In this document: positions 1 through 64,000 of the stretch, piece by piece | Layout: every line of letters starts with the position of its first letter | Position numbering within the stretch: the first letter of the stretch is position 1 | Virus record (IMG/VR): IMGVR_UViG_3300044816_000060 | Location: 2,080 to 66,079 of that record | Direction: 5' to 3' (one strand) | Source: a virus | Taxonomy: Duplodnaviria > Caudoviricetes | DNA: 64,000 nucleotides | Notes under the pieces: model-generated | Database searches by the model: none | Seen by the model: only the letters and a program-made list of their open reading frames with translations | What the model was told of the DNA's origin: nothing | Made by a program: the position numbers and the translations under genes

Positions 1-26
1 GGCCAACGCCTCGCCGTGCTCGTCGA

Positions 27-461
27 TCAGCTTGACGAGCTGGAGGCTTCCCCCGGCTGCGCCTCACCCTGATACACGTTGAACGTCTCGATCAGCTTCT
101 CCTGGTCGAGCCGGCCCGGCCACGCCTTCCATGCGTCCTTGTCGGCCGCCGCGCTACCCAGGTAGCGGCCGATCGCGCCCAACAGCTTGTAGAACGCCGA
201 CGCCTTCTCGGCGTTCAACGTCTGCCCCTTCTTCAACTTACCGGACTGCTTCTCCAGCTCCACGATCTCGCCGAGAATCAGAGCGGCCTGGGCCCGATCC
301 TCCCACTCCATCCGGTGCGGGGGCCGCAGCTCGGGGCAGCCGTCCGGGTAGACGAGTTTCCCGTCGGCCAGCTTCGCGTCCGCCGCCAACTGATCAGTCA
401 GGGACGCCTTCGCCCCGTCAGCGGTCCCCGGGGGGACCTGGAACGTCTCGATGCTCATCAC
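27..461 (-). CDS. tail assembly chaperone (pre-frameshift form)
   Basis: Follows major tail gene; ends ...EAQPGEASSSSS with GGGGGAA slippery site; -1 frame is open to the window edge (GSLQLVKLIDEHGEALA). Confidence 0.9.
   Translation of the reverse strand: MMSIETFQVPPGTADGAKASLTDQLAADAKLADGKLVYPDGCPELRPPHRMEWEDRAQAALILGEIVELEKQSGKLKKGQTLNAEKASAFYKLLGAIGRYLGSAAADKDAWKAWPGRLDQEKLIETFNVYQGEAQPGEASSSSS
48..54 (-). other. programmed -1 frameshift site GGGGGAA
   Basis: ttccccc on + strand; the heptamer used in actinophage tail chaperone G/GT pairs. Confidence 0.9.
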
Positions 462-548
462 GCGGGTTCTCCGTCATCTTCGGGCGCGGGTTGTAAGGTG
501 GTCGACCGGCCGGTGAACCCGCGTGGAACCCCGGCCGGCCTACCTCTC

Positions 549-1409
549 TTACGGGCCGCCAGGCGTGGTGGTGGTGACCGCCACGGCCGGGGACGTGCCA
601 CCGGTGAACGAACCGGTCGCGGTCATCTGCGCCACGTCGGCGTCCTCCAGGCTGCCCTGGAACGTGACCACGTACGGGGTGGCCGGCCCGGGACCACCGG
701 TGACGACGACGTCGTTGTTGCCGATGTTCGACAGGGCCCGCAAAGCCGTCTGCACAGCCGTGGCGGTCGCGTTCCACGCGATGGCACTGGTCGTCTGCCC
801 GGAGTAGGTCAACGTGAAACTACCGCCGGTCGGGGTACCGGTGATCGTGACCGTCTGAACCTCGTTCGTCAACGCGCCCACGTCGGCGCCATAGAACTCC
901 ATCAGGTTGGACCCGGTCACACCCAGGACGGTCGCCCGGATCGGCCACTCCATGAACTCCTGCGTGTCCAACTGGACATCGTCGTCGGAGGCGATCGACA
1001 CCTTCGGCACGTAGAACGGGAACTCGTTCGCCCCGTCCACAATCCTCACGAACAACGCGGCATCCTGCGACACCGCGTTGATCGGCACCCCGAACACCCC
1101 GGCCACCGAAATGTCCCCACCTCCGAAGTAGAGGCGGAACGTGTCGTTCGACCACTGCAACAGCACCAGGGTGACGGCGAAGAACACCGGGTCACGCTGG
1201 TTTCTCAGCGCGGGGTTCTGCCAGGTGCCCTTGATGTTCGAGTCCCCGCCGTCGCGGGCGATGGTGAGGCCGTTGCCCTCACTGGTGTGCCCGAGCGAAC
1301 TCCACGGCGACTCAGGGTCGGTCAGGGTGACAGGCTTCGGGGTGCCGACCGGCGCCAGATAGGCGTATCCGGTCCCGGGGATTACGGTGGCGGAATCGAG
1401 CATCGGCAT
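549..1409 (-). CDS. major tail protein with C-terminal extension
   Basis: PGTGYAYLAP...LGHTS motifs of actinophage tail tube proteins; position in operon; C-terminal NEVQTVTITGTPTGGSFTLTY module. Confidence 0.9.
   Translation of the reverse strand: MPMLDSATVIPGTGYAYLAPVGTPKPVTLTDPESPWSSLGHTSEGNGLTIARDGGDSNIKGTWQNPALRNQRDPVFFAVTLVLLQWSNDTFRLYFGGGDISVAGVFGVPINAVSQDAALFVRIVDGANEFPFYVPKVSIASDDDVQLDTQEFMEWPIRATVLGVTGSNLMEFYGADVGALTNEVQTVTITGTPTGGSFTLTYSGQTTSAIAWNATATAVQTALRALSNIGNNDVVVTGGPGPATPYVVTFQGSLEDADVAQMTATGSFTGGTSPAVAVTTTTPGGP
564..631. repeat. 68-bp repeat shared with capsid gene (copy 1)
   Basis: 67/68 identical to 3223-3290; encodes QMTATGSFTGGTSPAVAVTTTT. Confidence 0.95.
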
Positions 1410-1500
1410 TTCGGGGTCCTCCTGAATCAGGCCCCGAAATGGGGCTCAGGGCATGCGGAACGCCCGGACGCCAGAGGCGGACGGGTCTGGGGTAGAGCGG

Positions 1501-1926
1501 CTAGCGCGGGTTGCGGATCAGCAGGTCGTAGACAGCGATGTACCTGCCCGCCTCCGGGAACCCGATGTCGGTCTCACGCCGGAAACCGGAAACCTCCACC
1601 CAGCCGGCGATGTGCCCGTACGGGGTCACCATCTGGCCCTTCCAGGCCGCGTACAGGACCGTGGCCACCTGCCGGGACAGCGTGTAGGCGGTAGCGTCGT
1701 CGACCGCCCACACCTGATACGTCATCGAAAACCTGGACAGGTATTCGGGCCGGGTCGAGCTGCCCCCGGCGTGGTGGATGCACACCGCCGGGATCAGCGT
1801 GCGCAACTGGTCCGGGATCTGGGAGTAGACGTTCACCCCGCCCAGACCGGCCCGCAGCAGGTGCAACTGCACGGCGATCCCGTCCACGAACGGCACGGCC
1901 GTCGTGTCCGGGATCAGGGTGGCCAT
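1501..1926 (-). CDS. tail terminator
   Basis: Size, position before major tail gene, C-terminal RY.A.YDLLIR motif. Confidence 0.75.
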   Translation of the reverse strand: MATLIPDTTAVPFVDGIAVQLHLLRAGLGGVNVYSQIPDQLRTLIPAVCIHHAGGSSTRPEYLSRFSMTYQVWAVDDATAYTLSRQVATVLYAAWKGQMVTPYGHIAGWVEVSGFRRETDIGFPEAGRYIAVYDLLIRNPR

Positions 1927-1928
1927 GG

Positions 1929-2048
1929 TGCGGCCTGGAGTCCCACGCCGACCTCGTCGGCGCGGTGAACGTACTCAGGGCCGGGCTGGTCCTGCATGCC
2001 GCGCAAGCGGCATGAGAAGCCGGTGCCTTCAGGCATCGGAGGAGTCAC
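1929..2048 (+). mobile_element. IS200/IS605-family relic: tnpB 3' end plus right end (omega-RNA scaffold region)
   Basis: + frame reads CGLESHADLVGAVNVLRAGLVLHAAQAA* (TnpB C-terminus); hairpins catgccgc-GCAA-gcggcatg and ccggtgcc-ttca-ggcatcgg; ends GGAGGAGTCAC. Confidence 0.85.
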
Positions 2049-2335
2049 CAGAACGCGCCGGTGATGGCGTGGATGCCTTCCACGCCGCGGCCCTGCTTGG
2101 TCGTGTGGCCGAATTCGATGGCCGCGGCCGCGCCACCAGGGTCAACCAGGTTGACGAAAGAATCCGTCACACCGTGGGTGACCGTGATGTGCGCGGCCCC
2201 GGTGCGGTGGTGACCGGACAGAATCGCCTCAGCCCTCCTCGCACCGCCCCGAGCTTCGGACGCCACCGCCTCAACAACGCCAGGAAGATGGGCAACCACC
2301 GAGTCGCAGTCGGCGTTGATCCGCACCGACGCCAT
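2045..2335 (-). CDS. neck/head-tail connector (DUF5403-like)
   Basis: ATG overlaps upstream stop; AAIEFGH...GIHAI motif. Confidence 0.75.
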   Translation of the reverse strand: MASVRINADCDSVVAHLPGVVEAVASEARGGARRAEAILSGHHRTGAAHITVTHGVTDSFVNLVDPGGAAAAIEFGHTTKQGRGVEGIHAITGAFW

Positions 2336-2685
2336 CAGCGTTCCTCCCGCAGATAGACGGTGACGTGGCCGGTGCCCGGCGAGAAGTCCCGGCCCAGCGG
2401 TGCGCCGGTCGGTACGAACCGTCGGCCCTGCCACGTCACCGCCGACCACGGACCGGCCGGCACAGAGCGACCGATCAGGCGATAGTCGACGTCAAGCCGC
2501 TGACCCTCATCCAGGTCCCGCAAGGCCCGCTGCGAGGTGACCGGCTGCATGAACACCCCGGCCACCGTCACCGGGCCGGTGGCCTTCGGCTGGCTCACCG
2601 GGTTACCCCGGCCGTCCACCACCGTCTCCTCGGGGAAGACCTGGACGGTGTCCGGGCCGTTGTCGAGCAGGCTCACAGACACCAC
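2335..2685 (-). CDS. head-to-tail stopper
   Basis: SLLD.GPDTV.VFP...DGRGN, GPWSAVTW.G motifs; synteny. Confidence 0.75.
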   Translation of the reverse strand: MVSVSLLDNGPDTVQVFPEETVVDGRGNPVSQPKATGPVTVAGVFMQPVTSQRALRDLDEGQRLDVDYRLIGRSVPAGPWSAVTWQGRRFVPTGAPLGRDFSPGTGHVTVYLREER

Positions 2686-2686
2686 C

Positions 2687-3160
2687 TCAGCAGTCGTAGG
2701 TGTCGACCGGGAACATCTCGAACCCGAAGCTGTCTTCCATCCACGCCGTATTGCTGGCGTGCAGGTCGCCCCGGGTGGTCGCCTGGATCCACAGACCGGT
2801 CCGACCGGCGGCCCGGCGGATGATCTTCAGTTCTCGCTCGGTGAGGTACATTCCGCCCTCACCGACAGCACCGTTGCGCTGGTAGCTGTAGTCGCCGGCC
2901 GCCTCCGAGGAATAGCCCTCAGGGTTACGGAAGGCCCGCTCGGCGACCCGGATCGTGATGACCCGCACAACCCGCGGCGCGGTGAGGACGGTCGGGTCGT
3001 CCGGGGAGACCCACGTTTGGTGGCCTTCTTCCCGGACGAACTCCGACGCGTCCTCGATCACTGCCGTCGCACGGTCTACATCGGTGTCGGAGTCGATCTC
3101 GCGGCCCAGACGGGCAACGAGATCCTCCACCTTCGCCAGCGGCGGCAGCGTGTCAGCCAC
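2687..3160 (-). CDS. head-to-tail adaptor
   Basis: LAKVEDL.ARLGR...RNPEGYSSE.AGDYSY...MYLT.RE motif. Confidence 0.85.
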   Translation of the reverse strand: MADTLPPLAKVEDLVARLGREIDSDTDVDRATAVIEDASEFVREEGHQTWVSPDDPTVLTAPRVVRVITIRVAERAFRNPEGYSSEAAGDYSYQRNGAVGEGGMYLTERELKIIRRAAGRTGLWIQATTRGDLHASNTAWMEDSFGFEMFPVDTYDC

Positions 3161-3165
3161 TGGGC

Positions 3166-4410
3166 TTAAGCGCCCAGCGTGAGCTTGACCCCGCGAACGA
3201 ACGTTTTGGTGCTGCCCTCAGCCGTGGTGGTGGTGACCGCCACCGCCGGGGACGTGCCACCGGTGAACGAACCGGTCGCGGTCATCTGCGGCGGGTTCAG
3301 CCCGTCCAGGTCCAGGGTGATGGTCACCGCGGTACCCGGCAGAGCGCCGCCGGCGGCCGTGATCTGGTTGGCGGCCAGTGTGGTGCCCGCGACCAGGGCG
3401 GCCTTCACCTGCGCGGCGGTGGCGTTGTACGCGATCGCGGCCGTGGTGTTGCCGTCGTAGGTCAGGGTGAATGAACCGCCAGTCGGCGTGCCGGTCACGG
3501 TGACGGTCTGGACCTCGTTCGACTCCGGCCCGTCGATGATCGCCGAGCAGCCCATGTACAGGTCGACCATGGACCGATCCTGGGCGTTGCGGAAGTCGTA
3601 GTCCTTGATCCACCGCAGGCTGAGCCCGTTCTTGCTCAGGGTCGAGCCGTAGCTGGCGCCGCTGGGCACCTTGGGCGCGATCATGACCGCGCTGTAGGCG
3701 GTGCGGTGGAACGCGTAACCCTCGTCCGGGTTCAACGCCAGGGACACCACCACCTGCGGGAAGCCCGCGATACGGCCGATGGTGGCGTCCCGAAGAGCCG
3801 ACCCGGCACCCGAATCGCCGGAGGCGTCGAACCGACGGAACTGCGGATCCTTCAACAACGCGGCCTCGATCGCCGAACCCACAACCACGACCCGATCACT
3901 CATCGGCACGTGCTCATCGTTGAGGAACCGGCGGGCGTCCACGAACCCGGGGAAGGTGTCCGCCGCCGAGATGGTGGCGGTGTGCGCGTAGGTCGTGTTC
4001 TGCATGACCTTGGCGATCTTGTTCTCAGCGCCCTCGGACACCGCTCGCACCATGGGGGTGAGGATCTGGTCGGCGTAGGAAACGATGTCCAACGTCTCCT
4101 CCTCATCCGTTGTGGGCACCGCCGAGTAGATGGCCTGGTCCAGGGTCACATCGACCTTGGTCTCGACCAGGCTGTCCATCGTGATGATGCCGTCGCCCTC
4201 AGACGCGGTACCTCGAGCACCCCGAAGCGCCCTGGTCCGGGCGGTGGTGCGGGCCGGGACACGGATGGAGACGGTGTCACCGGCGTTGCCGACCCAGTCG
4301 GACGGCTTGGTGGCGTCCGTCCAGACCAGGGACGGGAGAATGATCTCCCGCTGCAACAGGCCCAACGCCATCGCGGTGATCTGCTGGGACTTGACAAAGG
4401 TGTTCGCCAC
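3166..4410 (-). CDS. major capsid protein with inserted module near C-terminus
   Basis: MANTF..., GDTVSIRVP, YAFHRTA, LSLRWIKDYD motifs; follows scaffold gene. Confidence 0.9.
   Translation of the reverse strand: MANTFVKSQQITAMALGLLQREIILPSLVWTDATKPSDWVGNAGDTVSIRVPARTTARTRALRGARGTASEGDGIITMDSLVETKVDVTLDQAIYSAVPTTDEEETLDIVSYADQILTPMVRAVSEGAENKIAKVMQNTTYAHTATISAADTFPGFVDARRFLNDEHVPMSDRVVVVGSAIEAALLKDPQFRRFDASGDSGAGSALRDATIGRIAGFPQVVVSLALNPDEGYAFHRTAYSAVMIAPKVPSGASYGSTLSKNGLSLRWIKDYDFRNAQDRSMVDLYMGCSAIIDGPESNEVQTVTVTGTPTGGSFTLTYDGNTTAAIAYNATAAQVKAALVAGTTLAANQITAAGGALPGTAVTITLDLDGLNPPQMTATGSFTGGTSPAVAVTTTTAEGSTKTFVRGVKLTLGA
3223..3290. repeat. 68-bp repeat shared with major tail gene (copy 2)
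   Basis: 67/68 identical to 564-631. Confidence 0.95.
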
Positions 4411-4479
4411 GGGAACCTCCTAGGTTCATGGGGGCTGGAACCGCTTGGGGCGCCGTGGCGAACGGGCCGTGCGGTGCGC

Positions 4480-5088
4480 CTACCGCCTCGGAAGGAGGGC
4501 GGCGAGCTTCGAGGGGTCGGTTTCGTTCGACCCCTCGTCGGGGTCACCTCCACCACGGAGGCGCTCCCTGGGCTTGCTGGACACAGGCGGCTTGCTGGTG
4601 GCCGGCTCCGGCGCGATCAGCGCGTAGAGCTCCTTCGCGTCCGCTTCGAGCTCAGCATCGGTGTCGCCGTGGAGCCGTTTGGCCACCGCCCGGATCTGGG
4701 CGGGGGTGGCGTGCTCCGGGGCGTGCTCCTCCGCGGACTCGCGTCGCCGCATCGACGACGTGGCCTTGCTCAACTCGGCCTTGAGTGAGTCCCGCTCCTC
4801 CTGGAGTCGCTGGTTCTCGCTCTTGTCCTTGTCCGAGTGCTTGCGCAGCTCGTCCTGAGCCTTCTGCAACTCTGCACGGATCGAATCCCGCTCCTCGCGG
4901 ACGGCGCGCCGGTCCTCTTTGATGCGGTCGAGGGCGCGCTGACCTGCCGGGCTGAGCTGGTCAGCCCCTGGGTCGTCGGCCTCGTCCTTCTTCCCGGCGT
5001 CGTCCTTCGGCTTCTCCAGGAGGCGCTTGGCGTCCTCTTCGGTGATGCCGTCGAGCTCGTCGGTGTCGGTTTCCTTCGTGTCAGCCAT
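4480..5088 (-). CDS. capsid scaffolding protein
   Basis: Acidic coiled-coil; RLHGDT.AELEADA motif; directly upstream of capsid gene. Confidence 0.85.
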   Translation of the reverse strand: MADTKETDTDELDGITEEDAKRLLEKPKDDAGKKDEADDPGADQLSPAGQRALDRIKEDRRAVREERDSIRAELQKAQDELRKHSDKDKSENQRLQEERDSLKAELSKATSSMRRRESAEEHAPEHATPAQIRAVAKRLHGDTDAELEADAKELYALIAPEPATSKPPVSSKPRERLRGGGDPDEGSNETDPSKLAALLPRR

Positions 5089-5154
5089 GGGCTGGTTCTC
5101 CCGTTGCGGGAAGTGCCCGCACGGTGCGCGCGAGCGACATTTGAGGGGCGCCTG

Positions 5155-6036
5155 TCAGGCGCTGAGAAACTCCGGGGGCGCGGCTTCACGGCGGTTCTTG
5201 TCGTGGGCCCTGCGGAACGCGTTGATGGCGTCCTTGCCGCTGTAGCCCTTGGTGGAGCGGTAGTAGAGGCGCTGGAACTCGCGCGCTCTGCCGGGCCAGC
5301 TGGCAGAGCTGGAGTAGACGGCTTCCGCCGTGCAGCAGCAGCCGTCGTGCGCCGGGAACGAGGCCCGCTTCGGCGATCGGTAGACCGGTCCTCGGGACGC
5401 CAGGAGAGCGCAGAACGCGCACGGGTCCGAGTCGGTTACCCGCGCCCAACCCAGCACCGTGTCGTCGGCGTGGATGAGCGTCAGGGCTGTCTCGCGCCCG
5501 CCGTTGAGGACGTGGCGGGACGCCGACCCGGATGCAACGACCAGACCCCGGTCCCTCGCCTGCCGCTCGGCGCGCCCCATCCCGGCCTGGCGCTTCAGCT
5601 CGCCCGGACCGGTCACCAACAGCGACCGTTCAGCGGCACGGTCGAACCCGGCCCAGTCGATGCGCGGCCGAACCGCCTCAGCGCTCTGCCGCTCGGCGTT
5701 GCGCACGTCGCGGAGCACGTCGATAACGAGGTCGTCCGGGATGTCGGGCGCGTGGACATACTCGACCGCCGACGACGGGTGCAGCCTCGCCCGGACAGGG
5801 GCCTCGACGATGCGGAAGTCCTGGAAGTAGCGTTCCGAGCGCCGCGCCGAACGCTGCCGAAACGAACGGATCAACGCCATCGACGCCCGCACCCAGGCCG
5901 GCGCGGTCGCATCCAGGTCGGGCCAGCTCAGAGACGGCCACAGCTGCACGAACTGCGCCAGGAACGCCGCCTTGATGGCGACCTGGTCGAGCCGGTGCTC
6001 CTCGGTGAGCGCCTGGCCTTCCTGGGTGGCGGCCAC
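5155..6036 (-). CDS. capsid maturation/MuF-like protein
   Basis: WARV..DPCAFCALLASRGPVY...AHDGC.C motif between portal and scaffold. Confidence 0.8.
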   Translation of the reverse strand: MAATQEGQALTEEHRLDQVAIKAAFLAQFVQLWPSLSWPDLDATAPAWVRASMALIRSFRQRSARRSERYFQDFRIVEAPVRARLHPSSAVEYVHAPDIPDDLVIDVLRDVRNAERQSAEAVRPRIDWAGFDRAAERSLLVTGPGELKRQAGMGRAERQARDRGLVVASGSASRHVLNGGRETALTLIHADDTVLGWARVTDSDPCAFCALLASRGPVYRSPKRASFPAHDGCCCTAEAVYSSSASWPGRAREFQRLYYRSTKGYSGKDAINAFRRAHDKNRREAAPPEFLSA

Positions 6037-6038
6037 CG

Positions 6039-7439
6039 TCAGGGGACGACGTCAGGAGGGGTCAGGGGCAAGGACGCGGCGTGGCGGTCCAGTTGCGCGG
6101 CCATCTGGTTGATCGGATCCTGTTCCCGGGCTACGGCTTTCCACTCCTGCACGTCCGACTTCTCAATGCCGGGGATGCGGCCCCAAAGCTCGGTAGCCGG
6201 AATGTTCAACATTTGGGCGGCCTTGCCCAGGGCGTCCACCGACTGGGCGAGCGAACGGATCGAGGTGTCCTGCCAGGTGACGCGGCCGGTCAGGTCGTCG
6301 GCGTGCTCGAGGTCGCCGTCGATCAGCGACGCCAGACGCAGCAGCTGGGCGTGAGATGCGCCGGCCGACTGCTGGCGCTCGTACACCTTCTGCTGCTGGC
6401 TGGCCCGGATCATCGCCAAACCCTCCGCCGAGACGTTGATCAGCTTGCCGGTGAGTTCGTGGGTCGGGGTCTGGGTGACCGCCGCGAGGGTCTCCACGTC
6501 GGCCTCGTGCGCGGCGATGAACCCTTGAAGCTGGGTCTCGTCTAGTGTCCACATCTTCGTGTCGATGTCCTCGAACACGATCACGTCGTCCTGTGCGAGC
6601 TTCAACTTGCGCCGGTTGGCGGCCTCCTCAGAGTCCGGCTCGGACAGGCCGGCGATGACCTTGATCTTCCAGCTGTTGAAGTGCTGCACCAACATCCGGT
6701 CGTAACTGGTCTTGTTGATCCGGGATGCGATTGGGATGTGCGGCTCGATCTCCCCCGGCGTGCGACCGTCCAGGTCGAGCTGGTTGGTGTACCGCACCAC
6801 CGGGCACACGCCCGCGCCGTGCTCCTGCGGCTCGCTGACCGTGTACGGCTCCTGGGTGCCGTTCAGGCCCTTCGCCTCGGTCAGGGTGTACACGAACTCA
6901 TCGTCGAACACCTTCACGACGCAGCGGGTCTCGTTGTCGTGCATGACCCGCATGGCCAGGACGGGCCAGTCGTCCTCGGCCGGGTCCTCGTAGACCGCCC
7001 ACATCTTGCGGGGGCTCACACCGCGCAGCACCGGCATCGGGTTGTTCTGGAAGTCGACGCCGGGCAGCGCGGTGGCGTAGCTATAGCCGTAGGCCAGCAT
7101 CGCCCGGTGCACCGCGTTTTGGCGCACATTCCACCGGTTCGCCGTCCACGTCTTCCACGGCCCGGACAGCTTGGCCTCGTCATCCGCCGGGTCGAGCTCC
7201 GAGCGGTAACCGTCCACGAACATGCACTGGGCGGTGGAGGTGACCACCAGCCCCAGCCACGGCACCCTGGCCAGCTCACGGAGCGCCTTGTGCTCCCTGG
7301 TCGCCGAGCGCGGCAGAGTGATGTCGTCAGGGCTCCATCGGTACCAGCGGTCAATCAGGTCGAGCTTCTGGCACTCCGCGCGCCAAGCGGGGAGCAGATC
7401 ATCCTTGACCCGTGCGATGAGATCGGCCTTGTCGAGCAC
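6039..7439 (-). CDS. portal protein
   Basis: 466 aa after terminase; EHGAGVCPVVRYTN.LDLDGR.PGEIEP motif. Confidence 0.9.
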   Translation of the reverse strand: MLDKADLIARVKDDLLPAWRAECQKLDLIDRWYRWSPDDITLPRSATREHKALRELARVPWLGLVVTSTAQCMFVDGYRSELDPADDEAKLSGPWKTWTANRWNVRQNAVHRAMLAYGYSYATALPGVDFQNNPMPVLRGVSPRKMWAVYEDPAEDDWPVLAMRVMHDNETRCVVKVFDDEFVYTLTEAKGLNGTQEPYTVSEPQEHGAGVCPVVRYTNQLDLDGRTPGEIEPHIPIASRINKTSYDRMLVQHFNSWKIKVIAGLSEPDSEEAANRRKLKLAQDDVIVFEDIDTKMWTLDETQLQGFIAAHEADVETLAAVTQTPTHELTGKLINVSAEGLAMIRASQQQKVYERQQSAGASHAQLLRLASLIDGDLEHADDLTGRVTWQDTSIRSLAQSVDALGKAAQMLNIPATELWGRIPGIEKSDVQEWKAVAREQDPINQMAAQLDRHAASLPLTPPDVVP

Positions 7440-7443
7440 GGTC

Positions 7444-9213
7444 TCACCACACCTTCCCTGACCTGGGGGGCTTGTCGGCCGCTGCCTTGTTCAGGACCAG
7501 CCGACGGAGCATCCGGGCGCCGACCGCGCAGACCGCGAGGTCCACCTTGCGGGACGATTCACGGTGCTCCTTACCGAGCGACACGCCGTTCTTGTTGGGC
7601 CGCCGCCGGGCGTTGAGGACATGCCCACGCATGGACCGGTCGCCGTCATGGGTGAAGGTCCTGTCCTGCACCTCGGTGCAGAACCGCATCGCGGCCTGAG
7701 TGAACGTCGCCATGCGTTCCGGTGAGCGCATATCCCAGGCGATCGAATGCTGGCGATCACCCGAACGAACCGCCCACACCTCGAGGTCGCGGCCGTAGGT
7801 GCGGTGCCATTCGTCGATGGTCGGCTCCCAGAACCGCTCACCCTCGTCATCGCGGGTATCCGACGGATCAGCAAATAACGCCTGCACCGTGTAGCTGCTG
7901 AACATCGCCGCAACGGAAGCGTCAACCTCGTCGCGCGGAACGATCCAGCCGTAGCCGCGCTCGCCGGCCGGTTTCGACCAGGACCCGATACGGAACACAT
8001 GGCCATCGGAGATCCGGCAGCCAACCAGACCTGTCGTGTCATCGGACTTGGAGCCATCGAAAAACGCCACGATCGGTTCGTCGGGCAGGACCAACTGGTC
8101 CGGGTCGGCGATGGTGTCCCACAGTTGCGGGGTCATCCACGCGTCCTCAGTGGCAGTTATCTGGTTGTACCAGAACCGCCGGGACCGGCTAGGCGGATTC
8201 CGGGGGTCCAGGATCGACTTCACGATCGACTGCGTGTCCAGCCACACCGAGTCACCCCGGATCGTCTCCACGACCTCGGGAGCGTCCTCGGCGGTCAGCG
8301 GAGCGGCGGGATCGGCTTCGATCGAGTCATACAGCTGGCCGGTGTCCGCGCACTTGCCGGCCAGGGAGTTCTCGTAGGCTTCACGGTCACGCTCGGCGAC
8401 GCTGTCCTCGCCAGGCTCGTAGGCGTTGGTGATCCGGCCGACCCGCGACGTGCCGCCGGGGGCCTTCGTCGCGTTGCGCTCGATCACGTCGGCCATCTCG
8501 TGGCCGTTGTTCGAGGAGTTCCAGTGCTGCGACTCGTTACACGTCGTGTCCGTCGCCCGCGCACCCTCCAGCGTGGCCGGCGAGGACGTCACAGCCTGCA
8601 TGAACCGGGTCCCACCAAGGGCATACACCGTCTCCTTGCCCATCTGGATCTTGAACTCGCGCTTGGCCCCTTCGGTGACCATGCCGGGGAGCAGTCGCAT
8701 CGTGTTCTTCGTCTGCTCGAGGCTCACAGCCGCCGTTTGAACCCACGCGTCCGGGTTGTCGCGCCCGACCGGCTGCCCCTTGTCCCAGTCGTCCATCCGG
8801 CACGGACCCAGCAGCTCGAACATCGCCTTGGCCGCCGCCAGCGGGTCCTTACCCCACCCCTTGAGCCGCTGCAGCACGTAATCGCGGTAGGTCCACCGGC
8901 CGACCTCGTCGACCGAGTACCAGTGCAGCAGGAACCGGGCCTGCTCCAGCGTGTACTGCCAGTCGACGCCACGGGTGTGCTGCAACCACCGCCCGGACCA
9001 GGCCAAGCACCCCCAACCCAGTGTGCGATCGGGCAACAGCCAGTACTTCTTGCCGTTGACCAACTCGGTCTGCCAGGTCGGACCGATATACACCGGCTTA
9101 AACCGGTACACCGGGAACTCGACGGGCTCACGGAGCTTGCCCCGGTACCAGCTCTCGACCTGCTGAAGGCGCTCCCGCTCGTCCCGAACCCCGGCGGAAC
9201 GCGCGACGGCCAT
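7444..9213 (-). CDS. terminase large subunit
   Basis: LQRLKGWGKDP Walker A; FFDGSKSDD nuclease motif; KVDLAV. Confidence 0.95.
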   Translation of the reverse strand: MAVARSAGVRDERERLQQVESWYRGKLREPVEFPVYRFKPVYIGPTWQTELVNGKKYWLLPDRTLGWGCLAWSGRWLQHTRGVDWQYTLEQARFLLHWYSVDEVGRWTYRDYVLQRLKGWGKDPLAAAKAMFELLGPCRMDDWDKGQPVGRDNPDAWVQTAAVSLEQTKNTMRLLPGMVTEGAKREFKIQMGKETVYALGGTRFMQAVTSSPATLEGARATDTTCNESQHWNSSNNGHEMADVIERNATKAPGGTSRVGRITNAYEPGEDSVAERDREAYENSLAGKCADTGQLYDSIEADPAAPLTAEDAPEVVETIRGDSVWLDTQSIVKSILDPRNPPSRSRRFWYNQITATEDAWMTPQLWDTIADPDQLVLPDEPIVAFFDGSKSDDTTGLVGCRISDGHVFRIGSWSKPAGERGYGWIVPRDEVDASVAAMFSSYTVQALFADPSDTRDDEGERFWEPTIDEWHRTYGRDLEVWAVRSGDRQHSIAWDMRSPERMATFTQAAMRFCTEVQDRTFTHDGDRSMRGHVLNARRRPNKNGVSLGKEHRESSRKVDLAVCAVGARMLRRLVLNKAAADKPPRSGKVW

Positions 9214-9569
9214 CAGCCAGAGCGACCCCACCGGGCGTTAGCCGCGGCGCGGGCATCAGAGCTGATCCGTTCGGCGGCCCGACCGTCCTCATCAGGCAAC
9301 TTGAGCTGCTTCATGTGCGCCGCGAACAACGCCCGGTGCTGCCGCAACTCCGCGAGCATCGGGGCCGCCACAACCTGCCCCTGTGAACCCCTGCCGGTGA
9401 GCTCGTCTCCGCGCTGGAAGTTCTCCATACGGTCGATCAGGTCGATCTCGCGGCAAGCCTCGTGCAGGATGAACAGCTCGTCCTTGCGCAGGTCGTACTT
9501 ACTGGTGAGGCCGTCCCACAGCTCAGCCGCGCGCTCACCGAGACCCTCCGGCTGGGGATAACTGTTCAT
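9213..9569 (-). CDS. terminase small subunit
   Basis: GSQGQVVAAP.LAELRQHR...AAANARW; abuts TerL. Confidence 0.85.
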   Translation of the reverse strand: MNSYPQPEGLGERAAELWDGLTSKYDLRKDELFILHEACREIDLIDRMENFQRGDELTGRGSQGQVVAAPMLAELRQHRALFAAHMKQLKLPDEDGRAAERISSDARAAANARWGRSG

Positions 9570-9757
9570 CGGACGGCCCTCGGTTCACTCTGGGTAGTTG
9601 CGGGCTGGGGGCGAAACGCGGCCGACCGGCACGCATGAGGTCTATTGCTATGACGCTTCGGTATGGGCTGTTCGGGTGACGGGGTCACCCCCACCCCTCG
9701 GTCACGTTCGGTGACAACGATGCGATGTCAAGGGTCAATCGCCGGTCGGTTTGCGTC
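9570..9757. other. probable packaging (cos) / genome-end region
   Basis: Non-coding gap between HNH and TerS with GGGGTCACCCCCACCCC and a GTCAC-N5-GTGAC palindrome; position typical of HNH-TerS cos phages (inference). Confidence 0.45.
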
Positions 9758-10072
9758 TTAGTCGATCAATCCGGGATGTTTCTCGACTGGTCGTAGCCTT
9801 CGTTGAGCTCGCAGCTTCGACGCGGATGCTCGAGCTGTAGCCGATTCGCCCTTGGTCTTGTCTCGATGGCATGTCTTGCACGCCGACATCAGGTTGGCTT
9901 CGTCGTGGTCGTCACCACGTCTGATGTGATCGACCTCGGTTGCGTGTGTTGTGCATCGAGGTCCGTTGATCTGGCATGTGTGCTTGTCGCGCCTCAGTAC
10001 GCGCGCACGGCGTGTCTGCCAGTCGGGTGGTAGTCGGTGTGCCCGTGGGTTGCGGCTGTCAGACCAGGCCAT
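9758..10072 (-). CDS. HNH endonuclease (terminase-associated)
   Basis: RRDKHTCQ...ATEVDHI...NL.SAC.TCH; HPG C-terminus. Confidence 0.9.
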   Translation of the reverse strand: MAWSDSRNPRAHRLPPDWQTRRARVLRRDKHTCQINGPRCTTHATEVDHIRRGDDHDEANLMSACKTCHRDKTKGESATARASASKLRAQRRLRPVEKHPGLID

Positions 10073-10074
10073 GC

Positions 10075-10353
10075 TCAGCCCTTGGTGGCGTGGGCTCTGG
10101 CCTTGAGTGATTCCCACTCGGCGACGGCCTTGCACGCTTCGCCTCTGCTGCCCATGTTGACCTGCTGTAGGCCGGGCCAGTTGACGTCGCCTGTGGCGCA
10201 CATCTTCTTGGCTGCGTTGATGGCGGTGGCGATGGCGTGGCTGTGCGTCATGCCCTTGGCTACGAGATGTCGCGCGATCCTGGCTATGTACGAAGGCAAG
10301 CCGCCAGCGTCCTGGACCCAGTTCGATCCGGGGCTGACGTCAAGGTCGCTCAC
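10075..10353 (-). CDS. conserved actinophage hypothetical protein
   Basis: NWV..AGGLP.YI..IA..L...AIATA motif. Confidence 0.7.
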   Translation of the reverse strand: MSDLDVSPGSNWVQDAGGLPSYIARIARHLVAKGMTHSHAIATAINAAKKMCATGDVNWPGLQQVNMGSRGEACKAVAEWESLKARAHATKG

Positions 10354-10429
10354 CGACTGTCGCCTCCCGAGTCAGCAGGAACCCGAGTCGGCGCCGGTGA
10401 CGGCCCACGAGCCGCACGGCTCACCGTTG

Positions 10430-10633
10430 CTACGGTGTCCTGAGCATTTCCGGCCAGGGTTGCGGTCGCGGCGGGGTCCACCGCCGGTCACCGGGCGCTA
10501 CCCGCCCAAAGACGGACAGGCACACCTCGACGTCGGTGTACAGCTCGGCCGGGTCGCAGCCGGCGGCGACGGCTTCGCGGATGCGGATGAGGCGTTCGGC
10601 GGGTGGGATGTTCGATTCGGGGAGTTGGGTCAC
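10430..10633 (-). CDS. hypothetical protein
   Basis: Co-directional ORF. Confidence 0.5.
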   Translation of the reverse strand: MTQLPESNIPPAERLIRIREAVAAGCDPAELYTDVEVCLSVFGRVAPGDRRWTPPRPQPWPEMLRTP

Positions 10634-10720
10634 GGCGACGACCTCCGACGGATGGTCGAGGGCATAGATCGGTCAGTGGTGCGCGTGGAAGAATGTTCCT
10701 GCGGGCACTCAGGCCCGCTG

Positions 10721-10888
10721 TCAGCGCTTGAATCCGAACCGGTCGTGGCCCGCCAGGTGGTGGTGGGCGTCTCGGAGGCAGTCGCTGTGTCGTCCGCGCC
10801 ATTCCGACTGGGCGCAGGACGGGATCCGGCAGAGCCATCGCCAGGTCGAGCCGTCTTTGTACACCGACACCGGCGGTAGAGGCTGCAC
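10721..10888 (-). CDS. small Cys/His hypothetical protein
   Basis: GGAGG RBS before GTG; WRWLC...C...H...H. Confidence 0.5.
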   Translation of the reverse strand: MQPLPPVSVYKDGSTWRWLCRIPSCAQSEWRGRHSDCLRDAHHHLAGHDRFGFKR

Positions 10889-11050
10889 GCCTGCCTCCCG
10901 AGGTTGTGCGGATGCCGGTCGCCCCCAGGTGCCGGCCTGACTATGACCGGGGGCGGGTGGCTTTCCCGGACTTCCCGGGTATCTCACCGGGTTCCCGCTG
11001 TGTGGCCGACAACAGCGCCGGGACAGGCGAGCCGCGTCGCCTGGGAGATA

Positions 11051-11094
11051 GTCGCGGGGATGGGATTCGAACCCCCGCGACATGAGCGCGGGGG
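11051..11094 (-). pseudogene. tRNA-like remnant (CAT loop, T-loop, 3' acceptor strand)
   Basis: Minus strand ccgcg-CTCATGT-cgcgg-ggGTTCGAATCCCATCCCCGCGAC; no D-arm or 5' acceptor strand. Confidence 0.45.
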
Positions 11095-11148
11095 TAACGG
11101 GACACAGCGGTACCTGCGGGTGATGGTGGACTGTCCATGGTCATGATG

Positions 11149-11535
11149 TCAAGCGGAGCGGCGTTCGGCGCGTCGTTTCCGGTGCTCGGCGTGGACCCGG
11201 AGGACGTCGCGGATACACACAGTGATCTGTCCGTTGTCGTCTCGTCGGGTGTGTAGCATCGGCGGGCGGGCGCCACGGTTGACGGTCCACTTGTAGACGG
11301 CGTCCTTGGTGAGTCCGACCAGCTCGCCGGCGCGAGCGAGGGTTACGAAGTCGTCCAGGTCGATCCGCGCGAGGAGTGGTTTCACCCATTCTTGGCCCAG
11401 GCGGATCATCTGCGTGTCGATCGCTGTGCAGCGTTCCCGGTCGAGTTCGGCTAGCGCGGCCCTGTAGGACTGGGCGACTCGGCGGGCGCGTTCGACCGCC
11501 GAGTCCCCGCGCCACGGCCACGGATCCTTGGCCAC
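11149..11535 (-). CDS. helix-turn-helix DNA-binding protein
   Basis: WPWRGDS.VERARRVA; C-terminal HTH VTLARAGELVGLTKDAVYKW. Confidence 0.7.
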   Translation of the reverse strand: MAKDPWPWRGDSAVERARRVAQSYRAALAELDRERCTAIDTQMIRLGQEWVKPLLARIDLDDFVTLARAGELVGLTKDAVYKWTVNRGARPPMLHTRRDDNGQITVCIRDVLRVHAEHRKRRAERRSA

Positions 11536-11537
11536 GG

Positions 11538-12539
11538 TCAGGCCGCGCGCGTGTCACGCTGGGCGTCGCCGGCTGGTGGCCAGGGGTTGGGCATGCGTAC
11601 CGGGTGTGTGCCGGGTGGGGGTTGGTGTACGCGGCCTCGGACAGTCCCCTGCGCGTCCGTGTGGAGGAGTGTGGCGGGGCGGGGCGGGGCGTCGTCCTGG
11701 TAGTCGTCGGCCACGACGAGGCAGAGGCGTTTGTAGTCCTCCTCGGGCCACTGCGCTCGGCAGATCTCGCACTGGACGTGGTCGTCGCCGTCGTGACGGA
11801 CCAGGGTCAGCTGGTCGCAGCGTGGGCACGGGGCGGGGAGGTCGTGGACCAGTTTCGACCGGCCGGCGACGGCGCGGACGAGGGAGTGCAGGCCGAGGAG
11901 TTCGAGTGCTCCGGCGACTCCGTCACGTTGCAGCCAGTCGCCCGAGCGCCAGCAGCGGTGGTCCTGGTCCGGCAGGGCCAGCAGCACCGACACTGCCTTG
12001 CCGAGCAGGGCCAGGGCGCGTTGCAGCTGTGGGCCGGGTCGGGAGTCGCGGGCGTTCTGGGTGTCCCAGTTGATGCCCAGCCGTTCCGCGACCGGCTCGG
12101 CCCATGACACTGCCTCGTGGACGATGCCCATTTGTAGGTCAATGATTGAGACCCGGAGCGGGACCGGCAAGTCGCGGGTGGCAGACACCGTGTCGGACAC
12201 CATCTGGTCCCCGGAGACACCGAGGAGGGTTTCCAGTTCCACGTAGTCACCGAGCAGGCCGGTCAGGGCGTCTTCGACGTGTGCGGTGCACGATAGGCAC
12301 AGTCCGCGTTCCTGGCTGATCCTCGCCCCTACGTCGACCTTGCCCTTCAGGTGGAGGTGGCCGCAGCCTCCTTCGATCGTGCACGGATAGCCGGGGCCGT
12401 GGCCGTGGCATTCGCATTCGTCGCAGACCTGCGGGGGGTCGATCTTTTCGCTGGCGGGGCAGCGTTTGATCCGTGCGCAGCGGTAGGTTTTCAGTGCGTC
12501 GGGGAGTGGCGCGTTGTCGGGTCGTGGTGTGGCGGTCAT
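11538..12539 (-). CDS. Zn-finger protein, possible late regulator
   Basis: Multiple CxxC motifs including PAPCPRC...CEIC; end of early operon. Confidence 0.65.
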   Translation of the reverse strand: MTATPRPDNAPLPDALKTYRCARIKRCPASEKIDPPQVCDECECHGHGPGYPCTIEGGCGHLHLKGKVDVGARISQERGLCLSCTAHVEDALTGLLGDYVELETLLGVSGDQMVSDTVSATRDLPVPLRVSIIDLQMGIVHEAVSWAEPVAERLGINWDTQNARDSRPGPQLQRALALLGKAVSVLLALPDQDHRCWRSGDWLQRDGVAGALELLGLHSLVRAVAGRSKLVHDLPAPCPRCDQLTLVRHDGDDHVQCEICRAQWPEEDYKRLCLVVADDYQDDAPPRPATLLHTDAQGTVRGRVHQPPPGTHPVRMPNPWPPAGDAQRDTRAA

Positions 12540-12659
12540 GGTGATCGGCTCCCGGGGTTGCTAGGGTGCGGGCCGATCACCTGGTCTATGTGGTGGTTGG
12601 TGCGCGAGTGTGGCCGCTCCGGATGTCCCCGACAGGTTGCTGGGGCGGCCCACCCTCGG

Positions 12660-12896
12660 TCAGGGCGGCGCTCGTCGTGCCCGCGCCCACTCGTCCAGTT
12701 CGACCATCCACCCGACCTCCGGCGGCCTCTCCGGCAAGTCCGGGTCGGGTCTCTCCCGCGCTGGCACCCAGGTCCGGATGACCGGGACGGGCGGCACCGG
12801 GGGTGGTGGCGGTGGAGCTGGTTCGGGTTCGATGTAGACCGTGGCCGGGTTGGCTTGGATGCCACGCAGCCGGGCCATGAACGCCTCCGGGATCAC
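12660..12896 (-). CDS. proline-rich hypothetical protein
   Basis: GTG overlaps upstream stop. Confidence 0.45.
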   Translation of the reverse strand: MIPEAFMARLRGIQANPATVYIEPEPAPPPPPPVPPVPVIRTWVPARERPDPDLPERPPEVGWMVELDEWARARRAPP

Positions 12897-13951
12897 GACG
12901 ATGCCTCCGGGTCCGGGGCCGCCACCGGCCCGGCCCGTAGCAGGCGTACGGCGTTGAGCAGCACTTCCACGTCCCGATCCCACAGAGGGGCCGGGACGGG
13001 GTCGGCGTGTGTGGCGAGGTGGCGGTCCACCCGGGCGGTGGCTTCGTTGAGTGCGGCGTAGTCGATCCGGGCGTCGTAGGGAGCCGGGACAGAAGCAGTG
13101 GGTCGCCATCCGGCGGCGACCACTAAGTCGTCGGCGGGGTCGGGGCCGCTGGCGTACATGGCCTGTTCGCAGCACCAGGCACAGTCGTCGGGCTGCTCCC
13201 CGCAGAACGTGCACGCCGGTTCGCCACCCTCCTCGGCGGGACGGTCCGGGACCAGCACTGGGTCGTCGTCGTACCACCCGGACTCGGCATCCTCCAGGCA
13301 TCCAGCGGTCCCGCAGCATCCAGCGGTCCCGCACTTCGCGCACACGCGTGGCGGCTCCGGCTGGTCCGACACCGGGACGGGGGCAGCGCCGCGCTTCCTG
13401 AGCATCTCCAGGTACACCTGGGTCCCGTAGCTGATCATCTGTCGCTTCATGCGCTCGTCGTCGTGGAAGAACACCTCGGCGCAGTCCTTGACCACGTGGT
13501 CGACGTCCGCTGGTCCCCCGGCCCGTAGACGCTCCGAGGCGGCGCTGGCTTCGTCTCGCTCGGCGACCAGGCGCATCACAGCAGCCCGCCCGACGTAGGA
13601 CGTCACATGCCAATCGCGTGTCGACTCGCTGGCGTCGTCCCACCAGCTCTTGCCCAGCTCCCACTTCCCCTGCCACTTGGCCAACTGCTTGTCGAGGTCG
13701 GCGCGCTTGGCCATCTCTTCGGCCTGGATCTCGTGCATGCGACCGCGTAGCCGCTCCACCTCCGCGCGTAGGTGCTCCACCTCCGCGTGCAGTCGGTCGT
13801 TGTCTTCGGCGGTGGCGTCCAGCATCGCCTGGAGCGCGGACGCCAGCTCAGCGGCCCGTCGGACCTCTGCCCAGGCTCGGACGTACGGCGTGTGGGGGAA
13901 GGGCCGCTGGTCGGCTGGGCCGTTGTCGGCGGTGGGGGTGTCGGTGCTCAT
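12893..13951 (-). CDS. hypothetical coiled-coil/Cys protein
   Basis: ATG after GGAGG; contains an 18-bp tandem duplication at 13298-13333. Confidence 0.6.
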   Translation of the reverse strand: MSTDTPTADNGPADQRPFPHTPYVRAWAEVRRAAELASALQAMLDATAEDNDRLHAEVEHLRAEVERLRGRMHEIQAEEMAKRADLDKQLAKWQGKWELGKSWWDDASESTRDWHVTSYVGRAAVMRLVAERDEASAASERLRAGGPADVDHVVKDCAEVFFHDDERMKRQMISYGTQVYLEMLRKRGAAPVPVSDQPEPPRVCAKCGTAGCCGTAGCLEDAESGWYDDDPVLVPDRPAEEGGEPACTFCGEQPDDCAWCCEQAMYASGPDPADDLVVAAGWRPTASVPAPYDARIDYAALNEATARVDRHLATHADPVPAPLWDRDVEVLLNAVRLLRAGPVAAPDPEASS

Positions 13952-14259
13952 CGCGGAACCTCCCTGCGTGGCGGGACGGGCAGCGGAAGGTCGGGCCAGG
14001 CCAGGCAGCAGACCTTGCACTCGTAGTGGTTGGCGCCGATCCGGCGACGGCGCTGGGTCGGCCGCCCGCACTCGGGGCAGGCTCTCGTCTCGGGCTCAGG
14101 CATCGCTGCTCCCCTTGATCGTCGGATGCACGACGGAGCCGCCCGACCTGCCGATAGGGAATGACCCGTTCGGCCAGAACAGGAACGACAGGGCGATCAC
14201 CGCCAGCGCCACCAGAACGATCAGCAGCAACCAACGGCGCCACGCGGAAGGGCTGCGGC

Positions 14260-14613
14260 TCACGGCTTCTCCCCCAGAGCACGGACAGCGGAAGCCAGAG
14301 CGTCAAGTCGGCGGCTCGTCTTGGTCCCCGCCTCTCGATACAGCGCGTCGTCGTACCGCTCCACCAACGCCCGTGCCGCTTCGACCACCGGTGCTACCCG
14401 GTCCCGGTCAGCCCGGAGGGTGGCGAGCTCGACGCGGAGCATCTCCGTGCACATCTGCTCGCAGTGCGGACACTGGTGGACGTCGGCGGTCCAGGCCACG
14501 AGGCAGGGCCCGCAGTGCTTCAAGCTCGGCCGGCGCTCGTCGCCGTAGACCGGATCTCCGGGCTGCCAGTCGGTTGCTGGCCCCACCGGCCCAGGGACGT
14601 CGGGGGCGGTCAC
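14260..14613 (-). CDS. hypothetical protein (CxxC)
   Basis: Coupled start/stop with neighbours. Confidence 0.55.
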   Translation of the reverse strand: MTAPDVPGPVGPATDWQPGDPVYGDERRPSLKHCGPCLVAWTADVHQCPHCEQMCTEMLRVELATLRADRDRVAPVVEAARALVERYDDALYREAGTKTSRRLDALASAVRALGEKP

Positions 14614-15008
14614 GACGCCACCTGCTGACGCATCATCGCCACAGCCAGCGCGGACACACCCTCGGGGACCGGGTCGGCCCCGTCGTGCCAGCGCAGCCGG
14701 AGCCCCGCGATCAGCCGCCCGAAGGCAACCGCCCGGAAACCTTCGTGCCAGTGCTCCCGCAGCTCCTCGTGCAGGCTCCCGATGATGTACCCGTGACACA
14801 CCACGTTGAGCCACTCGGCGGCGGCGTCGCAGTGGCGACACCACCGGTTCGTCACCCACCCGGAGTCCTCCAGGCGGCCCTTGACCTGGCAATAGCGTTC
14901 GCCGATCTGGATTGTTCGCCCGCACTCCTCGCAGCGGTGCGGGACGCGGGCGGTGGGGGTGGCGTGGTTGACGACCTGCCACGGCTCGGCCATGTCAACG
15001 CTGCACAT
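14610..15008 (-). CDS. Zn-binding hypothetical protein
   Basis: TAR.PHRCEECGR.I..GERY...C.HC motif. Confidence 0.7.
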   Translation of the reverse strand: MCSVDMAEPWQVVNHATPTARVPHRCEECGRTIQIGERYCQVKGRLEDSGWVTNRWCRHCDAAAEWLNVVCHGYIIGSLHEELREHWHEGFRAVAFGRLIAGLRLRWHDGADPVPEGVSALAVAMMRQQVAS

Positions 15009-15074
15009 CGCGGGCCCCTTCCTGGACCTCGGCGGCCAGAGCGGCGGCCTTCTCAGCTCGGAGTGCGGGGGCGG

Positions 15075-15401
15075 TCATGCGAGCTTCACCCCGAGACGCT
15101 CCTTCGATCCGTCGTCCCAGGTGAACTCGCCGTCCGCGCCGACGGGCCGGTGCATCTGGCAGCGCACGCAGTAGGTGGACCCGTAGAAGTGCGGGTCTCG
15201 GGCGTAGGTCTCGGCGATCGCCTGGCCCATGCGGGTGCTCGTCCCGCAGCTGGCGTGCACGTAGTTGCTGCGGTACGGGCGAACGAACCCCTTGGCGCGC
15301 TCCTCGTCGGAGAGCACCAGGTATACCTCGGCCTGCGGGATCGGCTGCTCGTCAGCGCCACGGGTCAGGCGCGGGTCGCTCGGGTCGTCAGTGATCGGCA
15401 T
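15075..15401 (-). CDS. conserved phage hypothetical protein
   Basis: YLVLSDEERAKGFVRPYR..Y.H..CG...AETYARDP.FYG.TYC..C. Confidence 0.75.
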   Translation of the reverse strand: MPITDDPSDPRLTRGADEQPIPQAEVYLVLSDEERAKGFVRPYRSNYVHASCGTSTRMGQAIAETYARDPHFYGSTYCVRCQMHRPVGADGEFTWDDGSKERLGVKLA

Positions 15402-16290
15402 CGGGCTGCTCCTCGGTAGCGGCGATTGAACGCTCGTAGTAGGCGTTGCTGGCCTCGTCGTGGCGCTTGTTCGCCGCCGCGGCCCGGCCGTCGTCCCAGT
15501 CCCGGCGGCGCCACTCACCCGACGTCGCCCGAGGGTTGGGCAGTGCACGGATCGCGGCGATCGCCTCGGCGAGGACCAGACCCGGACCGGCGGTCATGGT
15601 CGGCCCCCAGGTCGGATCAGGCCGAGGACCAGCAAGCCCAGCAGTGGCAGAGCGGGGACGGCGAGCCACAGGTGGTCAGTGGTCATCGTCGTCCCGCCTG
15701 TGCTCGGCCAGGAACTCCGCGACCCGACGCTTCTCGTCGTCGCGCTCGCGGCGCTGCTCGTCCCGGACCCGCAAGTTCTGGGCGACCAGCGCGCCGGCTA
15801 TCGGCACGGCGAGCGCCAGCACAAGCGCCACGTCCCGCGCGGTCATTGCGGCCTGCCCCACAGGAAGCGGCCCGAATGTTTCGGCGACGGCGGCAGGTCG
15901 TGCAACATCAGGTTGGCGATGGTGCATTCGATGGTGTGGTCTGTGTTGCGCCCGACCACACCGCCGCACAGCTGGCACGACGCCGCGTCTCTGCGGGCGA
16001 GGACACGGCCGACGAGCATGCCGACAGGGACGGAGAGGACCGCCCACACCAACAGGACTGTGATCAACATTGTGGGCTCCCAGAGGTCGACGGGTTGACG
16101 AGGTCAAGGGGTCCGAGGTGGATCGGGCCACGGCACCAACCGACGCAGAACGACACATCGGGCTCGCCGCACGCCCAGCAGTGGACCTGGCGTGGCTGTT
16201 GCGACGGCCTGAGAGCCTCGCTGAGCGCCTGGGCGGGGGTGGCTGGTGTGCGGAGGCGGACACCGGGTCTGCGGCGGAGCAGGCGGGCAA

Positions 16291-16689
16291 TCACGACGCC
16301 ACCTCCAAAGGCCGTATGACAAGCCACATCCGGCCCGGCTCGCCCTTCACCGACTCGTGGATCACCGGGAACACCCGCTCCACATGCGCGTCGGTGTCGT
16401 CCGGGGCCGCTTTCGCGTCAGTGATCACGCCATCGACACACGGCTTGTAGGTGGCCACCAAGTTGTCGGAGTCCCGTCCTCGCACGGTCGCCGGCCGGTA
16501 GTGCAGCTCGATCCGTACCCGCTCGTGCTGGCCGATGTTCGCCGACCGCGCCAGGAAGTACGCGGCCTCCCGGACCTCCCGGACCTTCCTGGCTTTCGCC
16601 GCCCAGTACACGCCTCGGTCGTTGAGACTCAAAGGGGGCCGAGTCCACGGGAGATCCAGCCGGTAGGTCGGGGCGTCTACGGCGGTCAT
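16291..16689 (-). CDS. RusA-like Holliday junction resolvase
   Basis: PPLSLN...RD.DNL..T.KP.VDG...DD motif. Confidence 0.75.
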   Translation of the reverse strand: MTAVDAPTYRLDLPWTRPPLSLNDRGVYWAAKARKVREVREAAYFLARSANIGQHERVRIELHYRPATVRGRDSDNLVATYKPCVDGVITDAKAAPDDTDAHVERVFPVIHESVKGEPGRMWLVIRPLEVAS

Positions 16690-17018
16690 GACAGCTCTCC
16701 GAGCTGCTCAGCCATCCGGATGTGGCTCGTGATGTCCGGCGGCAGGACGGGGCGCGGGCTTCCGTCCGCTTCGCCACCGCCGCGCCACTCGACAACGCTG
16801 CCGTCGCCCAGATCGTAGAACGCTTCAACCGCCGCGAGGGCGGGAGCCAGCGTCCACATTCCGGCAGCCGCCGAGTTGCCCCAAACATCAATGGCGACGT
16901 CATTGACCTCACGGATGTTGCCGCCCAGGTCCGAGTCGTGGGCGTAGATCGCCGCCACGAGTTCGCGGACCTCTGCCCGGCTCATCAAGCAGTGGTGCTC
17001 CCACTCGTCGAATCTCAC
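16686..17018 (-). CDS. hypothetical protein (helicase loader/inhibitor-like)
   Basis: Coupled downstream of DnaC-like gene; ...LPPDI motif. Confidence 0.55.
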   Translation of the reverse strand: MRFDEWEHHCLMSRAEVRELVAAIYAHDSDLGGNIREVNDVAIDVWGNSAAAGMWTLAPALAAVEAFYDLGDGSVVEWRGGGEADGSPRPVLPPDITSHIRMAEQLGELS

Positions 17019-17665
17019 GCGGCACCCCGATTCACGTTCAGTCGCCGGTCGGCGCCCTTGAGGACCACACGGGTCGCCATCTCGGTCAGCCGGGACGCGA
17101 CCCGCTCACCCAGGACAGCGCCCAGGTTCTTCGGCGGCACGTTCGACGTGATCAGCGTCGGCTTGCCGTGCTCGTAGCGGTAGTTCACCAGCCGATAGTT
17201 GATCTCCTCGTTCCACTCGGTGCCCTTCGCGGCCCCGAGGTCATCCAGGACCAGGACGCCGGTGCGGGCGAACCGCTCGAACTCCTCCTCGGAGTCGACG
17301 CGGGGACGCGGCCGTAGCGCCCCGTACATGTCCGCCGCCGTCGTCACGGTCCAGCCGACGGACGCCCCGCACACCGACAGCGCCCGCATCGCCGCATACG
17401 CCTGGTAGGTCTTCCCGCTGCCAGTGGAACCGATCAGCATCAGCGACGGTCCGGTCAGCACGGTCGGGACGGTGCGGCGGCAAGCCTTCGCCTCGTTCAC
17501 CAGCGCGGTAACCCAGTCCCGGACTTCAGGGACGTCAGCCACGGCGTCCTGGAAGCGGACGGGGATGTCTTTGGCCATCGCTCGCCGGCCGCGTTCCAGG
17601 CACTCCTCCAGCCACCACTTGTCGACGTCATCGACGGTGAGGCGGACGATCGTCGGATCGGTCAC
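17015..17665 (-). CDS. DnaC/IstB-like ATPase (helicase loader)
   Basis: GSTGSGKT; LVLDDLGA; TLITSN; RVASRL.EM. Confidence 0.9.
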   Translation of the reverse strand: MTDPTIVRLTVDDVDKWWLEECLERGRRAMAKDIPVRFQDAVADVPEVRDWVTALVNEAKACRRTVPTVLTGPSLMLIGSTGSGKTYQAYAAMRALSVCGASVGWTVTTAADMYGALRPRPRVDSEEEFERFARTGVLVLDDLGAAKGTEWNEEINYRLVNYRYEHGKPTLITSNVPPKNLGAVLGERVASRLTEMATRVVLKGADRRLNVNRGAA

Positions 17666-18621
17666 CGGGTCGCTCCGTTCGGCTTCGGGGAGATCAACGG
17701 CTCGTCCCAGACGGAGTCGTCGGTCGGGTTCTGGTACGGCTGATAGCCGCCTGGGTTACCGCCGGCCACGAGGCGCAGCGACACGTCGTCCTCGTACGAC
17801 CCGGAGTTGATCCAGGTTGCCGGGTGGGCCACATACGTCAGGTCTCCGCCAGCAACGGACTGCGCGTAGGCCGTGGCTTTGGCGATCATCACGTCCGGAG
17901 AGACGCCGCGACGGATCGCGGCGCGCCAGGCTTTCTCGGCGGCCAGCCGCTTCACTCGCTTCGGGTAGACCGCATAGAACTCAGCGAACCGCCCTTGGTT
18001 CGCGGCCGTCTTTTCAGGGGAAGGGGAAGGGGAAGGGGAAGGGGAAGGGGAATCGCGCACGTGAGAGACACTCTCGAAACCCTTTTCTCCAGAGTCGGCA
18101 AAAAGGGTTTCGGGTGACTCTCGACAGGCTTTCGGTGGCGGCTCAAACCCTTTCGAGTCCAACTCATCAGCGGCCGCGTGTGGGTCGGGGTAGGCGACCG
18201 GCTTCCCGGCCTTGGACACGCCGTCAGGCTTTCGCGCAGGCAGCTTCCGTAGCTCCCGGGCGAGGGCACGCCGCAAGGTCCTGGACTCGGTTCGCATCGC
18301 CTCCTTGATCGCCCCCTTGAGCACGTAGGGCTGATCCGCCACGCCGTCATTACGGATCATGGTTCGCACCAAGATCTCGTCGGTGTCATCGTCGATCAGG
18401 ACGTAACCGCCGGCCGCTAGCGCCTTGAGCGCCTTCTCTGTTTCCGCGATCGTCAGGGACGCGTTGCGGGCCCACTTGGCCATCCGAATCGCACCGACAC
18501 CAGCGAAGTTGATGGTGGGCTCCGTCAGCAGAACCGCGTAGAGCAGCTTCGCGTACGGGCCCTGACCGTCCAGACCCTCTCTCCAGATCCCGAACTGGAA
18601 CCGGGCCTCACTCCTCGCCAT
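17662..18621 (-). CDS. replication initiator protein
   Basis: Upstream of DnaC-like gene; PSPSPS linker; FAEFY..YPKR..HPATWIN C-terminal domain. Confidence 0.8.
   Translation of the reverse strand: MARSEARFQFGIWREGLDGQGPYAKLLYAVLLTEPTINFAGVGAIRMAKWARNASLTIAETEKALKALAAGGYVLIDDDTDEILVRTMIRNDGVADQPYVLKGAIKEAMRTESRTLRRALARELRKLPARKPDGVSKAGKPVAYPDPHAAADELDSKGFEPPPKACRESPETLFADSGEKGFESVSHVRDSPSPSPSPSPSPEKTAANQGRFAEFYAVYPKRVKRLAAEKAWRAAIRRGVSPDVMIAKATAYAQSVAGGDLTYVAHPATWINSGSYEDDVSLRLVAGGNPGGYQPYQNPTDDSVWDEPLISPKPNGATR
18017..18052 (+). repeat. (GGGGAA)6 tandem repeat
   Basis: Six perfect hexamers encoding the SP linker of the initiator. Confidence 0.95.
18071..18157. promoter_or_regulatory. iteron-like repeats, probable replication origin
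   Basis: AAACCCTTT at about 18077 and 18145, inverted copy at about 18102, inside the initiator gene. Confidence 0.55.
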
Positions 18622-18688
18622 GGGTCACTCCGTGCGGCAGCTGGTGACTCTTGCTGCGATTGCAGGTGCGGACGCGGGTGTCGGCCAT
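18608..18688 (-). pseudogene. 26-aa HNH C-terminal remnant
   Basis: MADTRVRTCNRSKSHQL...; CNxSK is an HNH terminal motif; TAATG-coupled. Confidence 0.45.
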
Positions 18689-18948
18689 TAGGCGGCCTCC
18701 GATCGGGGTCGGTTCGGCGACAGGCACAGGGAGTCGCGGATACGCGCCGTCGTGTAATCGGTCATGAACGTGTGAGACGCGATCTCACGGTCGGTCCAGC
18801 CCTTGCGGTGCAGGGCCGCGACGAGTTGCCAGCGCAGGTGCGTGGGGAGCGCTTCCGCCGGCATTCGTCCTTGGCACGCCTCGTGGTAGAGCAGGCGCCA
18901 CTGGGCGTCGCTCGGGAGAGTCGGAGGCTTGCCGTAGTGGGTACCCAT
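18688..18948 (-). CDS. small HTH protein
   Basis: LH.KGWTD.EIA.HT.MT.YTTARIR. Confidence 0.7.
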   Translation of the reverse strand: MGTHYGKPPTLPSDAQWRLLYHEACQGRMPAEALPTHLRWQLVAALHRKGWTDREIASHTFMTDYTTARIRDSLCLSPNRPRSEAA

Positions 18949-19385
18949 CAGAACGGGGGTTCGTCGCCGGTGGCCGGCGCGGGAGCACTCCCCCACGGAT
19001 CGTCGGCGGGCGCGGACCCCTCGCTACCGCGCCCAACCTTGTTGACCTTCGCCGTGGCGTACCGGAGCTCCGGGCCGACGTGTTCGACGTCCATCTCGAT
19101 CGACGTCCGTGTCTGGTCGTCCTTGGTGTACGAGCGGACCTTCAGTCGTCCGTGGACCAGGACGCGGGAGCCACGAATCAGGCTCTCGGCGACGTTCTCC
19201 GCCTGCTGCCGCCACACCGCGCAGCGGACCCACATCGTCTCTCCGTCGACCCAGGCGTCGCCGTCCTTCACTCGGGGCGTGGAGGCCACGACGAAGTTGC
19301 ACACGGCGACGCCAGAGGGCAGGAAGCGCAGCTCAGGATCCTTGGCCAGGTTGCCGCACAGTGTCGTTACCGGTTCGCCGCTCAT
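18948..19385 (-). CDS. ssb: single-stranded DNA-binding protein
   Basis: GNL..DPELRF.PSG.AV.NF; acidic DEPPF tail. Confidence 0.95.
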   Translation of the reverse strand: MSGEPVTTLCGNLAKDPELRFLPSGVAVCNFVVASTPRVKDGDAWVDGETMWVRCAVWRQQAENVAESLIRGSRVLVHGRLKVRSYTKDDQTRTSIEMDVEHVGPELRYATAKVNKVGRGSEGSAPADDPWGSAPAPATGDEPPF

Positions 19386-19852
19386 GCCGCGTTCTCCTCA
19401 AATCCTTCGGGGGCTGTGGTGTCGACCCACCGGCCAGCGGCCGGGAGTTGCCAGTGGGCGCCGTGCCGCAGCACAGCCCGGCTGGCGGGGTCGGTGTTCG
19501 GGTGGACGATGTAGCCGCGTTCCCGGGCCCAGGTGCGGTTGTCGTGGGCTTCCGAGTGGCAGCGCGGGTGAAGCGCCAGGAGATTCGCTGGCTCGTCTCT
19601 GCCGCCTTGTGAGCGGAGCTTCCGGTGGTGACATTCCCAGCGTTTCTCCGACAGGCCCTGGCCGCAGATGGCGCAGCGTCCGCCGTCGCGGTCCCACACC
19701 AGGTCCCGCAGTTCTTTCGGCATCGGCGGCCGGCGGAGTTTGAACACGGGCGGTTTGAGCCGGACGACCGGCCTGGACCGAGAGGAGAGGGGGAGGTTCG
19801 AGCGGAGCGGCTGCTTGCGGGGCCACGATCCGGTGCGTCGAAGCGGGCTCAT
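19382..19852 (-). CDS. HNH endonuclease
   Basis: RDGGRCAICG...HHRK.RSQGG...NLLAL...CH. Confidence 0.85.
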   Translation of the reverse strand: MSPLRRTGSWPRKQPLRSNLPLSSRSRPVVRLKPPVFKLRRPPMPKELRDLVWDRDGGRCAICGQGLSEKRWECHHRKLRSQGGRDEPANLLALHPRCHSEAHDNRTWARERGYIVHPNTDPASRAVLRHGAHWQLPAAGRWVDTTAPEGFEENAA

Positions 19853-20223
19853 TAGTCGTACTCCGCGATCCGTGCGTCCAGGTGGCCGATCAGCCAATTC
19901 GTGGATTTCCGGTACAAGGCGTCGTAATCCGAGTCCTCCCCGGCCTCCTCACGCAGCTTGTGCAGCCGGAAGACACGGTTCCTGATCAGTTGGGCTTGCG
20001 ACTTGATGTCGCGGTCGATGTCTTCCTTCGGGACGTCGGCTTCGCTCAGGTTGGTTTCGGAGAACAGGAACCAACCGACCCGCTGGAACGCCTGATGGAT
20101 GATGGCGAACTCGGCGTCGCTGATCTCGGCGGTGGATCGGACGGTTACGCTTGTTGATCTGTCAACATGCATTCGGATCGTGCCGACTGTGACAGGCAAC
20201 GTAAAACGAAGCGGCTCGCTCAT
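19852..20223 (-). CDS. hypothetical protein with recoded 5' end
   Basis: ATGA-coupled to HNH stop; N-terminus resembles the start of the upstream HNH. Confidence 0.75.
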   Translation of the reverse strand: MSEPLRFTLPVTVGTIRMHVDRSTSVTVRSTAEISDAEFAIIHQAFQRVGWFLFSETNLSEADVPKEDIDRDIKSQAQLIRNRVFRLHKLREEAGEDSDYDALYRKSTNWLIGHLDARIAEYD

Positions 20224-21011
20224 GACGTCGTCACCCCGGCTCGCCGCGCGGCCCGCGTAGCCCGCGCACGTTCGCGCTGGCACGTCCGGCATGCCCTGGC
20301 ACCCGCCTTGTTGATGTGCGTGTTCTCAGCCGTGTACTCGTGCCCATGCGGGCAGTGGGTCCGCTCCCATGGCGCAGGAAGACTCCCGGACGACTGACGC
20401 TTGTCTTTCGCCCACGATGCCAGGCACGGCCGACAGCGCCGGGAGTTGTCACTGACTCGGAACTGAGTGTTCTCCGGGGTCAACTCGTGTCCGTTAAGGC
20501 AATGCGTTCGAAGTACACCGTGCAGGCCACGGCGAGTGTTCTCAGCGGGAGTGACCGCCTCCAGATGTTCTGGGTTCACACAGTTGCGGACGCGGCACAG
20601 ATGGTCGATATGCATACCACTTGGGATCGGCCCGATCCGCTGCTCGTACACCCATCGGTGAGCCAATGGCGTCCTCGTCGGAGACAGGCGGATCGAAACG
20701 GCCATGCCGTACCCGCTATCGCTCGCGATCGGTCCAGTCCAGATCCAGCAGCCATCGTCAGTGGTGGGCCGCAAAACGTGCGACCAGAACCAGAGTTCCG
20801 GATTCGACTTGGCCGTGACCGGATACAACCGGCCATGCTTCGACATCCGCGCTTGGTGACGGCCACACATCCCGTGTGAGTGAACGTTCTTCGAGCAGGT
20901 CACGACGCTGCACTTGGCGGTGGCCTGCTCGTCGGAGCGGTCCACGTGCATCGCAATCCGGCCCACAGTGACAGGCAGTGTGAACTTCAAGGCTTCACTC
21001 GCGGTGGTCAT
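20220..21011 (-). CDS. HNH homing endonuclease with two C-terminal Zn modules
   Basis: GCWIWTG..GYG..AHRW.YE...IDHLCRVRNCVNPEHL; CxxGH..TxENT..RxCxxC twice. Confidence 0.9.
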   Translation of the reverse strand: MTTASEALKFTLPVTVGRIAMHVDRSDEQATAKCSVVTCSKNVHSHGMCGRHQARMSKHGRLYPVTAKSNPELWFWSHVLRPTTDDGCWIWTGPIASDSGYGMAVSIRLSPTRTPLAHRWVYEQRIGPIPSGMHIDHLCRVRNCVNPEHLEAVTPAENTRRGLHGVLRTHCLNGHELTPENTQFRVSDNSRRCRPCLASWAKDKRQSSGSLPAPWERTHCPHGHEYTAENTHINKAGARACRTCQRERARATRAARRAGVTTS

Positions 21012-22948
21012 GACGCCACCTGCACCGGCTTGAGCGCGTTCCCCCGGGCCACGATGAGCTGGCCCAGGACGGTCGGGTTGCCGTCACCGTCGGTGACCGG
21101 CGCGTTCAGCAGGCCCAGGTCGGACACCTTCGTGTGCAGGTCCCGCAGGCCCTGGTAGGTGGCGTCCGGGTCCAGCGCCTCAGCACGGTAGGCCAACGGG
21201 CCCGGAACGTCCTCGCCGTCGGCCAACCAATCCCGGATCACCTCCGCCAGTTCCGGGCCGGGCCTCTCGATCACCGCACCGGACAGCACCGGCAGACGGG
21301 TCTTCGACACCGACATCGTGTGATCGGGGTCCATGTCGCCGATCAGGTCGAACTCAAACTCGATGCCCTCCCGCTGGTCAGGTTTCAGTCCGACCTTGCG
21401 GGGGACACTCGTGGTCCGGCCGTTGCGTTCGATCTGCTCGATCACGTAGGAGGTCTTCGTTCGCAGCGTCACGATGACATGGCCGGGATAGGAGGCCAGC
21501 GCGTCGAACATGCGCCGCTCGTCCGGTCGGGCCTCCTTCCACCCGGAGAAGGAGTTGCCGCCCTTGGCGCGCTTGTCGGCCTGCTCCTGCATCCCGTCCA
21601 CGCCGGACCAGTAGTGCGACAACGAGTCGACCAGCAGGGCGTCGTAGCCGGCACCAGCCGCTACACCAAGAGCCTCGGTGAGGGACGCCGGGGAGAACGA
21701 CTGCGGGTTGAGGGTGTCGAACTCCCACCCGTTCAGGCCGACGTACATGGAGGCACGGCCGCGCTCGGTGTCGATGACCGCCACCTTCTTGCCCAGGGTG
21801 CAGGCGAGCATCAGGCCGGTGTAGGTGTTGTGGGTGACTACGCAGTGGTCGGTGACGTAGAGCCGGTCCGCCGCAGCCACGGAGATGCACTGCACTGGCG
21901 CCTCGCCCACCGGCTCGACCCGCTCAATGAATCGAGTCGGCTGGTACTTGCTCCGTGGCCGGTAGGCGTCCCGCTTCCGGTCGAGCCGGAACGGTGCGAG
22001 CCCGGCCGGCAGCCGAAGCCGCATCCGGTGCGACAGGGCCCCGGCTCGGCGTTCCCCGTTGTGCACGTACTCAGGTACACGAGTGCCCACAGTGGTCAGC
22101 CCACCGAGCGACTCGACCAGGAACCGGACGTCATCACAAAGGGCTGCTGATGAGGTGCTGTACTCCAGGTTGCTGCCCTTCGCGTAACCGTCCGTGTCGA
22201 GCAGGCCCTGCATCAGCGCATGGCGGGTCTTCGCGGAGCCGAACAGATAAGTGCGTGGGATGAACTTGGCGGGGGACTTGACGCCGGTGAGGCCCAGCGC
22301 CCGCAGCTCGGTGACGAGCGGGTTGCTGCCGGTAGTGGCGTCGCGCGTGATCGCCACATCGACGGCGCTCCCTGGGAGCGGGCGAAGGTGCACGCCCGCA
22401 GGTAGCAGCTCTGACACCATGTCTCGTATCTGCTGCTCGGAGTTGCAGAGCCGGACGAAGCGGTCGCCAAAATGACCGTCGCCGAGCAGGACTCCCAGTA
22501 GGTACGGATCGATCGGCAGCACATCTGAGACGTCAAACTCGACGGGCTGGACGAGCGGGACCGCATGCTGGCGCTTGCCGTGCCGATCACGAAGGTCGCC
22601 CATGATGTCGCGGAGCGGCTTAACAGTTCCGGGGCGCTTTGCTTGCCGGTCGAGGTAGGTCGTCGTGAGCCAGAGGTGGTCGGCCGTGCACTCCGTGCTG
22701 GCGCCGTCGTTGAACGTCACGCGGTAGACCGGCTGCACACCCTGTGGGTAGATGCCGGTAACGGTCGTTCCGCCACCGTCGGCGGAGGTGACCCGATCGC
22801 CGACGGTCAGCGCGCCCATCGTGGTCCAGCCGGTGGGCGTCAGGATCCGGGCATTAAGCGGCTGCGCCTTCCCCGCCCCGGATGGGCCAGGTAGCGCGAT
22901 GCGCGCCTTGACGGCGGAGCGCTTCGCGGGTGCGAACTGGACGGTCAC
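21008..22948 (-). CDS. AAA_24/Sak4-like ATPase interrupted by an intein
   Basis: GPSGAGK|T P-loop split by intein; VIDTERG, LVDSLSHYW, EFEFD motifs. Confidence 0.9.
   Translation of the reverse strand: MTVQFAPAKRSAVKARIALPGPSGAGKAQPLNARILTPTGWTTMGALTVGDRVTSADGGGTTVTGIYPQGVQPVYRVTFNDGASTECTADHLWLTTTYLDRQAKRPGTVKPLRDIMGDLRDRHGKRQHAVPLVQPVEFDVSDVLPIDPYLLGVLLGDGHFGDRFVRLCNSEQQIRDMVSELLPAGVHLRPLPGSAVDVAITRDATTGSNPLVTELRALGLTGVKSPAKFIPRTYLFGSAKTRHALMQGLLDTDGYAKGSNLEYSTSSAALCDDVRFLVESLGGLTTVGTRVPEYVHNGERRAGALSHRMRLRLPAGLAPFRLDRKRDAYRPRSKYQPTRFIERVEPVGEAPVQCISVAAADRLYVTDHCVVTHNTYTGLMLACTLGKKVAVIDTERGRASMYVGLNGWEFDTLNPQSFSPASLTEALGVAAGAGYDALLVDSLSHYWSGVDGMQEQADKRAKGGNSFSGWKEARPDERRMFDALASYPGHVIVTLRTKTSYVIEQIERNGRTTSVPRKVGLKPDQREGIEFEFDLIGDMDPDHTMSVSKTRLPVLSGAVIERPGPELAEVIRDWLADGEDVPGPLAYRAEALDPDATYQGLRDLHTKVSDLGLLNAPVTDGDGNPTVLGQLIVARGNALKPVQVAS
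21827..22867 (-). mobile_element. 347-aa class 3 intein with LAGLIDADG endonuclease
   Basis: Starts AQPL, ends VTHN|T; TADHLW, VQCISV; LLGVLLGDG and MQGLLDTDG. Confidence 0.9.
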
Positions 22949-23145
22949 GGCGTCCTCCGGTGGAAATGGTGGATGGGGAACGACGGCTCACCGGCGGTGC
23001 AATGCGGGCATAGGACCGGTACGGGTGTTGGGAGCTCGCAGGTCTCGATGTAGTGGGCGGCGAGGGTGACAACCCCGATGCCCTGGCACACCTGGCAGTA
23101 CGCCTTCACCGAGGCGACCCGGGTAGCGGCCGGTGGGGCGGTCAC
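22945..23145 (-). CDS. small Zn-finger protein
   Basis: CQVCQG.G...CPHC; coupled. Confidence 0.6.
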   Translation of the reverse strand: MTAPPAATRVASVKAYCQVCQGIGVVTLAAHYIETCELPTPVPVLCPHCTAGEPSFPIHHFHRRTP

Positions 23146-23567
23146 GACGCCGCCTCAAGCAGGGCCAGCAGGCCGCACTCAACGTCGAGGTCGTCGTACT
23201 CCAGGTGTCTCGGCACCATGGCCAGGGTTTCGGCGAGCCAGTCCTCGACCATGGCCAGGCCGGTGGACAGTTCGGCGTGCCCGGACGGGGAGTCGAGTGT
23301 CAGCACCAGCTGGTCGGCGTCGGTGCGGACTTTGACGTCGTCGGCGCCGCTGGGGTGGAGGAGGCCTTCGGCGAGGAGGTCCCGCCCGAACACCCAGGTC
23401 GAGATGGGGTCACCGTCGAACATGAACACGACGGTGACAGCGGCCGGGTCGTGGCGGGTGTAGCGGAGCTGGGCGGTCACCGTGTCCGGGTCGTCTTCGG
23501 CGGCGTCGAGGATGGCGAACTCGACGGCCAGGCACAGGGCGTCACGGGTATAGAAGTGGCCGGTCAT
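23142..23567 (-). CDS. SsgA-like protein (SALP)
   Basis: LRY...DP.AV...F....WVFGRDLLAEGL..PSG.DDV.V...LDSPSGHAEL...VP...E. Confidence 0.85.
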   Translation of the reverse strand: MTGHFYTRDALCLAVEFAILDAAEDDPDTVTAQLRYTRHDPAAVTVVFMFDGDPISTWVFGRDLLAEGLLHPSGADDVKVRTDADQLVLTLDSPSGHAELSTGLAMVEDWLAETLAMVPRHLEYDDLDVECGLLALLEAAS

Positions 23568-24061
23568 GACGCCTTGCTCTCGTCGGAGGCGGGCAGCTCC
23601 AGCAGGCCGTTGGACAGCAACTCCCCGATCCGGCGGCGCAGCAGCGGAACCTGGGTCGGGTCCACGGCCGGCCGGTACGAGGACGAACCTGTGACCAGTT
23701 CGATGCCGGGGATGATCCCGCCGGTGACGTCGTCGTAGGCGAGCCCGGTCGCCTTGCACCGCTTCTTCAGTGCGTCTACGTAGGCTGGGTTGACGCTCTC
23801 CACGATCTCCGTCGGGGCGTGTTCCTTCACCCACGCCAGCAGTGCTCGCTGGTCGGTCACCGACGCCGACTCGGCGGCCTTCCCGATGGTGACCGCCCCG
23901 ATGACGGTTCCGTCGGGGAGTTGCGCGGTGACCCGCTCCCCCGGCTCCATCTGGGGTTCTAGGACGTTCCGGACGCCGGTCACGAGGGTGCGGACCTCCT
24001 CGGACAACCAGCGGGCCACCACGGCACGCCCAGCGATGACCCTGCTCTCCTCACGCACCAT
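23564..24061 (-). CDS. conserved phage hypothetical protein
   Basis: VTD..ALLAWVKEHAPTEIV..V.PAY...GIIPGI motif. Confidence 0.75.
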   Translation of the reverse strand: MVREESRVIAGRAVVARWLSEEVRTLVTGVRNVLEPQMEPGERVTAQLPDGTVIGAVTIGKAAESASVTDQRALLAWVKEHAPTEIVESVNPAYVDALKKRCKATGLAYDDVTGGIIPGIELVTGSSSYRPAVDPTQVPLLRRRIGELLSNGLLELPASDESKAS

Positions 24062-24632
24062 TTGCGACGCACCCTTCCTTTGAGGCGTGGTATCGCTGAC
24101 GTGCGCATACCCGACACGCCATCCCCCGGCCGTTGCTGCCGGGGCGGTAGTTTTCTGGCGTCTTCTCGTGACCCTTCGGACAGTGCGTCCGGAACTGTGG
24201 GTTCATGGACCGGTGGGTGTTGCAGGTTTTGCACGACGGCACGAGGTTGAGTGGATCGTTGTTCCGCGTGTCCGCGTCGAGATGATCGGTGAAGACCTGC
24301 TCCATGCCGGAGCCACGCCACGTCAAGCGCCGCCCGCACCAATTGCAGGACTGCGGGCCCGAGCCGATTCGCTCGTACAGAACCTTGCGATGCACGAGGA
24401 CAGTGCCGTCGGAGTGAGCCAATGGGTGCTCAGGCTCGGTGATAGAGCAGTAAGGACTCGTTCCCGTGATCACCCTGCCGCGAGCTTGGCAGGACCGCGA
24501 GCAGAACCGCTGGCTCTTCCTGGCGGTCCAGTGCTCCTTGCCGCAGTACCCGCAGGTGAAGCGGTGCTTCTTAGGCCGCCATTTCGCGGTGACGGCTCGG
24601 CCGGCGGTCACGCGGGGGTTGTCGTCGCTCAT
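24051..24632 (-). CDS. HNH endonuclease
   Basis: CGYCG..FCSRSC; HRKVLY; DHLD...NN...NLVPSC.TCN; Zn tail. Confidence 0.9.
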   Translation of the reverse strand: MSDDNPRVTAGRAVTAKWRPKKHRFTCGYCGKEHWTARKSQRFCSRSCQARGRVITGTSPYCSITEPEHPLAHSDGTVLVHRKVLYERIGSGPQSCNWCGRRLTWRGSGMEQVFTDHLDADTRNNDPLNLVPSCKTCNTHRSMNPQFRTHCPKGHEKTPENYRPGSNGRGMACRVCARQRYHASKEGCVANGA

Positions 24633-24759
24633 CAGTCCTCCTCGGCCGGGTTGGGCAGTTCGTCGAGGGCTTTCCCCAGGTCCCGCCAGTGGGCGCGAAT
24701 GTCCAGCCGGTACTCCTCGGGCGCTGACCACCAGACGTCGATCAGGTACTCCTCGGTGC

Positions 24760-24969
24760 TCACTCCCCCACCTCGATCACTGCCGGGGACAGCGGCCACT
24801 CGACCGACCCGTTGACGTCCAAAGTGACGATCCACTCGACCTGCTCGTTCGGCCACGACGTGACAACCCGCAGGAACGTCCCGGCTGCCCCCCGGTGGCG
24901 GATACGGGCACCGGGGGCGGGGACCAGGTACTCCTCCGGGTCGGAGTCGAGCTGGGTGGTGGTGGTCAT
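24760..24969 (-). CDS. hypothetical protein
   Basis: Coupled ORF. Confidence 0.55.
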   Translation of the reverse strand: MTTTTQLDSDPEEYLVPAPGARIRHRGAAGTFLRVVTSWPNEQVEWIVTLDVNGSVEWPLSPAVIEVGE

Positions 24970-25340
24970 CAGGCAGCGCTCCTAGCGTCGGTCGAGTCCC
25001 ACGGCCGGTGGGCGTCCAGGTCGATCGGAGCCACCACCGGCGGGGTGAACGAGCCGCTCAGCAGGGCGTACCGCATCGTGTCGGCCACGTCCTCGTCACA
25101 GCACAGTTCGCGGCGGGGGCCGTCGAAGCCGTCCCACTCCACGGCGAACGTGGCGGTCTTCCAGTGCTTCTCGCAGCGGGGCTCGGTGAGATCCGAGGCC
25201 CGATCACTGCCGATGACTGCTAAGCTGCTGGTCATAGCCGTTTCTCCTGAGTTTCGGTTAGCGCGAGAGCCCGGTGACGCCGTCCAAAGCTGCCGGGCTG
25301 AGGCCAGAGCGAGAGCTTCGAGGTAGGTGGGGGCATCCAT
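24969..25340 (-). CDS. hypothetical protein
   Basis: Coupled ORF. Confidence 0.5.
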   Translation of the reverse strand: MDAPTYLEALALASARQLWTASPGSRANRNSGETAMTSSLAVIGSDRASDLTEPRCEKHWKTATFAVEWDGFDGPRRELCCDEDVADTMRYALLSGSFTPPVVAPIDLDAHRPWDSTDARSAA

Positions 25341-26260
25341 CAGACGCCCACCTCGGACAGGTCGAGTAGCGCGGGGGCGGCCAGCTCAGCTTCGAGCCGC
25401 TGGAGATTGCGAACCGCGGAATCGTGATACGACCTCTTTAGTTCGCAACCCCACGCTCGGCGGCCCAGCTTCACTGCCACATACGGCTCAGACCCGACAC
25501 CCGAGAAGGGGCTGACGACCAGCTCACCGGGGTTGGACCAGAGCCGCACGCAGCGCTCGATGAAGTCGAGCTGTAGGGCGTGCAGGTGGCGGGTGTCGTC
25601 GGCCTCCTTCGCCTCCGCCACGTTCAGCGTGTGCGTGCGGCGGATGCCCAGCCACACCGGCCGGGCCCAGTCGATCCAGTTCTGATTCGACACGCCAGGC
25701 GGCGGCTCGTCCGCGGAGTGTGGGATCGGCACCTCGTTCTGCCCTGGTTTGATGAAGTGAAGCATCTGGTCCCCGGTGGCCGGCGAGGTGCGCGCGGAGT
25801 CACGGTTCTTCGTCACGAACATCAGGTGCTGCGCCTTGGTGCGGGTGGCGACGGCCTGCGGGTCGAGGTCTACCCACCACCGGCCGTAGAACGTCCAGCC
25901 CGCAGCGACGTGGGCGCGAATGACGTCCCCGGAGAGGTCGTAGAGGCCGGAGACCCCGTGCGTGGCCTTGGTGGTGGCTACGTCGGCGATGTGGACGCAA
26001 CAGCTGCGGCCGGGCTTCGTGACCCGCAGGAGTTCATTACAGATAAAATTGTAATGCTGGATAAACTCGTCAGGGTTGGCACAGTTTCCAAGGTCACGCG
26101 GGCTTGGCGAATATGAGTACAAACCTGCGAAAGGTGGAGAAAAAACTGACAGGTCTACCGAGTCATTAGCCAGCTCGACCATTCTCTTGCATGAGTCACC
26201 GAGCAGTAAATCCCAGTTCTCGCCGTAGGCTTCATCCTCTTCGTATACCTCGTCGATCAT
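25340..26260 (-). CDS. N4/N6 DNA methyltransferase
   Basis: GDS; VFSPPF catalytic motif; SNPGE.V.SPFSGVGS; GCELK. Confidence 0.9.
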   Translation of the reverse strand: MIDEVYEEDEAYGENWDLLLGDSCKRMVELANDSVDLSVFSPPFAGLYSYSPSPRDLGNCANPDEFIQHYNFICNELLRVTKPGRSCCVHIADVATTKATHGVSGLYDLSGDVIRAHVAAGWTFYGRWWVDLDPQAVATRTKAQHLMFVTKNRDSARTSPATGDQMLHFIKPGQNEVPIPHSADEPPPGVSNQNWIDWARPVWLGIRRTHTLNVAEAKEADDTRHLHALQLDFIERCVRLWSNPGELVVSPFSGVGSEPYVAVKLGRRAWGCELKRSYHDSAVRNLQRLEAELAAPALLDLSEVGV

Positions 26261-27567
26261 GCTGCGCTCCTAGTCAGCTCATGACGAGCAGCCTTCATCT
26301 CGGCGACGAGTTGGGCCATCATCAACTCGTGCTCGCGCTCTTTTCGGGCCACGTTGTGGGCGATCTGCTGCTCAATCTCAGACAGGATCACGTGCACCTT
26401 CACCACTCTGGTTTGCCCATAGCGGTAGCTGCGCCGGATACACTGGAAGTAATCCTCAAAGCTGTACCCCATCCCACAGAATGCCTGCCGGGCCGACCTC
26501 TGAAAATTGAGCCCTCTACCGGCAATACTCGGTTTTGTGATCAGATGTTGAATGGTTCCGTCAGCGAATGCGAGGAGTAGTTCCGCCTTCTCTTCCGGAC
26601 TCATCGACCCGTGCACGTTCACCGAGCCGGGGATGAGGTCGGCCAACATCTGGGCCTCCGCGTTCAGCCCGGCCCACAACAGCCACGGCTCGTGAGGCTC
26701 GGCCGCGACGAGCTCGGCGGCTCGCTCACACCTGGGCGCGAGGGTCTCCCTACGGACCCGCGCCGTACCGGACACTCCGCCCAAGTCGGTGGCGAACAGC
26801 TGCCCCTCCGACTCGACATGCACCGGGACCAGCTCGGGCACAACGTCCAGGCCGGGAAGGTCGTATCCGTCATCTGGGTAGCCGATGTCGGATGGCCGGC
26901 GCAGCGCGACCGCCCAGGACGCCAGCCATCGGTACATCGGGCCTCGGGCATGGCCCTTGACCCGCCATCCGTCGTCGTCGTGGATGAAGTAGCTCGACAA
27001 CATATCGACCCGCGACATCACCCCGAGGAATGCCGACTGGTTCGTCAGTTCCTCCGCGTCGTTCGGCGCCGGAGTGGCGGTGCAGGATAGACGGCGTGGG
27101 ACGGGGGCGAAGTGCTCGATGAGCAGATTCCGGGTCTTCCCCGTCGAGTCACGAAGTACAGAGCCCTCATCGAGTACTACGACGTCGAGTTCGCGGGGGT
27201 CGAACCGGTCGACCATCTCGTAGTTGGTCACCCACACTCCACGGCCGGTGATCTGCTCGCTGTTCCTGACGTAGTGGGCGTCGATGTCGAGCAGAGCGGC
27301 TTCCCGGACTGTCTGCTGGCACACCGCCAGCGGTGCCACGATCAGGGATGTGTCACCGGACAGTCGGCAGTACTCAAGGGACATGGCGGTTTTCCCCGTG
27401 CCTGTGGTGGTCCATAATCCGGCTCGGCCATGCGCCACCGTCCAGCGGACCAGATCGGCTTGGAATCCATGGAGTCGGGGATGGATAGCGGACGGCTCGA
27501 TTCGGCTGCCCAGAGTCGGAGCGAGCCGCACTTTGGATGCGAGGAAGGATTCATACGAGGTGGTCAC
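26257..27567 (-). CDS. SNF2-like helicase
   Basis: TGTGKT; VLDEGS; CTATPAPND; GLNFQ; RSYRYGQ. Confidence 0.9.
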   Translation of the reverse strand: MTTSYESFLASKVRLAPTLGSRIEPSAIHPRLHGFQADLVRWTVAHGRAGLWTTTGTGKTAMSLEYCRLSGDTSLIVAPLAVCQQTVREAALLDIDAHYVRNSEQITGRGVWVTNYEMVDRFDPRELDVVVLDEGSVLRDSTGKTRNLLIEHFAPVPRRLSCTATPAPNDAEELTNQSAFLGVMSRVDMLSSYFIHDDDGWRVKGHARGPMYRWLASWAVALRRPSDIGYPDDGYDLPGLDVVPELVPVHVESEGQLFATDLGGVSGTARVRRETLAPRCERAAELVAAEPHEPWLLWAGLNAEAQMLADLIPGSVNVHGSMSPEEKAELLLAFADGTIQHLITKPSIAGRGLNFQRSARQAFCGMGYSFEDYFQCIRRSYRYGQTRVVKVHVILSEIEQQIAHNVARKEREHELMMAQLVAEMKAARHELTRSAA

Positions 27568-27848
27568 CGCTTCCCCTTCCCGGCGTTCTCCCGCTTCGCC
27601 GTGACCGCCCGCACCGTCCCCGCATCCCGCTGGACGAGCTGCTCGGCGGGTGGCGGGACACACCGCGACACCGGCACAACCTCCCGCTCAGGAGAGCCAC
27701 CGAACACGGCCACCGCGGCCCAGATGAGCAGCCCGCCCACGACGATCCAGCGGACCGGGTTGGGGGGGCGTGGGGTTTCCACCATGCAGGGGGCGGCGTT
27801 GAGCTGGGCGATGATGTCGTCCAGGGTGTCGTCTGGGGCGCCCTTCAT
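27564..27848 (-). CDS. membrane protein
   Basis: One hydrophobic segment; coupled. Confidence 0.55.
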   Translation of the reverse strand: MKGAPDDTLDDIIAQLNAAPCMVETPRPPNPVRWIVVGGLLIWAAVAVFGGSPEREVVPVSRCVPPPAEQLVQRDAGTVRAVTAKRENAGKGKR

Positions 27849-28138
27849 GCGGCACCGCCGAGCACCGCCGCTACCTGCTGACCGAGCCAGGTCGCCACGT
27901 TTGCGCTGACCGCATTCCCGGCCTGCATGGTCTGCTCACCCTTGTTCCCGGTGACGATGTAGCTGTCGGGGAACCGCTGCGCGCGCAGGTGCTCACGCGG
28001 GCTGAGCATCCGGAACGAGCAGTCCTCGACGTCGATCCCGGGATGCATCAGGCCGTGCTGTTCGCGGGTGGCGATCGTCGCCAGCGGCTGCTCCCCTGCC
28101 GGGTTCCACCAGTGGTCAGCGTGGACCCAGCCGTTCAT
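27845..28138 (-). pseudogene. C-terminal fragment of C5-cytosine methyltransferase
   Basis: RMLSPRE..RAQ.FPDSY and QAGNAV (motifs IX-X) only. Confidence 0.8.
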
Positions 28139-28488
28139 GCCGCTTGCTCTTGTCCGGCGAGGCGGGCGTCGCGGCGTAGGGCGGCGTTCTCGACCAGCGC
28201 GGCGGACAGTGCGTCCAAGAGCCGGGCGCGTTCCCGTTCGAAAACCTGCCGCGCCCGATCCAGCTGAGCGTTTCGGGTCGCGTCAAGCCCGCCGAGGAGC
28301 CCACGCTGGTAGCCGATGGCGACCGCGTGCGCCCGGTCGCTGGCGGCGAGGTGGCGCAGCAGTGTGCGCATACGGGACTTGACCGTGTGCTCGGAGAGCC
28401 CCAGGCGGTGGCCGATCGCGGCGTTTGTCATCCCCTCGGCGATCAGGTCGAGTACCTGTTGTTCCCGCTCAGAGAGAGTAATGATCAT
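28135..28488 (-). CDS. LuxR-family HTH regulator
   Basis: LSEREQQVL.LIAEG.TN..I..RLGLSEHTVK...DRAHAVA.G. Confidence 0.9.
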   Translation of the reverse strand: MIITLSEREQQVLDLIAEGMTNAAIGHRLGLSEHTVKSRMRTLLRHLAASDRAHAVAIGYQRGLLGGLDATRNAQLDRARQVFERERARLLDALSAALVENAALRRDARLAGQEQAA

Positions 28489-28829
28489 GCGGTGTTCCTT
28501 AGTGCCCACGACGCCGGGAGCAAAAGCACAATTTCGGCGGGTTGGCGGGTCAAGTTGTGGATCAGGTCGTAGATCTCTTCGTCGGCGCACGTCGGCCCGC
28601 AGAGGTCGCACCACGACGGCGGAACTTCGAGCCGGAAGCGCCAGAGGACGCGCCAGACACCGGGGCGGGGCTCCACCCCAGCCGTTTCTTCGCAAACCCC
28701 GCAGGTGTCCAGCCGGGACGGGTCCAAGGTGGCGACGAGATCCACCAGGGGGTGCACGGCGAGGTCGGGTAGTTCGGCGATCCGGTCCGGACGCACGGTG
28801 AACAACTGGGCGGCCGTCATCGGGGGCAC
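28485..28829 (-). CDS. hypothetical protein (CxxC)
   Basis: Coupled ORF. Confidence 0.5.
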   Translation of the reverse strand: MPPMTAAQLFTVRPDRIAELPDLAVHPLVDLVATLDPSRLDTCGVCEETAGVEPRPGVWRVLWRFRLEVPPSWCDLCGPTCADEEIYDLIHNLTRQPAEIVLLLPASWALRNTA

Positions 28830-29041
28830 CTCGGGACGTAGCCGGAGCCGTCAGCGACTCTGGCGATGTCCTGGCCTGGGTTAATGTGTCGCTCGCAGCG
28901 CTCACACACACCGCCGTACGCGGCCTCGAAGGACGGGCCAACGGTGTCGACCTCGGTGGGTAGCTCCCCACCGCGATGCTTCGGGCAGGCGCACATCGAC
29001 GGTGGAAGCTCAGACAGCGGGCACTCCGCTTCCGCGCTCAC
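28817..29041 (-). CDS. Cys-rich hypothetical protein
   Basis: FEAAY.G.C..C...I.PG..I motif. Confidence 0.55.
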   Translation of the reverse strand: MSAEAECPLSELPPSMCACPKHRGGELPTEVDTVGPSFEAAYGGVCERCERHINPGQDIARVADGSGYVPRCPR

Positions 29042-29102
29042 CAGAGCCTCCCGGTGGTCGGGGCGAACTCCAACGGCTCCCACGCGAACGTGCGGGTGGG
29101 GG

Positions 29103-30200
29103 TCACTTCGCTGCCGCCTTCGCCTTGATGGGACGTCCGGCGATGTCGACCTCACGCACAACGGTGGCTCGCGGAGCCTTCGCCTTCGGGGTGTTGGAGT
29201 CGGTGATCGGACGCAGCTCCGACAGGAGCACGGTGCACTCCAGCCAACGTGTCGCGTGGTGGTCGTAAGCCGATGCTTGGGCGGGGGACGGGGAGAAGTG
29301 GAGGCCGTTGCCGCAGGCGTCCGTGTCCTGCCAGTCGTCGCAGGTGACCTCGGCGCCGATCTCGTACAGCGCACCGTGTTGTGACTTGAGGTCGTCCCGG
29401 ACGGCTTTGAACACAGTGATCCGGCCGTCTGCAATGTCGGCGCCGTGGAACTCAGCCCACGTTCGTGGGTAGGATTGGTCGACCGTGGTGAGGTCGATGA
29501 GGTGTCCGCCGGTGAACGTGGCTCTCGCGGAGTGAACGAACAAGGCGACATGGCTCCCGGCCCGCTCAACGGTGCCGCCGTACATGTGGATGGTCGGAGT
29601 GCCTGATGCCCGCTTGACCGTGCCGCCAGCGATCCACTCGACCGTGCCGCCAGCGATCCACTCGACCGTGCCGCCATCGATCCGCTTGACCGTGCCGCCA
29701 CCGATCCGCTTGACCGTGCCGCCATCGATCCGCTTGACCGTGCCGCCAGTGATCCACTTGACCGTGCCGCCAGCGATCCACTCGACCGTGCCGCCATCGA
29801 TCCACTCGACCGTGCCGCCACCGATCCGCTCGACCGTGCCGCCACCGATCCACTCGACCGTGCCGCCACCGATCCACTCGACCGTGCCGCCAGCGATCCG
29901 CTTGACCGTGCCGCCATCGATCCGCTTGACCGTGCCGCCATCGATCCGCTTGACCGTGCCGCCAGTGATCCACTTGACCGTGCCGCCATCGATCCGCTCG
30001 ACCGTGCCGCCATCGATCCGCTCGACCGTGCCGCCATCGATCCACTCGATGCAGGATTGGCCGGTCACGGTGACCGCGCTCTGACCGGTGTCTCTGATGT
30101 TGATCCACACACCACGCGGGGAATCGATTTTTACATCCTGTACCCCATCGGCGATGGCCTGATCCAGCTCGGCCTGCGAAACAACTACGCGCTCGCTCAT
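29103..30200 (-). CDS. repeat protein with conserved C-terminal phage domain (DUF7666-like)
   Basis: 18 GGTV(E/K)(R/W)Ix repeats; VFKAV...CGNGLHF...KAKA. Confidence 0.8.
   Translation of the reverse strand: MSERVVVSQAELDQAIADGVQDVKIDSPRGVWINIRDTGQSAVTVTGQSCIEWIDGGTVERIDGGTVERIDGGTVKWITGGTVKRIDGGTVKRIDGGTVKRIAGGTVEWIGGGTVEWIGGGTVERIGGGTVEWIDGGTVEWIAGGTVKWITGGTVKRIDGGTVKRIGGGTVKRIDGGTVEWIAGGTVEWIAGGTVKRASGTPTIHMYGGTVERAGSHVALFVHSARATFTGGHLIDLTTVDQSYPRTWAEFHGADIADGRITVFKAVRDDLKSQHGALYEIGAEVTCDDWQDTDACGNGLHFSPSPAQASAYDHHATRWLECTVLLSELRPITDSNTPKAKAPRATVVREVDIAGRPIKAKAAAK
29610..30049. repeat. 24-bp coding tandem repeat, about 18 copies
   Basis: Minus-strand unit GGCGGCACGGTC(G/A)AG(C/T)GGATC-NNT. 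Confidence 0.95.
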
Positions 30201-30712
30201 GCCGTCACCTGGGCCGTCTTGGGTGTGCGTGGTTTCCGGGGTCGGGGTGACGGCTTCCGCGTCGGCTCGTCGTGGCGGCACACGATCGCCCCGTCCGGAC
30301 CGTGTGCTTCGCAGCCGGGCTGGTGACCGGGCACCAGGGAGCACACGTATTCGCCGTCGATCTCGGCGGGCCAGCGGGCGGCGCACCGACCGGAAGGCCA
30401 CTGACCGGGTGGGGGCAGCGGTTCCGGCAGCCACGCTAGGCCCTTGTCTGAGATCAGTTCCCGGGCAAGTTCCGCGCCGGCGGTGAATGCGCGTGCCCGT
30501 TCGGAGGACAGGTCGGCTTCGGATTGCGACACGAAGCCGGACGCCTGGCCGTCGGGGTCGAACAGCAGCACCGGCAGCCGGGACGCCGTAGTCGGGTCTG
30601 ACAGCCGCCACGGGGGTGCGGGGACTTCGTTGCGGATCAACAAACGGTGCTCCTTCGGGACGGAGACCTCTTGTGCTTCCGGCTGAGTGGGCCGGTGAGT
30701 TACGCTGGCCAT
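30197..30712 (-). CDS. hypothetical protein
   Basis: RBS-like GAAGGA plus ATG; coupled to repeat gene. Confidence 0.6.
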   Translation of the reverse strand: MASVTHRPTQPEAQEVSVPKEHRLLIRNEVPAPPWRLSDPTTASRLPVLLFDPDGQASGFVSQSEADLSSERARAFTAGAELARELISDKGLAWLPEPLPPPGQWPSGRCAARWPAEIDGEYVCSLVPGHQPGCEAHGPDGAIVCRHDEPTRKPSPRPRKPRTPKTAQVTA

Positions 30713-30792
30713 ATCGGGCTTTCCTTCGTGAAGGTGGGTTGGGTCCGGTACTGAGGCTCTGACCGGCGGCAACCGGGCAGGGCCTCGCTCGT

Positions 30793-31614
30793 TTATGCGG
30801 GGAGAGCGGGCGGGCTGACACCTCCGAGGTGTTGGTGAAGCCAGCCCATGCCCTTCACCGTCACGCGGATCTGCGGTGGATCCAGCACGAGTTCGCCCGT
30901 GCGGGGGTGGTAGTGGCTCTGCGGGATCTCGGAGAGCCGGCCGGACTCGATGGCCGACTGGTAGCAGCGGTGGCGCTGGTCGATCTGCTGCCGGTAGATC
31001 CAGCGCAGGTCGCGCAGCACGGTGAACAGACGATCACGGCCCAGCTTGATCTGTGGGTCGCGGCTGAGGATCTTCGCCGCGTCGGCGACGCTGAGGTCAC
31101 CGCTCGCGGTGGCGAGGACGTTCCACTGCTCGGCGGCCGGTTCGAGCTCGGCCACTTTCGCCTCAGCGGCGACCGCGCGGTCCATCTGGTCGGCGGCCAG
31201 GCGCAGAGCCTCTTGCAACGTCTGCGGGATCTCGTGGCGCTGAGCGGGCACGTTGGCTGGAGTCTCGCCGCGACGCAGCGCGGGCAGGACGTCCCGGTAC
31301 ACCCAGGTCTGGAAGCGGGACACCAAGTCGCGCACGGTCTCGTCGGAGATGCGGGCGGCCTGCCGCTGTCCGAGTGCCCGGTAGAACCCGGCCTCGGTCA
31401 GGTAGGTGGTCCGCTGGTCACCGCCTGGGGTACACGCTGTCGTGTACCCCTTCTCCTCGGCTGGGATGGTCTCCAAGAGTCGGTAGGCGTCTCGGATACC
31501 GAGGGCGTGGGCGACTTCCGGCGCAGACACGTGGAAGCCGTCGTTCGGGTGCGCGGTGACGGACAGGTTGAACTCGCCGTTGCTGAACGGCTGCACGACC
31601 AGGTCGCCGCTCAT
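30793..31614 (-). CDS. antirepressor (Bro-N plus ANT/KilAC)
   Basis: TPGGDQ...LTEAGFY; IPQTL.EALR.AAD; RVTVKG. Confidence 0.9.
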   Translation of the reverse strand: MSGDLVVQPFSNGEFNLSVTAHPNDGFHVSAPEVAHALGIRDAYRLLETIPAEEKGYTTACTPGGDQRTTYLTEAGFYRALGQRQAARISDETVRDLVSRFQTWVYRDVLPALRRGETPANVPAQRHEIPQTLQEALRLAADQMDRAVAAEAKVAELEPAAEQWNVLATASGDLSVADAAKILSRDPQIKLGRDRLFTVLRDLRWIYRQQIDQRHRCYQSAIESGRLSEIPQSHYHPRTGELVLDPPQIRVTVKGMGWLHQHLGGVSPPALPA

Positions 31615-31793
31615 GCCGAGTCGTCCGAGCTGAGGAAGTCCTGGATCGCCGTCCGAGGTACCCGGTACTTGTTGCCTAGCCACTTCGCGCGCAGTTCCTT
31701 GGCCTTGATCAGTTCCAAGGCCTTGATGTAGGAGATGCCGATCTCGGTGGCGGCCTCGCGGACGCTGACGGTCTGGCAGGCGGGGGCGCTCAC
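31611..31793 (-). CDS. xis: excisionase-like HTH protein
   Basis: SVREAA..IGIS......I...ELRA...G.KYRVP. Confidence 0.8.
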   Translation of the reverse strand: MSAPACQTVSVREAATEIGISYIKALELIKAKELRAKWLGNKYRVPRTAIQDFLSSDDSA

Positions 31794-32116
31794 GCGGCAC
31801 CGTCCTCGCAAGTTGCGTCCAGGCAACTTGCGTCTCCAGACACGAGAGAGGCAGGTGGGGCTTCGAAAACGTCCTGCCATGGCAGGTGGAGACGAAAAGC
31901 AAGTTTCATGGCGAACTTCTCGGAGATGGTGGTCATCTCGCCGGTCTCGATGAGACTGATGGCGTTCTGCGTCTTGTTGCACAGGGCGGCGAGTTGACGT
32001 TGGGACAGGTTGAGGCGTAGCCGTTCGCGGCGGATGCGATCGGGGTCGGTGACCCGCATGTAGCGCTCCTTGGTGACCCGCCGCCGTGTGGGCGGGCGTC
32101 GCTGGGGTTCCGCCAT
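31790..32116 (-). CDS. Cro-like XRE HTH protein
   Basis: LSQRQLAALC.KTQ.AISLIETG; divergent from repressor. Confidence 0.85.
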   Translation of the reverse strand: MAEPQRRPPTRRRVTKERYMRVTDPDRIRRERLRLNLSQRQLAALCNKTQNAISLIETGEMTTISEKFAMKLAFRLHLPWQDVFEAPPASLVSGDASCLDATCEDGAA

Positions 32117-32280
32117 AGTGCCCTCCTGTTGTCGTTTTGACAAGTTGAGTATGGCCAACTTTTGCCACTCGTCAAGTGCACAAGACCCACTTTTGCAGCG
32201 CAAGCGGCCAGTAGAGTGCAACCAACTGTTGACGATCACTACTGCCTTTGGCCGCGCGGCCCGACACCAACGGGGGACCT
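32117..32280. promoter_or_regulatory. divergent promoter/operator (genetic switch)
   Basis: AT-rich gap between divergent HTH genes; repeated ACTTTTGC and TTGAC motifs. Confidence 0.7.
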
Positions 32281-32766
32281 GTGTCGAGACCTAGGACGTA
32301 CCGGGACGTCATCGAGGCAGCTTTCAAGCATCAGAATGTGCGGTACGGGACCGATCTGGAGCGGATCGCCAAACGGGCAGGCTTCCCCCTCGTGTCGACG
32401 ACGATCAACCAGATGAAGGCGGGCACCTACCACAGCCGACCCGAGCGGCCCACGCTGGAAGCACTCGCGTTCATCTCCGGACTGCCCATGCGGGTGATCC
32501 AGGAGGTGGCCGGTGTGCCGGTCACCGAGACACCTTTCGTGGATCAGCTCCCCGCCGACGTGGACCGGCTGACACCTCGGGAGCGGGACGCAGTGATCGT
32601 GCTGTTGCGGGTGCTGCTGGACCGGCCGGCGGGCGGGGCTGAGCCGGTGAATCCGTTGCTCACCGCGGGTGCCTCTGAGGCCGGCAAAGGCGGCGCCCCG
32701 CATAGCCGTGATGTGCCGACGACGACAGGGCCGAGTGTTGACAACGACGAAGCCACGGGTTACTGA
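32281..32766 (+). CDS. immunity repressor (putative)
   Basis: Divergent from cro, upstream of integrase; P...TLEALA...LP.DVDRLT.RER. Confidence 0.7.
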   Translation: MSRPRTYRDVIEAAFKHQNVRYGTDLERIAKRAGFPLVSTTINQMKAGTYHSRPERPTLEALAFISGLPMRVIQEVAGVPVTETPFVDQLPADVDRLTPRERDAVIVLLRVLLDRPAGGAEPVNPLLTAGASEAGKGGAPHSRDVPTTTGPSVDNDEATGY

Positions 32767-32987
32767 GGTTCACTCAGTCGTGTGATAATTGTGACGCTCC
32801 GTTGATCGCGATTCACGCACAGTTAACCACGGATCGCGCCTGACCGGGGCCATGGTCCACACGAATCAACAACCCCGTGAACCGCGAAACCGAGCGTCCC
32901 GTCAGGTTGCCCAGCCGACCGGGCCAAGGCCACGATAGCCGCCCTGCTGACAAGTAGACGTGGCCGTCGCTAAGGAGTGGACCACCC

Positions 32988-33278
32988 ATGCTGTTCCCGG
33001 CGCTACCCGACCCCGAAGACCTCACCGCCGCGGCCAGCTGGGTGCTGTCCCGGTTCCGCGCCGACGGCATCGACATCATCATCGATGCCGACATGGACAC
33101 CCCCGTACTCACCTGCAGTCAGTCACGCCGCATCTGGCTACCTCGCAGCCAGTCCTTCCCGATCAGCCACTTCTGGGCGCTGCGCGCACGCCTGTTCCTC
33201 GAAGGCGGGGCCGCGTGGGCACCCGAGTTCGGCGGGCGCCCGAACAACGGCGGCACCCCGCTGCGGCTGGTCGCCTGA
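32988..33278 (+). CDS. hypothetical protein
   Basis: AAGGAG RBS; lies between repressor and integrase. Confidence 0.6.
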   Translation: MLFPALPDPEDLTAAASWVLSRFRADGIDIIIDADMDTPVLTCSQSRRIWLPRSQSFPISHFWALRARLFLEGGAAWAPEFGGRPNNGGTPLRLVA

Positions 33279-33281
33279 ACC

Positions 33282-34472
33282 ATGCCCGGCCGGCCGCCGC
33301 TGCCCGTGGGCACACACGGCTCCATCTCCGCCAAGAAAGTCGGCGGCGGGTGGCGGGCACGCTGCTACGTCCGCGACGCCGACGGGCGCCGACGCGAAGT
33401 CGTACGCACCGCGAGCTCGAAAACCGCGGCCTTGTGGGCGGTCCAGGAAGCACTCAAGACGAGGCCGGCGTTCTCCGGGTCCGACATTACCGCCGAGTCC
33501 CTGATCTCGGCGGTCGCCGAAGCCTGGTTCGCCGCCGTCCAGCGCGACGTGGACGAAGGCCAGAAGTCGCCCGGCACCTACCGCACATACCTCTCGGCGT
33601 GGACCAACCACATCGAGCCCGGCATCGGGGCGTTGCGCTGCCGGGAATGCACGGTAGCCCGCCTGGAGGGCTTCCTGGTGGAGCTGGGCGCCCGGAAGAT
33701 GGCGTCAGGGCAGCGGAAGTCGGTCAAGACCGTCACCTCGGGGATCATCGGGCACGCCACCCGGCTCGGCGCGCTGCCGCTGAACCCGGTCCGGGACACC
33801 TCGAGGATCGTCGCCACCGCGAAACGCCGACCACGTGCGCTCACCGCACAGGAGATAGTCCAATGGTTGGACTACGTGCACGAGCGGGAGCAGCGCGCGG
33901 CGGGCACGTCCCGCCCGGACGTGCAAGATCTCTACTCGTTGACGTTGATGATGTTGGCGACGGGTGTGCGGATCTCGGAGATGCTCGCCGTCCGGGTCGA
34001 GGATGTGAGCCTGGACGAGGGCACGGTGAATGTGTCCCACCGGATCCGGCGGGTCACCGGGAAGGGGCTGCAGCGGGCCCGCCGTCAGGGCAGCAAGGGT
34101 GAGGCGGTGCTGCTGCGGCTCCCGTCCTGGGCGCTGACTCTGGTGAAACGGCGCCGGCTGGCCCTCGGTGGTACCGGCCCGCTGTTTCCCTCGACGGTGG
34201 GGACGTGGCGGGATCCTTCGAACACCTCGCGGGCGTTCCGGGTCGCCCGCGACGGCGCGGGGTTCAGTTGGATGACCACGCACAACTTCCGTAAGACCGT
34301 GGCGACCCTGCTGGACGACGCGGGTCTGCCGGCCCGGTTGGTGGCTGATCAGATGACTCACAAGAAGGTGTCGATGACTCAGGATCTCTATCTGGGGCGG
34401 GGTGTGGTGGGTGATCGCGCTGCTCAGGTGCTCGAAGCGTTGGACCCGGCACGGCGAATAAGTGGGGAATAA
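33282..34472 (+). CDS. int: tyrosine integrase
   Basis: TGVRISE, HNFRK, MTH, Y motifs; N-terminal arm-binding region. Confidence 0.95.
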   Translation: MPGRPPLPVGTHGSISAKKVGGGWRARCYVRDADGRRREVVRTASSKTAALWAVQEALKTRPAFSGSDITAESLISAVAEAWFAAVQRDVDEGQKSPGTYRTYLSAWTNHIEPGIGALRCRECTVARLEGFLVELGARKMASGQRKSVKTVTSGIIGHATRLGALPLNPVRDTSRIVATAKRRPRALTAQEIVQWLDYVHEREQRAAGTSRPDVQDLYSLTLMMLATGVRISEMLAVRVEDVSLDEGTVNVSHRIRRVTGKGLQRARRQGSKGEAVLLRLPSWALTLVKRRRLALGGTGPLFPSTVGTWRDPSNTSRAFRVARDGAGFSWMTTHNFRKTVATLLDDAGLPARLVADQMTHKKVSMTQDLYLGRGVVGDRAAQVLEALDPARRISGE

Positions 34473-34702
34473 GTGCGTATCCGATCAGCTCAGACGGATC
34501 TTGCTAGACCTTGTTTCCGCTGGTAGATGCTCCTCCGACTGGACTCGAACCAGTAACCCTGCGAGATACGCTCCCCCGTTCCAGGACGTGCCGGTTACGT
34601 GTGCCGGACGTATTGGTCCTGTTCACCGCTCCCGGTACAGTCCCTGCCGTCGCGTACGTCTGACGTACCGGTTACGTGCCCCCGAGTTTGTGGGGAATAA
34701 GT
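34454..34702. other. attP with tRNA-Asn-like core (34528-34559) and arm repeats
   Basis: Reverse complement GGGTTACTGGTTCGAGTCCAGTCGGAGGAGCA is a tRNA 3' end; GTGGGGAATAAGT at 34462 and 34690 flanks the core. Confidence 0.85.
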
Positions 34703-34805
34703 ACGGATCCGGCCAGAGTCCCGACCAGTCGTCCCTACGATCAATCGTAGAACCTGTGCTATCTTCGATCCATGAAAGATCGCGGATGGCCTAGCATGAC
34801 CAACC

Positions 34806-35072
34806 GTGACGGAACCCAGCCTCCCCGCGCTGCCGTGGCTGGTCCGTCTCATGACGAGCGAGGCACCCTTGGACGACCTGTCGGACGCTCAAGTGGTCGA
34901 AGCGGTGGAACTGGCTCGACAGGCGAAGCTGGACGCGGAACGTCGAGCAGCCCACGAACTCCACGAACGCGGCTGGACGTGGGAGCAGATCGGGAAGTCC
35001 CTGGGAGTGGTCCAGTCCACGACCCACAGGTGGGCTCGGGAGTACCGCGAGCAGCGGGACCTCCCGGAGTAG
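34806..35072 (+). CDS. small HTH regulator
   Basis: GWTWEQIG.SLGV.QST.HRW. Confidence 0.8.
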   Translation: MTEPSLPALPWLVRLMTSEAPLDDLSDAQVVEAVELARQAKLDAERRAAHELHERGWTWEQIGKSLGVVQSTTHRWAREYREQRDLPE

Positions 35073-35238
35073 TAACCGCCGAGTCCGCACCCCGTTTCGT
35101 CGAGGGCCGCTTGGATCTGTGGCTGGACGGAGAGTCACACTCCGTCTACATCGAGTCCTGCCCAACCTGTCTCGTCCTGATCCCCACCGACGCGCGGTCA
35201 GCGCACCTAGATTGGCACCGCCGCCAGGAGGTGCAGAG

Positions 35239-35517
35239 GTGAGCGACCGCAACGCGGCCCATCTGGGGGCGTTCACCTGCGTGCTGGTGCCGTTCCTGGT
35301 CTTCGGCGCCTTCGGTGCCTGGCAGCTCGCGGGGGCAACAGCGATCGGGCTGGCGGTCGGGCTGTCCCTCGGCGCCGGGTATCTGCACTACTACCGGACC
35401 AGACCGGCGCCGCGACGGGCCGCCGTCCAGGCCCCCCCGCAGGTGGTGGCCTGGTACCTCGACAAGGAGGCCGAGCAGATGACCGCCCGGATCCGCGAAG
35501 CGGCGGCGCGCCGGTGA
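35239..35517 (+). CDS. membrane protein
   Basis: GGAGG RBS; two hydrophobic segments. Confidence 0.65.
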   Translation: MSDRNAAHLGAFTCVLVPFLVFGAFGAWQLAGATAIGLAVGLSLGAGYLHYYRTRPAPRRAAVQAPPQVVAWYLDKEAEQMTARIREAAARR

Positions 35518-35702
35518 ACGCCGACCGGAACTACCCGCTACCCCGGCCCGCCGAGGCGGATCCCCGGTTCAGCTTCGGCCTGGCCTTCGACGTCGCCCGG
35601 GTGATCGAACAACACGGTTACCCGCCCGTCACGGCCGGGGCCGACCTAGTCGAGCTCCAACAGGCCCTCTTCGTTTTTCTTTATGCCGACCCGGAGACCT
35701 GA
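35514..35702 (+). CDS. hypothetical protein
   Basis: DPRFSFGL..DVA.V...HGYP motif; coupled. Confidence 0.65.
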   Translation: MNADRNYPLPRPAEADPRFSFGLAFDVARVIEQHGYPPVTAGADLVELQQALFVFLYADPET

Positions 35703-35799
35703 TGGCGTGCCCCGGCTGCGGTGAGGAGCTGCGCCTGGACTGCCCGCTGTGCCCGATCAACCGACGTGAGAGTGACCAACCAATCGAAGGAGAGACACG

Positions 35800-36450
35800 A
35801 TGACCCGACCGGGCGGGCTCGCTTGGTTCGGGGCCACCCTCGTTTGGACCGGTGCCGCCGCGCTCAGCTTCGCCGGCCTGGACGGGCTCGCCCGGTCCTG
35901 CTACATCTCCCCCGTCCTCGCGCCGCTGCTGCCGCTGGTGGTCGACGTCGGCGTCGCGGTGGCCGCCTGGGTGTGGCGGCGCGGTGTCAACCCCGACGCG
36001 GCCAGGCTCGCCGGGCGACTCACCTGGTCCCTGCTCGTTCTGACCGTCCTCGGGAACGGCGCCCACCTCGGCATGGAGTCGTCGCACATCCTCCCGCCTT
36101 GGTGGGTGGCAGCGGCGGTCGGGGCGATCCCTCCGGCGGTGGCCGGGGCTACCGCGCACCTGCTCGTCCTGCTGGGCCGGACCGATGTCCCCACAGTCAG
36201 CCCATCCGCCGAGGGATCGGATGGGCCACAGGCAGCTACCGGGGCGGTGGTCCCCCCGGCCGTCCCGGTAGCTCCCAAACAGGACAGCACGCCAGCGGGC
36301 ACCGACAGTTCCACGAAGAGGTCGGCTGGCGCGGTCCGGGTCGAGCGGTCCCGCAAGCACAAGGCCGGCGACCACTCCATCTGCCTGCCCGGCAACTGCC
36401 CCGAGGCGCCGGTCAATGGTGCCGAGATCCGAGACGCGGTGATGGCATGA
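35800..36450 (+). CDS. DUF2637/Spd-like membrane protein
   Basis: ALSF..L..LA...A.LLPL.VD...GN..H...AIPP; four TM segments. Confidence 0.8.
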   Translation: MTRPGGLAWFGATLVWTGAAALSFAGLDGLARSCYISPVLAPLLPLVVDVGVAVAAWVWRRGVNPDAARLAGRLTWSLLVLTVLGNGAHLGMESSHILPPWWVAAAVGAIPPAVAGATAHLLVLLGRTDVPTVSPSAEGSDGPQAATGAVVPPAVPVAPKQDSTPAGTDSSTKRSAGAVRVERSRKHKAGDHSICLPGNCPEAPVNGAEIRDAVMA

Positions 36451-36632
36451 GGTTCAGGTTCCGGCAGAACCTGCGGCTGGGCCCGTTCGTCTGGCGCTTT
36501 AGCCAGTCGGGCTATACCGGCTGGGGCATCCAGATCGGCCGCTACCGGTGGAACGCCCGCACCGGCCGGCACAGCTTCGACAGCCCCGGAATTGGTGGAT
36601 GGCAATGGGGCGGGAAGCGGAGACGCCGGTGA
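36447..36632 (+). CDS. DUF4236-like small basic protein
   Basis: FRFRQ.LRLGPF...S.SG...PG.G. Confidence 0.7.
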   Translation: MRFRFRQNLRLGPFVWRFSQSGYTGWGIQIGRYRWNARTGRHSFDSPGIGGWQWGGKRRRR

Positions 36633-36904
36633 GCCGGAAGCGACGCACCGCGTTCCCCCGCAACCCGGCCAGCAGCCTGCTCATGTCCCTGCTGCGGCTG
36701 GTCGAGGCGTTCCGGCATGTCCGGTCGAAGGGGCAGACGACGCGGCGCCGAGCGGTCGCTCGGGCCGCCCGACCGCCTGATCGGTGCCCCACCTGCCGCC
36801 AGGACGTACCGCACTCGCCCGACTGGCGCGACCACGTCCATGACGACCTACCGGGCCGGGCACGACCGTCACACCAGTTCGGACGAGACATGGGGGCGAG
36901 ATGA
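36629..36904 (+). CDS. hypothetical protein
   Basis: Coupled on both sides. Confidence 0.5.
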   Translation: MSRKRRTAFPRNPASSLLMSLLRLVEAFRHVRSKGQTTRRRAVARAARPPDRCPTCRQDVPHSPDWRDHVHDDLPGRARPSHQFGRDMGAR

Positions 36905-39090
36905 CCACCACCGAGCACGAGACCGGGCAGGCCACACCGGAGCCAGAACCCCGACCGATCCAGCCGGACCTGGATGCGCCGATCCTGCCCATGTGGGCGC
37001 GGGACAAGGACACCTTCACCTCCACATCCCGGCAGCTACGCAAACGCACCGGCTACCGGGTGCGGAAGTTCCTGCTGCACCTCCCGGCCGTCGCGTTCTG
37101 GCTGCTCGGGATCTACCCGTGGCGCGGCCTGGCCCGCATCGTGGCGAAGCTGTCCCGTTACCTCTATGACTACGACTCCGCGATGGTGAGGCACGAGCAC
37201 GCCGGCCGCGTCGAAACCGCCGAGTACGTCCGCGCCCAGAACGTCCGCAAGGCCAACCTGAAAGCCCGGTGGATGGTCGCCGGCACCGTCACCCTGGTCG
37301 TGGTCGGCCCGCCGTTGGCGTGGACGTTCCCGTCGGTGCTGTCCGGGATCTGCGGTGTCGCTCTCGCCGTGTGGATCATCAAGCTCATTCCCGGGCGGTC
37401 CATGTGGGAGATCGTCGTAGCCGCCGCCGCGGGGATCGCCGTAGGAGTGTTCGGGCCGGACGCGCTCGCCCTGATCCCTCGCCCCCCCGGCTGGGCCGTC
37501 ACCGCCGTCCTGGGCGGCGGCTGGCTCGGGTTGGGGTTCCTCGGTCGCCCCGAAGGCAAGTCCCTCGTCAAGGGCACCACCATGGGCGAGGGCATCGTCA
37601 TGCCCCTCAAAGCCCCGATGGTGCGGGAGGCGCTGTGCCAGCTCGGGATCTCCGGCATGAAGGAACCCGACCAGATCCGGTTGCTCCAGGACGCCCACCG
37701 CTACGGGCCCGGAGTGCAGATGGACCTCGATCTGCCCGTGGCGGCCACGCAGGTGATGAAGAAACGCGAGGAACTGGCAGCCAAGCTCAAGCGTGAGCTC
37801 GGGTGCGTGTGGCCGTCGGTCGGCACTCGGCACGCCGCGCACCTCGCGCTGTATGTGTGCGACGAGCCGGTGGTGAGACAACGCCAACGTGACTGGCCGC
37901 TGGCGAAGGGTGGGCGGGTGGACATCTTCCAACCGGTCCCGTTCGTCACCGACCGGCGCGGCGAATGGGTCGACGTCACATTCGTCCCCTCATCGGTCGT
38001 GATCGGGGCTTTGCCGAGGATGGGCAAAACCTGGTTGCTGCGGCAGGCGTTACTGGCCGCTGGACTCGACCCACGGACACGGGTCTACGCCCTCGACGGG
38101 AAAGGCACCGGCGACCTCGCTCCGTGCCGGCTGTTCGCACACTTCCATTCCTCCGGTGAGGACCCGGAGGAGGTGGAAGAACGGGTGTTGCCGATGTTGC
38201 GGGGGCTCCAGGACGAACGCCGTCGTAGGGCTCGTTTCATCCGGGATCTACCGCGCGAGGAAGCCCCCGAGTCGAAAGTTACGTCGGAACTGGTGGACCG
38301 TTACCCGCACCTGGCGCCGATCGTCCTCGGAGTCGACGAGAGCCAAACTTACTTCGGTTACGGCATGCCGAAGAACCGGGCGCACAAGGCGGTGCGTGAC
38401 GAGATCATCGCCCTTGTAACGGACCTGGTGAAGCTGGGTCCAGCGCTTGGGTTCGTAACGATCCTGGCAACGCAGAACGTGTGCGAGGAAACGATCCCCC
38501 GCCAGATCGGCACGAACGCCGCGATCCGTTTCGCGTTGAAGTTGTTCGACCACGTAACGAACGACCAGGTGATGGGCACCGGCGCCTACAGCAAGGGTGT
38601 CGATGCAACGGTGTTCGATATCGATGACAAGGGCATCGCGGTGATGCGCGCCGACGGCAGCCAGCCGCAAGTGGTCCGTTCGGTCGCCGGCTTGGACGCG
38701 ATCCGCTCGGAGCGGATCGCCGAGCGGGCACGGGCGCTGCGGCTTTCCCTGGGCAGGTTGACCGGCGAGGCTGCCGACCAAGTCATGGACGACGAGGCCC
38801 GCCAGGTGGTGCTGCTCGACGACGTCCGGGAAGTGTTCGGGCAGGTCGACGCGATGCACCTGTCCGACCTCGTTGCCGGGTTGGCCGAGGTGCGACCGGA
38901 GCTGTACGGGCACCTGGATGTGTTCAGCCTGGGGAAGTTGCTGCGTTCGGCAGGCGTGAAGGTCGACAACGTGCACGTGGCCGGGAAGCCGCGGGAGGAG
39001 TCGTCTCGGAAGGGTGTGAAGCGGGAGTGGCTGGACGTGTCCGCGACGGAGACCATCGGGGAACCGGACGACGAGGCGGAGGAAGGGTGA
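36901..39090 (+). CDS. FtsK/SpoIIIE-family (TraB-like) DNA translocase
   Basis: N-terminal TM segments; GALPRMGKT; LGVDESQ; GPALG..TILATQ; winged-helix-like C-terminus. Confidence 0.9.
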   Translation: MTTTEHETGQATPEPEPRPIQPDLDAPILPMWARDKDTFTSTSRQLRKRTGYRVRKFLLHLPAVAFWLLGIYPWRGLARIVAKLSRYLYDYDSAMVRHEHAGRVETAEYVRAQNVRKANLKARWMVAGTVTLVVVGPPLAWTFPSVLSGICGVALAVWIIKLIPGRSMWEIVVAAAAGIAVGVFGPDALALIPRPPGWAVTAVLGGGWLGLGFLGRPEGKSLVKGTTMGEGIVMPLKAPMVREALCQLGISGMKEPDQIRLLQDAHRYGPGVQMDLDLPVAATQVMKKREELAAKLKRELGCVWPSVGTRHAAHLALYVCDEPVVRQRQRDWPLAKGGRVDIFQPVPFVTDRRGEWVDVTFVPSSVVIGALPRMGKTWLLRQALLAAGLDPRTRVYALDGKGTGDLAPCRLFAHFHSSGEDPEEVEERVLPMLRGLQDERRRRARFIRDLPREEAPESKVTSELVDRYPHLAPIVLGVDESQTYFGYGMPKNRAHKAVRDEIIALVTDLVKLGPALGFVTILATQNVCEETIPRQIGTNAAIRFALKLFDHVTNDQVMGTGAYSKGVDATVFDIDDKGIAVMRADGSQPQVVRSVAGLDAIRSERIAERARALRLSLGRLTGEAADQVMDDEARQVVLLDDVREVFGQVDAMHLSDLVAGLAEVRPELYGHLDVFSLGKLLRSAGVKVDNVHVAGKPREESSRKGVKREWLDVSATETIGEPDDEAEEG

Positions 39091-39250
39091 CCCCGAAAAC
39101 GGGCGCGACCTGCGCTTTCTTACTCCCGGAATTCGAGCCCTTTCGAACATATAGCGGTTTGAATTCGCCGTTTCCGCAGGTCAGCGCTTCCGGAAGGTGC
39201 TTCCTGACGCGGAAGCACTGGAAGGCATCCGAGCTGCACAAATACCCGAA

Positions 39251-39278
39251 ATTCGGCATAAGCACCAATATGTACAAA
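39251..39278 (+). other. dif-like recombination site
   Basis: ATTCGGCATAA-GCACCA-ATATGTACAAA, 11-6-11 layout, 11 bp before recombinase ATG. Confidence 0.65.
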
Positions 39279-39289
39279 GGATTTGCGCG

Positions 39290-40228
39290 ATGAATGAGCT
39301 GGTTTCGACGCTCCCCCGCCCGGTCATCCACGCCGTCACGCCGGCCCTGGGGTTGGACCGGGACGAGATCCGGGACAAGTGGCTTCAGGCGAAGTTCCTG
39401 CTGTCAGGCAGCCACAACACCGTGGCCGCCTACCGCCGCGACATCGCGCTCTACTTCGCCTGGTGCGACCAGCAGCGCCTGCTGGTGTTCGAGGTGTTCG
39501 CCCCGGACGTCGAGACCTACGTGGTGGCGCTCAAGGCGAGCGGTCGGGTCGAGACGACCCTGTCCCGGATGTTGACTTCGGTGTCGTCGTTCTACATCTA
39601 CGCGGCGCGGCACACGGCCGGTGCTGTGGTCAACCCGGTGGTGCTGGTAACGCGGCCGAGGGTCAGCGTGGACTCCCCAACGCTGGGCCTGTCACGGGAT
39701 GAGTTGGGTGCACTGTTACGGGCCGCTCAGGGACGCGGGGGGCGTGACCACGCCATGCTGTCGGTGTTGGCCGGGACCGCGGTCCGCGTTACTGAGCTGT
39801 GCCGGGCCGACACGTGGGACGTGACAACAGCGTCCGGGCGTGACGTCCTGCGGGTGACTCGGAAGGGCGGGAAACACGGCGTGGTGCGGATGCCGGCCGA
39901 AACGGTCCGCGCGGTACGCGCCTACACCGGCGACCGCAACGGCCCACTGTTCCTGCTCAACAACGGCAGGCGGATGACTCGGCGGGCGGTGGCCTACTAC
40001 CTTGAGCTGTGCGCCATCGAGGCCAAGCTCGGGAAACGGATCTCGCCGCACTCACTGCGGCACACAGCGGCAACGTTGACATTGAACGAGGGAGCCAGCT
40101 TGCGTGACGTCCAGCTGCTGATGGGTCACGCTCGACCGGATACCACGGCCCGCTACGACCGGGAGCGGCGCGAGCTGGAGAACCCGGCGGCGGACGCGCT
40201 CGCTGAGGTGCTGGCAGGTGTGGCGTGA
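39290..40228 (+). CDS. XerC/D-like tyrosine recombinase
   Basis: NTVAAYRRD; TAVRVTEL; RKGGK; PHSLRH; MGH...TT.RY. Confidence 0.9.
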   Translation: MNELVSTLPRPVIHAVTPALGLDRDEIRDKWLQAKFLLSGSHNTVAAYRRDIALYFAWCDQQRLLVFEVFAPDVETYVVALKASGRVETTLSRMLTSVSSFYIYAARHTAGAVVNPVVLVTRPRVSVDSPTLGLSRDELGALLRAAQGRGGRDHAMLSVLAGTAVRVTELCRADTWDVTTASGRDVLRVTRKGGKHGVVRMPAETVRAVRAYTGDRNGPLFLLNNGRRMTRRAVAYYLELCAIEAKLGKRISPHSLRHTAATLTLNEGASLRDVQLLMGHARPDTTARYDRERRELENPAADALAEVLAGVA

Positions 40229-40698
40229 GTCCCCTCGTTCCTGCCCTGACCCTGCTCCTAGCGGCCTGCGCCACACCAGCGGCTGGCCCGGTGACGGATG
40301 CGGTAGTGGTCCGGGTGGTGGACGGTGACACCGTAGCCCTGACCGGCGGGGAGAAGATCAGGATCCGCGGTTTGGACACCCCCGAAACCAGGAAGCCCGG
40401 CGTACCGGTGCAGTGTTTCGGCCCGGAGGCCACCGCCTACGCCCGCCAGCAGCTACTGGGTCGGCGGGTGCGGCTGGTGACCGACCCGGGTGACCTACGG
40501 GACCGGTACGGGAGGCTGGTGGCAGAAGTGTGGGTCGACGGCCGGTCGTACGCCGAGGATGCTGTACGCGCTGGCGAGGGCCGCGCCTATCTGTACAGCC
40601 GGAGGCATCCGGCGAGCAACTGGGCTGATATCGAGGCCGCGCAACGCGAGGCCCAGGCGGGGCACAAAGGTTTGTGGGGAGCGTGTCCGACACGTTGA
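40225..40698 (+). CDS. thermonuclease (SNase) lipoprotein
   Basis: LAAC lipobox; VVDGDT, RIRGLDTPE, DRYGRLVA, KGLWG. Confidence 0.9.
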   Translation: MSPLVPALTLLLAACATPAAGPVTDAVVVRVVDGDTVALTGGEKIRIRGLDTPETRKPGVPVQCFGPEATAYARQQLLGRRVRLVTDPGDLRDRYGRLVAEVWVDGRSYAEDAVRAGEGRAYLYSRRHPASNWADIEAAQREAQAGHKGLWGACPTR

Positions 40699-40758
40699 AC
40701 GACGAAAGGTGGCCCCCGACCCCACCGCGAGCGGGTAGCTCGAGGTAGGCCGGGGGCC
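40699..40758 (-). terminator. intrinsic terminator at convergent junction
   Basis: ggcccccg...cgggggcc stem followed by ACCTTTCGTCGTT on minus strand. Confidence 0.6.
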
Positions 40759-40825
40759 GGGGTGCCGACGCCGGGGCGCCTTGTCGGGGTCGCGCCGGGC
40801 GTCGGCGGTTTCTGTCGGGGTCAGG

Positions 40826-42856
40826 TCATAGGGTGGTGGACTTGTCGCCTGGCATGAGTAGCTCGGGGATCTGGGTGAACTTCCAGGTCTTGCCGTCGTC
40901 GGAGGTGAACACCCAGAACACGTCGAACCTGCTGGACGGCCACGACTTCGGCATGGACGGGCTGATCTTCCCGAGGCCTTTGCAGGTGTCGATGATGGCG
41001 CTGTGCTCTAAGCACACCATGGTGACGTCGAGCCGCGCGGCCAGCCACGGGCCGAGGACCTTGTAGTCACGTTCGGCGTCGTAGCGAAGGTTCAGCGGCA
41101 GGTGTCCCCGGTCAGCCAGGGGCTGCATGGTCTGTCGGGGCCGTTCGGACGGGGTGCCGCCTTTGGATGCGATCAACCGGTCGGGGTGCCACAGCCCGGC
41201 CGGGAGCTGGCCGCTGGTGAACAGGTCGGCGAGTGCTTCGGCGCGAGCTCGGCCGGCGGCGTTGAGGGTGTGGTCGCTGGCGTCGGACGGCTTCTCCGCG
41301 TGGCGCAACACGATCACGACGCGCTTCGGGCGGGACGGGGTCGGGGCGGGCGCGGGGGCCGGCTGCCCGCTGCCGGCGGTGACCGGGACTCCGACCGAGC
41401 CGTACCCGGGGCCAACGACGTTGTCGTCTAGGAAGGTCACCCCGGTCGACGCGGCGGTCACCTCGAGGACGTGGTCCGAGGAGCCGACGAACCGGTTCCG
41501 GGTGATGACGAAGTCCTGCACACCGTCCAGCTTGATGGCCTGGTTCCAGCTGTCGCCGATCTCGTTGTCGGCGATGAGCCAGCCGCTGGGCTTGCCGGTG
41601 CCGCCGGTGTTGCCGCCCTGGCCGGCGCCTTCGACCATCAGGAACTGGTGGATGCTGGGGATCTTGGGGTCGCGCTTCGGGTTGGCCGGGCCGGTCGCCT
41701 TGTTGCCGACGATCTCCCAGTCCTTGCCGGCCTTCGGGTGCGAGGCGCTCACCCAGTGCTGGATGAAATCCGTGTGGGAGCCGCCCGGATCGTCGGTGAC
41801 GAAGTTGACCGCCGAGTTGTAGCGGAGCTTGGCCCGCTGCCCGAACCCGGTGATGGCGTTCAGGTCCCCATCGCCTGAGGGCTTGACCCCGGCGAGGTCG
41901 TTGTTCTGGATCGTGACGTCGTCGCCGTCGAACATCACGCTGTACTGGTTGAGTGCGGCGACCCGGTAGTTCTGCACGGTCACCCCGGACGCTTTGACCG
42001 TGACGTGGCCGCAGGTGTGCCCGCCACCGTCGTACACCCCCGGCTTGGTGATGGTGAGCGGCGCGATGGTGTCGGCGGTTGCGAGGACCGCCCCGGGCGG
42101 GGTGGCGATCCCACCGACACCGAGGGTCTGGGCGGGGGGCGGGACTGGAGCGGGCGTGCCCGGTGCGATGAGTGGGCCCGGATAGGCACCCAGTCCCGAG
42201 CGGACGTTGCGGGCAAGAATCTCCCCGTACTCACTGGCCGCGTCCGTCTTGGCGTTCGACTGGAGATAGTTCAGCAGCTTCGCGTACGTCTTGCTCGACT
42301 GCGGCATCTTCGCCGTCGTCAGGATCGGCACGCCGTCTCGATAGATCGTCGGCATGCCCTTGACGATCCCGAGCGCGAGCACGAACGCCTTGTTCAGCGC
42401 GTGCGGGACGAGCGGTTGCCCTTTCGCACTGCCTCCGACGCGCTGGGTGAGCTCGTAGCCGCCCGAGGTGTTGCGCTGGTAGATGACCTCAAGTAGGTCG
42501 TTCCTATCGTCGTGCAGCTGCAGCACGCACATCTGCGGCTTCTTCGCCGGGAGCCGGGTCGGCATCAGCTCGTACTCGAACCAGCAGTCCAGGGTCTTCG
42601 AGTCCCAGGCGGCCTCGTCGCTGCTGCCCGGCTTCATCTGCCGCAACTCGCAGCGGGGGTAGGTGCTGCCGCTGGTCGTTCCGGCGTTCACTGACACCCG
42701 GACCTGGGCCCAGTCGCCCGCGACGGTGAACCACGGGGCGAGCTCGAACTTGGCCAGGTCTGAGGGCCGGACCTCCTGGATGCCCGATTTGCCTGGAACG
42801 CCCAGTTGCAGTTTCCATCCGCCGGTGATGCCGAGGACGTCAGCGGGCTTCGGCAC
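40826..42856 (-). CDS. PL7-like lyase, beta-helix and histidine phosphatase fusion
   Basis: TTSGS.YPRCELRQ, QLHD, Y.K..NYLQ; HTDFIQ beta-helix region; VLRHAEKP. Confidence 0.8.
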   Translation of the reverse strand: MPKPADVLGITGGWKLQLGVPGKSGIQEVRPSDLAKFELAPWFTVAGDWAQVRVSVNAGTTSGSTYPRCELRQMKPGSSDEAAWDSKTLDCWFEYELMPTRLPAKKPQMCVLQLHDDRNDLLEVIYQRNTSGGYELTQRVGGSAKGQPLVPHALNKAFVLALGIVKGMPTIYRDGVPILTTAKMPQSSKTYAKLLNYLQSNAKTDAASEYGEILARNVRSGLGAYPGPLIAPGTPAPVPPPAQTLGVGGIATPPGAVLATADTIAPLTITKPGVYDGGGHTCGHVTVKASGVTVQNYRVAALNQYSVMFDGDDVTIQNNDLAGVKPSGDGDLNAITGFGQRAKLRYNSAVNFVTDDPGGSHTDFIQHWVSASHPKAGKDWEIVGNKATGPANPKRDPKIPSIHQFLMVEGAGQGGNTGGTGKPSGWLIADNEIGDSWNQAIKLDGVQDFVITRNRFVGSSDHVLEVTAASTGVTFLDDNVVGPGYGSVGVPVTAGSGQPAPAPAPTPSRPKRVVIVLRHAEKPSDASDHTLNAAGRARAEALADLFTSGQLPAGLWHPDRLIASKGGTPSERPRQTMQPLADRGHLPLNLRYDAERDYKVLGPWLAARLDVTMVCLEHSAIIDTCKGLGKISPSMPKSWPSSRFDVFWVFTSDDGKTWKFTQIPELLMPGDKSTTL

Positions 42857-42866
42857 GGGGGGCTCC

Positions 42867-43535
42867 CTACAAGCTCAGGTGGAGTTGCTCCGAGATCGGC
42901 GAGTCGGTGGCGACGCGCTGGGTGGGCAGCAGGACTACTGCGCGTTTCATTGCGGCCAGTTCGCGCTTACGCGCGTTGATCTTCTCGCGCTTCGCGGCGA
43001 CCAACATCCGCTTGCACGGGACGCACTGGCGACCGCCGGTCTGCTTGATGATGTAGACGTTCTCCGGCGACAACTCGTGGCCGCGAATGCAGAACTGCTT
43101 GCGCCAAGGTCGGGATGTCAGGTTGTCGGACCTGGTCATCGGCTTAAGGTGGGCCGGGTTGACGCACTGGCGGTGTGTGCAGATGCGCCAGTCTTGGCAG
43201 CTCAGGTCCTGGTCGTGGCACAGGTGGCCGACGTCGTGGCCTTCGGGGACCGGTCCGATGAAGTACTCGTATGAGCGGACGTGGGCGTTCGTGTGCCTGC
43301 CCGTCACGCCGTAGCGGCTCTGGTTGACGAACCCCGGCCACGGCCAGCACCCGTTCTCGTCGGGTACGACCCTGGCAAGGTGCTCCTCGAATGACAAGTT
43401 GCGCTTCGGGAGCTCGCCGAGCGTTCCCCAGCGACGCCGGCTACACCAGCAGTTATGGCACAAGCCTCGGCCGCCTCGGCCCTTGAGTCTGCTGCGAGGT
43501 AGTCCGCAGTCCAAGCACGGGTTATCGTTCGGCAT
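42867..43535 (-). CDS. HNH endonuclease
   Basis: GCWPWPG..YG..AH..SYE...GHLCH...CVNPAHL; CxxGH Zn tail. Confidence 0.9.
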   Translation of the reverse strand: MPNDNPCLDCGLPRSRLKGRGGRGLCHNCWCSRRRWGTLGELPKRNLSFEEHLARVVPDENGCWPWPGFVNQSRYGVTGRHTNAHVRSYEYFIGPVPEGHDVGHLCHDQDLSCQDWRICTHRQCVNPAHLKPMTRSDNLTSRPWRKQFCIRGHELSPENVYIIKQTGGRQCVPCKRMLVAAKREKINARKRELAAMKRAVVLLPTQRVATDSPISEQLHLSL

Positions 43536-43566
43536 GTCGGTCTCCTGGTGAAGTCAGGTGCTCCGG

Positions 43567-43688
43567 CAGCTCAGGGGGTGTGTCCAGCACCCTCTGAGCC
43601 CTTAACTCTTATTATCCCAGCTCAGATCAGGTTTCGCGCGTCACTGGGCGATCAGTACAACCGCTTGTCGCGGATCTTGGTCAGCCAC
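43567..43688 (-). promoter_or_regulatory. conserved structured HNH-upstream element, copy A
   Basis: Colinear with 44844-44970; 12-bp hairpin at 43569-43599. Confidence 0.75.
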
Positions 43689-43898
43689 GCTTCACCCTCG
43701 CCGTCGATCATCGGACGCGTTCGATCTGGGCGAACATGGCCGACCCGTCGGGGAAGGTGACGCGCCGGAACGTGGCGTCGGCTGAGCGGGCGAACGCCAG
43801 GTGCACCGTGTAGTCCGGCCGGGGTGCCTCCTCGGACCAGGACAGGCCGGGGGGCAGATCATCCGCCTCGACGTGCTTGCACCGCCAGGACAGCATGG

Positions 43899-44054
43899 TC
43901 AGTACCAGTGGTTGCGGCCGCCGAGCGGGCGACCCGAGGCGCCGAGCGCCCAGAGGATCACGCCCACGACGAGAAGGAGAACGCCGATCTGATAGAGCAG
44001 GGAGATCCCCAGAAGGGCGCCGAGGACGATCAACAACACACCTAGCAAGATCAT
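43899..44054 (-). CDS. DUF6131-like small membrane protein
   Basis: MILLGVLLIVLG...LGASGRPLGGRNHWY; ATGA-coupled to HNH stop. Confidence 0.7.
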   Translation of the reverse strand: MILLGVLLIVLGALLGISLLYQIGVLLLVVGVILWALGASGRPLGGRNHWY

Positions 44055-44815
44055 AATTTGTCCCTGACTTTCAACTCGCGCTTGATGCGGCTAATCCGTT
44101 CCCGGCCCACTCCGAAGCGGGCTCCGATCTCATCCTGTTTCAGGCCTCCTGTAAGCAGGTCCCCTATTGCGCTCACCTGCTCGGCGGTCAGCCTGACTGG
44201 CGGCTGACGCCGATTCGGGATCTTGATTCGCGCCATGATCAGGCGGTACTGCTCGTCGGCGACCGCATCGAAGTCGAATGGCGCACTCTCGTCGGGCCTG
44301 TTTTTGCGAATGTTGAATGCGTAGAGGCAGGCCAGGCACCGGCGGTGACCGTCAGGGTTATTACGAAGGTTCGGCGGGATGAGCCGATGGCTACGAGGGC
44401 AGCACGAGATTCGAGTCTTGCAGTGCGTGCCGTGCTGGACGGAATCCAGCTTGTTCGCAGAGGGGGTGTCCCAACGGAGGTTCGACAGCCGGTTGTCGGT
44501 CCCGTCGCCGTTGCTGTGGCAACCCTCCATGCCGGGAGGCCGAGGCCCCGCGAAGGTTTCCAGGACGAGCTGGTGGACGTAGCGGGTACGCGCCACTCCG
44601 TCCCTGGAGAGCTGGATCTTCATGTGCCCCACCGAGGTGGCGCTCTTCCCGGCTAGGGACTGCCGCATCATCACGCCGGCGCATCGCCGTTCGACCCCGT
44701 TCCGCATCATCACTATGCGGTCGATACTGCGGACGTGGCCTTGATCGGACACCTCGTAGAGACCTTCCCACCCGGGAAGGGCCCGCCAGCGCGCGCACGG
44801 GATAGTCTCAGCCAT
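44051..44815 (-). CDS. NUMOD4-HNH endonuclease with C-terminal HTH
   Basis: WR.LPG.EGLYEVSDQG.VRS; VHQLVLETF.G; CH.NG...DNRL.NLRW. Confidence 0.9.
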   Translation of the reverse strand: MAETIPCARWRALPGWEGLYEVSDQGHVRSIDRIVMMRNGVERRCAGVMMRQSLAGKSATSVGHMKIQLSRDGVARTRYVHQLVLETFAGPRPPGMEGCHSNGDGTDNRLSNLRWDTPSANKLDSVQHGTHCKTRISCCPRSHRLIPPNLRNNPDGHRRCLACLYAFNIRKNRPDESAPFDFDAVADEQYRLIMARIKIPNRRQPPVRLTAEQVSAIGDLLTGGLKQDEIGARFGVGRERISRIKRELKVRDKL

Positions 44816-44843
44816 GTCAGCCTGCTTCCATCAGGTTGGCGTT

Positions 44844-44970
44844 CAGCTCGGGCGGTGCTACCAACACCGTCCGAGCCCTTACTTGTTATTCTCCCAGGTC
44901 AGACGTGGTTTCGCCTGTCATTCGGCGATCAGTGAGCGCCGCTTATCGCGATCTTGAAGCGGTCAGCCAC
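44844..44970 (-). promoter_or_regulatory. conserved structured HNH-upstream element, copy B
   Basis: Colinear with 43567-43688; 12-bp hairpin at 44846-44876. Confidence 0.75.
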
Positions 44971-45313
44971 CGACCCGGTCGAGCGGCCCGAACGCGGCCG
45001 GAGCGACGACCTGGGTCCTCAGGTACCAGGCGACGGCGGACTCGACGAGGACCATCGATCCGGCCTGGATCTCGGGTGACACCTGGAATCGCCACGCCAG
45101 CGCCAGCGCGATCAGCGCCTTGAGCAGTCCGGCCACGAACGGCGCGGCCTTCTCGGCGGACACGGCGGCGGCGGTGGCGAACCCGAACGCGGCGGTGAGC
45201 GCGGCGATGAGGGCGCCGTTCTGCTCGCCGGTCAGGTGCAGGATGGGGGTCAGGAACACCAGCACGCCGGAGGCCAGCTGCAGCCACTGCGCGGGCTCAC
45301 GTTTGAAGAGCAT
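44963..45313 (-). CDS. holin
   Basis: FKREPA..., four TM segments, ...LRTQV; downstream of lysin. Confidence 0.75.
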   Translation of the reverse strand: MLFKREPAQWLQLASGVLVFLTPILHLTGEQNGALIAALTAAFGFATAAAVSAEKAAPFVAGLLKALIALALAWRFQVSPEIQAGSMVLVESAVAWYLRTQVVAPAAFGPLDRVGG

Positions 45314-45545
45314 GACATGTCCTCCAGAGGATGTGGCGGTGGATGTGGATGGCGAACGCGGTGGTCCCGGCGTAGCCGAGGGCGAGGATCGCCGGTAGGA
45401 CGTGCGGGATGCGGGAGATGTCGTCGGTGGCGGTCGGGTGGCAGCGGCGGGCGATCGCGCGGTGTTCCGCCACCGCGAACGCGGCCGCGTATCCGGTAGC
45501 GATGGACGGCCAGACCAAGTGGCCGAGCCTGCACGGTGGCCGCAC
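45297..45545 (-). CDS. small membrane protein
   Basis: Two hydrophobic segments in the lysis cassette. Confidence 0.55.
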   Translation of the reverse strand: MRPPCRLGHLVWPSIATGYAAAFAVAEHRAIARRCHPTATDDISRIPHVLPAILALGYAGTTAFAIHIHRHILWRTCHALQT

Positions 45546-45549
45546 CGGG

Positions 45550-46227
45550 TCAGGCCTCGAGTTTCGCGGCGAGCGCGTCGACCTTGGCGGTGAGCGCCTT
45601 GACCGCTGCTTCCACCCGGTCGAGCTGTACCTGCTTGTTGTGCAGGTCGCCGCGGGTGTCCTTGTCCAGCTGGTCTTCCTTCGGCCAGCGGGCGCGGGCC
45701 GCGGCTTCGAATTCGGCGCTCAATTCCGTCACTCCTCCGGTAGGTGTCTTCGTGACGATGGCTAGGACGCGGGCGCACTCAGCCTCGGACTTGATCACTT
45801 CCGTGTGCATGGGGTCAGTCCGGCTTCCCCGGACCCCACCGTGCGCCGGGTCCCCGTAGTCGCCACCCCAACGCAGGCAGCCCTGGGCATCCGCGAGGAT
45901 CCGGTGGATGGCGGCGATCTGCGCGACGCTGAAACTGGCGCGAGCCGGGGTGCCGAGCCCGTGTGCCGGCGCGTTCAGGTCTATGGCGGTGCCGCTTGCG
46001 TGGTTGGACAGCGCTCCGCCGCCTCGGATGTCGCGGTAGGCCCATCCCCAGCTCCAGCCGTCGTGCAGCGGCTCCACTTCGCGGTGCCAGCGGGCGGCGA
46101 ACCAGATCAGCAGGTCACCGGACGGGCCTACCCGGACGGGGATGCGCACGCTGGTCCCGGGGACGGTGACCGTGTGGATGTTCTGGCGGGCCGGGGACGC
46201 CGCGTAGCCGTTCTGCGAGATAGCGAT
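45550..46227 (-). CDS. endolysin, M15 peptidase (apparent ATC start)
   Basis: SQNGY; SNHASGTAIDLN; RWGGDY; DPMH.E. Confidence 0.85.
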   Translation of the reverse strand: MAISQNGYAASPARQNIHTVTVPGTSVRIPVRVGPSGDLLIWFAARWHREVEPLHDGWSWGWAYRDIRGGGALSNHASGTAIDLNAPAHGLGTPARASFSVAQIAAIHRILADAQGCLRWGGDYGDPAHGGVRGSRTDPMHTEVIKSEAECARVLAIVTKTPTGGVTELSAEFEAAARARWPKEDQLDKDTRGDLHNKQVQLDRVEAAVKALTAKVDALAAKLEA

Positions 46228-46336
46228 CGGTCGGCCCTCCCTCGGGCATGGCAGAGACCACCCAGGGACACCGGGTGGTGGGGTTGCGGTCGGCAGCGGG
46301 TAGCTCAGGGCGCGCTGTGCGGCCCAGAGAGGCGGG

Positions 46337-46765
46337 TCAGCCCTCGGGCCGCACCTCGCCTCGGAAGGTGGTTCGACGGTCGAGGTCGGTTCCCAGCTCG
46401 CGGATGAGGTATGGATCGTTTCCAGGTGCATGGGAAGGCGCGTAGGGACGGACGCCGTCGATCTGGAAGAACTCGGCGCATTCGTGGGACTCGACCAGCC
46501 GGAACTGCTCGAACAGCCACCGCCGCCATGATCTCTCGTCGTAGGCGGCGGGCGGCACAGGGAACAGGTGATTGACCCGGATCGGCTCGTCGGGACGGTA
46601 GGTGTTCACGGTCTTCGTGGTGATCGTCAGGGTGAGCCCGATGCTGCCCTGACCGCGATCGAGGTCGGCCAGCTCGACCGCCCAGCCAGGCCGATATGTG
46701 CAGCGGCGGACCAGGTCGGCCAGCTCCAGAGGGAACGGCGCCTGGTTGGTATTGACCGGTAGCAC
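46337..46765 (-). CDS. conserved actinophage hypothetical protein
   Basis: YRPGW...FPVPPAAY...W..WLF....VE.HE..EFF...PYAP.H. Confidence 0.75.
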   Translation of the reverse strand: MLPVNTNQAPFPLELADLVRRCTYRPGWAVELADLDRGQGSIGLTLTITTKTVNTYRPDEPIRVNHLFPVPPAAYDERSWRRWLFEQFRLVESHECAEFFQIDGVRPYAPSHAPGNDPYLIRELGTDLDRRTTFRGEVRPEG

Positions 46766-46837
46766 GTGCGCTCCTTCGGTTGGCCGGAGAGGGTGGGCAG
46801 GGCCGCCGGATCGCAGTCGGCGGCCCTGCCCGGTCGG

Positions 46838-47380
46838 TCAGCCGCCCTCCGGAGCCGGCTCCGGCTCGGGAGCCGGCTCCGGGGAAACGCCCTCCACGAT
46901 TTGGTCGGCCTCGTCGATCGCGGCCTGGTCGATCGCGTCGTCCGCGGCGATCGCGTCCGCCACAGCCTGCGCCTTGACGGCGTCGGCCTCTTCGAGCGCC
47001 TTCTCCAGGAGCGCGATCTTCGCCTGCTGTGCCACGTAGCCGTCGGCGAGGCGACTGATGTCCTTCTTCAGTTCGGTGACGTTCGCTGCCATTTTCTTGA
47101 TCTCCTTCAGGATGGTCTCGATCCCGGACCGGATGGCCCCGGAGTCGCTGAGGTGCTGCCGCCACAGCAGACGCAGGTCGCCCTGTGTCGCCGGCCAGCA
47201 GTCGGGGGGATGCCACCCAGGGGACGGTGGCGAGGATTCATTGGGGTGGTGGGGCATGGTGCTCCTTCGAGGTCGGGTTGGGCACACCGTCACCGCGGCG
47301 GCGGCCAGTAGGAACGCGACCAGGACGAGGACGGCGAGCACGGTGCCCACGGTGCCCACGGTCGCCCACCACCCGTTCAT
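46838..47380 (-). CDS. membrane-anchored coiled-coil protein
   Basis: N-terminal TM segment, acidic coiled coil; start uncertain. Confidence 0.55.
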   Translation of the reverse strand: MNGWWATVGTVGTVLAVLVLVAFLLAAAAVTVCPTRPRRSTMPHHPNESSPPSPGWHPPDCWPATQGDLRLLWRQHLSDSGAIRSGIETILKEIKKMAANVTELKKDISRLADGYVAQQAKIALLEKALEEADAVKAQAVADAIAADDAIDQAAIDEADQIVEGVSPEPAPEPEPAPEGG

Positions 47381-48132
47381 GTGTGGAGCCGTAGTTTGGT
47401 CTTGACCGGCCCGAGGTTGACGTCGCCGCCCACGTCGACCTTTGGCACGACCTTTGGCACGGCGCGGGTGACCGAGCCGAGCAGGCTGCCGCCGCTGCTT
47501 TTGGTCTTTCCGCCGCTGGTCTTGGTCTTGGCCTTGCTGGTGTTCGTGCGCGGTGCGTGGACGACCTGCCGCCGGACAGCCGGCCGTTGGGAGGGTGTCG
47601 ACTGGTTGGCCGTGGGGCGGACCACCGCGACAGGTTCGGGCACCGGCGGCTCCGGTAGGAGGCCCAGCGGCCCCAACGAGGTCGGTTTCGGGCTGCTGCT
47701 GCGGCCGGGCACGATGGGGTCGGTGCAGTGCAGTACGTCGGCGTGGACGTGGCGGATCGTGGTGAATGCCTGCTCGTAGGCTTCCCGCGCCGGGCCTTCG
47801 GTCCGTGAGTTGGGGTCGTAGGAGCCGAGGAATATGCCGAACAGGGGGCAGAGGACTTCGGCGCGGGTGCGGTCCTGCTCGGCGACCAAATCCGAGATTT
47901 TGATGTATCCGATGAGCATCGCCCCGGACAGGATCAGGTCCAGGACCACCAACGCGACCATCCACCGGATCTTCACAGTGGTCTTCCACGCCTTGTGTTT
48001 GACCTCGCCGGCCAGCCCTTCGAGGGCGTCGGCCTGACTCTTCGACGCCGCCGCCAGCCGGGCCACCTCGGCGGCCAGCTCCACCGCCACCACCGCCAGC
48101 GTGCGGCGGCGTTCACTTTCCTCCGGGGTCAT
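47377..48132 (-). CDS. membrane protein
   Basis: Single TM segment, LCPLF..FL, Pro/Ser-rich tail. Confidence 0.7.
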   Translation of the reverse strand: MTPEESERRRTLAVVAVELAAEVARLAAASKSQADALEGLAGEVKHKAWKTTVKIRWMVALVVLDLILSGAMLIGYIKISDLVAEQDRTRAEVLCPLFGIFLGSYDPNSRTEGPAREAYEQAFTTIRHVHADVLHCTDPIVPGRSSSPKPTSLGPLGLLPEPPVPEPVAVVRPTANQSTPSQRPAVRRQVVHAPRTNTSKAKTKTSGGKTKSSGGSLLGSVTRAVPKVVPKVDVGGDVNLGPVKTKLRLHT

Positions 48133-48289
48133 GGCTACGGCTCCTGGTCTACGTCGTCGTCCAGGTCGAACTCGCGCTGCAGCTCGGTCAGGAAAAAGTT
48201 GAGCCTGTCGATCACCGCCATTGCCTGGGCCCGCGTCGTCGCCGACTGTTGGAGCAGTTCGTCGCCGACGAGTTCCCGATCCATGACCA

Positions 48290-48580
48290 TCACGTCGGCC
48301 CCCGCCGCGTCGCCTTCGCCAGTAGCTGCCCCATCAGCTCGGTGGCTTTCACGACCGCCGGGAGGGTGGAGGACTGCATCAGATCGTTGAGGCGCCGCAC
48401 CTCGGCTTCGGCTTTGTCGGCGCGTTCCCGGTGGTGGTCGGAGTTGGCTTTCTCCCGCGCCCACAGTTCCCGTACTGCCCACAGCAGCGCGGCGGCGAGG
48501 ATCCCGATACCTCCGTAGGACACCAGCCCGGGGACGGGTTCGGAGGCTTCGGCGAGGGCGACGGCGGCCAGGTACAGCAC
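48290..48580 (-). CDS. membrane protein (lysis-region, holin-like)
   Basis: YGGIGILA TM segment plus coiled coil. Confidence 0.65.
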   Translation of the reverse strand: MLYLAAVALAEASEPVPGLVSYGGIGILAAALLWAVRELWAREKANSDHHRERADKAEAEVRRLNDLMQSSTLPAVVKATELMGQLLAKATRRGPT

Positions 48581-48582
48581 CC

Positions 48583-48960
48583 CTAGGCCCGCTGTTTGGT
48601 TTCGCGGTCGGCGTCGAGTCCGGTGCCGACGTCGTAGAGGACCAGGCCGTGCCAGCCCATTGAGCTGAGCGCCAGGACGAGGTCGCCGTAGGGCAGCGCG
48701 ACGGCGGGCGTGATCGACGCTACCGCCGCGAACAAGAACACCGACCACACGACCATGCCGATACCGGCTCCGGCTACCGACCACCCGAAACCCATCAGGG
48801 TGGTTGCCGCCAGCAGCAGCAGTCCACACCAGAACGTCATCCCGCCGGTGGTCAGGTGCAGCCCGCCGTACAGGATGTTGATCAGGAGTAGCCAGGTCAG
48901 CCAGTGTTTCCTAATTGGATCAATGCTCGCCCACACCGACATCCGCTTCGGGACGTTCAT
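48583..48960 (-). CDS. membrane protein
   Basis: Four hydrophobic segments. Confidence 0.7.
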   Translation of the reverse strand: MNVPKRMSVWASIDPIRKHWLTWLLLINILYGGLHLTTGGMTFWCGLLLLAATTLMGFGWSVAGAGIGMVVWSVFLFAAVASITPAVALPYGDLVLALSSMGWHGLVLYDVGTGLDADRETKQRA

Positions 48961-49269
48961 GGCCGTGCGGTCTGGTCGGACAGCGGGGTCTGGGCTGCCA
49001 ACATTGGTGTGACCTCATCCTTTTCGGGGCCGCGCGGAGTACTCGGTCAGTGCCCCTTCAGTGCGAGGTAGGTGGCCAGTGCTGTGGCGGCGAAACCGAT
49101 CAGGTCGTCGTGCTGGCGTTGCATGTGCTCGCGCAGCGTGTCGATGGTCCAGCCGCTCGTCGTCCCGTCAGACACCGCGACCCCCCAAGGACGTCGAACC
49201 CAGGTTTAGGTGTCGGACGTGTCGTCGGTGGCGCCCAACACGAGCCGGATCAGCAGAAAACCCACTCAG

Positions 49270-49728
49270 TCAGAACCATTCGATCGGCACCCGGAAGAAC
49301 TCCTGGCCACTGGCGCGGAGCAGGTACAGCCACTCGAACCCGGAGGGGGCTCTGGCGTAACAGGCGCGATGTCCGTCGTAACCGGCGGACGCGCTGTAGG
49401 GCAAGAACGGCCCTGCGTCGAGCTGTCCGGTGACGAGGTCAAGGACGTAGGTGCGCTGGCTGACCTCCTTCTGAATCCACAGTTTCCGCCGCGACGGCAG
49501 CAGACACGTACTCGCCCCAGTGGTGAAGGTTTCGCCAGCGGCGAGCGTAGTAGGTGTCGACCAGGTGTTCAGCCCGGCGTCGTACAGGAACAGAGTCGCG
49601 GAGGCCGCCCCCTTCAAGCAGTACAACCGGAAGGGTCCCGCGACGTTGGGCGGGATCAGCTCAGATCCGCCGGATGGCCCGGAGGGAAGCGCCGCCAGAG
49701 ATGTCCAGCTCACCGTTGTCGCGGTCAC
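49270..49728 (-). CDS. partial beta-propeller/kelch-like protein
   Basis: WTSLA.LP, LYDAGLNTWS blades; only 152 aa. Confidence 0.55.
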   Translation of the reverse strand: MTATTVSWTSLAALPSGPSGGSELIPPNVAGPFRLYCLKGAASATLFLYDAGLNTWSTPTTLAAGETFTTGASTCLLPSRRKLWIQKEVSQRTYVLDLVTGQLDAGPFLPYSASAGYDGHRACYARAPSGFEWLYLLRASGQEFFRVPIEWF

Positions 49729-50103
49729 GCGGCCCGCGCCACAGTCAGGTGCCGGTGGTGTCGTCGACCTGGCCGAGCAGGGCGCGGGCAGCGGCCTCCG
49801 TCATCAGCTCAGGCTCACCCGTCCGCTGCTTGTCGACACCGAACCGGGTCACCAACCACAGCTCGCCGTCCTGACGTAGCCGCAGCCACCCGTCTCCGAG
49901 GTCGATTTCGGCGTGGGCGCCGGCGCAGCACTGGTGGGGGCGGGCGCCCGGCCGGGGGGTTACCGGGCAGATCGGGGTCTAGCGGAGGCTGATCGTCAGG
50001 GCCGAAGGTCTGAGCGTAGCCGTTACCCGGCGGCACCGGCCCACGCCAGGACCACGGGGGTCACCCATCCGGTGTTTCCCGCGCCGGACAAAGGCATTCG
50101 CTG

Positions 50104-52167
50104 TCAGCCGCTGAGGATCGCGCTGATGGCCTGAGCGGTGCGGGTGCCGACGACGACGTGCCCGAACGGGGTGGGGTGCACCGAGTCGGTGTCTCGGCAC
50201 ACATCAGCGGTGCCGTTCGCGGCTTGTAAGCCGATCCCCCCGGTGCCGGTGAACCACGACGTGAACGGAGTGACCGTCGCCCCGGACGAGTGGTTGTAGA
50301 CCAGGGCGGGCACAGTGAGGGTGTAAGGCCCGGAGCCGGACACGGCGGACACGGTGCGGGCCTCGCCGTTCGCCCCCGAGTCGATCACCAACTGTTGTCC
50401 GACCGCGTACGTCGCGACCGTGCTGATCGTAGTGGCGCCGATCGACGCGGCCGAGCTGAGCGTCGTCGCCATCGAAGGGGTGAAGTTCAGCGGCTCGATC
50501 AGCGGCACCCTGCCCTTGATCTTCGGGGCGACTTCGGTGGCGGCTTGGCGGATCGCCAGCGCCGCGTCCATGAAATCCCCCGCCCGGGGGTCGGCGGTGG
50601 ACTGTTGTGGCTGCCCGGAGATGGCGTACGGGCCGACCACGAATATCCGCGCCGTGGGATAGGCGGCGACCAGGTCGAGGATGAGTCGACGCAGCTCGGT
50701 GTAGAGAGCCGAGGATGTGTAGGCCGCGCTAAAGACGGCGCGATCGTTGGTGCCCAGCGCGAGCACCAGGTTGAATGGCAGCGGGTTGCCGTTGCCGTCC
50801 TTCGGGACGTTTGGGTCCAGTGCCCCGTACCAGCGTTCTTTGAGTTTCCAGCCGCCGGTGAGCCCGGAGAAATCCACCCCCAGAGTGGCTGTCGAGGATG
50901 CGGCGGCACCACGGCCGATGAGGAATATGTTGCCGAAGCTGTTGCTCATCAGGCTGCCCATAACGGAGAACACCCCCGACCCGAACGCGGTGTCCGCCGC
51001 GGTCTGCACGGCGGACGCGAGCGCGTTGTAGGCGATCGCCGCCGTGGTGACACCGTTCCATGTGATGGTCCAGGTCCCGGCGCTACTGCCTCCCGTCAAC
51101 ACCCACGCGTTGGCGGGGGGAAGCAGTCGGTCTCTTCCGGTCAGGGCGCTGACGGAGCCGTCGTTGAGGTACCCGGTGCCGGGGATCAGCGCATCCACAG
51201 CCAGCGACCAGCCCAGCAGCCGACAGGCGTGCCCTGAGGATGAGTCCACTATGCCCGCGGTGCCGCCGGTGCCGTAGGAAATGGAGTCCCCCACCCAGAC
51301 GGTGGGCGTTCCCAGCGCCGGTGGGGTGGGGGTAACGGTGTCGATGGCGGCGGTGTAGCAGCCGAAGATCTGGGAGTTCGCGGTTTCCACGCGGTAGGTG
51401 CGCATCCGGCGTTCCCCCGCCCAATCCAGCGAGACGTACTGGCCGCTGCTGGTGGTCAGCAGATCCACCCGGTGCAGGGTGATGGCGAACGTGGATGTGG
51501 AGTCCGGGGCGGTGGTCCACGCGCTGGTGACGGTGGCGACCTTCGTCGAGCCGGTGTAGGAGGCGGAGGTGGCGCCGATCTGACGGACCTGCCCGGTACC
51601 CGTCCCGCCGGTGATCTTCACCCAACGGGTGGCGTAGAACCCGTTCGTCGCCGAGGCTCCCGAGTCCAGGGTGATCGTGGTGGAGCTTCCGGCCTGGGCG
51701 GTCCCTGAGCGGATCGCTTGGCCCACCATGAGCACTTCCGCGCCGTCGACGAGAACCCGAGTCCACCCAGGATCGTTGGCGCTGATGTAGACGCTCAGAT
51801 AGGGGGCGTCGCAGAGAAACTCGGCGGTGACCGACCCGAACCCCGTGTTGAGCTGCGAATAGCGGGCCTTCACCGCGAGCCAGAACGGGGAGGAGACGTT
51901 AGAAGACTTCGCCAGCTGCCCGCCACCGAAGGTGTATTCGGCGGTGTTGAGTGCGTACCGGTCGGTGGCGCCCCCGGTCGCCCCGGGGTGGTTGGTCACG
52001 ATCCCCGACGTGGTGGTCCCGGAGGTGGTGATGGTGGGGGTGGCGGTGACCGGGGATTTGCGGGACGGCACGACCTGGCCGAGGGTCCGCGAGGCCACCG
52101 CGATCGGCCCGTCGTAGCGGGCCGAGGCGCTCACCTGGCTCAGTGCGGGAGGGTCAAGTAGTCCCAT
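50104..52167 (-). CDS. tail-associated SGNH/GDSL esterase
   Basis: VGDSIS, GTGY, LGTND, DSVHPT blocks. Confidence 0.85.
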   Translation of the reverse strand: MGLLDPPALSQVSASARYDGPIAVASRTLGQVVPSRKSPVTATPTITTSGTTTSGIVTNHPGATGGATDRYALNTAEYTFGGGQLAKSSNVSSPFWLAVKARYSQLNTGFGSVTAEFLCDAPYLSVYISANDPGWTRVLVDGAEVLMVGQAIRSGTAQAGSSTTITLDSGASATNGFYATRWVKITGGTGTGQVRQIGATSASYTGSTKVATVTSAWTTAPDSTSTFAITLHRVDLLTTSSGQYVSLDWAGERRMRTYRVETANSQIFGCYTAAIDTVTPTPPALGTPTVWVGDSISYGTGGTAGIVDSSSGHACRLLGWSLAVDALIPGTGYLNDGSVSALTGRDRLLPPANAWVLTGGSSAGTWTITWNGVTTAAIAYNALASAVQTAADTAFGSGVFSVMGSLMSNSFGNIFLIGRGAAASSTATLGVDFSGLTGGWKLKERWYGALDPNVPKDGNGNPLPFNLVLALGTNDRAVFSAAYTSSALYTELRRLILDLVAAYPTARIFVVGPYAISGQPQQSTADPRAGDFMDAALAIRQAATEVAPKIKGRVPLIEPLNFTPSMATTLSSAASIGATTISTVATYAVGQQLVIDSGANGEARTVSAVSGSGPYTLTVPALVYNHSSGATVTPFTSWFTGTGGIGLQAANGTADVCRDTDSVHPTPFGHVVVGTRTAQAISAILSG

Positions 52168-53246
52168 CAGGACACCACCAATCCGGGTTGCGCCGTGACC
52201 GCACCCGCGCCGTCACGGGTCACCGCCGTCTGAGCGATCGTCTTTGTGGGTCCGGACGCGGGGATGTAGGTGACGTGGTAGGCGTCGATCGCCCCGGGGA
52301 ACGCGGTGGACGCGGTGTCGGTGGTGAACGTTCCGGTTGACCCGTCCGGCCACACCACCGACGCGGTGGTAATGGCCTCGTTGGCGTCGCGGGTAGCCGA
52401 CACCAGTCGGAACGCCTGGGCGTAGGCCCACGCCAGTAGATGGGTGTTCAGGACCGCGCCATAGCGCGCATCCAGGGTGGCCAACGGCTTCACGTTCAAC
52501 ATCGGCTGGTAGTCGGTGCTGAACGCCTGGTAGGTGACGAACTCGCCGCTACTACCGCCCGGGGCGAGACTCGGTGTGACCGAGGCGCTCCCGACGATGG
52601 TGTAGCCGGCCGGCGCGGCGATCGTCGGGGCCGTGGTACCGGTCTTCCACCGCCACCCCCACGGGCCACCAGCGGTGGGGCCGGTGACGATGAAGGTGCC
52701 GCCCGATGTGTCGATGACGACGATCTCGTTGGGCTGAGCGGTGTAGCTCGCGGTCTTTGTGGCGGTCTGAGTGAACGAGGTCTGTTTGGCGTTCAGCGCG
52801 GTCTGCTGAGCGGTCGAGACCGGTTTCGCCGAATCCGCCGTATTGTCGGTCGACCCGAGCCCAACATCACCCTTCACCAGCCCCATAGGTGAGCTGATGA
52901 CCGGCGCGGTCAAGGTCTTGTTCGTCAGGGTCGCCGTAGCGGAATTCTTTGCAATATCGCTGGTGTTGTCGACGTTCCCGAGACCGACATCAGCCTTGAC
53001 TAGGGCTAGAGCGGGTTTCAACGCGGCCATGGTGAGGGTGTTCCAGACCCCGGCGACCCGCTGCAACAGTGACCCGTCAGCGGGTACCAGCGCGGCGATT
53101 GCGGTCAAGTCCGCGTCCAGTGGCTGTGCGCCACTACTCACGCCAGCGATCAGCGCCCGGATGTCCGTGTGCGCGGTGCCGGAGCTGTTATGGGCGGTGA
53201 CTTTCGCCGCCGACCCGGTGGGGGTTTCGATGGGAATCTGCGCCAC
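52167..53246 (-). CDS. tail fiber-like protein
   Basis: AQPLDADLTAIA; K.DVGLG.VDNT.D repeats; KPVSTAQQTAL. Confidence 0.8.
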   Translation of the reverse strand: MAQIPIETPTGSAAKVTAHNSSGTAHTDIRALIAGVSSGAQPLDADLTAIAALVPADGSLLQRVAGVWNTLTMAALKPALALVKADVGLGNVDNTSDIAKNSATATLTNKTLTAPVISSPMGLVKGDVGLGSTDNTADSAKPVSTAQQTALNAKQTSFTQTATKTASYTAQPNEIVVIDTSGGTFIVTGPTAGGPWGWRWKTGTTAPTIAAPAGYTIVGSASVTPSLAPGGSSGEFVTYQAFSTDYQPMLNVKPLATLDARYGAVLNTHLLAWAYAQAFRLVSATRDANEAITTASVVWPDGSTGTFTTDTASTAFPGAIDAYHVTYIPASGPTKTIAQTAVTRDGAGAVTAQPGLVVS

Positions 53247-53248
53247 AA

Positions 53249-53566
53249 TCAGTCTCCCGCTGGTTGAGTGAGGATCAAATGGCCGTCCGCGTCCAGAGAC
53301 GCGACCGCGGCCTCGTCCGGCACCGCGCCAGCCGAGTCGTAGTAGGGGTTCCCGGACGGGTCGATGCCCCAGTTGGAGGTGAGCGTGACCACCCACTCGC
53401 CCGCGGTCAGGGTGGGCGGCCCGAGATGACCGGACGAGGCGTCGCCCGCCGGGCCCGGTGGGCCAGCGACAGGCACCACGTGAGCCCCGGCCGGGACTGG
53501 GGGCCCCATCACCAGCCGTGGCGTCGTCGGCGGCCGGATAACCAGCCGCCCAGGCAGATCAGACAT
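53249..53566 (-). CDS. minor tail protein
   Basis: VPVAGPPGPAG; WGID..GNPYY. Confidence 0.65.
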   Translation of the reverse strand: MSDLPGRLVIRPPTTPRLVMGPPVPAGAHVVPVAGPPGPAGDASSGHLGPPTLTAGEWVVTLTSNWGIDPSGNPYYDSAGAVPDEAAVASLDADGHLILTQPAGD

Positions 53567-53569
53567 CCC

Positions 53570-53893
53570 TCAGACCACCCGACATCTACCGGTGTCCCAC
53601 AGAAGATCAGCCGGACCTAGCTCGTAGTGCAGCCGCACCCTCTTCGGCGGCCCGGCCGCGATGACCGCACCCACCAAGATCTCGTCGACGTTCCAGCGGG
53701 CGATGTGCGGATCGGCGACGTCGATGGTGGCCCGCCACGCGACCGGCGGGTCCAACTCGGGGAACCGCAGTTCGATCCACGCGGCCGGGTCGAACGGATC
53801 GCCGTCGGAGGCGACCTCACCGACGAAGTCCGCGTCGGCGGGCAGGTTCAGGGTGAACCCGGCCGGTTGCGGCCCGAGGACGACATCGCTCAC
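53570..53893 (-). CDS. minor tail protein
   Basis: LG.QP....L.L...ADF...W..G motif; synteny. Confidence 0.65.
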   Translation of the reverse strand: MSDVVLGPQPAGFTLNLPADADFVGEVASDGDPFDPAAWIELRFPELDPPVAWRATIDVADPHIARWNVDEILVGAVIAAGPPKRVRLHYELGPADLLWDTGRCRVV

Positions 53894-54022
53894 CGGTGGC
53901 CTCCTCGATCGTTCGTTCCGGGCCCCGGCGGGGGCTGCTGGTCAGGCTCAGCTGGCTCAGGACACCGGCGGCGGCTCGTGCGGGTCCACCACCGGGGCAC
54001 CCAGCAGGCGTGCAGCCAACTC

Positions 54023-54706
54023 CTACCGGGCGAGCAGGGCGGCCATGCCGATCCGTCGAGATCGAATTCCAGGTGGGTCCGGCACCGGTTGATAGGTCTC
54101 GACGCACGCCCCCCAGGCAGCGGATTGCGACGAGGTCACCGTGCGGGTCCCCGCCGCCCCGGCGGGTAGGACTTCGCTGTACAGCGCGACGGCGTGACCG
54201 GTGCTGGACGCAACGAGCGAGCTGGCGACCAGCGTGAAGCTGCCCGGCGGGGTGAAGCTGGGCGCGCTCGCCTGGTTGAACTGGTGGAAGCTGTAGACGC
54301 CGAGGCCGGTGACGGACGGGGTGACGTCCGGGGCGACGAGCGCGGTCTGGCTCGTGGAGTTGCCTTGCGCGACCGGGTCGACATCCAGCGGGTCCGGCGG
54401 GTTGGTGTCCCGGAGGTTGAAGGCGATGGCCCCGTAGAACACGGTCCCGGAGAAGCTAAACGTCGTGCTGGGCTCGCTAGCGAACGCTAACCCCACCCGC
54501 TGGAACACGTAGATCCGTCGAGTGCTGGCCAACAGTGTGTTGGACACCACCGACCATCCGGATGGGGTGGTGATCGTCGCGCCGGAGATCGAGATCCGTA
54601 ACTCCCGGTAGTCCCCGGCCAGCTGACCGGTGAGTGGGGCGACCACAAGGGAGGCGGCGTTCCCGCTGTCGGTGGCGGACGCAACAATCGACGGCGTGAC
54701 GCTCAC
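54023..54706 (-). CDS. minor tail protein
   Basis: S/T-rich beta protein; ITTPSGW, FTPP..F. Confidence 0.65.
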   Translation of the reverse strand: MSVTPSIVASATDSGNAASLVVAPLTGQLAGDYRELRISISGATITTPSGWSVVSNTLLASTRRIYVFQRVGLAFASEPSTTFSFSGTVFYGAIAFNLRDTNPPDPLDVDPVAQGNSTSQTALVAPDVTPSVTGLGVYSFHQFNQASAPSFTPPGSFTLVASSLVASSTGHAVALYSEVLPAGAAGTRTVTSSQSAAWGACVETYQPVPDPPGIRSRRIGMAALLAR

Positions 54707-55365
54707 AGCGGCAGCACCAGCAGTACCCGGTCGGCGAATGTTCCGGTGCTGCCGCTGGTCTGGCTGCGGTATTTCGCGGTGAACACGGTCGTCCCCGGCG
54801 TCAACCCGGCGAACAGGATTAGCCTGGAGCCGCTGTGCGTGCCGTCGGTGAACAGCTCCCGGCTGCCCGCCGCCGCAGCCACAGTGCTCGCGCCGGACAC
54901 CGCCACAGACATCGCCGCCCCGTCCGGGTTGGACGGCGTGGTGATGGACGCCGACGCGACAACCAGGGCCCGGCCCGAGCCGCCGACGACGGCCGTCACG
55001 TACGGGCCGACCGTGGTCAAGTCACCGTAGGCGGTCACAGTCGTGGACTCCGACGTGGCCACCGTGGAGGTGAGCAGCCCGGAAAACACCGACGGTGAGT
55101 TGCCGAGCATTCCCAGGACGGTGGTGTCCCCGTCGGCGATCTCCAGGTCGACATAGTCACCGACGGCGGGCACATAGTTGGAGTCCGACCGCACACCTGT
55201 GATGGGGGTGGGGTCGGCGCCTTTGGTGACGGTGGCGGTGCCGTCGGTGTTGATGCCGGTGACGACACCCTTGTACCGCTCCCGTGCCGGCTCCGTGCCC
55301 CGGGCGTCGCGGCCCAGCAGGAGGTGCGCGAGGAGCCGGTTCTCGTCGACAGCCACCGGCGGCAC
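54703..55365 (-). CDS. minor tail protein
   Basis: Y.PAVGD.V..VLG N-terminal domain; TSESTT..YGDL.TVGP. Confidence 0.7.
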   Translation of the reverse strand: MPPVAVDENRLLAHLLLGRDARGTEPARERYKGVVTGINTDGTATVTKGADPTPITGVRSDSNYVPAVGDYVDLEIADGDTTVLGMLGNSPSVFSGLLTSTVATSESTTVTAYGDLTTVGPYVTAVVGGSGRALVVASASITTPSNPDGAAMSVAVSGASTVAAAAGSRELFTDGTHSGSRLILFAGLTPGTTVFTAKYRSQTSGSTGTFADRVLLVLPL

Positions 55366-55374
55366 CCCCCTTTT

Positions 55375-58300
55375 CTACGGTGTGGACACGGTCAGCGAGT
55401 CGGTCAGCTTCGGGCTGGTCAGCGACGACTCGTAGCCCCGGTAGGTGACCGTGATCGCGCTACCCGAGTCGACGAACGTCATGATCGCCACCTGCTGGTG
55501 CTTGTTGACCTGGTCCTCGTTGGCGTTGGACGGCCACGTCGCCGAGTAGCCGGAGCCGCCCGCCTTGACCTTGGTGTTGTTGTACAGCGGCGCCGACTGC
55601 CAGCACCGGTCGTAGCCGTACTGGTCGTGCCCGTAGGCCAAGCTGTGGGTGTCGCCGTTGCAGTAGATAACTTTCGCCTTGGAGGCGTTGACCGAGTTGG
55701 CCAGCTCGCCGCGCTCGGCGCTGTAGCCGCGCCACTCGTCCTGCAGATCCTCGGCCGGGCCGGGGATCTGCCCGTCACCGAAAACCACGATCAGCGGCTC
55801 GGTCGAGGTGGCCAGCAGGTTCTTGTACCAGGACTTCTGTGTGGAGCCCAGCATGGTGCGCGAGGACGAGCTGGCAGTGCCCAGTGTCGACTTGAACGTC
55901 AACATGTCGAGCAGGATGAACCGGATCCGCCCTACCACCCAGGTGCGGTAGATGCCTTTCGTCGGCAACGCCACCCCACCCGGTGAGGTTCCGAACTTGG
56001 TGCGATAGGCGGCGTTGGCGTTGGTGGTGCGGGTCGCATTGTCGAGCCCGGTCGAGTTGTTCTCATATCCGAAGTCGTGATCCGACCAGCTGACCACCTG
56101 CTCATTGGGTAGTGCGTCCAGCAGCGCCGCGTAGGCGGTGGTGGTGAACTTTTCCGACCAGTCCGACACCCAGTTCGGGGTGCTGCCGTCCTTGTACCAG
56201 CAGTCGCCGAGCATCACCCACCAGTCCGGTTTGGCCGAGGCCAGGGTGGACAGGATCGGGGCTGTGGTGTTGTTGATGCACGCGCCGAACGCCACGGTGA
56301 AGTTCAGCGCCGAGCTGCCGCCGCCGGTGCCGACGTAGTCGGAGTCGAACACCGGCGCCGGGTAGCCGGGGTGGGACATGCCCAGCTTGTAGAACTCCCC
56401 GGCCGCGTAGTCCGAACTGGACTCGCCGCTGGTGCTTTGGGGGTAGACGCCGACCTTGAAGTAGCAGTTCCCGGAGTGTGTCACCGAGAACGAGGTGGTG
56501 GCCGAGCCGGTGAACGTCGGGTCGGTGCCGGCGTGGTACCAGAGGCTTACTGTGTTGCCGACCATCTGGACACGGACGGTGACCCAGTCGCCTTGCGTGT
56601 AGTCGGCCAGCGCGGTGAAGCTGCCCCCGTTTTTGTTGTAGCCGATCTTGAGTGTCCCGCTGACCACCTCGGTCTTGACCTGAAGGACGTCGTCAGCGGT
56701 GTCGTGGATCTGCATGCCGGAGCAGCGTCTCGCGTTGCTCGGCAGATGCGTGAACCGGAACGTCGCCTGCGACCAATGCGTCCCCGAGGAGGGGTCCCAT
56801 CCGTTGTTGCTGGTGCCGTTGCTATCCATCTCGCGGTACTCGGTGCGCGGGTTCGAGCTGCCGGAGGTGGTGGGGGCGTTGAGGTTGACCCGCATCTGCA
56901 CGGCCGTCTGGTCGGCGGTCATGCAGTATTCGGGGCTGTCGGCGTAGCCGGAGCCGATCTCGGCTTGCGACTTCTCCACGATGGATCCGTCACCGGTGAA
57001 CGCGGTCTGGATCTTGTAGTGGTTCAGGTTCCCGTTGGTGCCGATCTTGTGGCACTGGCCGGGTGTCGTGTAGGTGCGCCGCACCCCCGACCCGCCACCG
57101 GACCCACCACCGGACCCACCACCGGCACCGCCGCCGGTATCCCCATCCAGGCCGCCCACATTCCCGCCCGGCGTGGAGGCGTCCAGCTCCCTGCGACGGG
57201 CCGTGACGTGCATCGGAACGTCCGCACCCAAGTCGAGGTCGAACGCATCCAGCAGATACCGCCCGGACAGACCAGCCACCGACCGGTCAGCGCCGACGAC
57301 GTCGCCCTCCTCCAGGTGCGACGCCGGCACCACATCCAGCTCGACAACCTCCAAGGAGCCTTTCCGCTCCAACGCGATACCGCGCGCCAACATCACCGCG
57401 CTGGCCTCATCGGCCAGCTTCGAGGTGGCCCGGTAGGTGCGCTGACCGGCCGGCCCCTGGTAGTAGTCCGGATCCAGTGGGTCGTCGTTGATGACGACCG
57501 CCGAGATCGGCGCGGTGTTCGCCGAGCTCTCCGACTCGATCACGATGTAGTTGGCCGACCCAGCGGCTGTCAACCGGCGGGTCAGCGCGGTGATGGTGGG
57601 GCGGGCCCGGTCGGTGAACGTGTGCACGATCGGGTCGAGCTCGACGTCCGGGGGTGACTGCATCCGGAAGTAGCCCCGGACGTTGACGAACAGCTCCATC
57701 CCGGCGACGGAGGCGACGAGGCGGGCGTCCTCCCACGGGTTGTTCTGCGCGTTCGCGCCCAGCGTCAAGGTGGCGGGCGCGACCATCTCGGTGGACTCGA
57801 AATCCAGTAGGGCACCCGGATACCTGTTTTTGATGATCTGCGCGACCACGTCACCAAGGTTGGTGTCCTTGGGGAAGGTGTAGATCTTCTCCCACGTGTT
57901 GTCGGCGAGCTTCTGCGCCAGGTCGGAGGCGTCGATCCGCAGTTCCAGGCCGCGCTTCGACTCCGACACCTGGGTGTCGGTGATCTCGAAAACTCCGCAC
58001 GGAACCGTTTCGTAGCGGACGATGTTCTGGTCGACCAGCGGGCGCAGGTTGTTGATGACCGGGGCGGGGTCCAGCCCGGTGGGTCGGGTCATGGAGAACT
58101 GGGTGAGGACGGCCCGCACCCCACGGGTGCGGGCCGCCAACCGGGGGATCGGTCCGCCGTTGGTGGCGACCTGGTAGGTGGCGCCGTTGTCGACCGACGT
58201 CCGCACCACCAGCGTTGCCCCGGCGGGAACCGTCTCGTCCCACGTCGTTACCGAACCGAGGGCCGGTCCGTCTTCGAGCGGGAACGACGGGCCCTGCCAC

Positions 58301-58455
58301 GTGCCCGCCACCGGCAGCCTGCCCACAACCAGGTTCCCGGTCGGCGTGGACGAGCCGCTCAGGGCACCCGTGTAGGCCGGGGGCCGGTTGGTGAGGGTAG
58401 CCGAGCGTCGCCGCTGGACCGGCCAGGGTTGCGGCCGGAACACCCCGTAGCTCAT
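55375..58455 (-). CDS. tail hub C-terminal part fused to PL7-like lyase and PhoD-like phosphoesterase
   Basis: ETVP.GVF.I...HLE.GDVV; Gly linker; PRTEYREM, QIHD, YFKVGVY.Q; LGD.WY.D, DHDF, TMLG.TQK.W, GDTH. Confidence 0.85.
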   Translation of the reverse strand: MSYGVFRPQPWPVQRRRSATLTNRPPAYTGALSGSSTPTGNLVVGRLPVAGTWQGPSFPLEDGPALGSVTTWDETVPAGATLVVRTSVDNGATYQVATNGGPIPRLAARTRGVRAVLTQFSMTRPTGLDPAPVINNLRPLVDQNIVRYETVPCGVFEITDTQVSESKRGLELRIDASDLAQKLADNTWEKIYTFPKDTNLGDVVAQIIKNRYPGALLDFESTEMVAPATLTLGANAQNNPWEDARLVASVAGMELFVNVRGYFRMQSPPDVELDPIVHTFTDRARPTITALTRRLTAAGSANYIVIESESSANTAPISAVVINDDPLDPDYYQGPAGQRTYRATSKLADEASAVMLARGIALERKGSLEVVELDVVPASHLEEGDVVGADRSVAGLSGRYLLDAFDLDLGADVPMHVTARRRELDASTPGGNVGGLDGDTGGGAGGGSGGGSGGGSGVRRTYTTPGQCHKIGTNGNLNHYKIQTAFTGDGSIVEKSQAEIGSGYADSPEYCMTADQTAVQMRVNLNAPTTSGSSNPRTEYREMDSNGTSNNGWDPSSGTHWSQATFRFTHLPSNARRCSGMQIHDTADDVLQVKTEVVSGTLKIGYNKNGGSFTALADYTQGDWVTVRVQMVGNTVSLWYHAGTDPTFTGSATTSFSVTHSGNCYFKVGVYPQSTSGESSSDYAAGEFYKLGMSHPGYPAPVFDSDYVGTGGGSSALNFTVAFGACINNTTAPILSTLASAKPDWWVMLGDCWYKDGSTPNWVSDWSEKFTTTAYAALLDALPNEQVVSWSDHDFGYENNSTGLDNATRTTNANAAYRTKFGTSPGGVALPTKGIYRTWVVGRIRFILLDMLTFKSTLGTASSSSRTMLGSTQKSWYKNLLATSTEPLIVVFGDGQIPGPAEDLQDEWRGYSAERGELANSVNASKAKVIYCNGDTHSLAYGHDQYGYDRCWQSAPLYNNTKVKAGGSGYSATWPSNANEDQVNKHQQVAIMTFVDSGSAITVTYRGYESSLTSPKLTDSLTVSTP

Positions 58456-58461
58456 GAGCGG

Positions 58462-58914
58462 CTAGGCGAGTTCGCGCAGCGTGAACCCGAAACGCCAGGA
58501 GGCCGAGGTGGGCGCGGTGACGAACTTCAGTGCGATGATCCCGGACCCGGGCACGACCGGGCGCTCCTCCGGGGTCGGGATGTAGAGGAACCCGTTGAGC
58601 GAGTTGATGCCCTCGCTGTAGAGGATGTCACCGTCAGTGCCCTCGGCGGTGGCGATGTGTTTGACGGTGAACGACGCCGCCGTGTCCCCGCCGCCGCCGA
58701 TCTCCACCGCGGCCGGAGGGGTTGCGGTGCCGGTGATGGTGGCGGTCTTGCGCAGGACGGCGACCTCGCACTGTGCCGACGTCGTCACCGACACTTGCGT
58801 GGCCCAAGCCCGCATGATCTCCAGCGGCTGGCCGGATGCCGCGGTCAGCTCCAGGACGGTGATCGCGGTGGACACCGTCGCCTTGTCCATGATCGAGTAT
58901 GGGCGTCCCAGCAT
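58462..58914 (-). CDS. putative virion structural protein
   Basis: GFLYIPTPEERP motif; in tail cluster. Confidence 0.65.
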   Translation of the reverse strand: MLGRPYSIMDKATVSTAITVLELTAASGQPLEIMRAWATQVSVTTSAQCEVAVLRKTATITGTATPPAAVEIGGGGDTAASFTVKHIATAEGTDGDILYSEGINSLNGFLYIPTPEERPVVPGSGIIALKFVTAPTSASWRFGFTLRELA

Positions 58915-58915
58915 G

Positions 58916-59626
58916 TCAGCTCCCAGGGGTGGCGGTGTACTCCCAGGCGGGGGTGAGCCCAGCGCCCGAGGCGAGGTTTTCGGCGGCAAACACCGACCGG
59001 TCCAGCAACGTCCCCGTGCCGGAAGTGGCGGTGGAGAACACGCCGTGCTCGGTGACGGCGACCGAGGCGTCGACCAGAATCGAGGCCGTGCTGCGGTAGA
59101 TGTTCGCCGACGCCCCCTCGCCCTGTGTCCCGGTCGCCCGCGTGTTGTCGGTGGTGTACGCGGTGGTCAACTCGGCCTGCAGCGCGGTGTCTGAGGGGGA
59201 CTCGCCGTTGGTTCCGGTGCCGAGCGCGTGGTAGCGGAAGTTGCCCAGCGTGGCGAGGCCCTGGAAGGCGTCGACCTGGTAGTTCATGCCCGCCGCGGTG
59301 ATGAGCCGCAGGCTGGCCAGGCCGAGGTCGATCTCCTCACCCTCGACGGTCGTCTTCCGCAGCCACAGGGCCCCGTAGACGGTGGGCAGGCCCAGTGCCC
59401 GCGCGGTCAGTACCCGCCGGGCACCCCGCCACAGGTGGGGGATGTTGCGGCGTCGCCAGTCGGTAACCTCCGGCGCCAGACCCCGGCGTGGCAGGCCGTG
59501 GCGGACCATCTCCGTCAGGGACGGGTCGGACGCCTTGACGAGCAGCTCGCCCGCGTCCAGCGCGCGCAGCCGTCGGAACTCGCGCTCCAGACCGGGGACA
59601 CCTGACAGCAACGACGACGCAGCCAT
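58916..59626 (-). CDS. putative tail protein
   Basis: ITAAG.NY; YHALGTG...DTAL..E; VTEHGVF...GTLLDRSVF. Confidence 0.7.
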   Translation of the reverse strand: MAASSLLSGVPGLEREFRRLRALDAGELLVKASDPSLTEMVRHGLPRRGLAPEVTDWRRRNIPHLWRGARRVLTARALGLPTVYGALWLRKTTVEGEEIDLGLASLRLITAAGMNYQVDAFQGLATLGNFRYHALGTGTNGESPSDTALQAELTTAYTTDNTRATGTQGEGASANIYRSTASILVDASVAVTEHGVFSTATSGTGTLLDRSVFAAENLASGAGLTPAWEYTATPGS

Positions 59627-59642
59627 GTAGGTCAGCTCCTGC

Positions 59643-60020
59643 TCAGCCGAGAGTGAGGCCGCCGTCGGGGGTGACGACCAGGTTGGTCAGCGTGCCCTCG
59701 CCCCAGGTGTCGGCACTGTTGTAGAGCCGCGTCGTCGTACCCGGCTCCCTGATCGCCACACCCCGGTAGGGGCGCAGCAGCGTGCCGACGGTGGGCTGGA
59801 ACAGGTCGGCGCCACCTTTCGGCACCCACCTGTGTTTCCGGTCGGGCAGCGAGATCGACAGGGTGCGACGGATCGACGCCGACCGGTCCACCCGCACCGA
59901 CCCGGAGGTGATCGGCAACTTGGCCGCCACAATCCGGCCGTCGTACTCGGCGTCGACCCACGCCACCATCTGGTGCGGGCCGCCCACCAGCCACCTGAAC
60001 ATGGCACTGACGGGGATCAC
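59643..60020 (-). CDS. DUF5047-like tail hub protein, N-terminal part
   Basis: PVSA.F...ITSGSV.VDRSASIRRT...LRPYRGV then stop. Confidence 0.75.
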   Translation of the reverse strand: MIPVSAMFRWLVGGPHQMVAWVDAEYDGRIVAAKLPITSGSVRVDRSASIRRTLSISLPDRKHRWVPKGGADLFQPTVGTLLRPYRGVAIREPGTTTRLYNSADTWGEGTLTNLVVTPDGGLTLG

Positions 60021-61687
60021 GACGGCCTCCCGGGATCGGTGGGGGCATCCACCTCGAAGTACGGCACCGACGCGACCCGGAACGACTCGCCGGTGCCGCC
60101 GTCGGTGCGCCACTCCCAGGAGACCGGCCGACCGAACATGATCCAATGCTGTTCGCCTGTCGGGAACTGCCACAGCACCTCGCCGCCGAACTCGTACAGG
60201 GCGGCGAACTTGCGCCACTGCTCGCCCTCCGGGTCGTAGTCGAGCAGCTCCATCTCGCCCTCGATACCCGCCAGGGACCCGTTCACCACAACCTTGTAGG
60301 CGCGGTCGCCGTCAGCGGTGAGCACATCGAACACGCCCTGCTGGCCATCCCAGGACGGGGAATCCCCCATCACCCCCGCCGTCTGGTTCAGCGACGGCGC
60401 GCCGGGGCATTTGAACTGGAACTCCAGCTGGTTCGGGGTGGCCATGGCCGGCGGGTCGGAAAAGTCGGACGCCACCTTGACGGTGCCGAGGGTGGTGTAC
60501 GCCGCGACCCTGTACAAGCGGGCCTGGTTGAGCGGGGCCTGGTAGTCGATGACGGACGCCAACCCGGCGCTGTCGGCCTGGACTTGCCAGCCACCCCAAA
60601 CCACGTCGTAGGTGACGCCGCCGTTGTCGGAGGCGTACACGGTGTAGGTCTCGGTGGGCGGGTCGGTGAGCGGGTCCACGACACCGGCGACAATGTCGAG
60701 GCGCACCCAGTTGGTGACGCCGTTGGGGGTCGCGGTGAGCGTCGGGGTGGGCGGGCCCGGTACGTCCTGGGTCCAGGCGTAGGACACCCACGCGGAGGCG
60801 TGTTCGGCGCTGACCAGCCACTGCTGCCGAACCTGCGCGTACACGGTGTAGTCGCCGTTGGGTAGGTCGGGGGCCTGCCACTGGGTGCCCGCCCCCACCA
60901 TCCAGCCGCCCACACCCGGGGAAGCCGCGACCGGGACGGTGGTGTCGACGTTGAACCCGACGGCGGCGACCTGGGCGGCGGTGAAGACCCGCATCCTCAG
61001 CGCGTCCTGCGGGTCGTCCTCGGTGTCGCCGTACACAATTTTGATGAGCGGCCGGGTGGTGTCGGTGACCAGGTCCCCGGCGAACGGTGTGACGGTGACG
61101 GTGGGCCGCTCGTTGTACTCGATGTCGACGTACAGCTCGCTGACCTTCGACAGCTGCCCGGACAGGTCGAGGCGGCCCAGCTTCCAGGTGGCCCCGTTCA
61201 GTGCCGCCAGGGTCCACTCGCCACCGGAGGGCCGTTCCGTCCAGGACCGGACGGTGACGGTCTGCCACGTCGCCGACCCGCCACCGGGCGGGATCGGGTT
61301 GGGGAAGGTGACCAGGTAGCGGAACAGCTTCGCCAGGTTGTCACCCAGATCCCCGGGAACCGCCTCGTCCACAATCTCGGACACCTGGACGAAGAACCGC
61401 ACCACATCGGACAGGAACGAGCTGCCCGCCGCCGGGGCGAGCTGCAGCAGCCGTACCTTCAGCGAGACTTGCCTGATTTTCGCTGTGGCTGGGATGTCCG
61501 ACGTGGTGAGGTCGGCGATGTCGACGTTCAACACCCGGTTGTCGAGCAGGATCTTCGCTGTCGTCGACAGGTAGGTGGTGTCGACGTTGTCCGACAGGAT
61601 CGCGTGCGCCGTCGACCCGGACGACGGGGTGAGCGACCAGGCGCCCACCTGGATGGTGGAGGTGGGGCGCCGTGTGATCGTCGGCAT
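60017..61687 (-). CDS. distal-tail-like minor tail protein
   Basis: Immediately after tape measure; FN3-like regions; DY.APLN...YRV. Confidence 0.75.
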   Translation of the reverse strand: MPTITRRPTSTIQVGAWSLTPSSGSTAHAILSDNVDTTYLSTTAKILLDNRVLNVDIADLTTSDIPATAKIRQVSLKVRLLQLAPAAGSSFLSDVVRFFVQVSEIVDEAVPGDLGDNLAKLFRYLVTFPNPIPPGGGSATWQTVTVRSWTERPSGGEWTLAALNGATWKLGRLDLSGQLSKVSELYVDIEYNERPTVTVTPFAGDLVTDTTRPLIKIVYGDTEDDPQDALRMRVFTAAQVAAVGFNVDTTVPVAASPGVGGWMVGAGTQWQAPDLPNGDYTVYAQVRQQWLVSAEHASAWVSYAWTQDVPGPPTPTLTATPNGVTNWVRLDIVAGVVDPLTDPPTETYTVYASDNGGVTYDVVWGGWQVQADSAGLASVIDYQAPLNQARLYRVAAYTTLGTVKVASDFSDPPAMATPNQLEFQFKCPGAPSLNQTAGVMGDSPSWDGQQGVFDVLTADGDRAYKVVVNGSLAGIEGEMELLDYDPEGEQWRKFAALYEFGGEVLWQFPTGEQHWIMFGRPVSWEWRTDGGTGESFRVASVPYFEVDAPTDPGRPS

Positions 61688-61690
61688 CGG

Positions 61691-64000
61691 CTACCCGGCC
61701 TTCATACGCTGGCGGAGGTTTCGGGTCTCGGACGCGGTGACCCGTTTCACCGACTGCTCCACCACGTCCCCGTCGAGGACGGTGGTGTGGGAGAACGCGA
61801 TCACGGGGCTGTTGGTGAAGTCGCCGGCGGAGGCGAACACCGCCGAGGACAGCCGCGCCCCCAGATCACCCGCGAACGAGCCGCTGCTGAACGTGGAGGC
61901 ATCCATCACGGCCAGGGCGTCCCGGACCACTTTCTCGGCGGCGGCAACCACGTCGGCGCCGCCGGTCAGCAGGCCGACCTCGATGCCCTGGCTCATTCCC
62001 CGACCGGTCGGCATGGTCAGCCTCGACGGCGACTTGACCTGGGCCGCGTTGTTGGCGGCGGCCGCGGCGTCCCTCACGACCTTCACAGCAGCCGCGGTGA
62101 CCGCCGACCCGCCGTTGGCGATGCCCCGGGCCAGGCCGGCGCTGATCTGCTCCCCGACCGGGACCAGGATGTTGACGTCGATCGCCGACTTCATCTGCTC
62201 GCCGACCTGCTTGAGCGCCTCAACCGCCTTCGCGCCGCCGTCGGTAACGGCCTGGACGAACTTGGCCATCGCGTCGGTGATGACCTGCACCACCTGGTTA
62301 CCGCTGTCGGTGGCCACCTGGACGAGCTGCGTAAAACCGGTGCCGGCGGCGGCGTTGGCCTGCGCCATACCGGCGGTGACAGCCGCGACCACCTGAGCGA
62401 ACCCGGCGGTCACAGCGGCCGCGACCGCGACCATGCCGGGTGTGACCGCCGTGGCGCCAAGAGCGGCGAAACCCGTGGTGAACGCCGGACCGACCAGCGT
62501 GGTCAGGCCGGTGGTGACGGCCAGACCGATCGCGGTCATCCCGGCGGTGATGTTGGTGGTCGACAGCAGCAGGAACGCCGCGTCCAGGATCGGGCCGAGC
62601 GTGGCGAACCCGAGGGTGAACGCGGGCCCGAGCAGGGTGGCGAAGCCGGTGGTGATGGCCGTACCCATCGCGGTGAGCCCGGCGGTGATGTTTGTCGTGG
62701 ACAGCAGCAGAAACGCCTGGTCGAGGATCGGGCCCAAGGTTTGGAAGCCGAGGGTGAACGCCGGACCGACCAGCGTGGTCAGGCCGGTGGTGATCGCTGT
62801 GCCCATCGCCGTCAGGGCGAGCGGGATGTTCGCGGTGTTCAGCGCAAGGAACGCGGTGTCGATCAGCGGGCCCAACGCCGCGAAACCGGTCTGGAACGCC
62901 GTACCCAAACCGGGGATGGCGGCGTTGGCGGCATCGGCCATGGCCTGTGTGGCGGTGGTGACACTGACCGGCAACGGAGCCAGGCTGGTGTCAACCTGAG
63001 GCCCAAGAAGACCAAGCTCCTGCTGCATGATCGGGCTTAGTTGCCGCATACCGGTACCGAAGCCCGCGACCATGGTCCCGCCGGGGCCGAGGACGCGCTG
63101 AACCTGCGCATCGGCCGCGTTCAGTTGTTTCGCGGTCACCTGGGGCAGGTTGGCGAACCCCTGCTCAAACGCGGCGCTCGACTGGTCCGCCGCAACCCGA
63201 ACCGTGTTGATCAGCGGGTTCAGCCCGCCCTGCGCCGCCGGGGTGATCGCCGCGAAACCGGCCAACGCGAGACCAGGCAGCGGCGCCAGACCAGTCTTGA
63301 GGGCGTTCTGCGCGCCCAGCATCGAGCCGTTGAGGATGGGGGTGAGCCCCTCAAAGGACTTCGCCACTACCTCTGGCGCAAGAGGCGCGGAAGGCTTCTC
63401 GTTCACCTTGTCCAAGAAGCGCTGCTGGGCATCAGTTGTGAGGCCCAGCTTGTCACTCAATTGACCAAGCTGGGAACCAAGGTCGACGAACGCCGACCCG
63501 GTGCCGAGGGCGGTGAGGTCCCGGGCGAAATCACCAACGTCTTTGCCTGCGGCGGCGAACTCTTTGGCCATCAACTGCAGTGAACCGACCAGGAGCGGAG
63601 TCGCGTCAGCGAACCCCTGCATACCAGCCTTGAACTCGGGGCTGTTCAACTCGGCCCCAAGACCTTCAAAAGACGTGGTGATCTTTTCGACGGTCGCGGG
63701 CGGAATCGAACTCAGCGAATCCCCGAGACCCCGCAAGGCACTACCAGCGGCGGCACCGAGCCGGGTCCAGTTGAACTTGCTGAAGAACGAGCCAATACCG
63801 TCGATCGCGGTCTGAGCGCCCGGGGCGGCGGCGGCGAACAGCTCGATCCCGTTGTTGACCAGCCCGGTGAACGCCGTCTCCAACGACCCGACGACACCGC
63901 TCAAACCCTGGAACGCCTTCTCCAAGCTCGGGTTCAGCGAAATCGACTTCAACGCTTCGCCGGCCCCGTTGACCGCTGTCGTCAACACGTTCATCGCGCC
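61691..64000 (-). CDS. tape measure protein (5' part outside window)
   Basis: Long Ala/Gly-rich amphipathic ORF; VKSPSRL motif. Confidence 0.9.
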   Translation of the reverse strand, partial: GAMNVLTTAVNGAGEALKSISLNPSLEKAFQGLSGVVGSLETAFTGLVNNGIELFAAAAPGAQTAIDGIGSFFSKFNWTRLGAAAGSALRGLGDSLSSIPPATVEKITTSFEGLGAELNSPEFKAGMQGFADATPLLVGSLQLMAKEFAAAGKDVGDFARDLTALGTGSAFVDLGSQLGQLSDKLGLTTDAQQRFLDKVNEKPSAPLAPEVVAKSFEGLTPILNGSMLGAQNALKTGLAPLPGLALAGFAAITPAAQGGLNPLINTVRVAADQSSAAFEQGFANLPQVTAKQLNAADAQVQRVLGPGGTMVAGFGTGMRQLSPIMQQELGLLGPQVDTSLAPLPVSVTTATQAMADAANAAIPGLGTAFQTGFAALGPLIDTAFLALNTANIPLALTAMGTAITTGLTTLVGPAFTLGFQTLGPILDQAFLLLSTTNITAGLTAMGTAITTGFATLLGPAFTLGFATLGPILDAAFLLLSTTNITAGMTAIGLAVTTGLTTLVGPAFTTGFAALGATAVTPGMVAVAAAVTAGFAQVVAAVTAGMAQANAAAGTGFTQLVQVATDSGNQVVQVITDAMAKFVQAVTDGGAKAVEALKQVGEQMKSAIDVNILVPVGEQISAGLARGIANGGSAVTAAAVKVVRDAAAAANNAAQVKSPSRLTMPTGRGMSQGIEVGLLTGGADVVAAAEKVVRDALAVMDASTFSSGSFAGDLGARLSSAVFASAGDFTNSPVIAFSHTTVLDGDVVEQSVKRVTASETRNLRQRMKAG
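62465..62885. repeat. 46-aa (138-bp) repeats in tape measure, about 3 copies
   Basis: ITTG.TTL.GPAFTLGF.TLGPILD.AFLLLSTTNITAG.TA.G.A. Confidence 0.8.

What the first reader, a model, noticed from the sequence alone, without database searches (positions are those of the whole stretch)
1929..2068. Orphan tnpB 3' end trimmed to about the omega-RNA scaffold, antisense in the head-tail operon
Seen: the 120-bp gap between two structural genes encodes a TnpB C-terminus (CG..SHAD..GA.NVLRAG). It keeps three hairpins (one with a GCAA tetraloop) and the right end GGAGGAGTCAC, whose TCA also serves as the neck gene stop. No tnpA, tnpB or left end remains in the window. Established: TnpB omega-RNA scaffolds overlap this part of the element and use the adjacent 3' flank as guide. 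Inference: it may still express a guide (CAGAACGCGCCGGTGATGGC) loaded by a host TnpB in trans against IS-free sibling phages. It could also act as a TnpB decoy, or just be a tolerated scar.
Basis: partly seen in the sequence, partly recalled or inferred. Interest (0 to 1): 0.72.

Follow-up and report, generated by a model that had tools for sequence, protein, structure and literature searches.

The report
Transposon stump in phage neck operon
A 122-base leftover of a bacterial jumping gene (the tail of its tnpB gene plus its right end) sits between two neck genes of an uncultured soil phage, and it is most likely a tolerated scar, not a working guide RNA.

Summary
Window 1927-2048 (+ strand) is a 5'-truncated remnant of an actinomycete IS200/IS605-family element. 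It holds the last 28 codons of tnpB, the stop, all conserved 3' hairpins and the right end GGAGGAGTCAC.

It is 65-78% identical to 3' ends of Streptomyces, Nonomuraea and related tnpB genes. It is 90% identical to a metagenome copy that still has tnpB upstream (L136).

Two related phages keep the tail-completion and tail-terminator genes overlapping as TTCTGATG. Here the remnant splits that overlap exactly. Its left edge abuts GCCAT, which matches the (G/T)CCAT motif found beside 10 of 13 left ends of the family and is the reverse complement of the terminator gene's ATGGC start.

The 66-kb phage has no tnpA, tnpB or left end. Similar stumps of about 75-822 nt are common in bacterial genomes, with no pile-up at this length.

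The remnant does cover a scaffold-sized stretch: 122 nt against 116 nt for ISDra2. Its would-be guide would match the unoccupied site. However, I found no promoter, no RNA data, no known host and no sibling phages.

Verdict: a locked-in insertion scar (about 0.6). A trans-acting orphan guide remains possible (about 0.15) but has no direct support.

The parts
1927..2048 (+). 122-nt 5'-truncated IS200/IS605-family remnant (tnpB 3' end plus right end)
   Evidence: Alignment A1. 90.2% identity to L136, whose tnpB frame continues upstream. Splits the TTCTGATG overlap that is intact in L005 and L006.
1929..2015 (+). Last 28 codons of tnpB (zinc-ribbon/TNB and RuvC HAD motif region) plus the TGA stop. 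No start codon gives an ORF of 30 aa or more in this frame.
1922..1926 (+). GCCAT, a TAM-like target motif directly 5' of the remnant. It is the reverse complement of ATGGC, the start of the tail terminator gene.
   Evidence: 10 of 13 left-end junctions of family members have CCAT at this place. L202 has GGCCAT.
1946..1962 (+). Hairpin 1, CGCCGAC-CTC-GTCGGCG, lying in the HAD..VGA codons. Shared with the Nonomuraea/Actinokineospora-type subfamily.
1976..1994 (+). Hairpin A, CAGGGCC-GGGCT-GGTCCTG
   Evidence: RNAalifold outer pair CG:62 / AU:15 of 80 sequences.
1995..2014 (+). Hairpin 2, CATGCCGC-GCAA-GCGGCATG. It overlaps the tnpB stop.
   Evidence: The hairpin is kept in the family through many compensatory variants (83 distinct sequences of 121).
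2020..2039 (+). Subterminal right-end hairpin, CCGGTGCC-TTCA-GGCATCGG (one G-T/G-U pair at 2036)
   Evidence: Five pairs of this stem show 16-42 double changes among 80 sequences.
2038..2048 (+). Right-end terminus GGAGGAGTCAC. Likeness to all relatives stops after 2048.
   Evidence: invariance was forced for the loci fetched with the pattern, but not for L002-L004 or L136
2049..2068 (+). Would-be guide: the phage's own sequence next to the right end, which is the 3' end of the Neck1 gene
   Evidence: By position only. The 16-mer is unique in the window, and the next best matches have 2 mismatches.
2045..2338 (-). Tail completion / Neck1 gene (DUF5403). Its stop TGA lies inside the right end, and one extra Trp is added compared with relatives.
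   Evidence: Pfam DUF5403 4e-26. phrog_321 3e-18. Relatives end ...GAF*.
1501..1926 (-). Tail terminator gene. Its ATG directly abuts the remnant.
   Evidence: phrog_123 3e-18. Homologues found in L005 and L006.
1914..2048 (-). Mechanical 44-aa ORF bridging the gap. Its GTG overlaps the Neck1 TGA (GTGA), and it ends 10 nt inside the terminator gene.
   Evidence: No PHROG match. An open frame of this length is expected by chance in DNA this GC-rich.

Best explanation
Shown: 1927-2048 is the right-hand 122 nt of an actinomycete IS200/IS605-family element that carried tnpB. Inferred: the element inserted in the way typical of the family, without target duplication and immediately 3' of its target motif (G/T)CCAT. 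In this phage that motif is the reverse complement of the tail terminator gene's ATGGC start, so the element landed exactly in the TGATG stop/start overlap between the Neck1 and terminator genes, antisense to them. Inferred: a later deletion removed everything from the first base of the left end to tnpB codon -29. Because its left edge coincides with the transposase cleavage position, the deletion may have begun with a TnpA cut. Without a left end, tnpA or tnpB, the piece can neither excise nor move, so it is locked in. It is tolerated because the right end supplies an in-frame TGA to Neck1 (one extra Trp) and the terminator gene keeps its ATG. Its present state is most likely a neutral or slightly costly scar with no function of its own.
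For: - Homology: 68-74% identity to the 3' ends of Streptomyces tnpB genes, one with a Y1 tnpA beside it. Identity to L136 is 90.2%, and there the tnpB frame runs on upstream with TNB and OrfB_IS605 domains.
- Empty site: L005 and L006 have ...TTCTGATG... with the two genes overlapping. The window has TTCTG + 122 nt + ATG.
- Target motif: CCAT lies directly left of 10 of 13 inferred left ends. The window has GCCAT.
- A second phage-like contig (L202) carries an intact 399-aa tnpB of the same lineage (84% identity at the 3' end). It is also antisense and also sits exactly at a TGATGG stop/start junction, behind a tail tube gene, with GGCCAT on its left.
- Stumps are common: 21 other 5'-truncated right-end remnants of about 75-822 nt were found among the 120 loci, with no peak near 116-122 nt. 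L137 is another of about 110 nt.
- Nothing in the phage could use the piece: there is no TnpB, TnpA or OrfB domain in the 66 kb, and no promoter-like site on either strand in 1400-2500.
- The 12 differences from L136 look like divergence inside a working tnpB, before truncation. Three are synonymous and four codon changes fall at variable residues. No conserved residue is hit and there is no frameshift.
Against: - None of the 21 other stumps abuts CCAT (BLAST ends are approximate), so the exact junction here is unusual. A random deletion would rarely end at the first base of the left end. I could not show the TnpA-initiated route.
- The remnant keeps every conserved hairpin. It differs from L136 at only 1 of its last 74 nt against 11 of its first 48 (P about 3e-4 under uniform spread). 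This could reflect a mosaic parent, a recent event, or selection on the 3' part.
- The insert breaks a translational overlap that relatives conserve, so some cost is expected, yet it persists.
- Only one genome carries it and only two distant relatives show the empty site, so the ancestral junction is inferred, not observed.
Confidence: 0.6

Rival explanations
1. Orphan guide RNA. A + strand transcript covering 1927 to about 2068 is bound, and perhaps trimmed, by a TnpB made from a related IS in the host. The complex cuts GCCAT + CAGAACGCGCCGGTGA..., the unoccupied site of sibling phages, while the carrier is protected because the insert separates motif and target. The outcome would be exclusion of competitors, or copying of the stump into them by break repair (homing without its own nuclease).
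For: - The geometry is right. The motif GCCAT is kept at the left junction, the right end is intact, and the flank would be the guide.
- All hairpins conserved in the family lie inside the remnant.
- 122 nt covers the 116-nt functional scaffold of ISDra2, whose 5' 115 nt are dispensable (passages of PMC10097598).
- A lineage with a nearly identical 3' 74 nt and an open tnpB frame exists in nature (L136).
- PATEs that encode omega RNAs needing TnpB in trans are described (Discussion passage of bioRxiv 10.1101/2023.03.14.532601).
- TnpB is reported to process its own mRNA into omega RNA (abstract start of PMC10278001 only).
Against: - There is no promoter-like site on the + strand (the scan is sigma-70 type only, so this is weak evidence for actinomycetes).
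- The + strand is antisense to a late structural operon.
- The host is unknown, and no genome among the 401 sampled has a copy above 80% identity.
- Stump lengths in bacteria show no threshold at scaffold size. Six of the 21 are shorter than 116 nt, and so is L137 at about 110 nt.
- The only empty sites found carry 2-3 mismatches to the 20-nt guide, and one of them lacks CCAT.
- The scaffold's true 5' limit in this family is unknown.
Confidence: 0.15
2. A cis-acting role on the phage's own mRNA (- strand). The reverse complement of the stump would act as a structured spacer between the Neck1 and terminator genes. It might set their expression ratio, protect the transcript, or keep ribosomes flowing through the 44-aa bridging ORF that starts at GTGA and ends 10 nt into the terminator gene.
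For: - The - strand also folds well: z -2.75, with 1 of 200 shuffles as stable.
- A bridging ORF exists, with its GTG overlapping the TGA.
- The insert lies inside an operon that must be expressed.
Against: - Relatives manage with a direct ATGA overlap.
- The structure is inherited from the IS and is not special to the phage.
- An open frame of 44 codons is expected by chance at this GC content.
- The bridging ORF has no PHROG match.
- There is no terminator-like T run in the gap.
Confidence: 0.15
3. The 122 nt arrived as a unit. It would be a PATE-like mini-element in which hairpin 1, 19 nt from the left edge, serves as a stand-in for the left-end hairpin. A TnpA acting in trans would have excised it and pasted it 3' of GCCAT.
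For: - This would explain the exact junction at the target motif without a second event.
- True left ends have a GC-rich hairpin about 20 nt from the CCAT.
- PATE-like derivatives of the family exist (L098: a left end joined to the last 150 nt or so).
Against: - No other copy with this left boundary was found. There is one copy in the phage. The metagenome scan returned only 2 loci, one with tnpB upstream and one stump with a different edge. There was none in the viral contigs.
- Hairpin 1 lacks the TTCA loop shared by true left and right ends.
- In L136 the sequence before the break (..GTGTGC) is not CCAT-like.
Confidence: 0.07
4. Decoy. The transcript would soak up host TnpB and so blunt cleavage of the phage by host IS-encoded guides.
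For: Only that the scaffold-like part is intact.
Against: - There is no evidence of expression.
- TnpB is not known from my reading to act as an anti-phage defence.
- A single-copy antisense RNA is a poor sponge.
Confidence: 0.02

Closest known systems
5'-truncated remnants of IS200/IS605-family elements (tnpB 3' end plus right end) in actinomycete genomes
   Same: Same sequence family, the same retained part, and the same loss of left end and tnpB. 21 examples were seen among 120 loci, plus L137.
   Different: This one is in a phage structural operon, and its left edge sits exactly at the target motif. None of the 21 others does.
ISDra2 TnpB omega RNA (Deinococcus radiodurans)
   Same: The guide RNA scaffold is made of the tnpB 3' end and the right end, with the guide taken from the flank. 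The functional scaffold is 116 nt, against 122 nt retained here (passages of PMC10097598).
   Different: There is no sequence likeness and the target motif differs (TTGAT against (G/T)CCAT). Here there is no TnpB in cis and no evidence of an RNA. A pseudoknot analogue (GAC 1950-1952 pairing with GUC 2044-2046) is only my guess.
PATEs (palindrome-associated transposable elements), protein-less IS200/IS605 derivatives that can encode omega RNAs used in trans
   Same: No protein gene, and a scaffold-like right end that would depend on TnpB from elsewhere (Discussion passage of bioRxiv 10.1101/2023.03.14.532601).
   Different: PATEs keep both ends and are mobile and multicopy. This piece has no left end and is single-copy.
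Full-length element of the same lineage in viral contig L202
   Same: 84% identical 3' end, nearly the same right-end hairpin, the same antisense placement at a TGATGG stop/start overlap in a tail-gene operon, and GGCCAT on the left.
   Different: L202 keeps an intact 399-aa tnpB. It has a HicB-like small ORF and an AT-rich stretch where a left-end hairpin is expected, and it carries an 11-nt direct repeat at both junctions.
Prophage-encoded TldR (nuclease-dead TnpB) with guide RNA
   Same: A phage-borne guide RNA derived from the TnpB lineage (search listing and abstract start of PMC10705468 only).
   Different: Those systems carry their own protein and target host promoters. Here there is no protein, and the flank-derived guide would match phage DNA.

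Membership tests
IS200/IS605-family element with tnpB | tnpB coding sequence (OrfB_IS605, TNB zinc ribbon, RuvC motifs) | tested here: not met
   Only the last 28 codons are present. PF07282 scores 12-13 bits, below the cut-off. PF01385 is absent from the 66-kb record. Homology of the remaining piece is clear.
IS200/IS605-family element with tnpB | Right end: subterminal hairpin plus conserved terminal motif, with likeness ending at the cleavage point | tested here: met
   The hairpin 2020-2039 with a TTCA loop and the GGAGGAGTCAC terminus are shared with L002-L004 and L136, and the flanks diverge after 2048. The stem covaries in the family.
IS200/IS605-family element with tnpB | Left end with hairpin | tested here: not met
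   Phage sequence (the start of the terminator gene) abuts position 1927 directly. The left-end consensus of relatives is absent.
IS200/IS605-family element with tnpB | Y1 transposase TnpA, in cis or elsewhere in the genome | tested here: not met
   PF01797 has no match in the whole virus record. The host genome is unknown.
IS200/IS605-family element with tnpB | Insertion 3' of a short target motif without target duplication | tested here: met
   TTCTG|insert|ATG compared with TTCTGATG in L005 and L006, with no duplicated bases. GCCAT lies on the left, as in 10 of 13 family left-end junctions.
Functional omega RNA (OMEGA guide RNA) | Conserved scaffold structure present and complete | tested here: inconclusive
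   All three hairpins conserved in the family are kept. RNAalifold finds no conserved structure upstream of the break. The true 5' limit in this family is unknown. The 116-nt figure comes from ISDra2.
Functional omega RNA (OMEGA guide RNA) | Transcribed on the element's strand | not testable with these tools
   No promoter-like site was found (a weak test). No RNA run is listed for the stretch.
Functional omega RNA (OMEGA guide RNA) | Cognate TnpB in the same cell | tested here: inconclusive
   None in the phage. A near-cognate lineage exists in a metagenome (L136). The host is unknown, and the best of 401 sampled genomes reaches 80% identity.
Functional omega RNA (OMEGA guide RNA) | A motif-flanked target matching the guide exists | tested here: inconclusive
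   L005 has ACCAT + target with 3 mismatches in 20. L006 has GTCAT + target with 2 mismatches. The predicted exact empty site is not in the viral contigs.
PATE / MITE-like IS200/IS605 derivative | Both ends retained, and several copies | tested here: not met
   There is no left end. There is one copy in the genome. No other copy with the same boundary was found.

The most novel reading that the evidence does not exclude
The stump is a guide-only selfish element. It would be transcribed at a low level on the + strand and loaded onto a TnpB supplied by a related IS in the host. It would direct cleavage of the unoccupied GCCAT + CAGAACGCGCCGGTGA site in co-infecting sibling phages. The break would either kill the competitor or be repaired from the carrier, which copies the 122 nt into it. 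That is homing by an element that has shed its nuclease, its transposase and its left end, and so can no longer be excised.
Probability: 0.12. Interest if true: 0.8.

Novelty: new member of a known kind. Interest (0 to 1): 0.35.

Why it matters
As a scar it is ordinary, because truncated IS200/IS605 ends are common. Two points are worth keeping.

First, this IS lineage's target motif (G/T)CCAT is the reverse complement of ATGG. It therefore lands precisely at stop/start overlaps (TGATGG) of GC-rich phage operons. This was seen here and, with an intact tnpB, in a second viral contig. That predicts where such elements will be found in actinophages, and it explains a class of odd short intergenic gaps.

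Second, the stump has every part an RNA-guided nuclease would need except the protein, together with the motif and a guide that matches the unoccupied allele. If a host TnpB uses it, it would be a minimal homing element or a weapon between phages. That idea can be tested at the bench in laboratory actinomycetes.

Tried and rejected
- Rfam at E up to 10 over window 1-6000 found nothing in the gap.
- blastn of 1400-2600 against cultured phages found no match. The 141-nt query against phages gave only 22-53-nt matches at E 0.1-0.4 in 17 records.
- The major capsid protein searched by tblastn is below 60% identical to all 443 matching phage records, with the best at 44% to Mycobacterium phages, so there is no close cultured relative.
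- The exact family pattern found 0 matches in the viral contigs. The window-specific 21-mer, the right-end junction 22-mer and the predicted empty-site 19-mer each found 0. Records near the window's own may be hidden from these scans.
- Searching for a close parent in genomes: 8 of 401 sampled genomes of the class matched at E up to 1e-12, with the best at 80% identity. The host genus is not pinned.
- Sequencing runs: one soil-metagenome DNA run holds the stretch, and no RNA holder is listed. Its contigs (depth 3-5) carry both junctions but break at 1978/2010 inside the remnant. No variant, joint or loose end was seen. This says nothing on expression or on alleles.
- Cryptic cleavage site: I looked for a right-end-like or CCAT-like motif just before the break in L136 (..CTGTGTGC|GG) and saw none. 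The TnpA-initiated deletion therefore stays an inference.
- Pseudoknot: both candidate strands (GAC of the HAD codon, GUC of the terminus) are invariant, so covariation cannot test the pairing.
- Literature: searches listed no paper on an orphan omega-RNA remnant in a phage. 'Orphan' in PMC13622181 refers to oppA genes. These searches cover open-access text only.

Full report
**What the window is.** The window is bases 2080-66079 of a 66,079-bp IMG/VR virus record with direct terminal repeats, rated complete. Its structural genes lie on the - strand:
- tail tube, 549-1409 (Pfam Phage_TTP_17, 9e-48)
- tail terminator, 1501-1926 (phrog_123, 3e-18)
- tail completion / Neck1, 2045-2338 (DUF5403, 4e-26; phrog_321, 3e-18)
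- head closure, 2335-2685
- Gp19-like connector, 2687-3160
- major capsid, 3166-4410

The capsid protein is below 60% identical to all 443 matching cultured-phage records, with the best at 44% to Mycobacterium phages. The 1.2 kb around the finding has no DNA match among cultured phages. This is an uncultured actinophage-like virus.

- The + strand 1929-2012 reads CGLESHADLVGAVNVLRAGLVLHAAQAA, followed by a stop.
- blastn of 1920-2060 against plasmids gave 28 records, 14 of them Streptomyces. The best were 68-74% identical over almost the whole query, on the 3' ends of roughly 400-aa 'transposase' genes.
- One of these genes has OrfB_IS605, TNB and HTH domains and a Y1 transposase gene beside it.
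- In alignment A1 the likeness starts at 1927/1928 and ends exactly at GGAGGAGTCAC (2048). After that, all flanks differ.
- The + strand folds into four hairpins, with z -2.99.
- TCA at 2045-2047 is the Neck1 stop.

**The family.** They came from Streptomyces, Kitasatospora, Nonomuraea, Actinomadura, Streptosporangium and others. Their last 122 nt are 65-78% identical to the window. Of the 52 loci with at least 1300 nt upstream, 34 have an open tnpB frame of 381 aa or more.

A metagenome scan with a 22-mer from hairpin 2 found two loci.
- L136 is 90.2% identical over 123 nt. Its tnpB frame (TNB 5e-20, OrfB_IS605 1e-9) runs on upstream to the contig edge.
- Comparing L136 (..TGTGTGC|GGTGTGGCC) with the window (..GGCCAT|GGTGCGGCC) places the break between 1926 and 1927.
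- Eleven of the 12 differences from L136 lie in the first 48 nt, and one lies in the last 74 (P about 3e-4 under uniform spread).
- Within the codons, three changes are synonymous and four fall at variable residues. No conserved residue is hit.
- I read this as divergence inside working tnpB genes, or a mosaic parent, before truncation. Selection on the 3' part cannot be excluded.

**The empty site and the target motif.**
- Two related viral contigs (Neck1 57-61% identical) have the Neck1 and terminator genes overlapping as ...TTCTGATG.... The window has TTCTG, then the 122 nt, then ATG, with nothing lost or duplicated.
- I inferred left-end junctions for 13 family members from the point where copies stop resembling each other. 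These positions are approximate. CCAT lies directly outside the left end in 10 of the 13, mostly as TCCAT or GCCAT. The exceptions are GGAAT, GCCAC and TTCAT.
- The window has GCCAT at 1922-1926. This is the reverse complement of ATGGC, the start of the terminator gene. The remnant's left edge therefore sits exactly where a full element's left end would begin.

**A second case.** A scan of viral contigs with a 15-mer returned 118 loci, and 3 of them have a family-like 3' end. L202, from a 99.9-kb contig, shows the following:
- It carries an intact 399-aa tnpB, 84% identical to the window's remnant at the 3' end, with nearly the same right-end hairpin.
- It is antisense to the phage genes. Its right end overlaps the stop of a tail tube gene (Phage_TTP_16, 7e-26), and GGCCAT, the start of the next gene, is on its left.

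The lineage therefore repeatedly hits TGATGG stop/start overlaps in phage tail operons.

**Structure.**
- RNAalifold on 80 sequences (the window's 122 nt plus the last 250 nt of 79 family members) predicts conserved pairs only in the last 85 nt or so. These are hairpin A (outer pair CG:62 / AU:15) and the right-end hairpin, where five pairs carry 16-42 double changes. Nothing is predicted upstream of the window's break.
- Hairpin 2 is kept in the family through many compensatory variants: 83 distinct sequences of 121.
- The window keeps all of these hairpins.
- In ISDra2 the functional scaffold is 116 nt and the 5' 115 nt are dispensable (passages of PMC10097598). So 122 nt is scaffold-sized by analogy.
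- Whether these hairpins serve the RNA, or serve the single-stranded DNA recognised by TnpA, cannot be separated here.

**Is the length meaningful?** Among the 120 loci, 21 others are 5'-truncated stumps that keep the right end. Their lengths are about 75, 78, 81, 97, 104, 111, 135, 145, 149, 209, 220, 275, 295, 311, 372, 397, 420, 455, 521, 559 and 822 nt. L137 adds one of about 110 nt. The scan could not find stumps shorter than 74 nt. The lengths form a smooth decline with no step at about 116 nt, so the window's length is not evidence of selection. None of the 21 abuts CCAT, which makes the window's exact junction unusual.

**Origin (inferred).** The element inserted at the motif in the usual way. 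A deletion then ran from the left cleavage point into tnpB. A TnpA cut at the left end followed by end joining would explain the exact edge. Actinomycetes having Ku/LigD end joining is my recollection, not a call result. I found no cryptic cleavage motif at the inner break. The alternative is that the 122 nt moved as a mini-element. Hairpin 1 lies 19 nt from the edge, much as true left-end hairpins lie about 20 nt from CCAT. However, no other copy with this boundary was found.

Copies without a left end cannot be excised. That may be why the two phage copies examined in detail, the window's stump and L202, both lack a left-end hairpin.

**Function.**
- The phage has no TnpB, TnpA or OrfB domain.
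- No promoter-like or terminator-like site lies in or next to the gap (this is a sigma-70 consensus only).
- The would-be guide (2049-2064) is unique in the window.
- The only empty sites in hand differ from the 20-nt guide at 2-3 positions, and one of them lacks CCAT.
- On the - strand the insert is a structured 118-nt spacer. A mechanical 44-aa ORF starts at GTGA and ends 10 nt inside the terminator gene. This could keep ribosomes moving, but it is expected by chance in DNA this GC-rich.

**Verdict.** The piece is a genuine IS200/IS605 tnpB/right-end stump at a bona fide target site, and most likely a locked-in scar (0.6). Its functional inference is logically sound, since motif, scaffold and guide are all in place and PATE omega RNAs that need TnpB in trans are in print. 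But that inference has no direct support (0.15). Supplements of the cited papers were not consulted.

Noticed in passing
L202:139-1570 (IMG/VR contig, 99.9 kb): An intact 399-aa tnpB of the same lineage sits antisense between a tail tube gene and the next gene. Upstream there is no left-end hairpin. Instead there is an AT-rich stretch and a 67-aa HicB/RHH-like ORF (PF05534, 24 bits) whose end overlaps the tnpB start. An 11-nt direct repeat, CATCAGATGGT, lies at both junctions, so the left junction repeats the first 8 nt of the would-be guide. This may be a phage-kept TnpB module rather than a mobile IS.
   Followed up: partly
L136 (reverse complement), about 40 nt downstream of its right end: A second, very short right-end remnant (..CCAAGGCATCGGAGGAGTCAC) follows the full element. 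It carries the same G-T variant of the hairpin arm as the window.
   Followed up: no
L098 (Streptomyces genome locus): A PATE-like derivative: a left end (CCCATCCCTGATC.. with its TTCA hairpin) is joined directly to the last 150 nt or so of tnpB plus the right end.
   Followed up: no
window 549-1409 (-) and 3166-4410 (-); also the tail tube genes of L005 and L006: The tail tube protein and the major capsid protein end in the same domain of about 100 aa (NEVQTVT.TGTPTGGSFTLTY...QMTATGSFTGGTSPAVAVTTTT). There is a weak MBG_3 hit in the tube protein. This looks like a shared surface or decoration domain on head and tail.
   Followed up: no
window 1937-1946: GGAGTCCCAC resembles the right-end terminus GGAGTCAC. 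L136 has GGCCGAGCAC at this place, and five of the 12 differences from L136 cluster here. The meaning is unknown.
   Followed up: partly
window 1978-2010: The public run's contigs stop at 1978 and restart at 2010, inside the remnant. This is as expected if related IS copies in the same soil community branch the assembly graph, or it may simply reflect low depth.
   Followed up: no
L137:1935-2053 (metagenome contig): Another stump of about 110 nt from the family (77.7% identical to the window). tblastn found no tnpB upstream.
   Followed up: partly

Follow-up and report, generated by a model that had tools for sequence, protein, structure and literature searches.

A probable end-replacement homing cassette built on an HNH endonuclease gene that begins with a copy of its neighbour's 5' end

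Free-standing genes of the HNH type inside essential phage genes are exemplified by mobA with the gene 60 bypass cassette of T4 and by mobE, which splits nrdA in phage Aeh1. Such cassettes bring additional sequence by which the host gene stays functional and the target site is changed, and their insertion leaves the gene in two pieces or makes ribosomal bypass necessary. The locus described here likewise has an HNH gene inside another gene but, unlike in those cases, the interrupted gene is whole again by virtue of a duplicated 5' end. Intronless homing involves free-standing endonuclease genes and places nuclease genes at the boundaries of genetic exchange (Barth et al. 2023, PMC10448857); its cases, in the portions of that article drawn on here, are intergenic or intron-associated, with neither in-frame capture of a start nor a respelled duplicate. 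The ShiLan insertion in actinobacteriophage methylases (Arsenault et al. 2025, PMC11855218) resembles our locus in being an unorthodox HNH insertion in a phage gene with no intron or intein, and differs from it, as described there, in staying inside the host protein, in carrying the HNH in another frame and in having no duplication and no rebuilt gene end. A Xanthomonas phage paper (PMC2248197) was set aside as a precedent, since it concerns tail-fibre domain duplications of a different layout.

In its proposed organization the element in our phage would be a 5'-end mirror of the WHO elements of yeasts and of the mobile ORFs (mORFs) found in the mitochondria of fungi. In the yeasts Torulaspora and Lachancea, WHO elements (Coughlan et al. 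2020, eLife, PMC7282813) home without intron or intein, pair an endonuclease gene with a target gene end that confers resistance, displace the old end beyond the endonuclease gene, where it acts as homology, and turn the target into a chimera whose two parts have discordant histories. All of these features would have counterparts here, resistance being a putative property in our case. WHO elements replace the 3' end of FBA1, in contrast to the 5' end replaced here, and encode a eukaryotic, intein-derived LAGLIDADG-zinc finger enzyme where the phage has an HNH_3 protein; also unlike the arrangement described for WHO, the displaced fragment in our locus stays translated as the N-terminus and start of the enzyme (PMC7282813). 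Allele-specific cleavage has been demonstrated for WHO6 (PMC7282813) and is a prediction for our element. The HNH protein has no LAGLIDADG or Hint domain and falls outside the WHO/HO/VDE family; by analogy of layout, the element would work like a WHO element and is not a member of that family.

The mORFs that supply a foreign C-terminus, found in Allomyces atp6 and in Glomus atp6, atp9, cox2 and nad3, similarly place an endonuclease ORF in phase within a protein gene whose end is duplicated; the inserted copy has diverged in DNA (63.5% in Glomus atp6) with its protein nearly unchanged, and the native copy resembles close relatives (Beaudet et al. 2013, PMC3630166). They differ in affecting the C-terminal end, in encoding LAGLIDADG or GIY-YIG enzymes, in residing in organelle genomes and in leaving the native fragment downstream, where in atp6, according to the sections of that study used here, it is not found in mRNA (PMC3630166). 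We found no description of the present layout in phages in a literature search to which subscription journals and supplementary files were external, and no paper combining WHO elements with phage.

We analysed a 64-kb stretch of DNA (hereafter the window), and the region analysed comes from a soil phage. The parts of the locus, in order of transcription, are as follows.

21008..22948, minus strand: upstream gene, an AAA_24 (Sak4-like) ATPase with a LAGLIDADG intein (Pfam)
20220-21011, minus strand: HNH gene
20934..21011, minus strand: putative displaced resident 5' fragment, target codons 1-26, forming the first 26 HNH codons
20220..20933, minus strand: HNH endonuclease body (Pfam, PHROG)
20532..20666, minus strand: HNH_3 catalytic core, residues 116-160 (Pfam)
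19852-20223, minus strand: target gene of 123 aa, a complete ORF, next after the HNH gene
20137..20223, minus strand: putative replacement 5' end of the target gene, codons 1-29, with low GC3 and spelling unlike natural alleles
19852..20136, minus strand: target gene body, conserved, within the recombination/replication module
19382..19852, minus strand: second HNH gene, unrelated to the first (Pfam HNH, PF01844, E 1.2e-8)

The TGA of the ATPase gene (Pfam AAA_24, E 2.6e-15; LAGLIDADG_3, E 5.9e-7) overlaps the HNH ATG at the junction GCGTCATGACCA, and the putative replacement end begins at an ATGA overlap with the HNH stop, so that the HNH gene has a stop/start overlap at each end, the ATGA coupling reported in the original prediction. 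Both junctions read GTCATGA. Similarity is apparent just upstream of the two start codons, but it was rejected as a sign of a duplication reaching further upstream; Ala-Ser-stop ends many genes in two related loci (L097 and L098). The second HNH gene lies directly downstream of the target gene and is followed by the SSB gene, and its homologues occupy the same position in loci L003 and L098.

The HNH protein matches Pfam HNH_3 (PF13392) over profile positions 2-46 of 46 (E 3e-16, 59.2 bits against a cut-off of 24.8) and phrog_826 (E 2.2e-60). Its body starts with a short linker and has a Cys/His cluster on the N-terminal side of the HNH_3 core and two Cys/His repeats on the C-terminal side, both encoded by an internal 47-nt repeat (20317-20363 and 20464-20510). 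Residues D136, H137, N146, H149 and N158 are invariant in an alignment of 13 HNH sequences, and D136, H137 and N158 would be equivalent to D74, H75 and N96 of I-HmuI (PMC12724721), an assignment taken from the part of that paper used here and from motif position, not from structural alignment. By these sequence signatures the protein belongs to the HNH_3, I-HmuI-like His-Me finger endonucleases, and site-specific cleavage is predicted.

The first 26 codons of the HNH gene repeat the first 23 of the target gene; the two peptides agree exactly with those originally quoted, being nearly identical in residues while their DNA differs at synonymous sites. Across HNH codons 5-26 and target codons 2-23, 18/22 residues are identical against 41/66 bases, and the spelling diverges at 13 of the 17 degenerate codons that the copies share. 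The match is recovered by BLASTP within the window's six-frame ORF set (E = 1e-7), in a search of the phage's own genome (E = 1.2e-6) and, as DNA, as a 50-nt direct repeat of 70% identity (20156-20205 and 20935-20984); its Smith-Waterman score of 90 was reached by none of 20000 shuffles, the best of which scored 51. The match is not due to chance. Between the resident fragment and the first zinc-motif cysteines there is no further in-frame ATG, GTG or TTG, and it is the resident 5' fragment that gives the HNH its start codon and ribosome-binding site.

These observations agree with the insertion geometry of the original prediction: the HNH sequence follows resident codon 26, in frame and close to the proposed 25 codons into the gene; the HNH frame uses the resident start, as the suggested takeover would have it; and an intact target gene whose 5' end has another spelling follows, as expected of a rebuilt gene. 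Its further claim that no splicing is involved also stands, as neither an intron nor an intein was found at the HNH. Rfam gave no family at E <= 1 over 19300-21300, and thus no match to a ribozyme of the group I/II type around the ORF; a duplicated exon-like segment would in any case not fit an intron. The HNH frame stops at a TGA and the next gene has a separate start, and Pfam found no Hint or intein domain in the HNH protein. What the locus does have is an endonuclease gene beside a complete target, with the displaced copy of the target end on its far side, which is the arrangement of end-replacement systems.

The target protein has 95 relatives at 64-91% identity, and none of its matches is to a Pfam or PHROG family. 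Its structure is modelled as a beta-hairpin plus helices, for which a fold search against the PDB returned nothing at E <= 0.001. The N-terminus is kept across 32 aligned relatives, and by this comparison of sequences the duplicated N-terminus is native to the 123-aa target family. The HNH is missing from all 12 related loci in which the 5' end is covered (L001-L010, L097, L098) and recurs in fused form in two HNH homologues (P0097, P0098), the sporadic presence at a conserved locus that marks free-standing homing endonuclease genes.

HNH-free alleles had been expected to carry the HNH-type 5' end, and at the protein level, the level to which the window's own empty-allele evidence belongs, they do. 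Three relatives, P0001, P0003 and P0002, come nearest to the target in the gene body (90-94% identical); they are uninterrupted, agree with the HNH-type N-terminus at 20, 20 and 18 of 24 positions and with the downstream type at 16 of 23, and include the three extra residues of the HNH type. This bears on a reversal of roles, in which a cassette bringing its own N-terminal copy landed upstream of an untouched gene and the downstream copy is the original. Such a reversal could draw on the Thr-Ile-Arg that follows the conserved glycine of the downstream copy, which also occurs in a natural allele (L008), but the nearest body relatives have the HNH-type and not the downstream-type N-terminus, the outlier in composition and spelling is the downstream copy and not the upstream one, and in the cultured parallel described below the upstream copy matches the empty allele; we consider it highly improbable. 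Further searches for empty or fused forms gave no additional allele. A blastn search of the phage collection with 19300-21700 gave 105 records that match the ATPase part only, with no more than 19% of the query covered; the target protein had no tblastn match in the same collection, and IMG/VR scans for the target family, by single protein or alignment, no relative. Of 218 candidates for a fused form longer than the target none reached E <= 10, in a search that also missed P0097 and P0098, and a 30-residue query, too short for the library, returned 0 of 1.84 billion representatives at E <= 0.001. Contigs of two soil sequencing runs show no HNH-less joint, but their cover of the region is too fragmentary to weigh on either side.

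The downstream copy also stands apart in composition. The atypical codons named in the original prediction (TTT, TTG, CAT, GTT, AGA, TCA, ACA and GTA) are all there, and GC3 over target codons 2-25 is 0.54, within the lowest 1.4% of 12163 24-codon windows from 43 reference genes of the 64-kb window; however, 2/43 of these genes have a GC3 as low or lower in their first 24 codons. GC3 is 0.85 over target codons 30-123. Taken over 27 codons, it is 0.52 in the putative replacement end versus 0.74-0.96 in 10 natural alleles, and 0.85 in the HNH-fused resident fragment. The HNH frame as a whole has a GC3 of 0.75 with stretches near 0.5, and the window's reference genes 0.86; the low GC3 of the downstream copy may simply reflect a lower-GC source of the whole cassette. 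Spelling is also distinctive: in the comparison with natural allele pairs, the downstream and HNH-fused copies differ at 11 of the 15 degenerate codons they share, a proportion that none of 45 such pairs reaches. In natural pairs the 5' segment is 6.1 points more alike than the body (+0.061); that of the downstream copy resembles natural alleles 3.3 points less than its body does (-0.033), and 3.6% of 55 natural pairs are as low. At the 35 columns invariant among natural alleles the downstream copy departs at 2 and the HNH-fused copy at 3, numbers that do not mark the downstream copy as the resistant one. Together, the N-terminus of the nearest body relatives, the segment-minus-body identity and the synonymous respelling indicate, as far as sequence comparison can tell, that the replaced end has a history unlike that of the rest of the target gene.

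A cultured parallel carries the empty-allele expectation to the DNA level. Gordonia phage Malisha has the same layout in gp29 (HNH) and gp30 (lysin B), the first ~27 residues of gp29 being common to gp30. Malisha and Spooky are 99.6% identical over 3664 nt ending 83 nt inside the HNH frame, and on this alignment Spooky is the empty site of the Malisha insertion. As in intronless homing, the HNH lies exactly at a boundary with a near-identical left and a diverged right side (PMC10448857). The HNH-fused copy of Malisha is identical to Spooky lysB at 83/84 bases and the downstream copy at 54/84. Four natural lysB alleles differ over this segment at 2/22 to 7/24 shared degenerate codons, and the Malisha downstream copy differs from them at 13/19 to 14/18. 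The body of Malisha lysB as a whole is only ~83% identical to Spooky, so part of the difference between the copies comes from a long exchanged tract. Malisha also has an in-frame Met just ahead of the HNH core, so that not every such HNH may depend on fusion to the resident start. Of 98 records that match the Malisha region, Malisha alone covers at least 80% of it; the 30 closest relatives listed (H72-H101) match in two pieces, on both sides of the region, with 64-72% coverage.

Among 15 homologues of the window HNH, the target-family N-terminus is also found on P0097 (75% identity) and P0098 (73%), joined in both right after the same serine as in the window and matching in each a different natural allele type; the remaining 13/15 homologues are without it. 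Of 78 IMG/VR loci of the HNH family, a further 2 (L038 and L096) are flanked by duplicates of one end of a target gene, with L096 carrying a 3' fragment on the opposite strand that cannot belong to the HNH protein, and the layout recurs with unrelated targets, lysin B and a helicase. It occurs in 1/10 cultured HNH homologues, a count that excludes phage CN1A, whose HNH lacks annotation. In these small samples of one HNH family, the layout is rare. Four further loci were rejected as cases, one with a high score only through two tandem HNH genes (L060) and three with flank-test scores of 79-95 from low-complexity frames (L028, L066, L025).

A second case lies in the same genome.

24051..24632, minus strand: HNH of another family (phrog_9443, E 2.7e-16)
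23564..24061, minus strand: second-case target gene, 165 aa (phrog_5168, E 1.6e-19)

The first 18 residues of this HNH repeat the start of the next gene, with a score of 51 that none of 20000 shuffles reached; 9/12 residues and 21/36 bases are identical, and spelling differs at 7 of 8 shared degenerate codons. Homologues of the target in L003-L007 keep the N-terminal motif and have no adjacent HNH. An IMG/VR scan for the HNH gave no match.

Two other ways of reading the locus were considered. The 26-residue peptide could be a working module kept in the HNH by selection, for example a docking strand taking both proteins to one partner. The in-frame fusion is kept in three HNH lineages and the HNH has no other start codon, as such sharing would lead one to expect. 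However, in the target model the fragment takes in no more of a beta-hairpin (E11-18, E24-30) than its first strand and the turn, residues 1-30 of the HNH are predicted to be unstructured (pLDDT < 50, no secondary structure, in a model poor overall with a mean of 60.6), and the same layout occurs with lysin B and a helicase and, in L096, with a fragment outside the HNH protein. We think a shared module very unlikely. Alternatively, the locus could be an old relic, either a tandem partial 5' duplication or a single ancient illegitimate insertion, whose HNH no longer homes, perhaps domesticated or decaying, and whose two copies merely drifted apart. Identity among the three HNH fusions is no higher than 73-75%, and the association of HNH and target would thus be old. 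Drift leaves unexplained, though, why the HNH-fused copies track local natural allele types in three genomes, why synonymous differences exceed those of every natural pair and why the Malisha insertion is clean against Spooky at a boundary of 99.6% identity, and the HNH motif is intact; a relic of this kind seems improbable to us, if less so than either a reversal of roles or a shared module.

With good though not full confidence, we think it likely that the HNH body and a respelled replacement 5' end here form an end-replacement homing cassette. The mobile unit would comprise the HNH body together with the downstream respelled copy of the target's first ~27 codons, the latter bringing its own ribosome-binding site and ATGA overlap. 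Insertion after codon 26 of the conserved 123-aa phage gene would have displaced the resident 5' fragment upstream with its in-frame fusion to the HNH kept, so that the HNH, which lacks a separate start codon, would rely on the resident one for its translation. The target gene would be rebuilt from the cassette's 5' end and the resident body, and neither RNA nor protein splicing would be needed. We hypothesize that the HNH cuts or nicks HNH-free alleles near codons 20-30 and that the break is repaired from a cassette-bearing genome with the upstream fragment as left homology arm. The respelled copy would be uncuttable by the HNH and useless as a shortcut homology that would omit or delete it; the role of its respelling could just as well be to keep the two copies from recombining.

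More tentatively, and with slightly less than even confidence, we suggest that these loci belong to a class of phage cassettes, so far undescribed, that home by replacing either the 5' or the 3' end of a gene and in which each part has a function. The displaced fragment would act as homology arm, compelling break repair to pass through the nuclease gene, and would double in the 5' version as the translation start of the nuclease, and the respelled copy would rescue the target while being unusable as a cleavage site or recombination shortcut.

The cassette reading accounts for an oddity that recurs in annotations, namely HNH genes that open with residues copied from the gene after them, and gives a rule for calling their starts. 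End-replacement homing, previously described for a nuclear gene of yeasts and for mitochondria of fungi, would now include phages, HNH enzymes and gene 5' ends, with the nuclease taking the translation start of its host gene. Because the likely recognition site is delimited by the duplicated segment, sequence could point to candidate targets for HNH enzymes that are still uncharacterised, and because Malisha and Spooky are cultured on one host, the mechanism is directly testable. The reading also offers a concrete account of how phage genomes come by sharp mosaic boundaries and by gene ends that are chimeric. If the class is real, its members would be a natural counterpart of engineered cleave-and-rescue gene drives, their duplicated segments would mark each enzyme's target site in the sequence, and such cassettes would drive the chimeric evolution of phage gene ends.

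In the window, the HNH endonuclease gene and the gene that follows it begin with nearly the same peptide, within a run of genes on one strand:

21008-22948, minus strand: AAA_24 ATPase with a LAGLIDADG intein, first in gene order
20220-21011, minus strand: HNH_3 endonuclease, 263 aa
19852-20223, minus strand: target gene, 123 aa, no Pfam or PHROG family
19382-19852, minus strand: second HNH, unrelated to the first
minus strand: SSB gene, after the second HNH

The source virus record (66,079 bases, direct terminal repeats) is rated complete, and the GC content of the window is 67%. The two peptides that the original prediction placed at the starts of the HNH and the next gene match the sequence exactly, and both gene junctions are, as it held, ATGA overlaps. 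Its claim of near-identical peptides encoded by synonymously differing DNA is borne out: over HNH codons 5-26, aligned with codons 2-23 of the target, 18 of 22 residues are identical but only 41 of 66 bases, and 13 of 17 shared degenerate codons are respelled. This likeness (E = 1e-7 among the window's six-frame ORFs; score reached by none of 20000 shuffles) is far beyond chance, and the duplicated start is confirmed. No intron was found at the HNH locus and no intein at the HNH insertion, in keeping with the predicted splicing-free mode of entry. Between its N-terminal fragment and first cysteine cluster the HNH has no start codon, and it therefore relies on the start codon and ribosome-binding site of the resident gene.

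Relatives of the 123-aa gene number 95, all close to it in length (64-91% identity), and in this family the shared segment is conserved and native, forming in an AlphaFold model of the target the first strand and turn of the N-terminal beta-hairpin. It is thus the HNH that bears part of the neighbouring gene, and not the neighbour that bears part of the HNH. When 89 target relatives were ranked by gene-body identity, the top three, P0001, P0003 and P0002 (94, 91 and 90%), proved to be uninterrupted 126-aa proteins whose N-termini share 20, 20 and 18 of 24 positions with the HNH-fused copy, its three extra residues among them, versus 16 of 23 with the downstream copy. The expectation that HNH-free alleles carry the HNH-type 5' end therefore holds at the protein level for these window relatives. 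GC3 along the locus (HNH-fused fragment resident-like, HNH body 0.75, downstream 5' segment ~0.52, gene body 0.85) agrees with the HNH-fused fragment being the putative resident copy.

The atypical codons noted in the downstream copy are real, A/T-ending codons being abundant there, with a GC3 of 0.52 over 27 codons; the HNH-fused copy has 0.85, and ten natural alleles range over 0.74-0.96. GC3 of target codons 2-25 ranks within the bottom 1.4% of 12163 windows drawn from 43 reference genes; a 5' end equally low occurs in two of these genes. Across 55 natural allele pairs, identity in the 20-codon segment exceeds that in the body by a mean of 6.1 points. For the window gene, compared with the same alleles, segment identity falls 3.3 points short of body identity, a value as low as that in only 3.6% of the natural pairs. 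Similarly, the differently spelled share of common degenerate codons averages 0.38 in 45 natural pairs (maximum 0.64) and reaches 11/15 = 0.73 between the window's two copies. Set against this are the 35 columns that do not vary among natural alleles, where the downstream copy carries 2 changes and the HNH-fused copy 3. Escape of the downstream copy from the enzyme cannot be shown by the window alone.

The HNH is absent from all 12 related loci covering the target 5' end (ten metagenomic, two from genome assemblies). Its family is very large, at 2572 proteins with E <= 1e-5. Among 15 HNH homologues examined by sequence, two bear the target-family N-terminus, P0097 (75% identical) and P0098 (73%), fused directly after the same serine and ahead of the first HNH-body cysteine cluster, the linker lengths being 2 and 1 residues versus 7 in the window HNH. 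Their N-termini differ from each other and from the window's, each fitting a known natural allele type; the remaining 13 begin either with a short N-terminus of their own or with a Cys-rich motif. Two C-terminal Cys/His repeats of the window HNH stem from a 47-nt internal repeat (20317-20363 and 20464-20510), several homologues (P0101-P0105) having a single one, and this repeat may be a variable DNA-binding module.

A parallel in cultured phages extends the comparison to DNA. Among HNH matches in 354 deposited phage records (tblastn), gp29 of Gordonia phage Malisha is a 37% identical homologue whose first ~27 residues recur at the beginning of the gene that follows it, lysin B gp30 (score 91 versus a null maximum of 78 from the IMG/VR survey). 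Only Malisha, among 98 records matching its region, has the HNH, and the 30 closest relatives among the matches listed align in two pieces, either side of it. Malisha and phage Spooky, which lacks this HNH, are 99.6% identical across 3664 bases, ending 83 bases inside the HNH frame, and the Spooky lysB start matches the HNH-fused fragment at 83 of 84 bases versus 54 of 84 for the downstream copy; in this analogous pair the predicted joining of the HNH-type 5' end to the body in an empty allele is seen in DNA. Four natural lysB alleles differ by 12-17% in the body and are 81-92% alike in the 5' segment, with 2/22 to 7/24 shared codons respelled; for the Malisha downstream copy the share is 13/19 to 14/18 and GC3 is 0.63 versus 0.85-0.89 in natural alleles, while its body is ordinarily diverged (82-86%). 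Together, identities and spelling indicate that the Malisha replacement copy was specifically respelled, with the caveats that the entire Malisha right flank has also diverged from Spooky and that gp29 keeps an in-frame Met just ahead of the HNH core. A further HNH gene lies ~3 kb downstream of lysB in both phages (L112 6879-7448 and L111 6622-7200, one each), where their likeness is only 76%.

HNH genes sharing N-termini with the next gene were looked for in an IMG/VR survey of 80 loci of this HNH family, 72 usable for the N-terminus-versus-downstream test (8 left out for open frames or short flanks) and 78 for a six-frame flank test. Two loci exceed every mismatched-locus control: L038, where the start of a helicase gene is repeated in the HNH N-terminus, and L096, where beyond the HNH there is a displaced piece of the 3' end of a PLD-like gene encoded on the opposite strand (C-terminal ~30 codons repeated, 2640-2730 and 3215-3310; score 120 versus null maximum 105). 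The L096 layout is a 3'-end counterpart of the window arrangement, a hint that 3' versions too arise within this HNH family. In L038 (587-800; a 40% GC contig) the helicase rebuilt after the HNH does not stay in frame: its replacement 5' ORF ends at 45 codons, with the Walker A motif carrying on in the +1 frame. A misassembly, an inactive gene or a frameshift that the gene requires could account for this. One of ten homologues scored in nine cultured phages was positive, namely that of Malisha, which was picked for its unusually early alignment start, so that this sample is not blind. Within the window, a second case involves another HNH family: the HNH at 24051-24632 precedes a target at 23564-24061, with 9 of 12 residues but 21 of 36 bases identical, 7 of 8 shared codons respelled and a score reached by none of 20000 shuffles.

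At least six selfish elements of nuclease type lie in the window, namely the AAA_24 intein, which the homologue in contig L097 lacks, and HNH genes at 19382, 20220, 24051, 42867 and 44051. A 103-nt direct repeat (43554-43656 and 44831-44933, 75% identity) directly precedes two distinct HNH genes:

42867-43535, minus strand: HNH gene
44051-44815, minus strand: HNH gene

The repeat includes a GC-rich hairpin and extends into both start codons. The nuclease cassettes may share it as a leader or regulatory sequence; alternatively, it may be an intergenic target that was duplicated. Ala-Ser-stop is the ending of many genes in contigs L097 and L098, and GTCATGA is the sequence at both window junctions; the pattern resembles a common translational-coupling junction, which can imitate local DNA similarity.

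Related logic is known from elsewhere. In yeast, WHO elements substitute a new 3' end on FBA1, leaving the old one beyond the endonuclease gene (PMC7282813), and mitochondrial mobile ORFs bring a foreign C-terminus (PMC3630166). Both share the logic of the phage cassette, which differs in that the 5' end is replaced, the enzyme is of the HNH_3 family and the displaced fragment serves as the enzyme's N-terminus. An HNH at a sharp identity boundary is also consistent with the pattern described for phage nuclease genes in PMC10448857. No phage description of this layout was found in the literature searched.

What these comparisons show is the layout, its polymorphic occurrence, a chimeric history of the gene and the respelling of its start; the mobile cassette would comprise the HNH body and the respelled 5' end. 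We propose that the enzyme would break HNH-free alleles near the fusion point, that the left break end would pair with the donor fragment upstream of the HNH and the right end with the gene body, and that repair would copy in the HNH with the new 5' end. The respelled copy would then be both a poor cleavage site and a poor recombination partner, protecting the HNH from bypass or deletion. The original prediction is supported in its architecture and evolutionary expectation, with cleavage and resistance as its putative part, and the mechanism is open to test in cultured phages.
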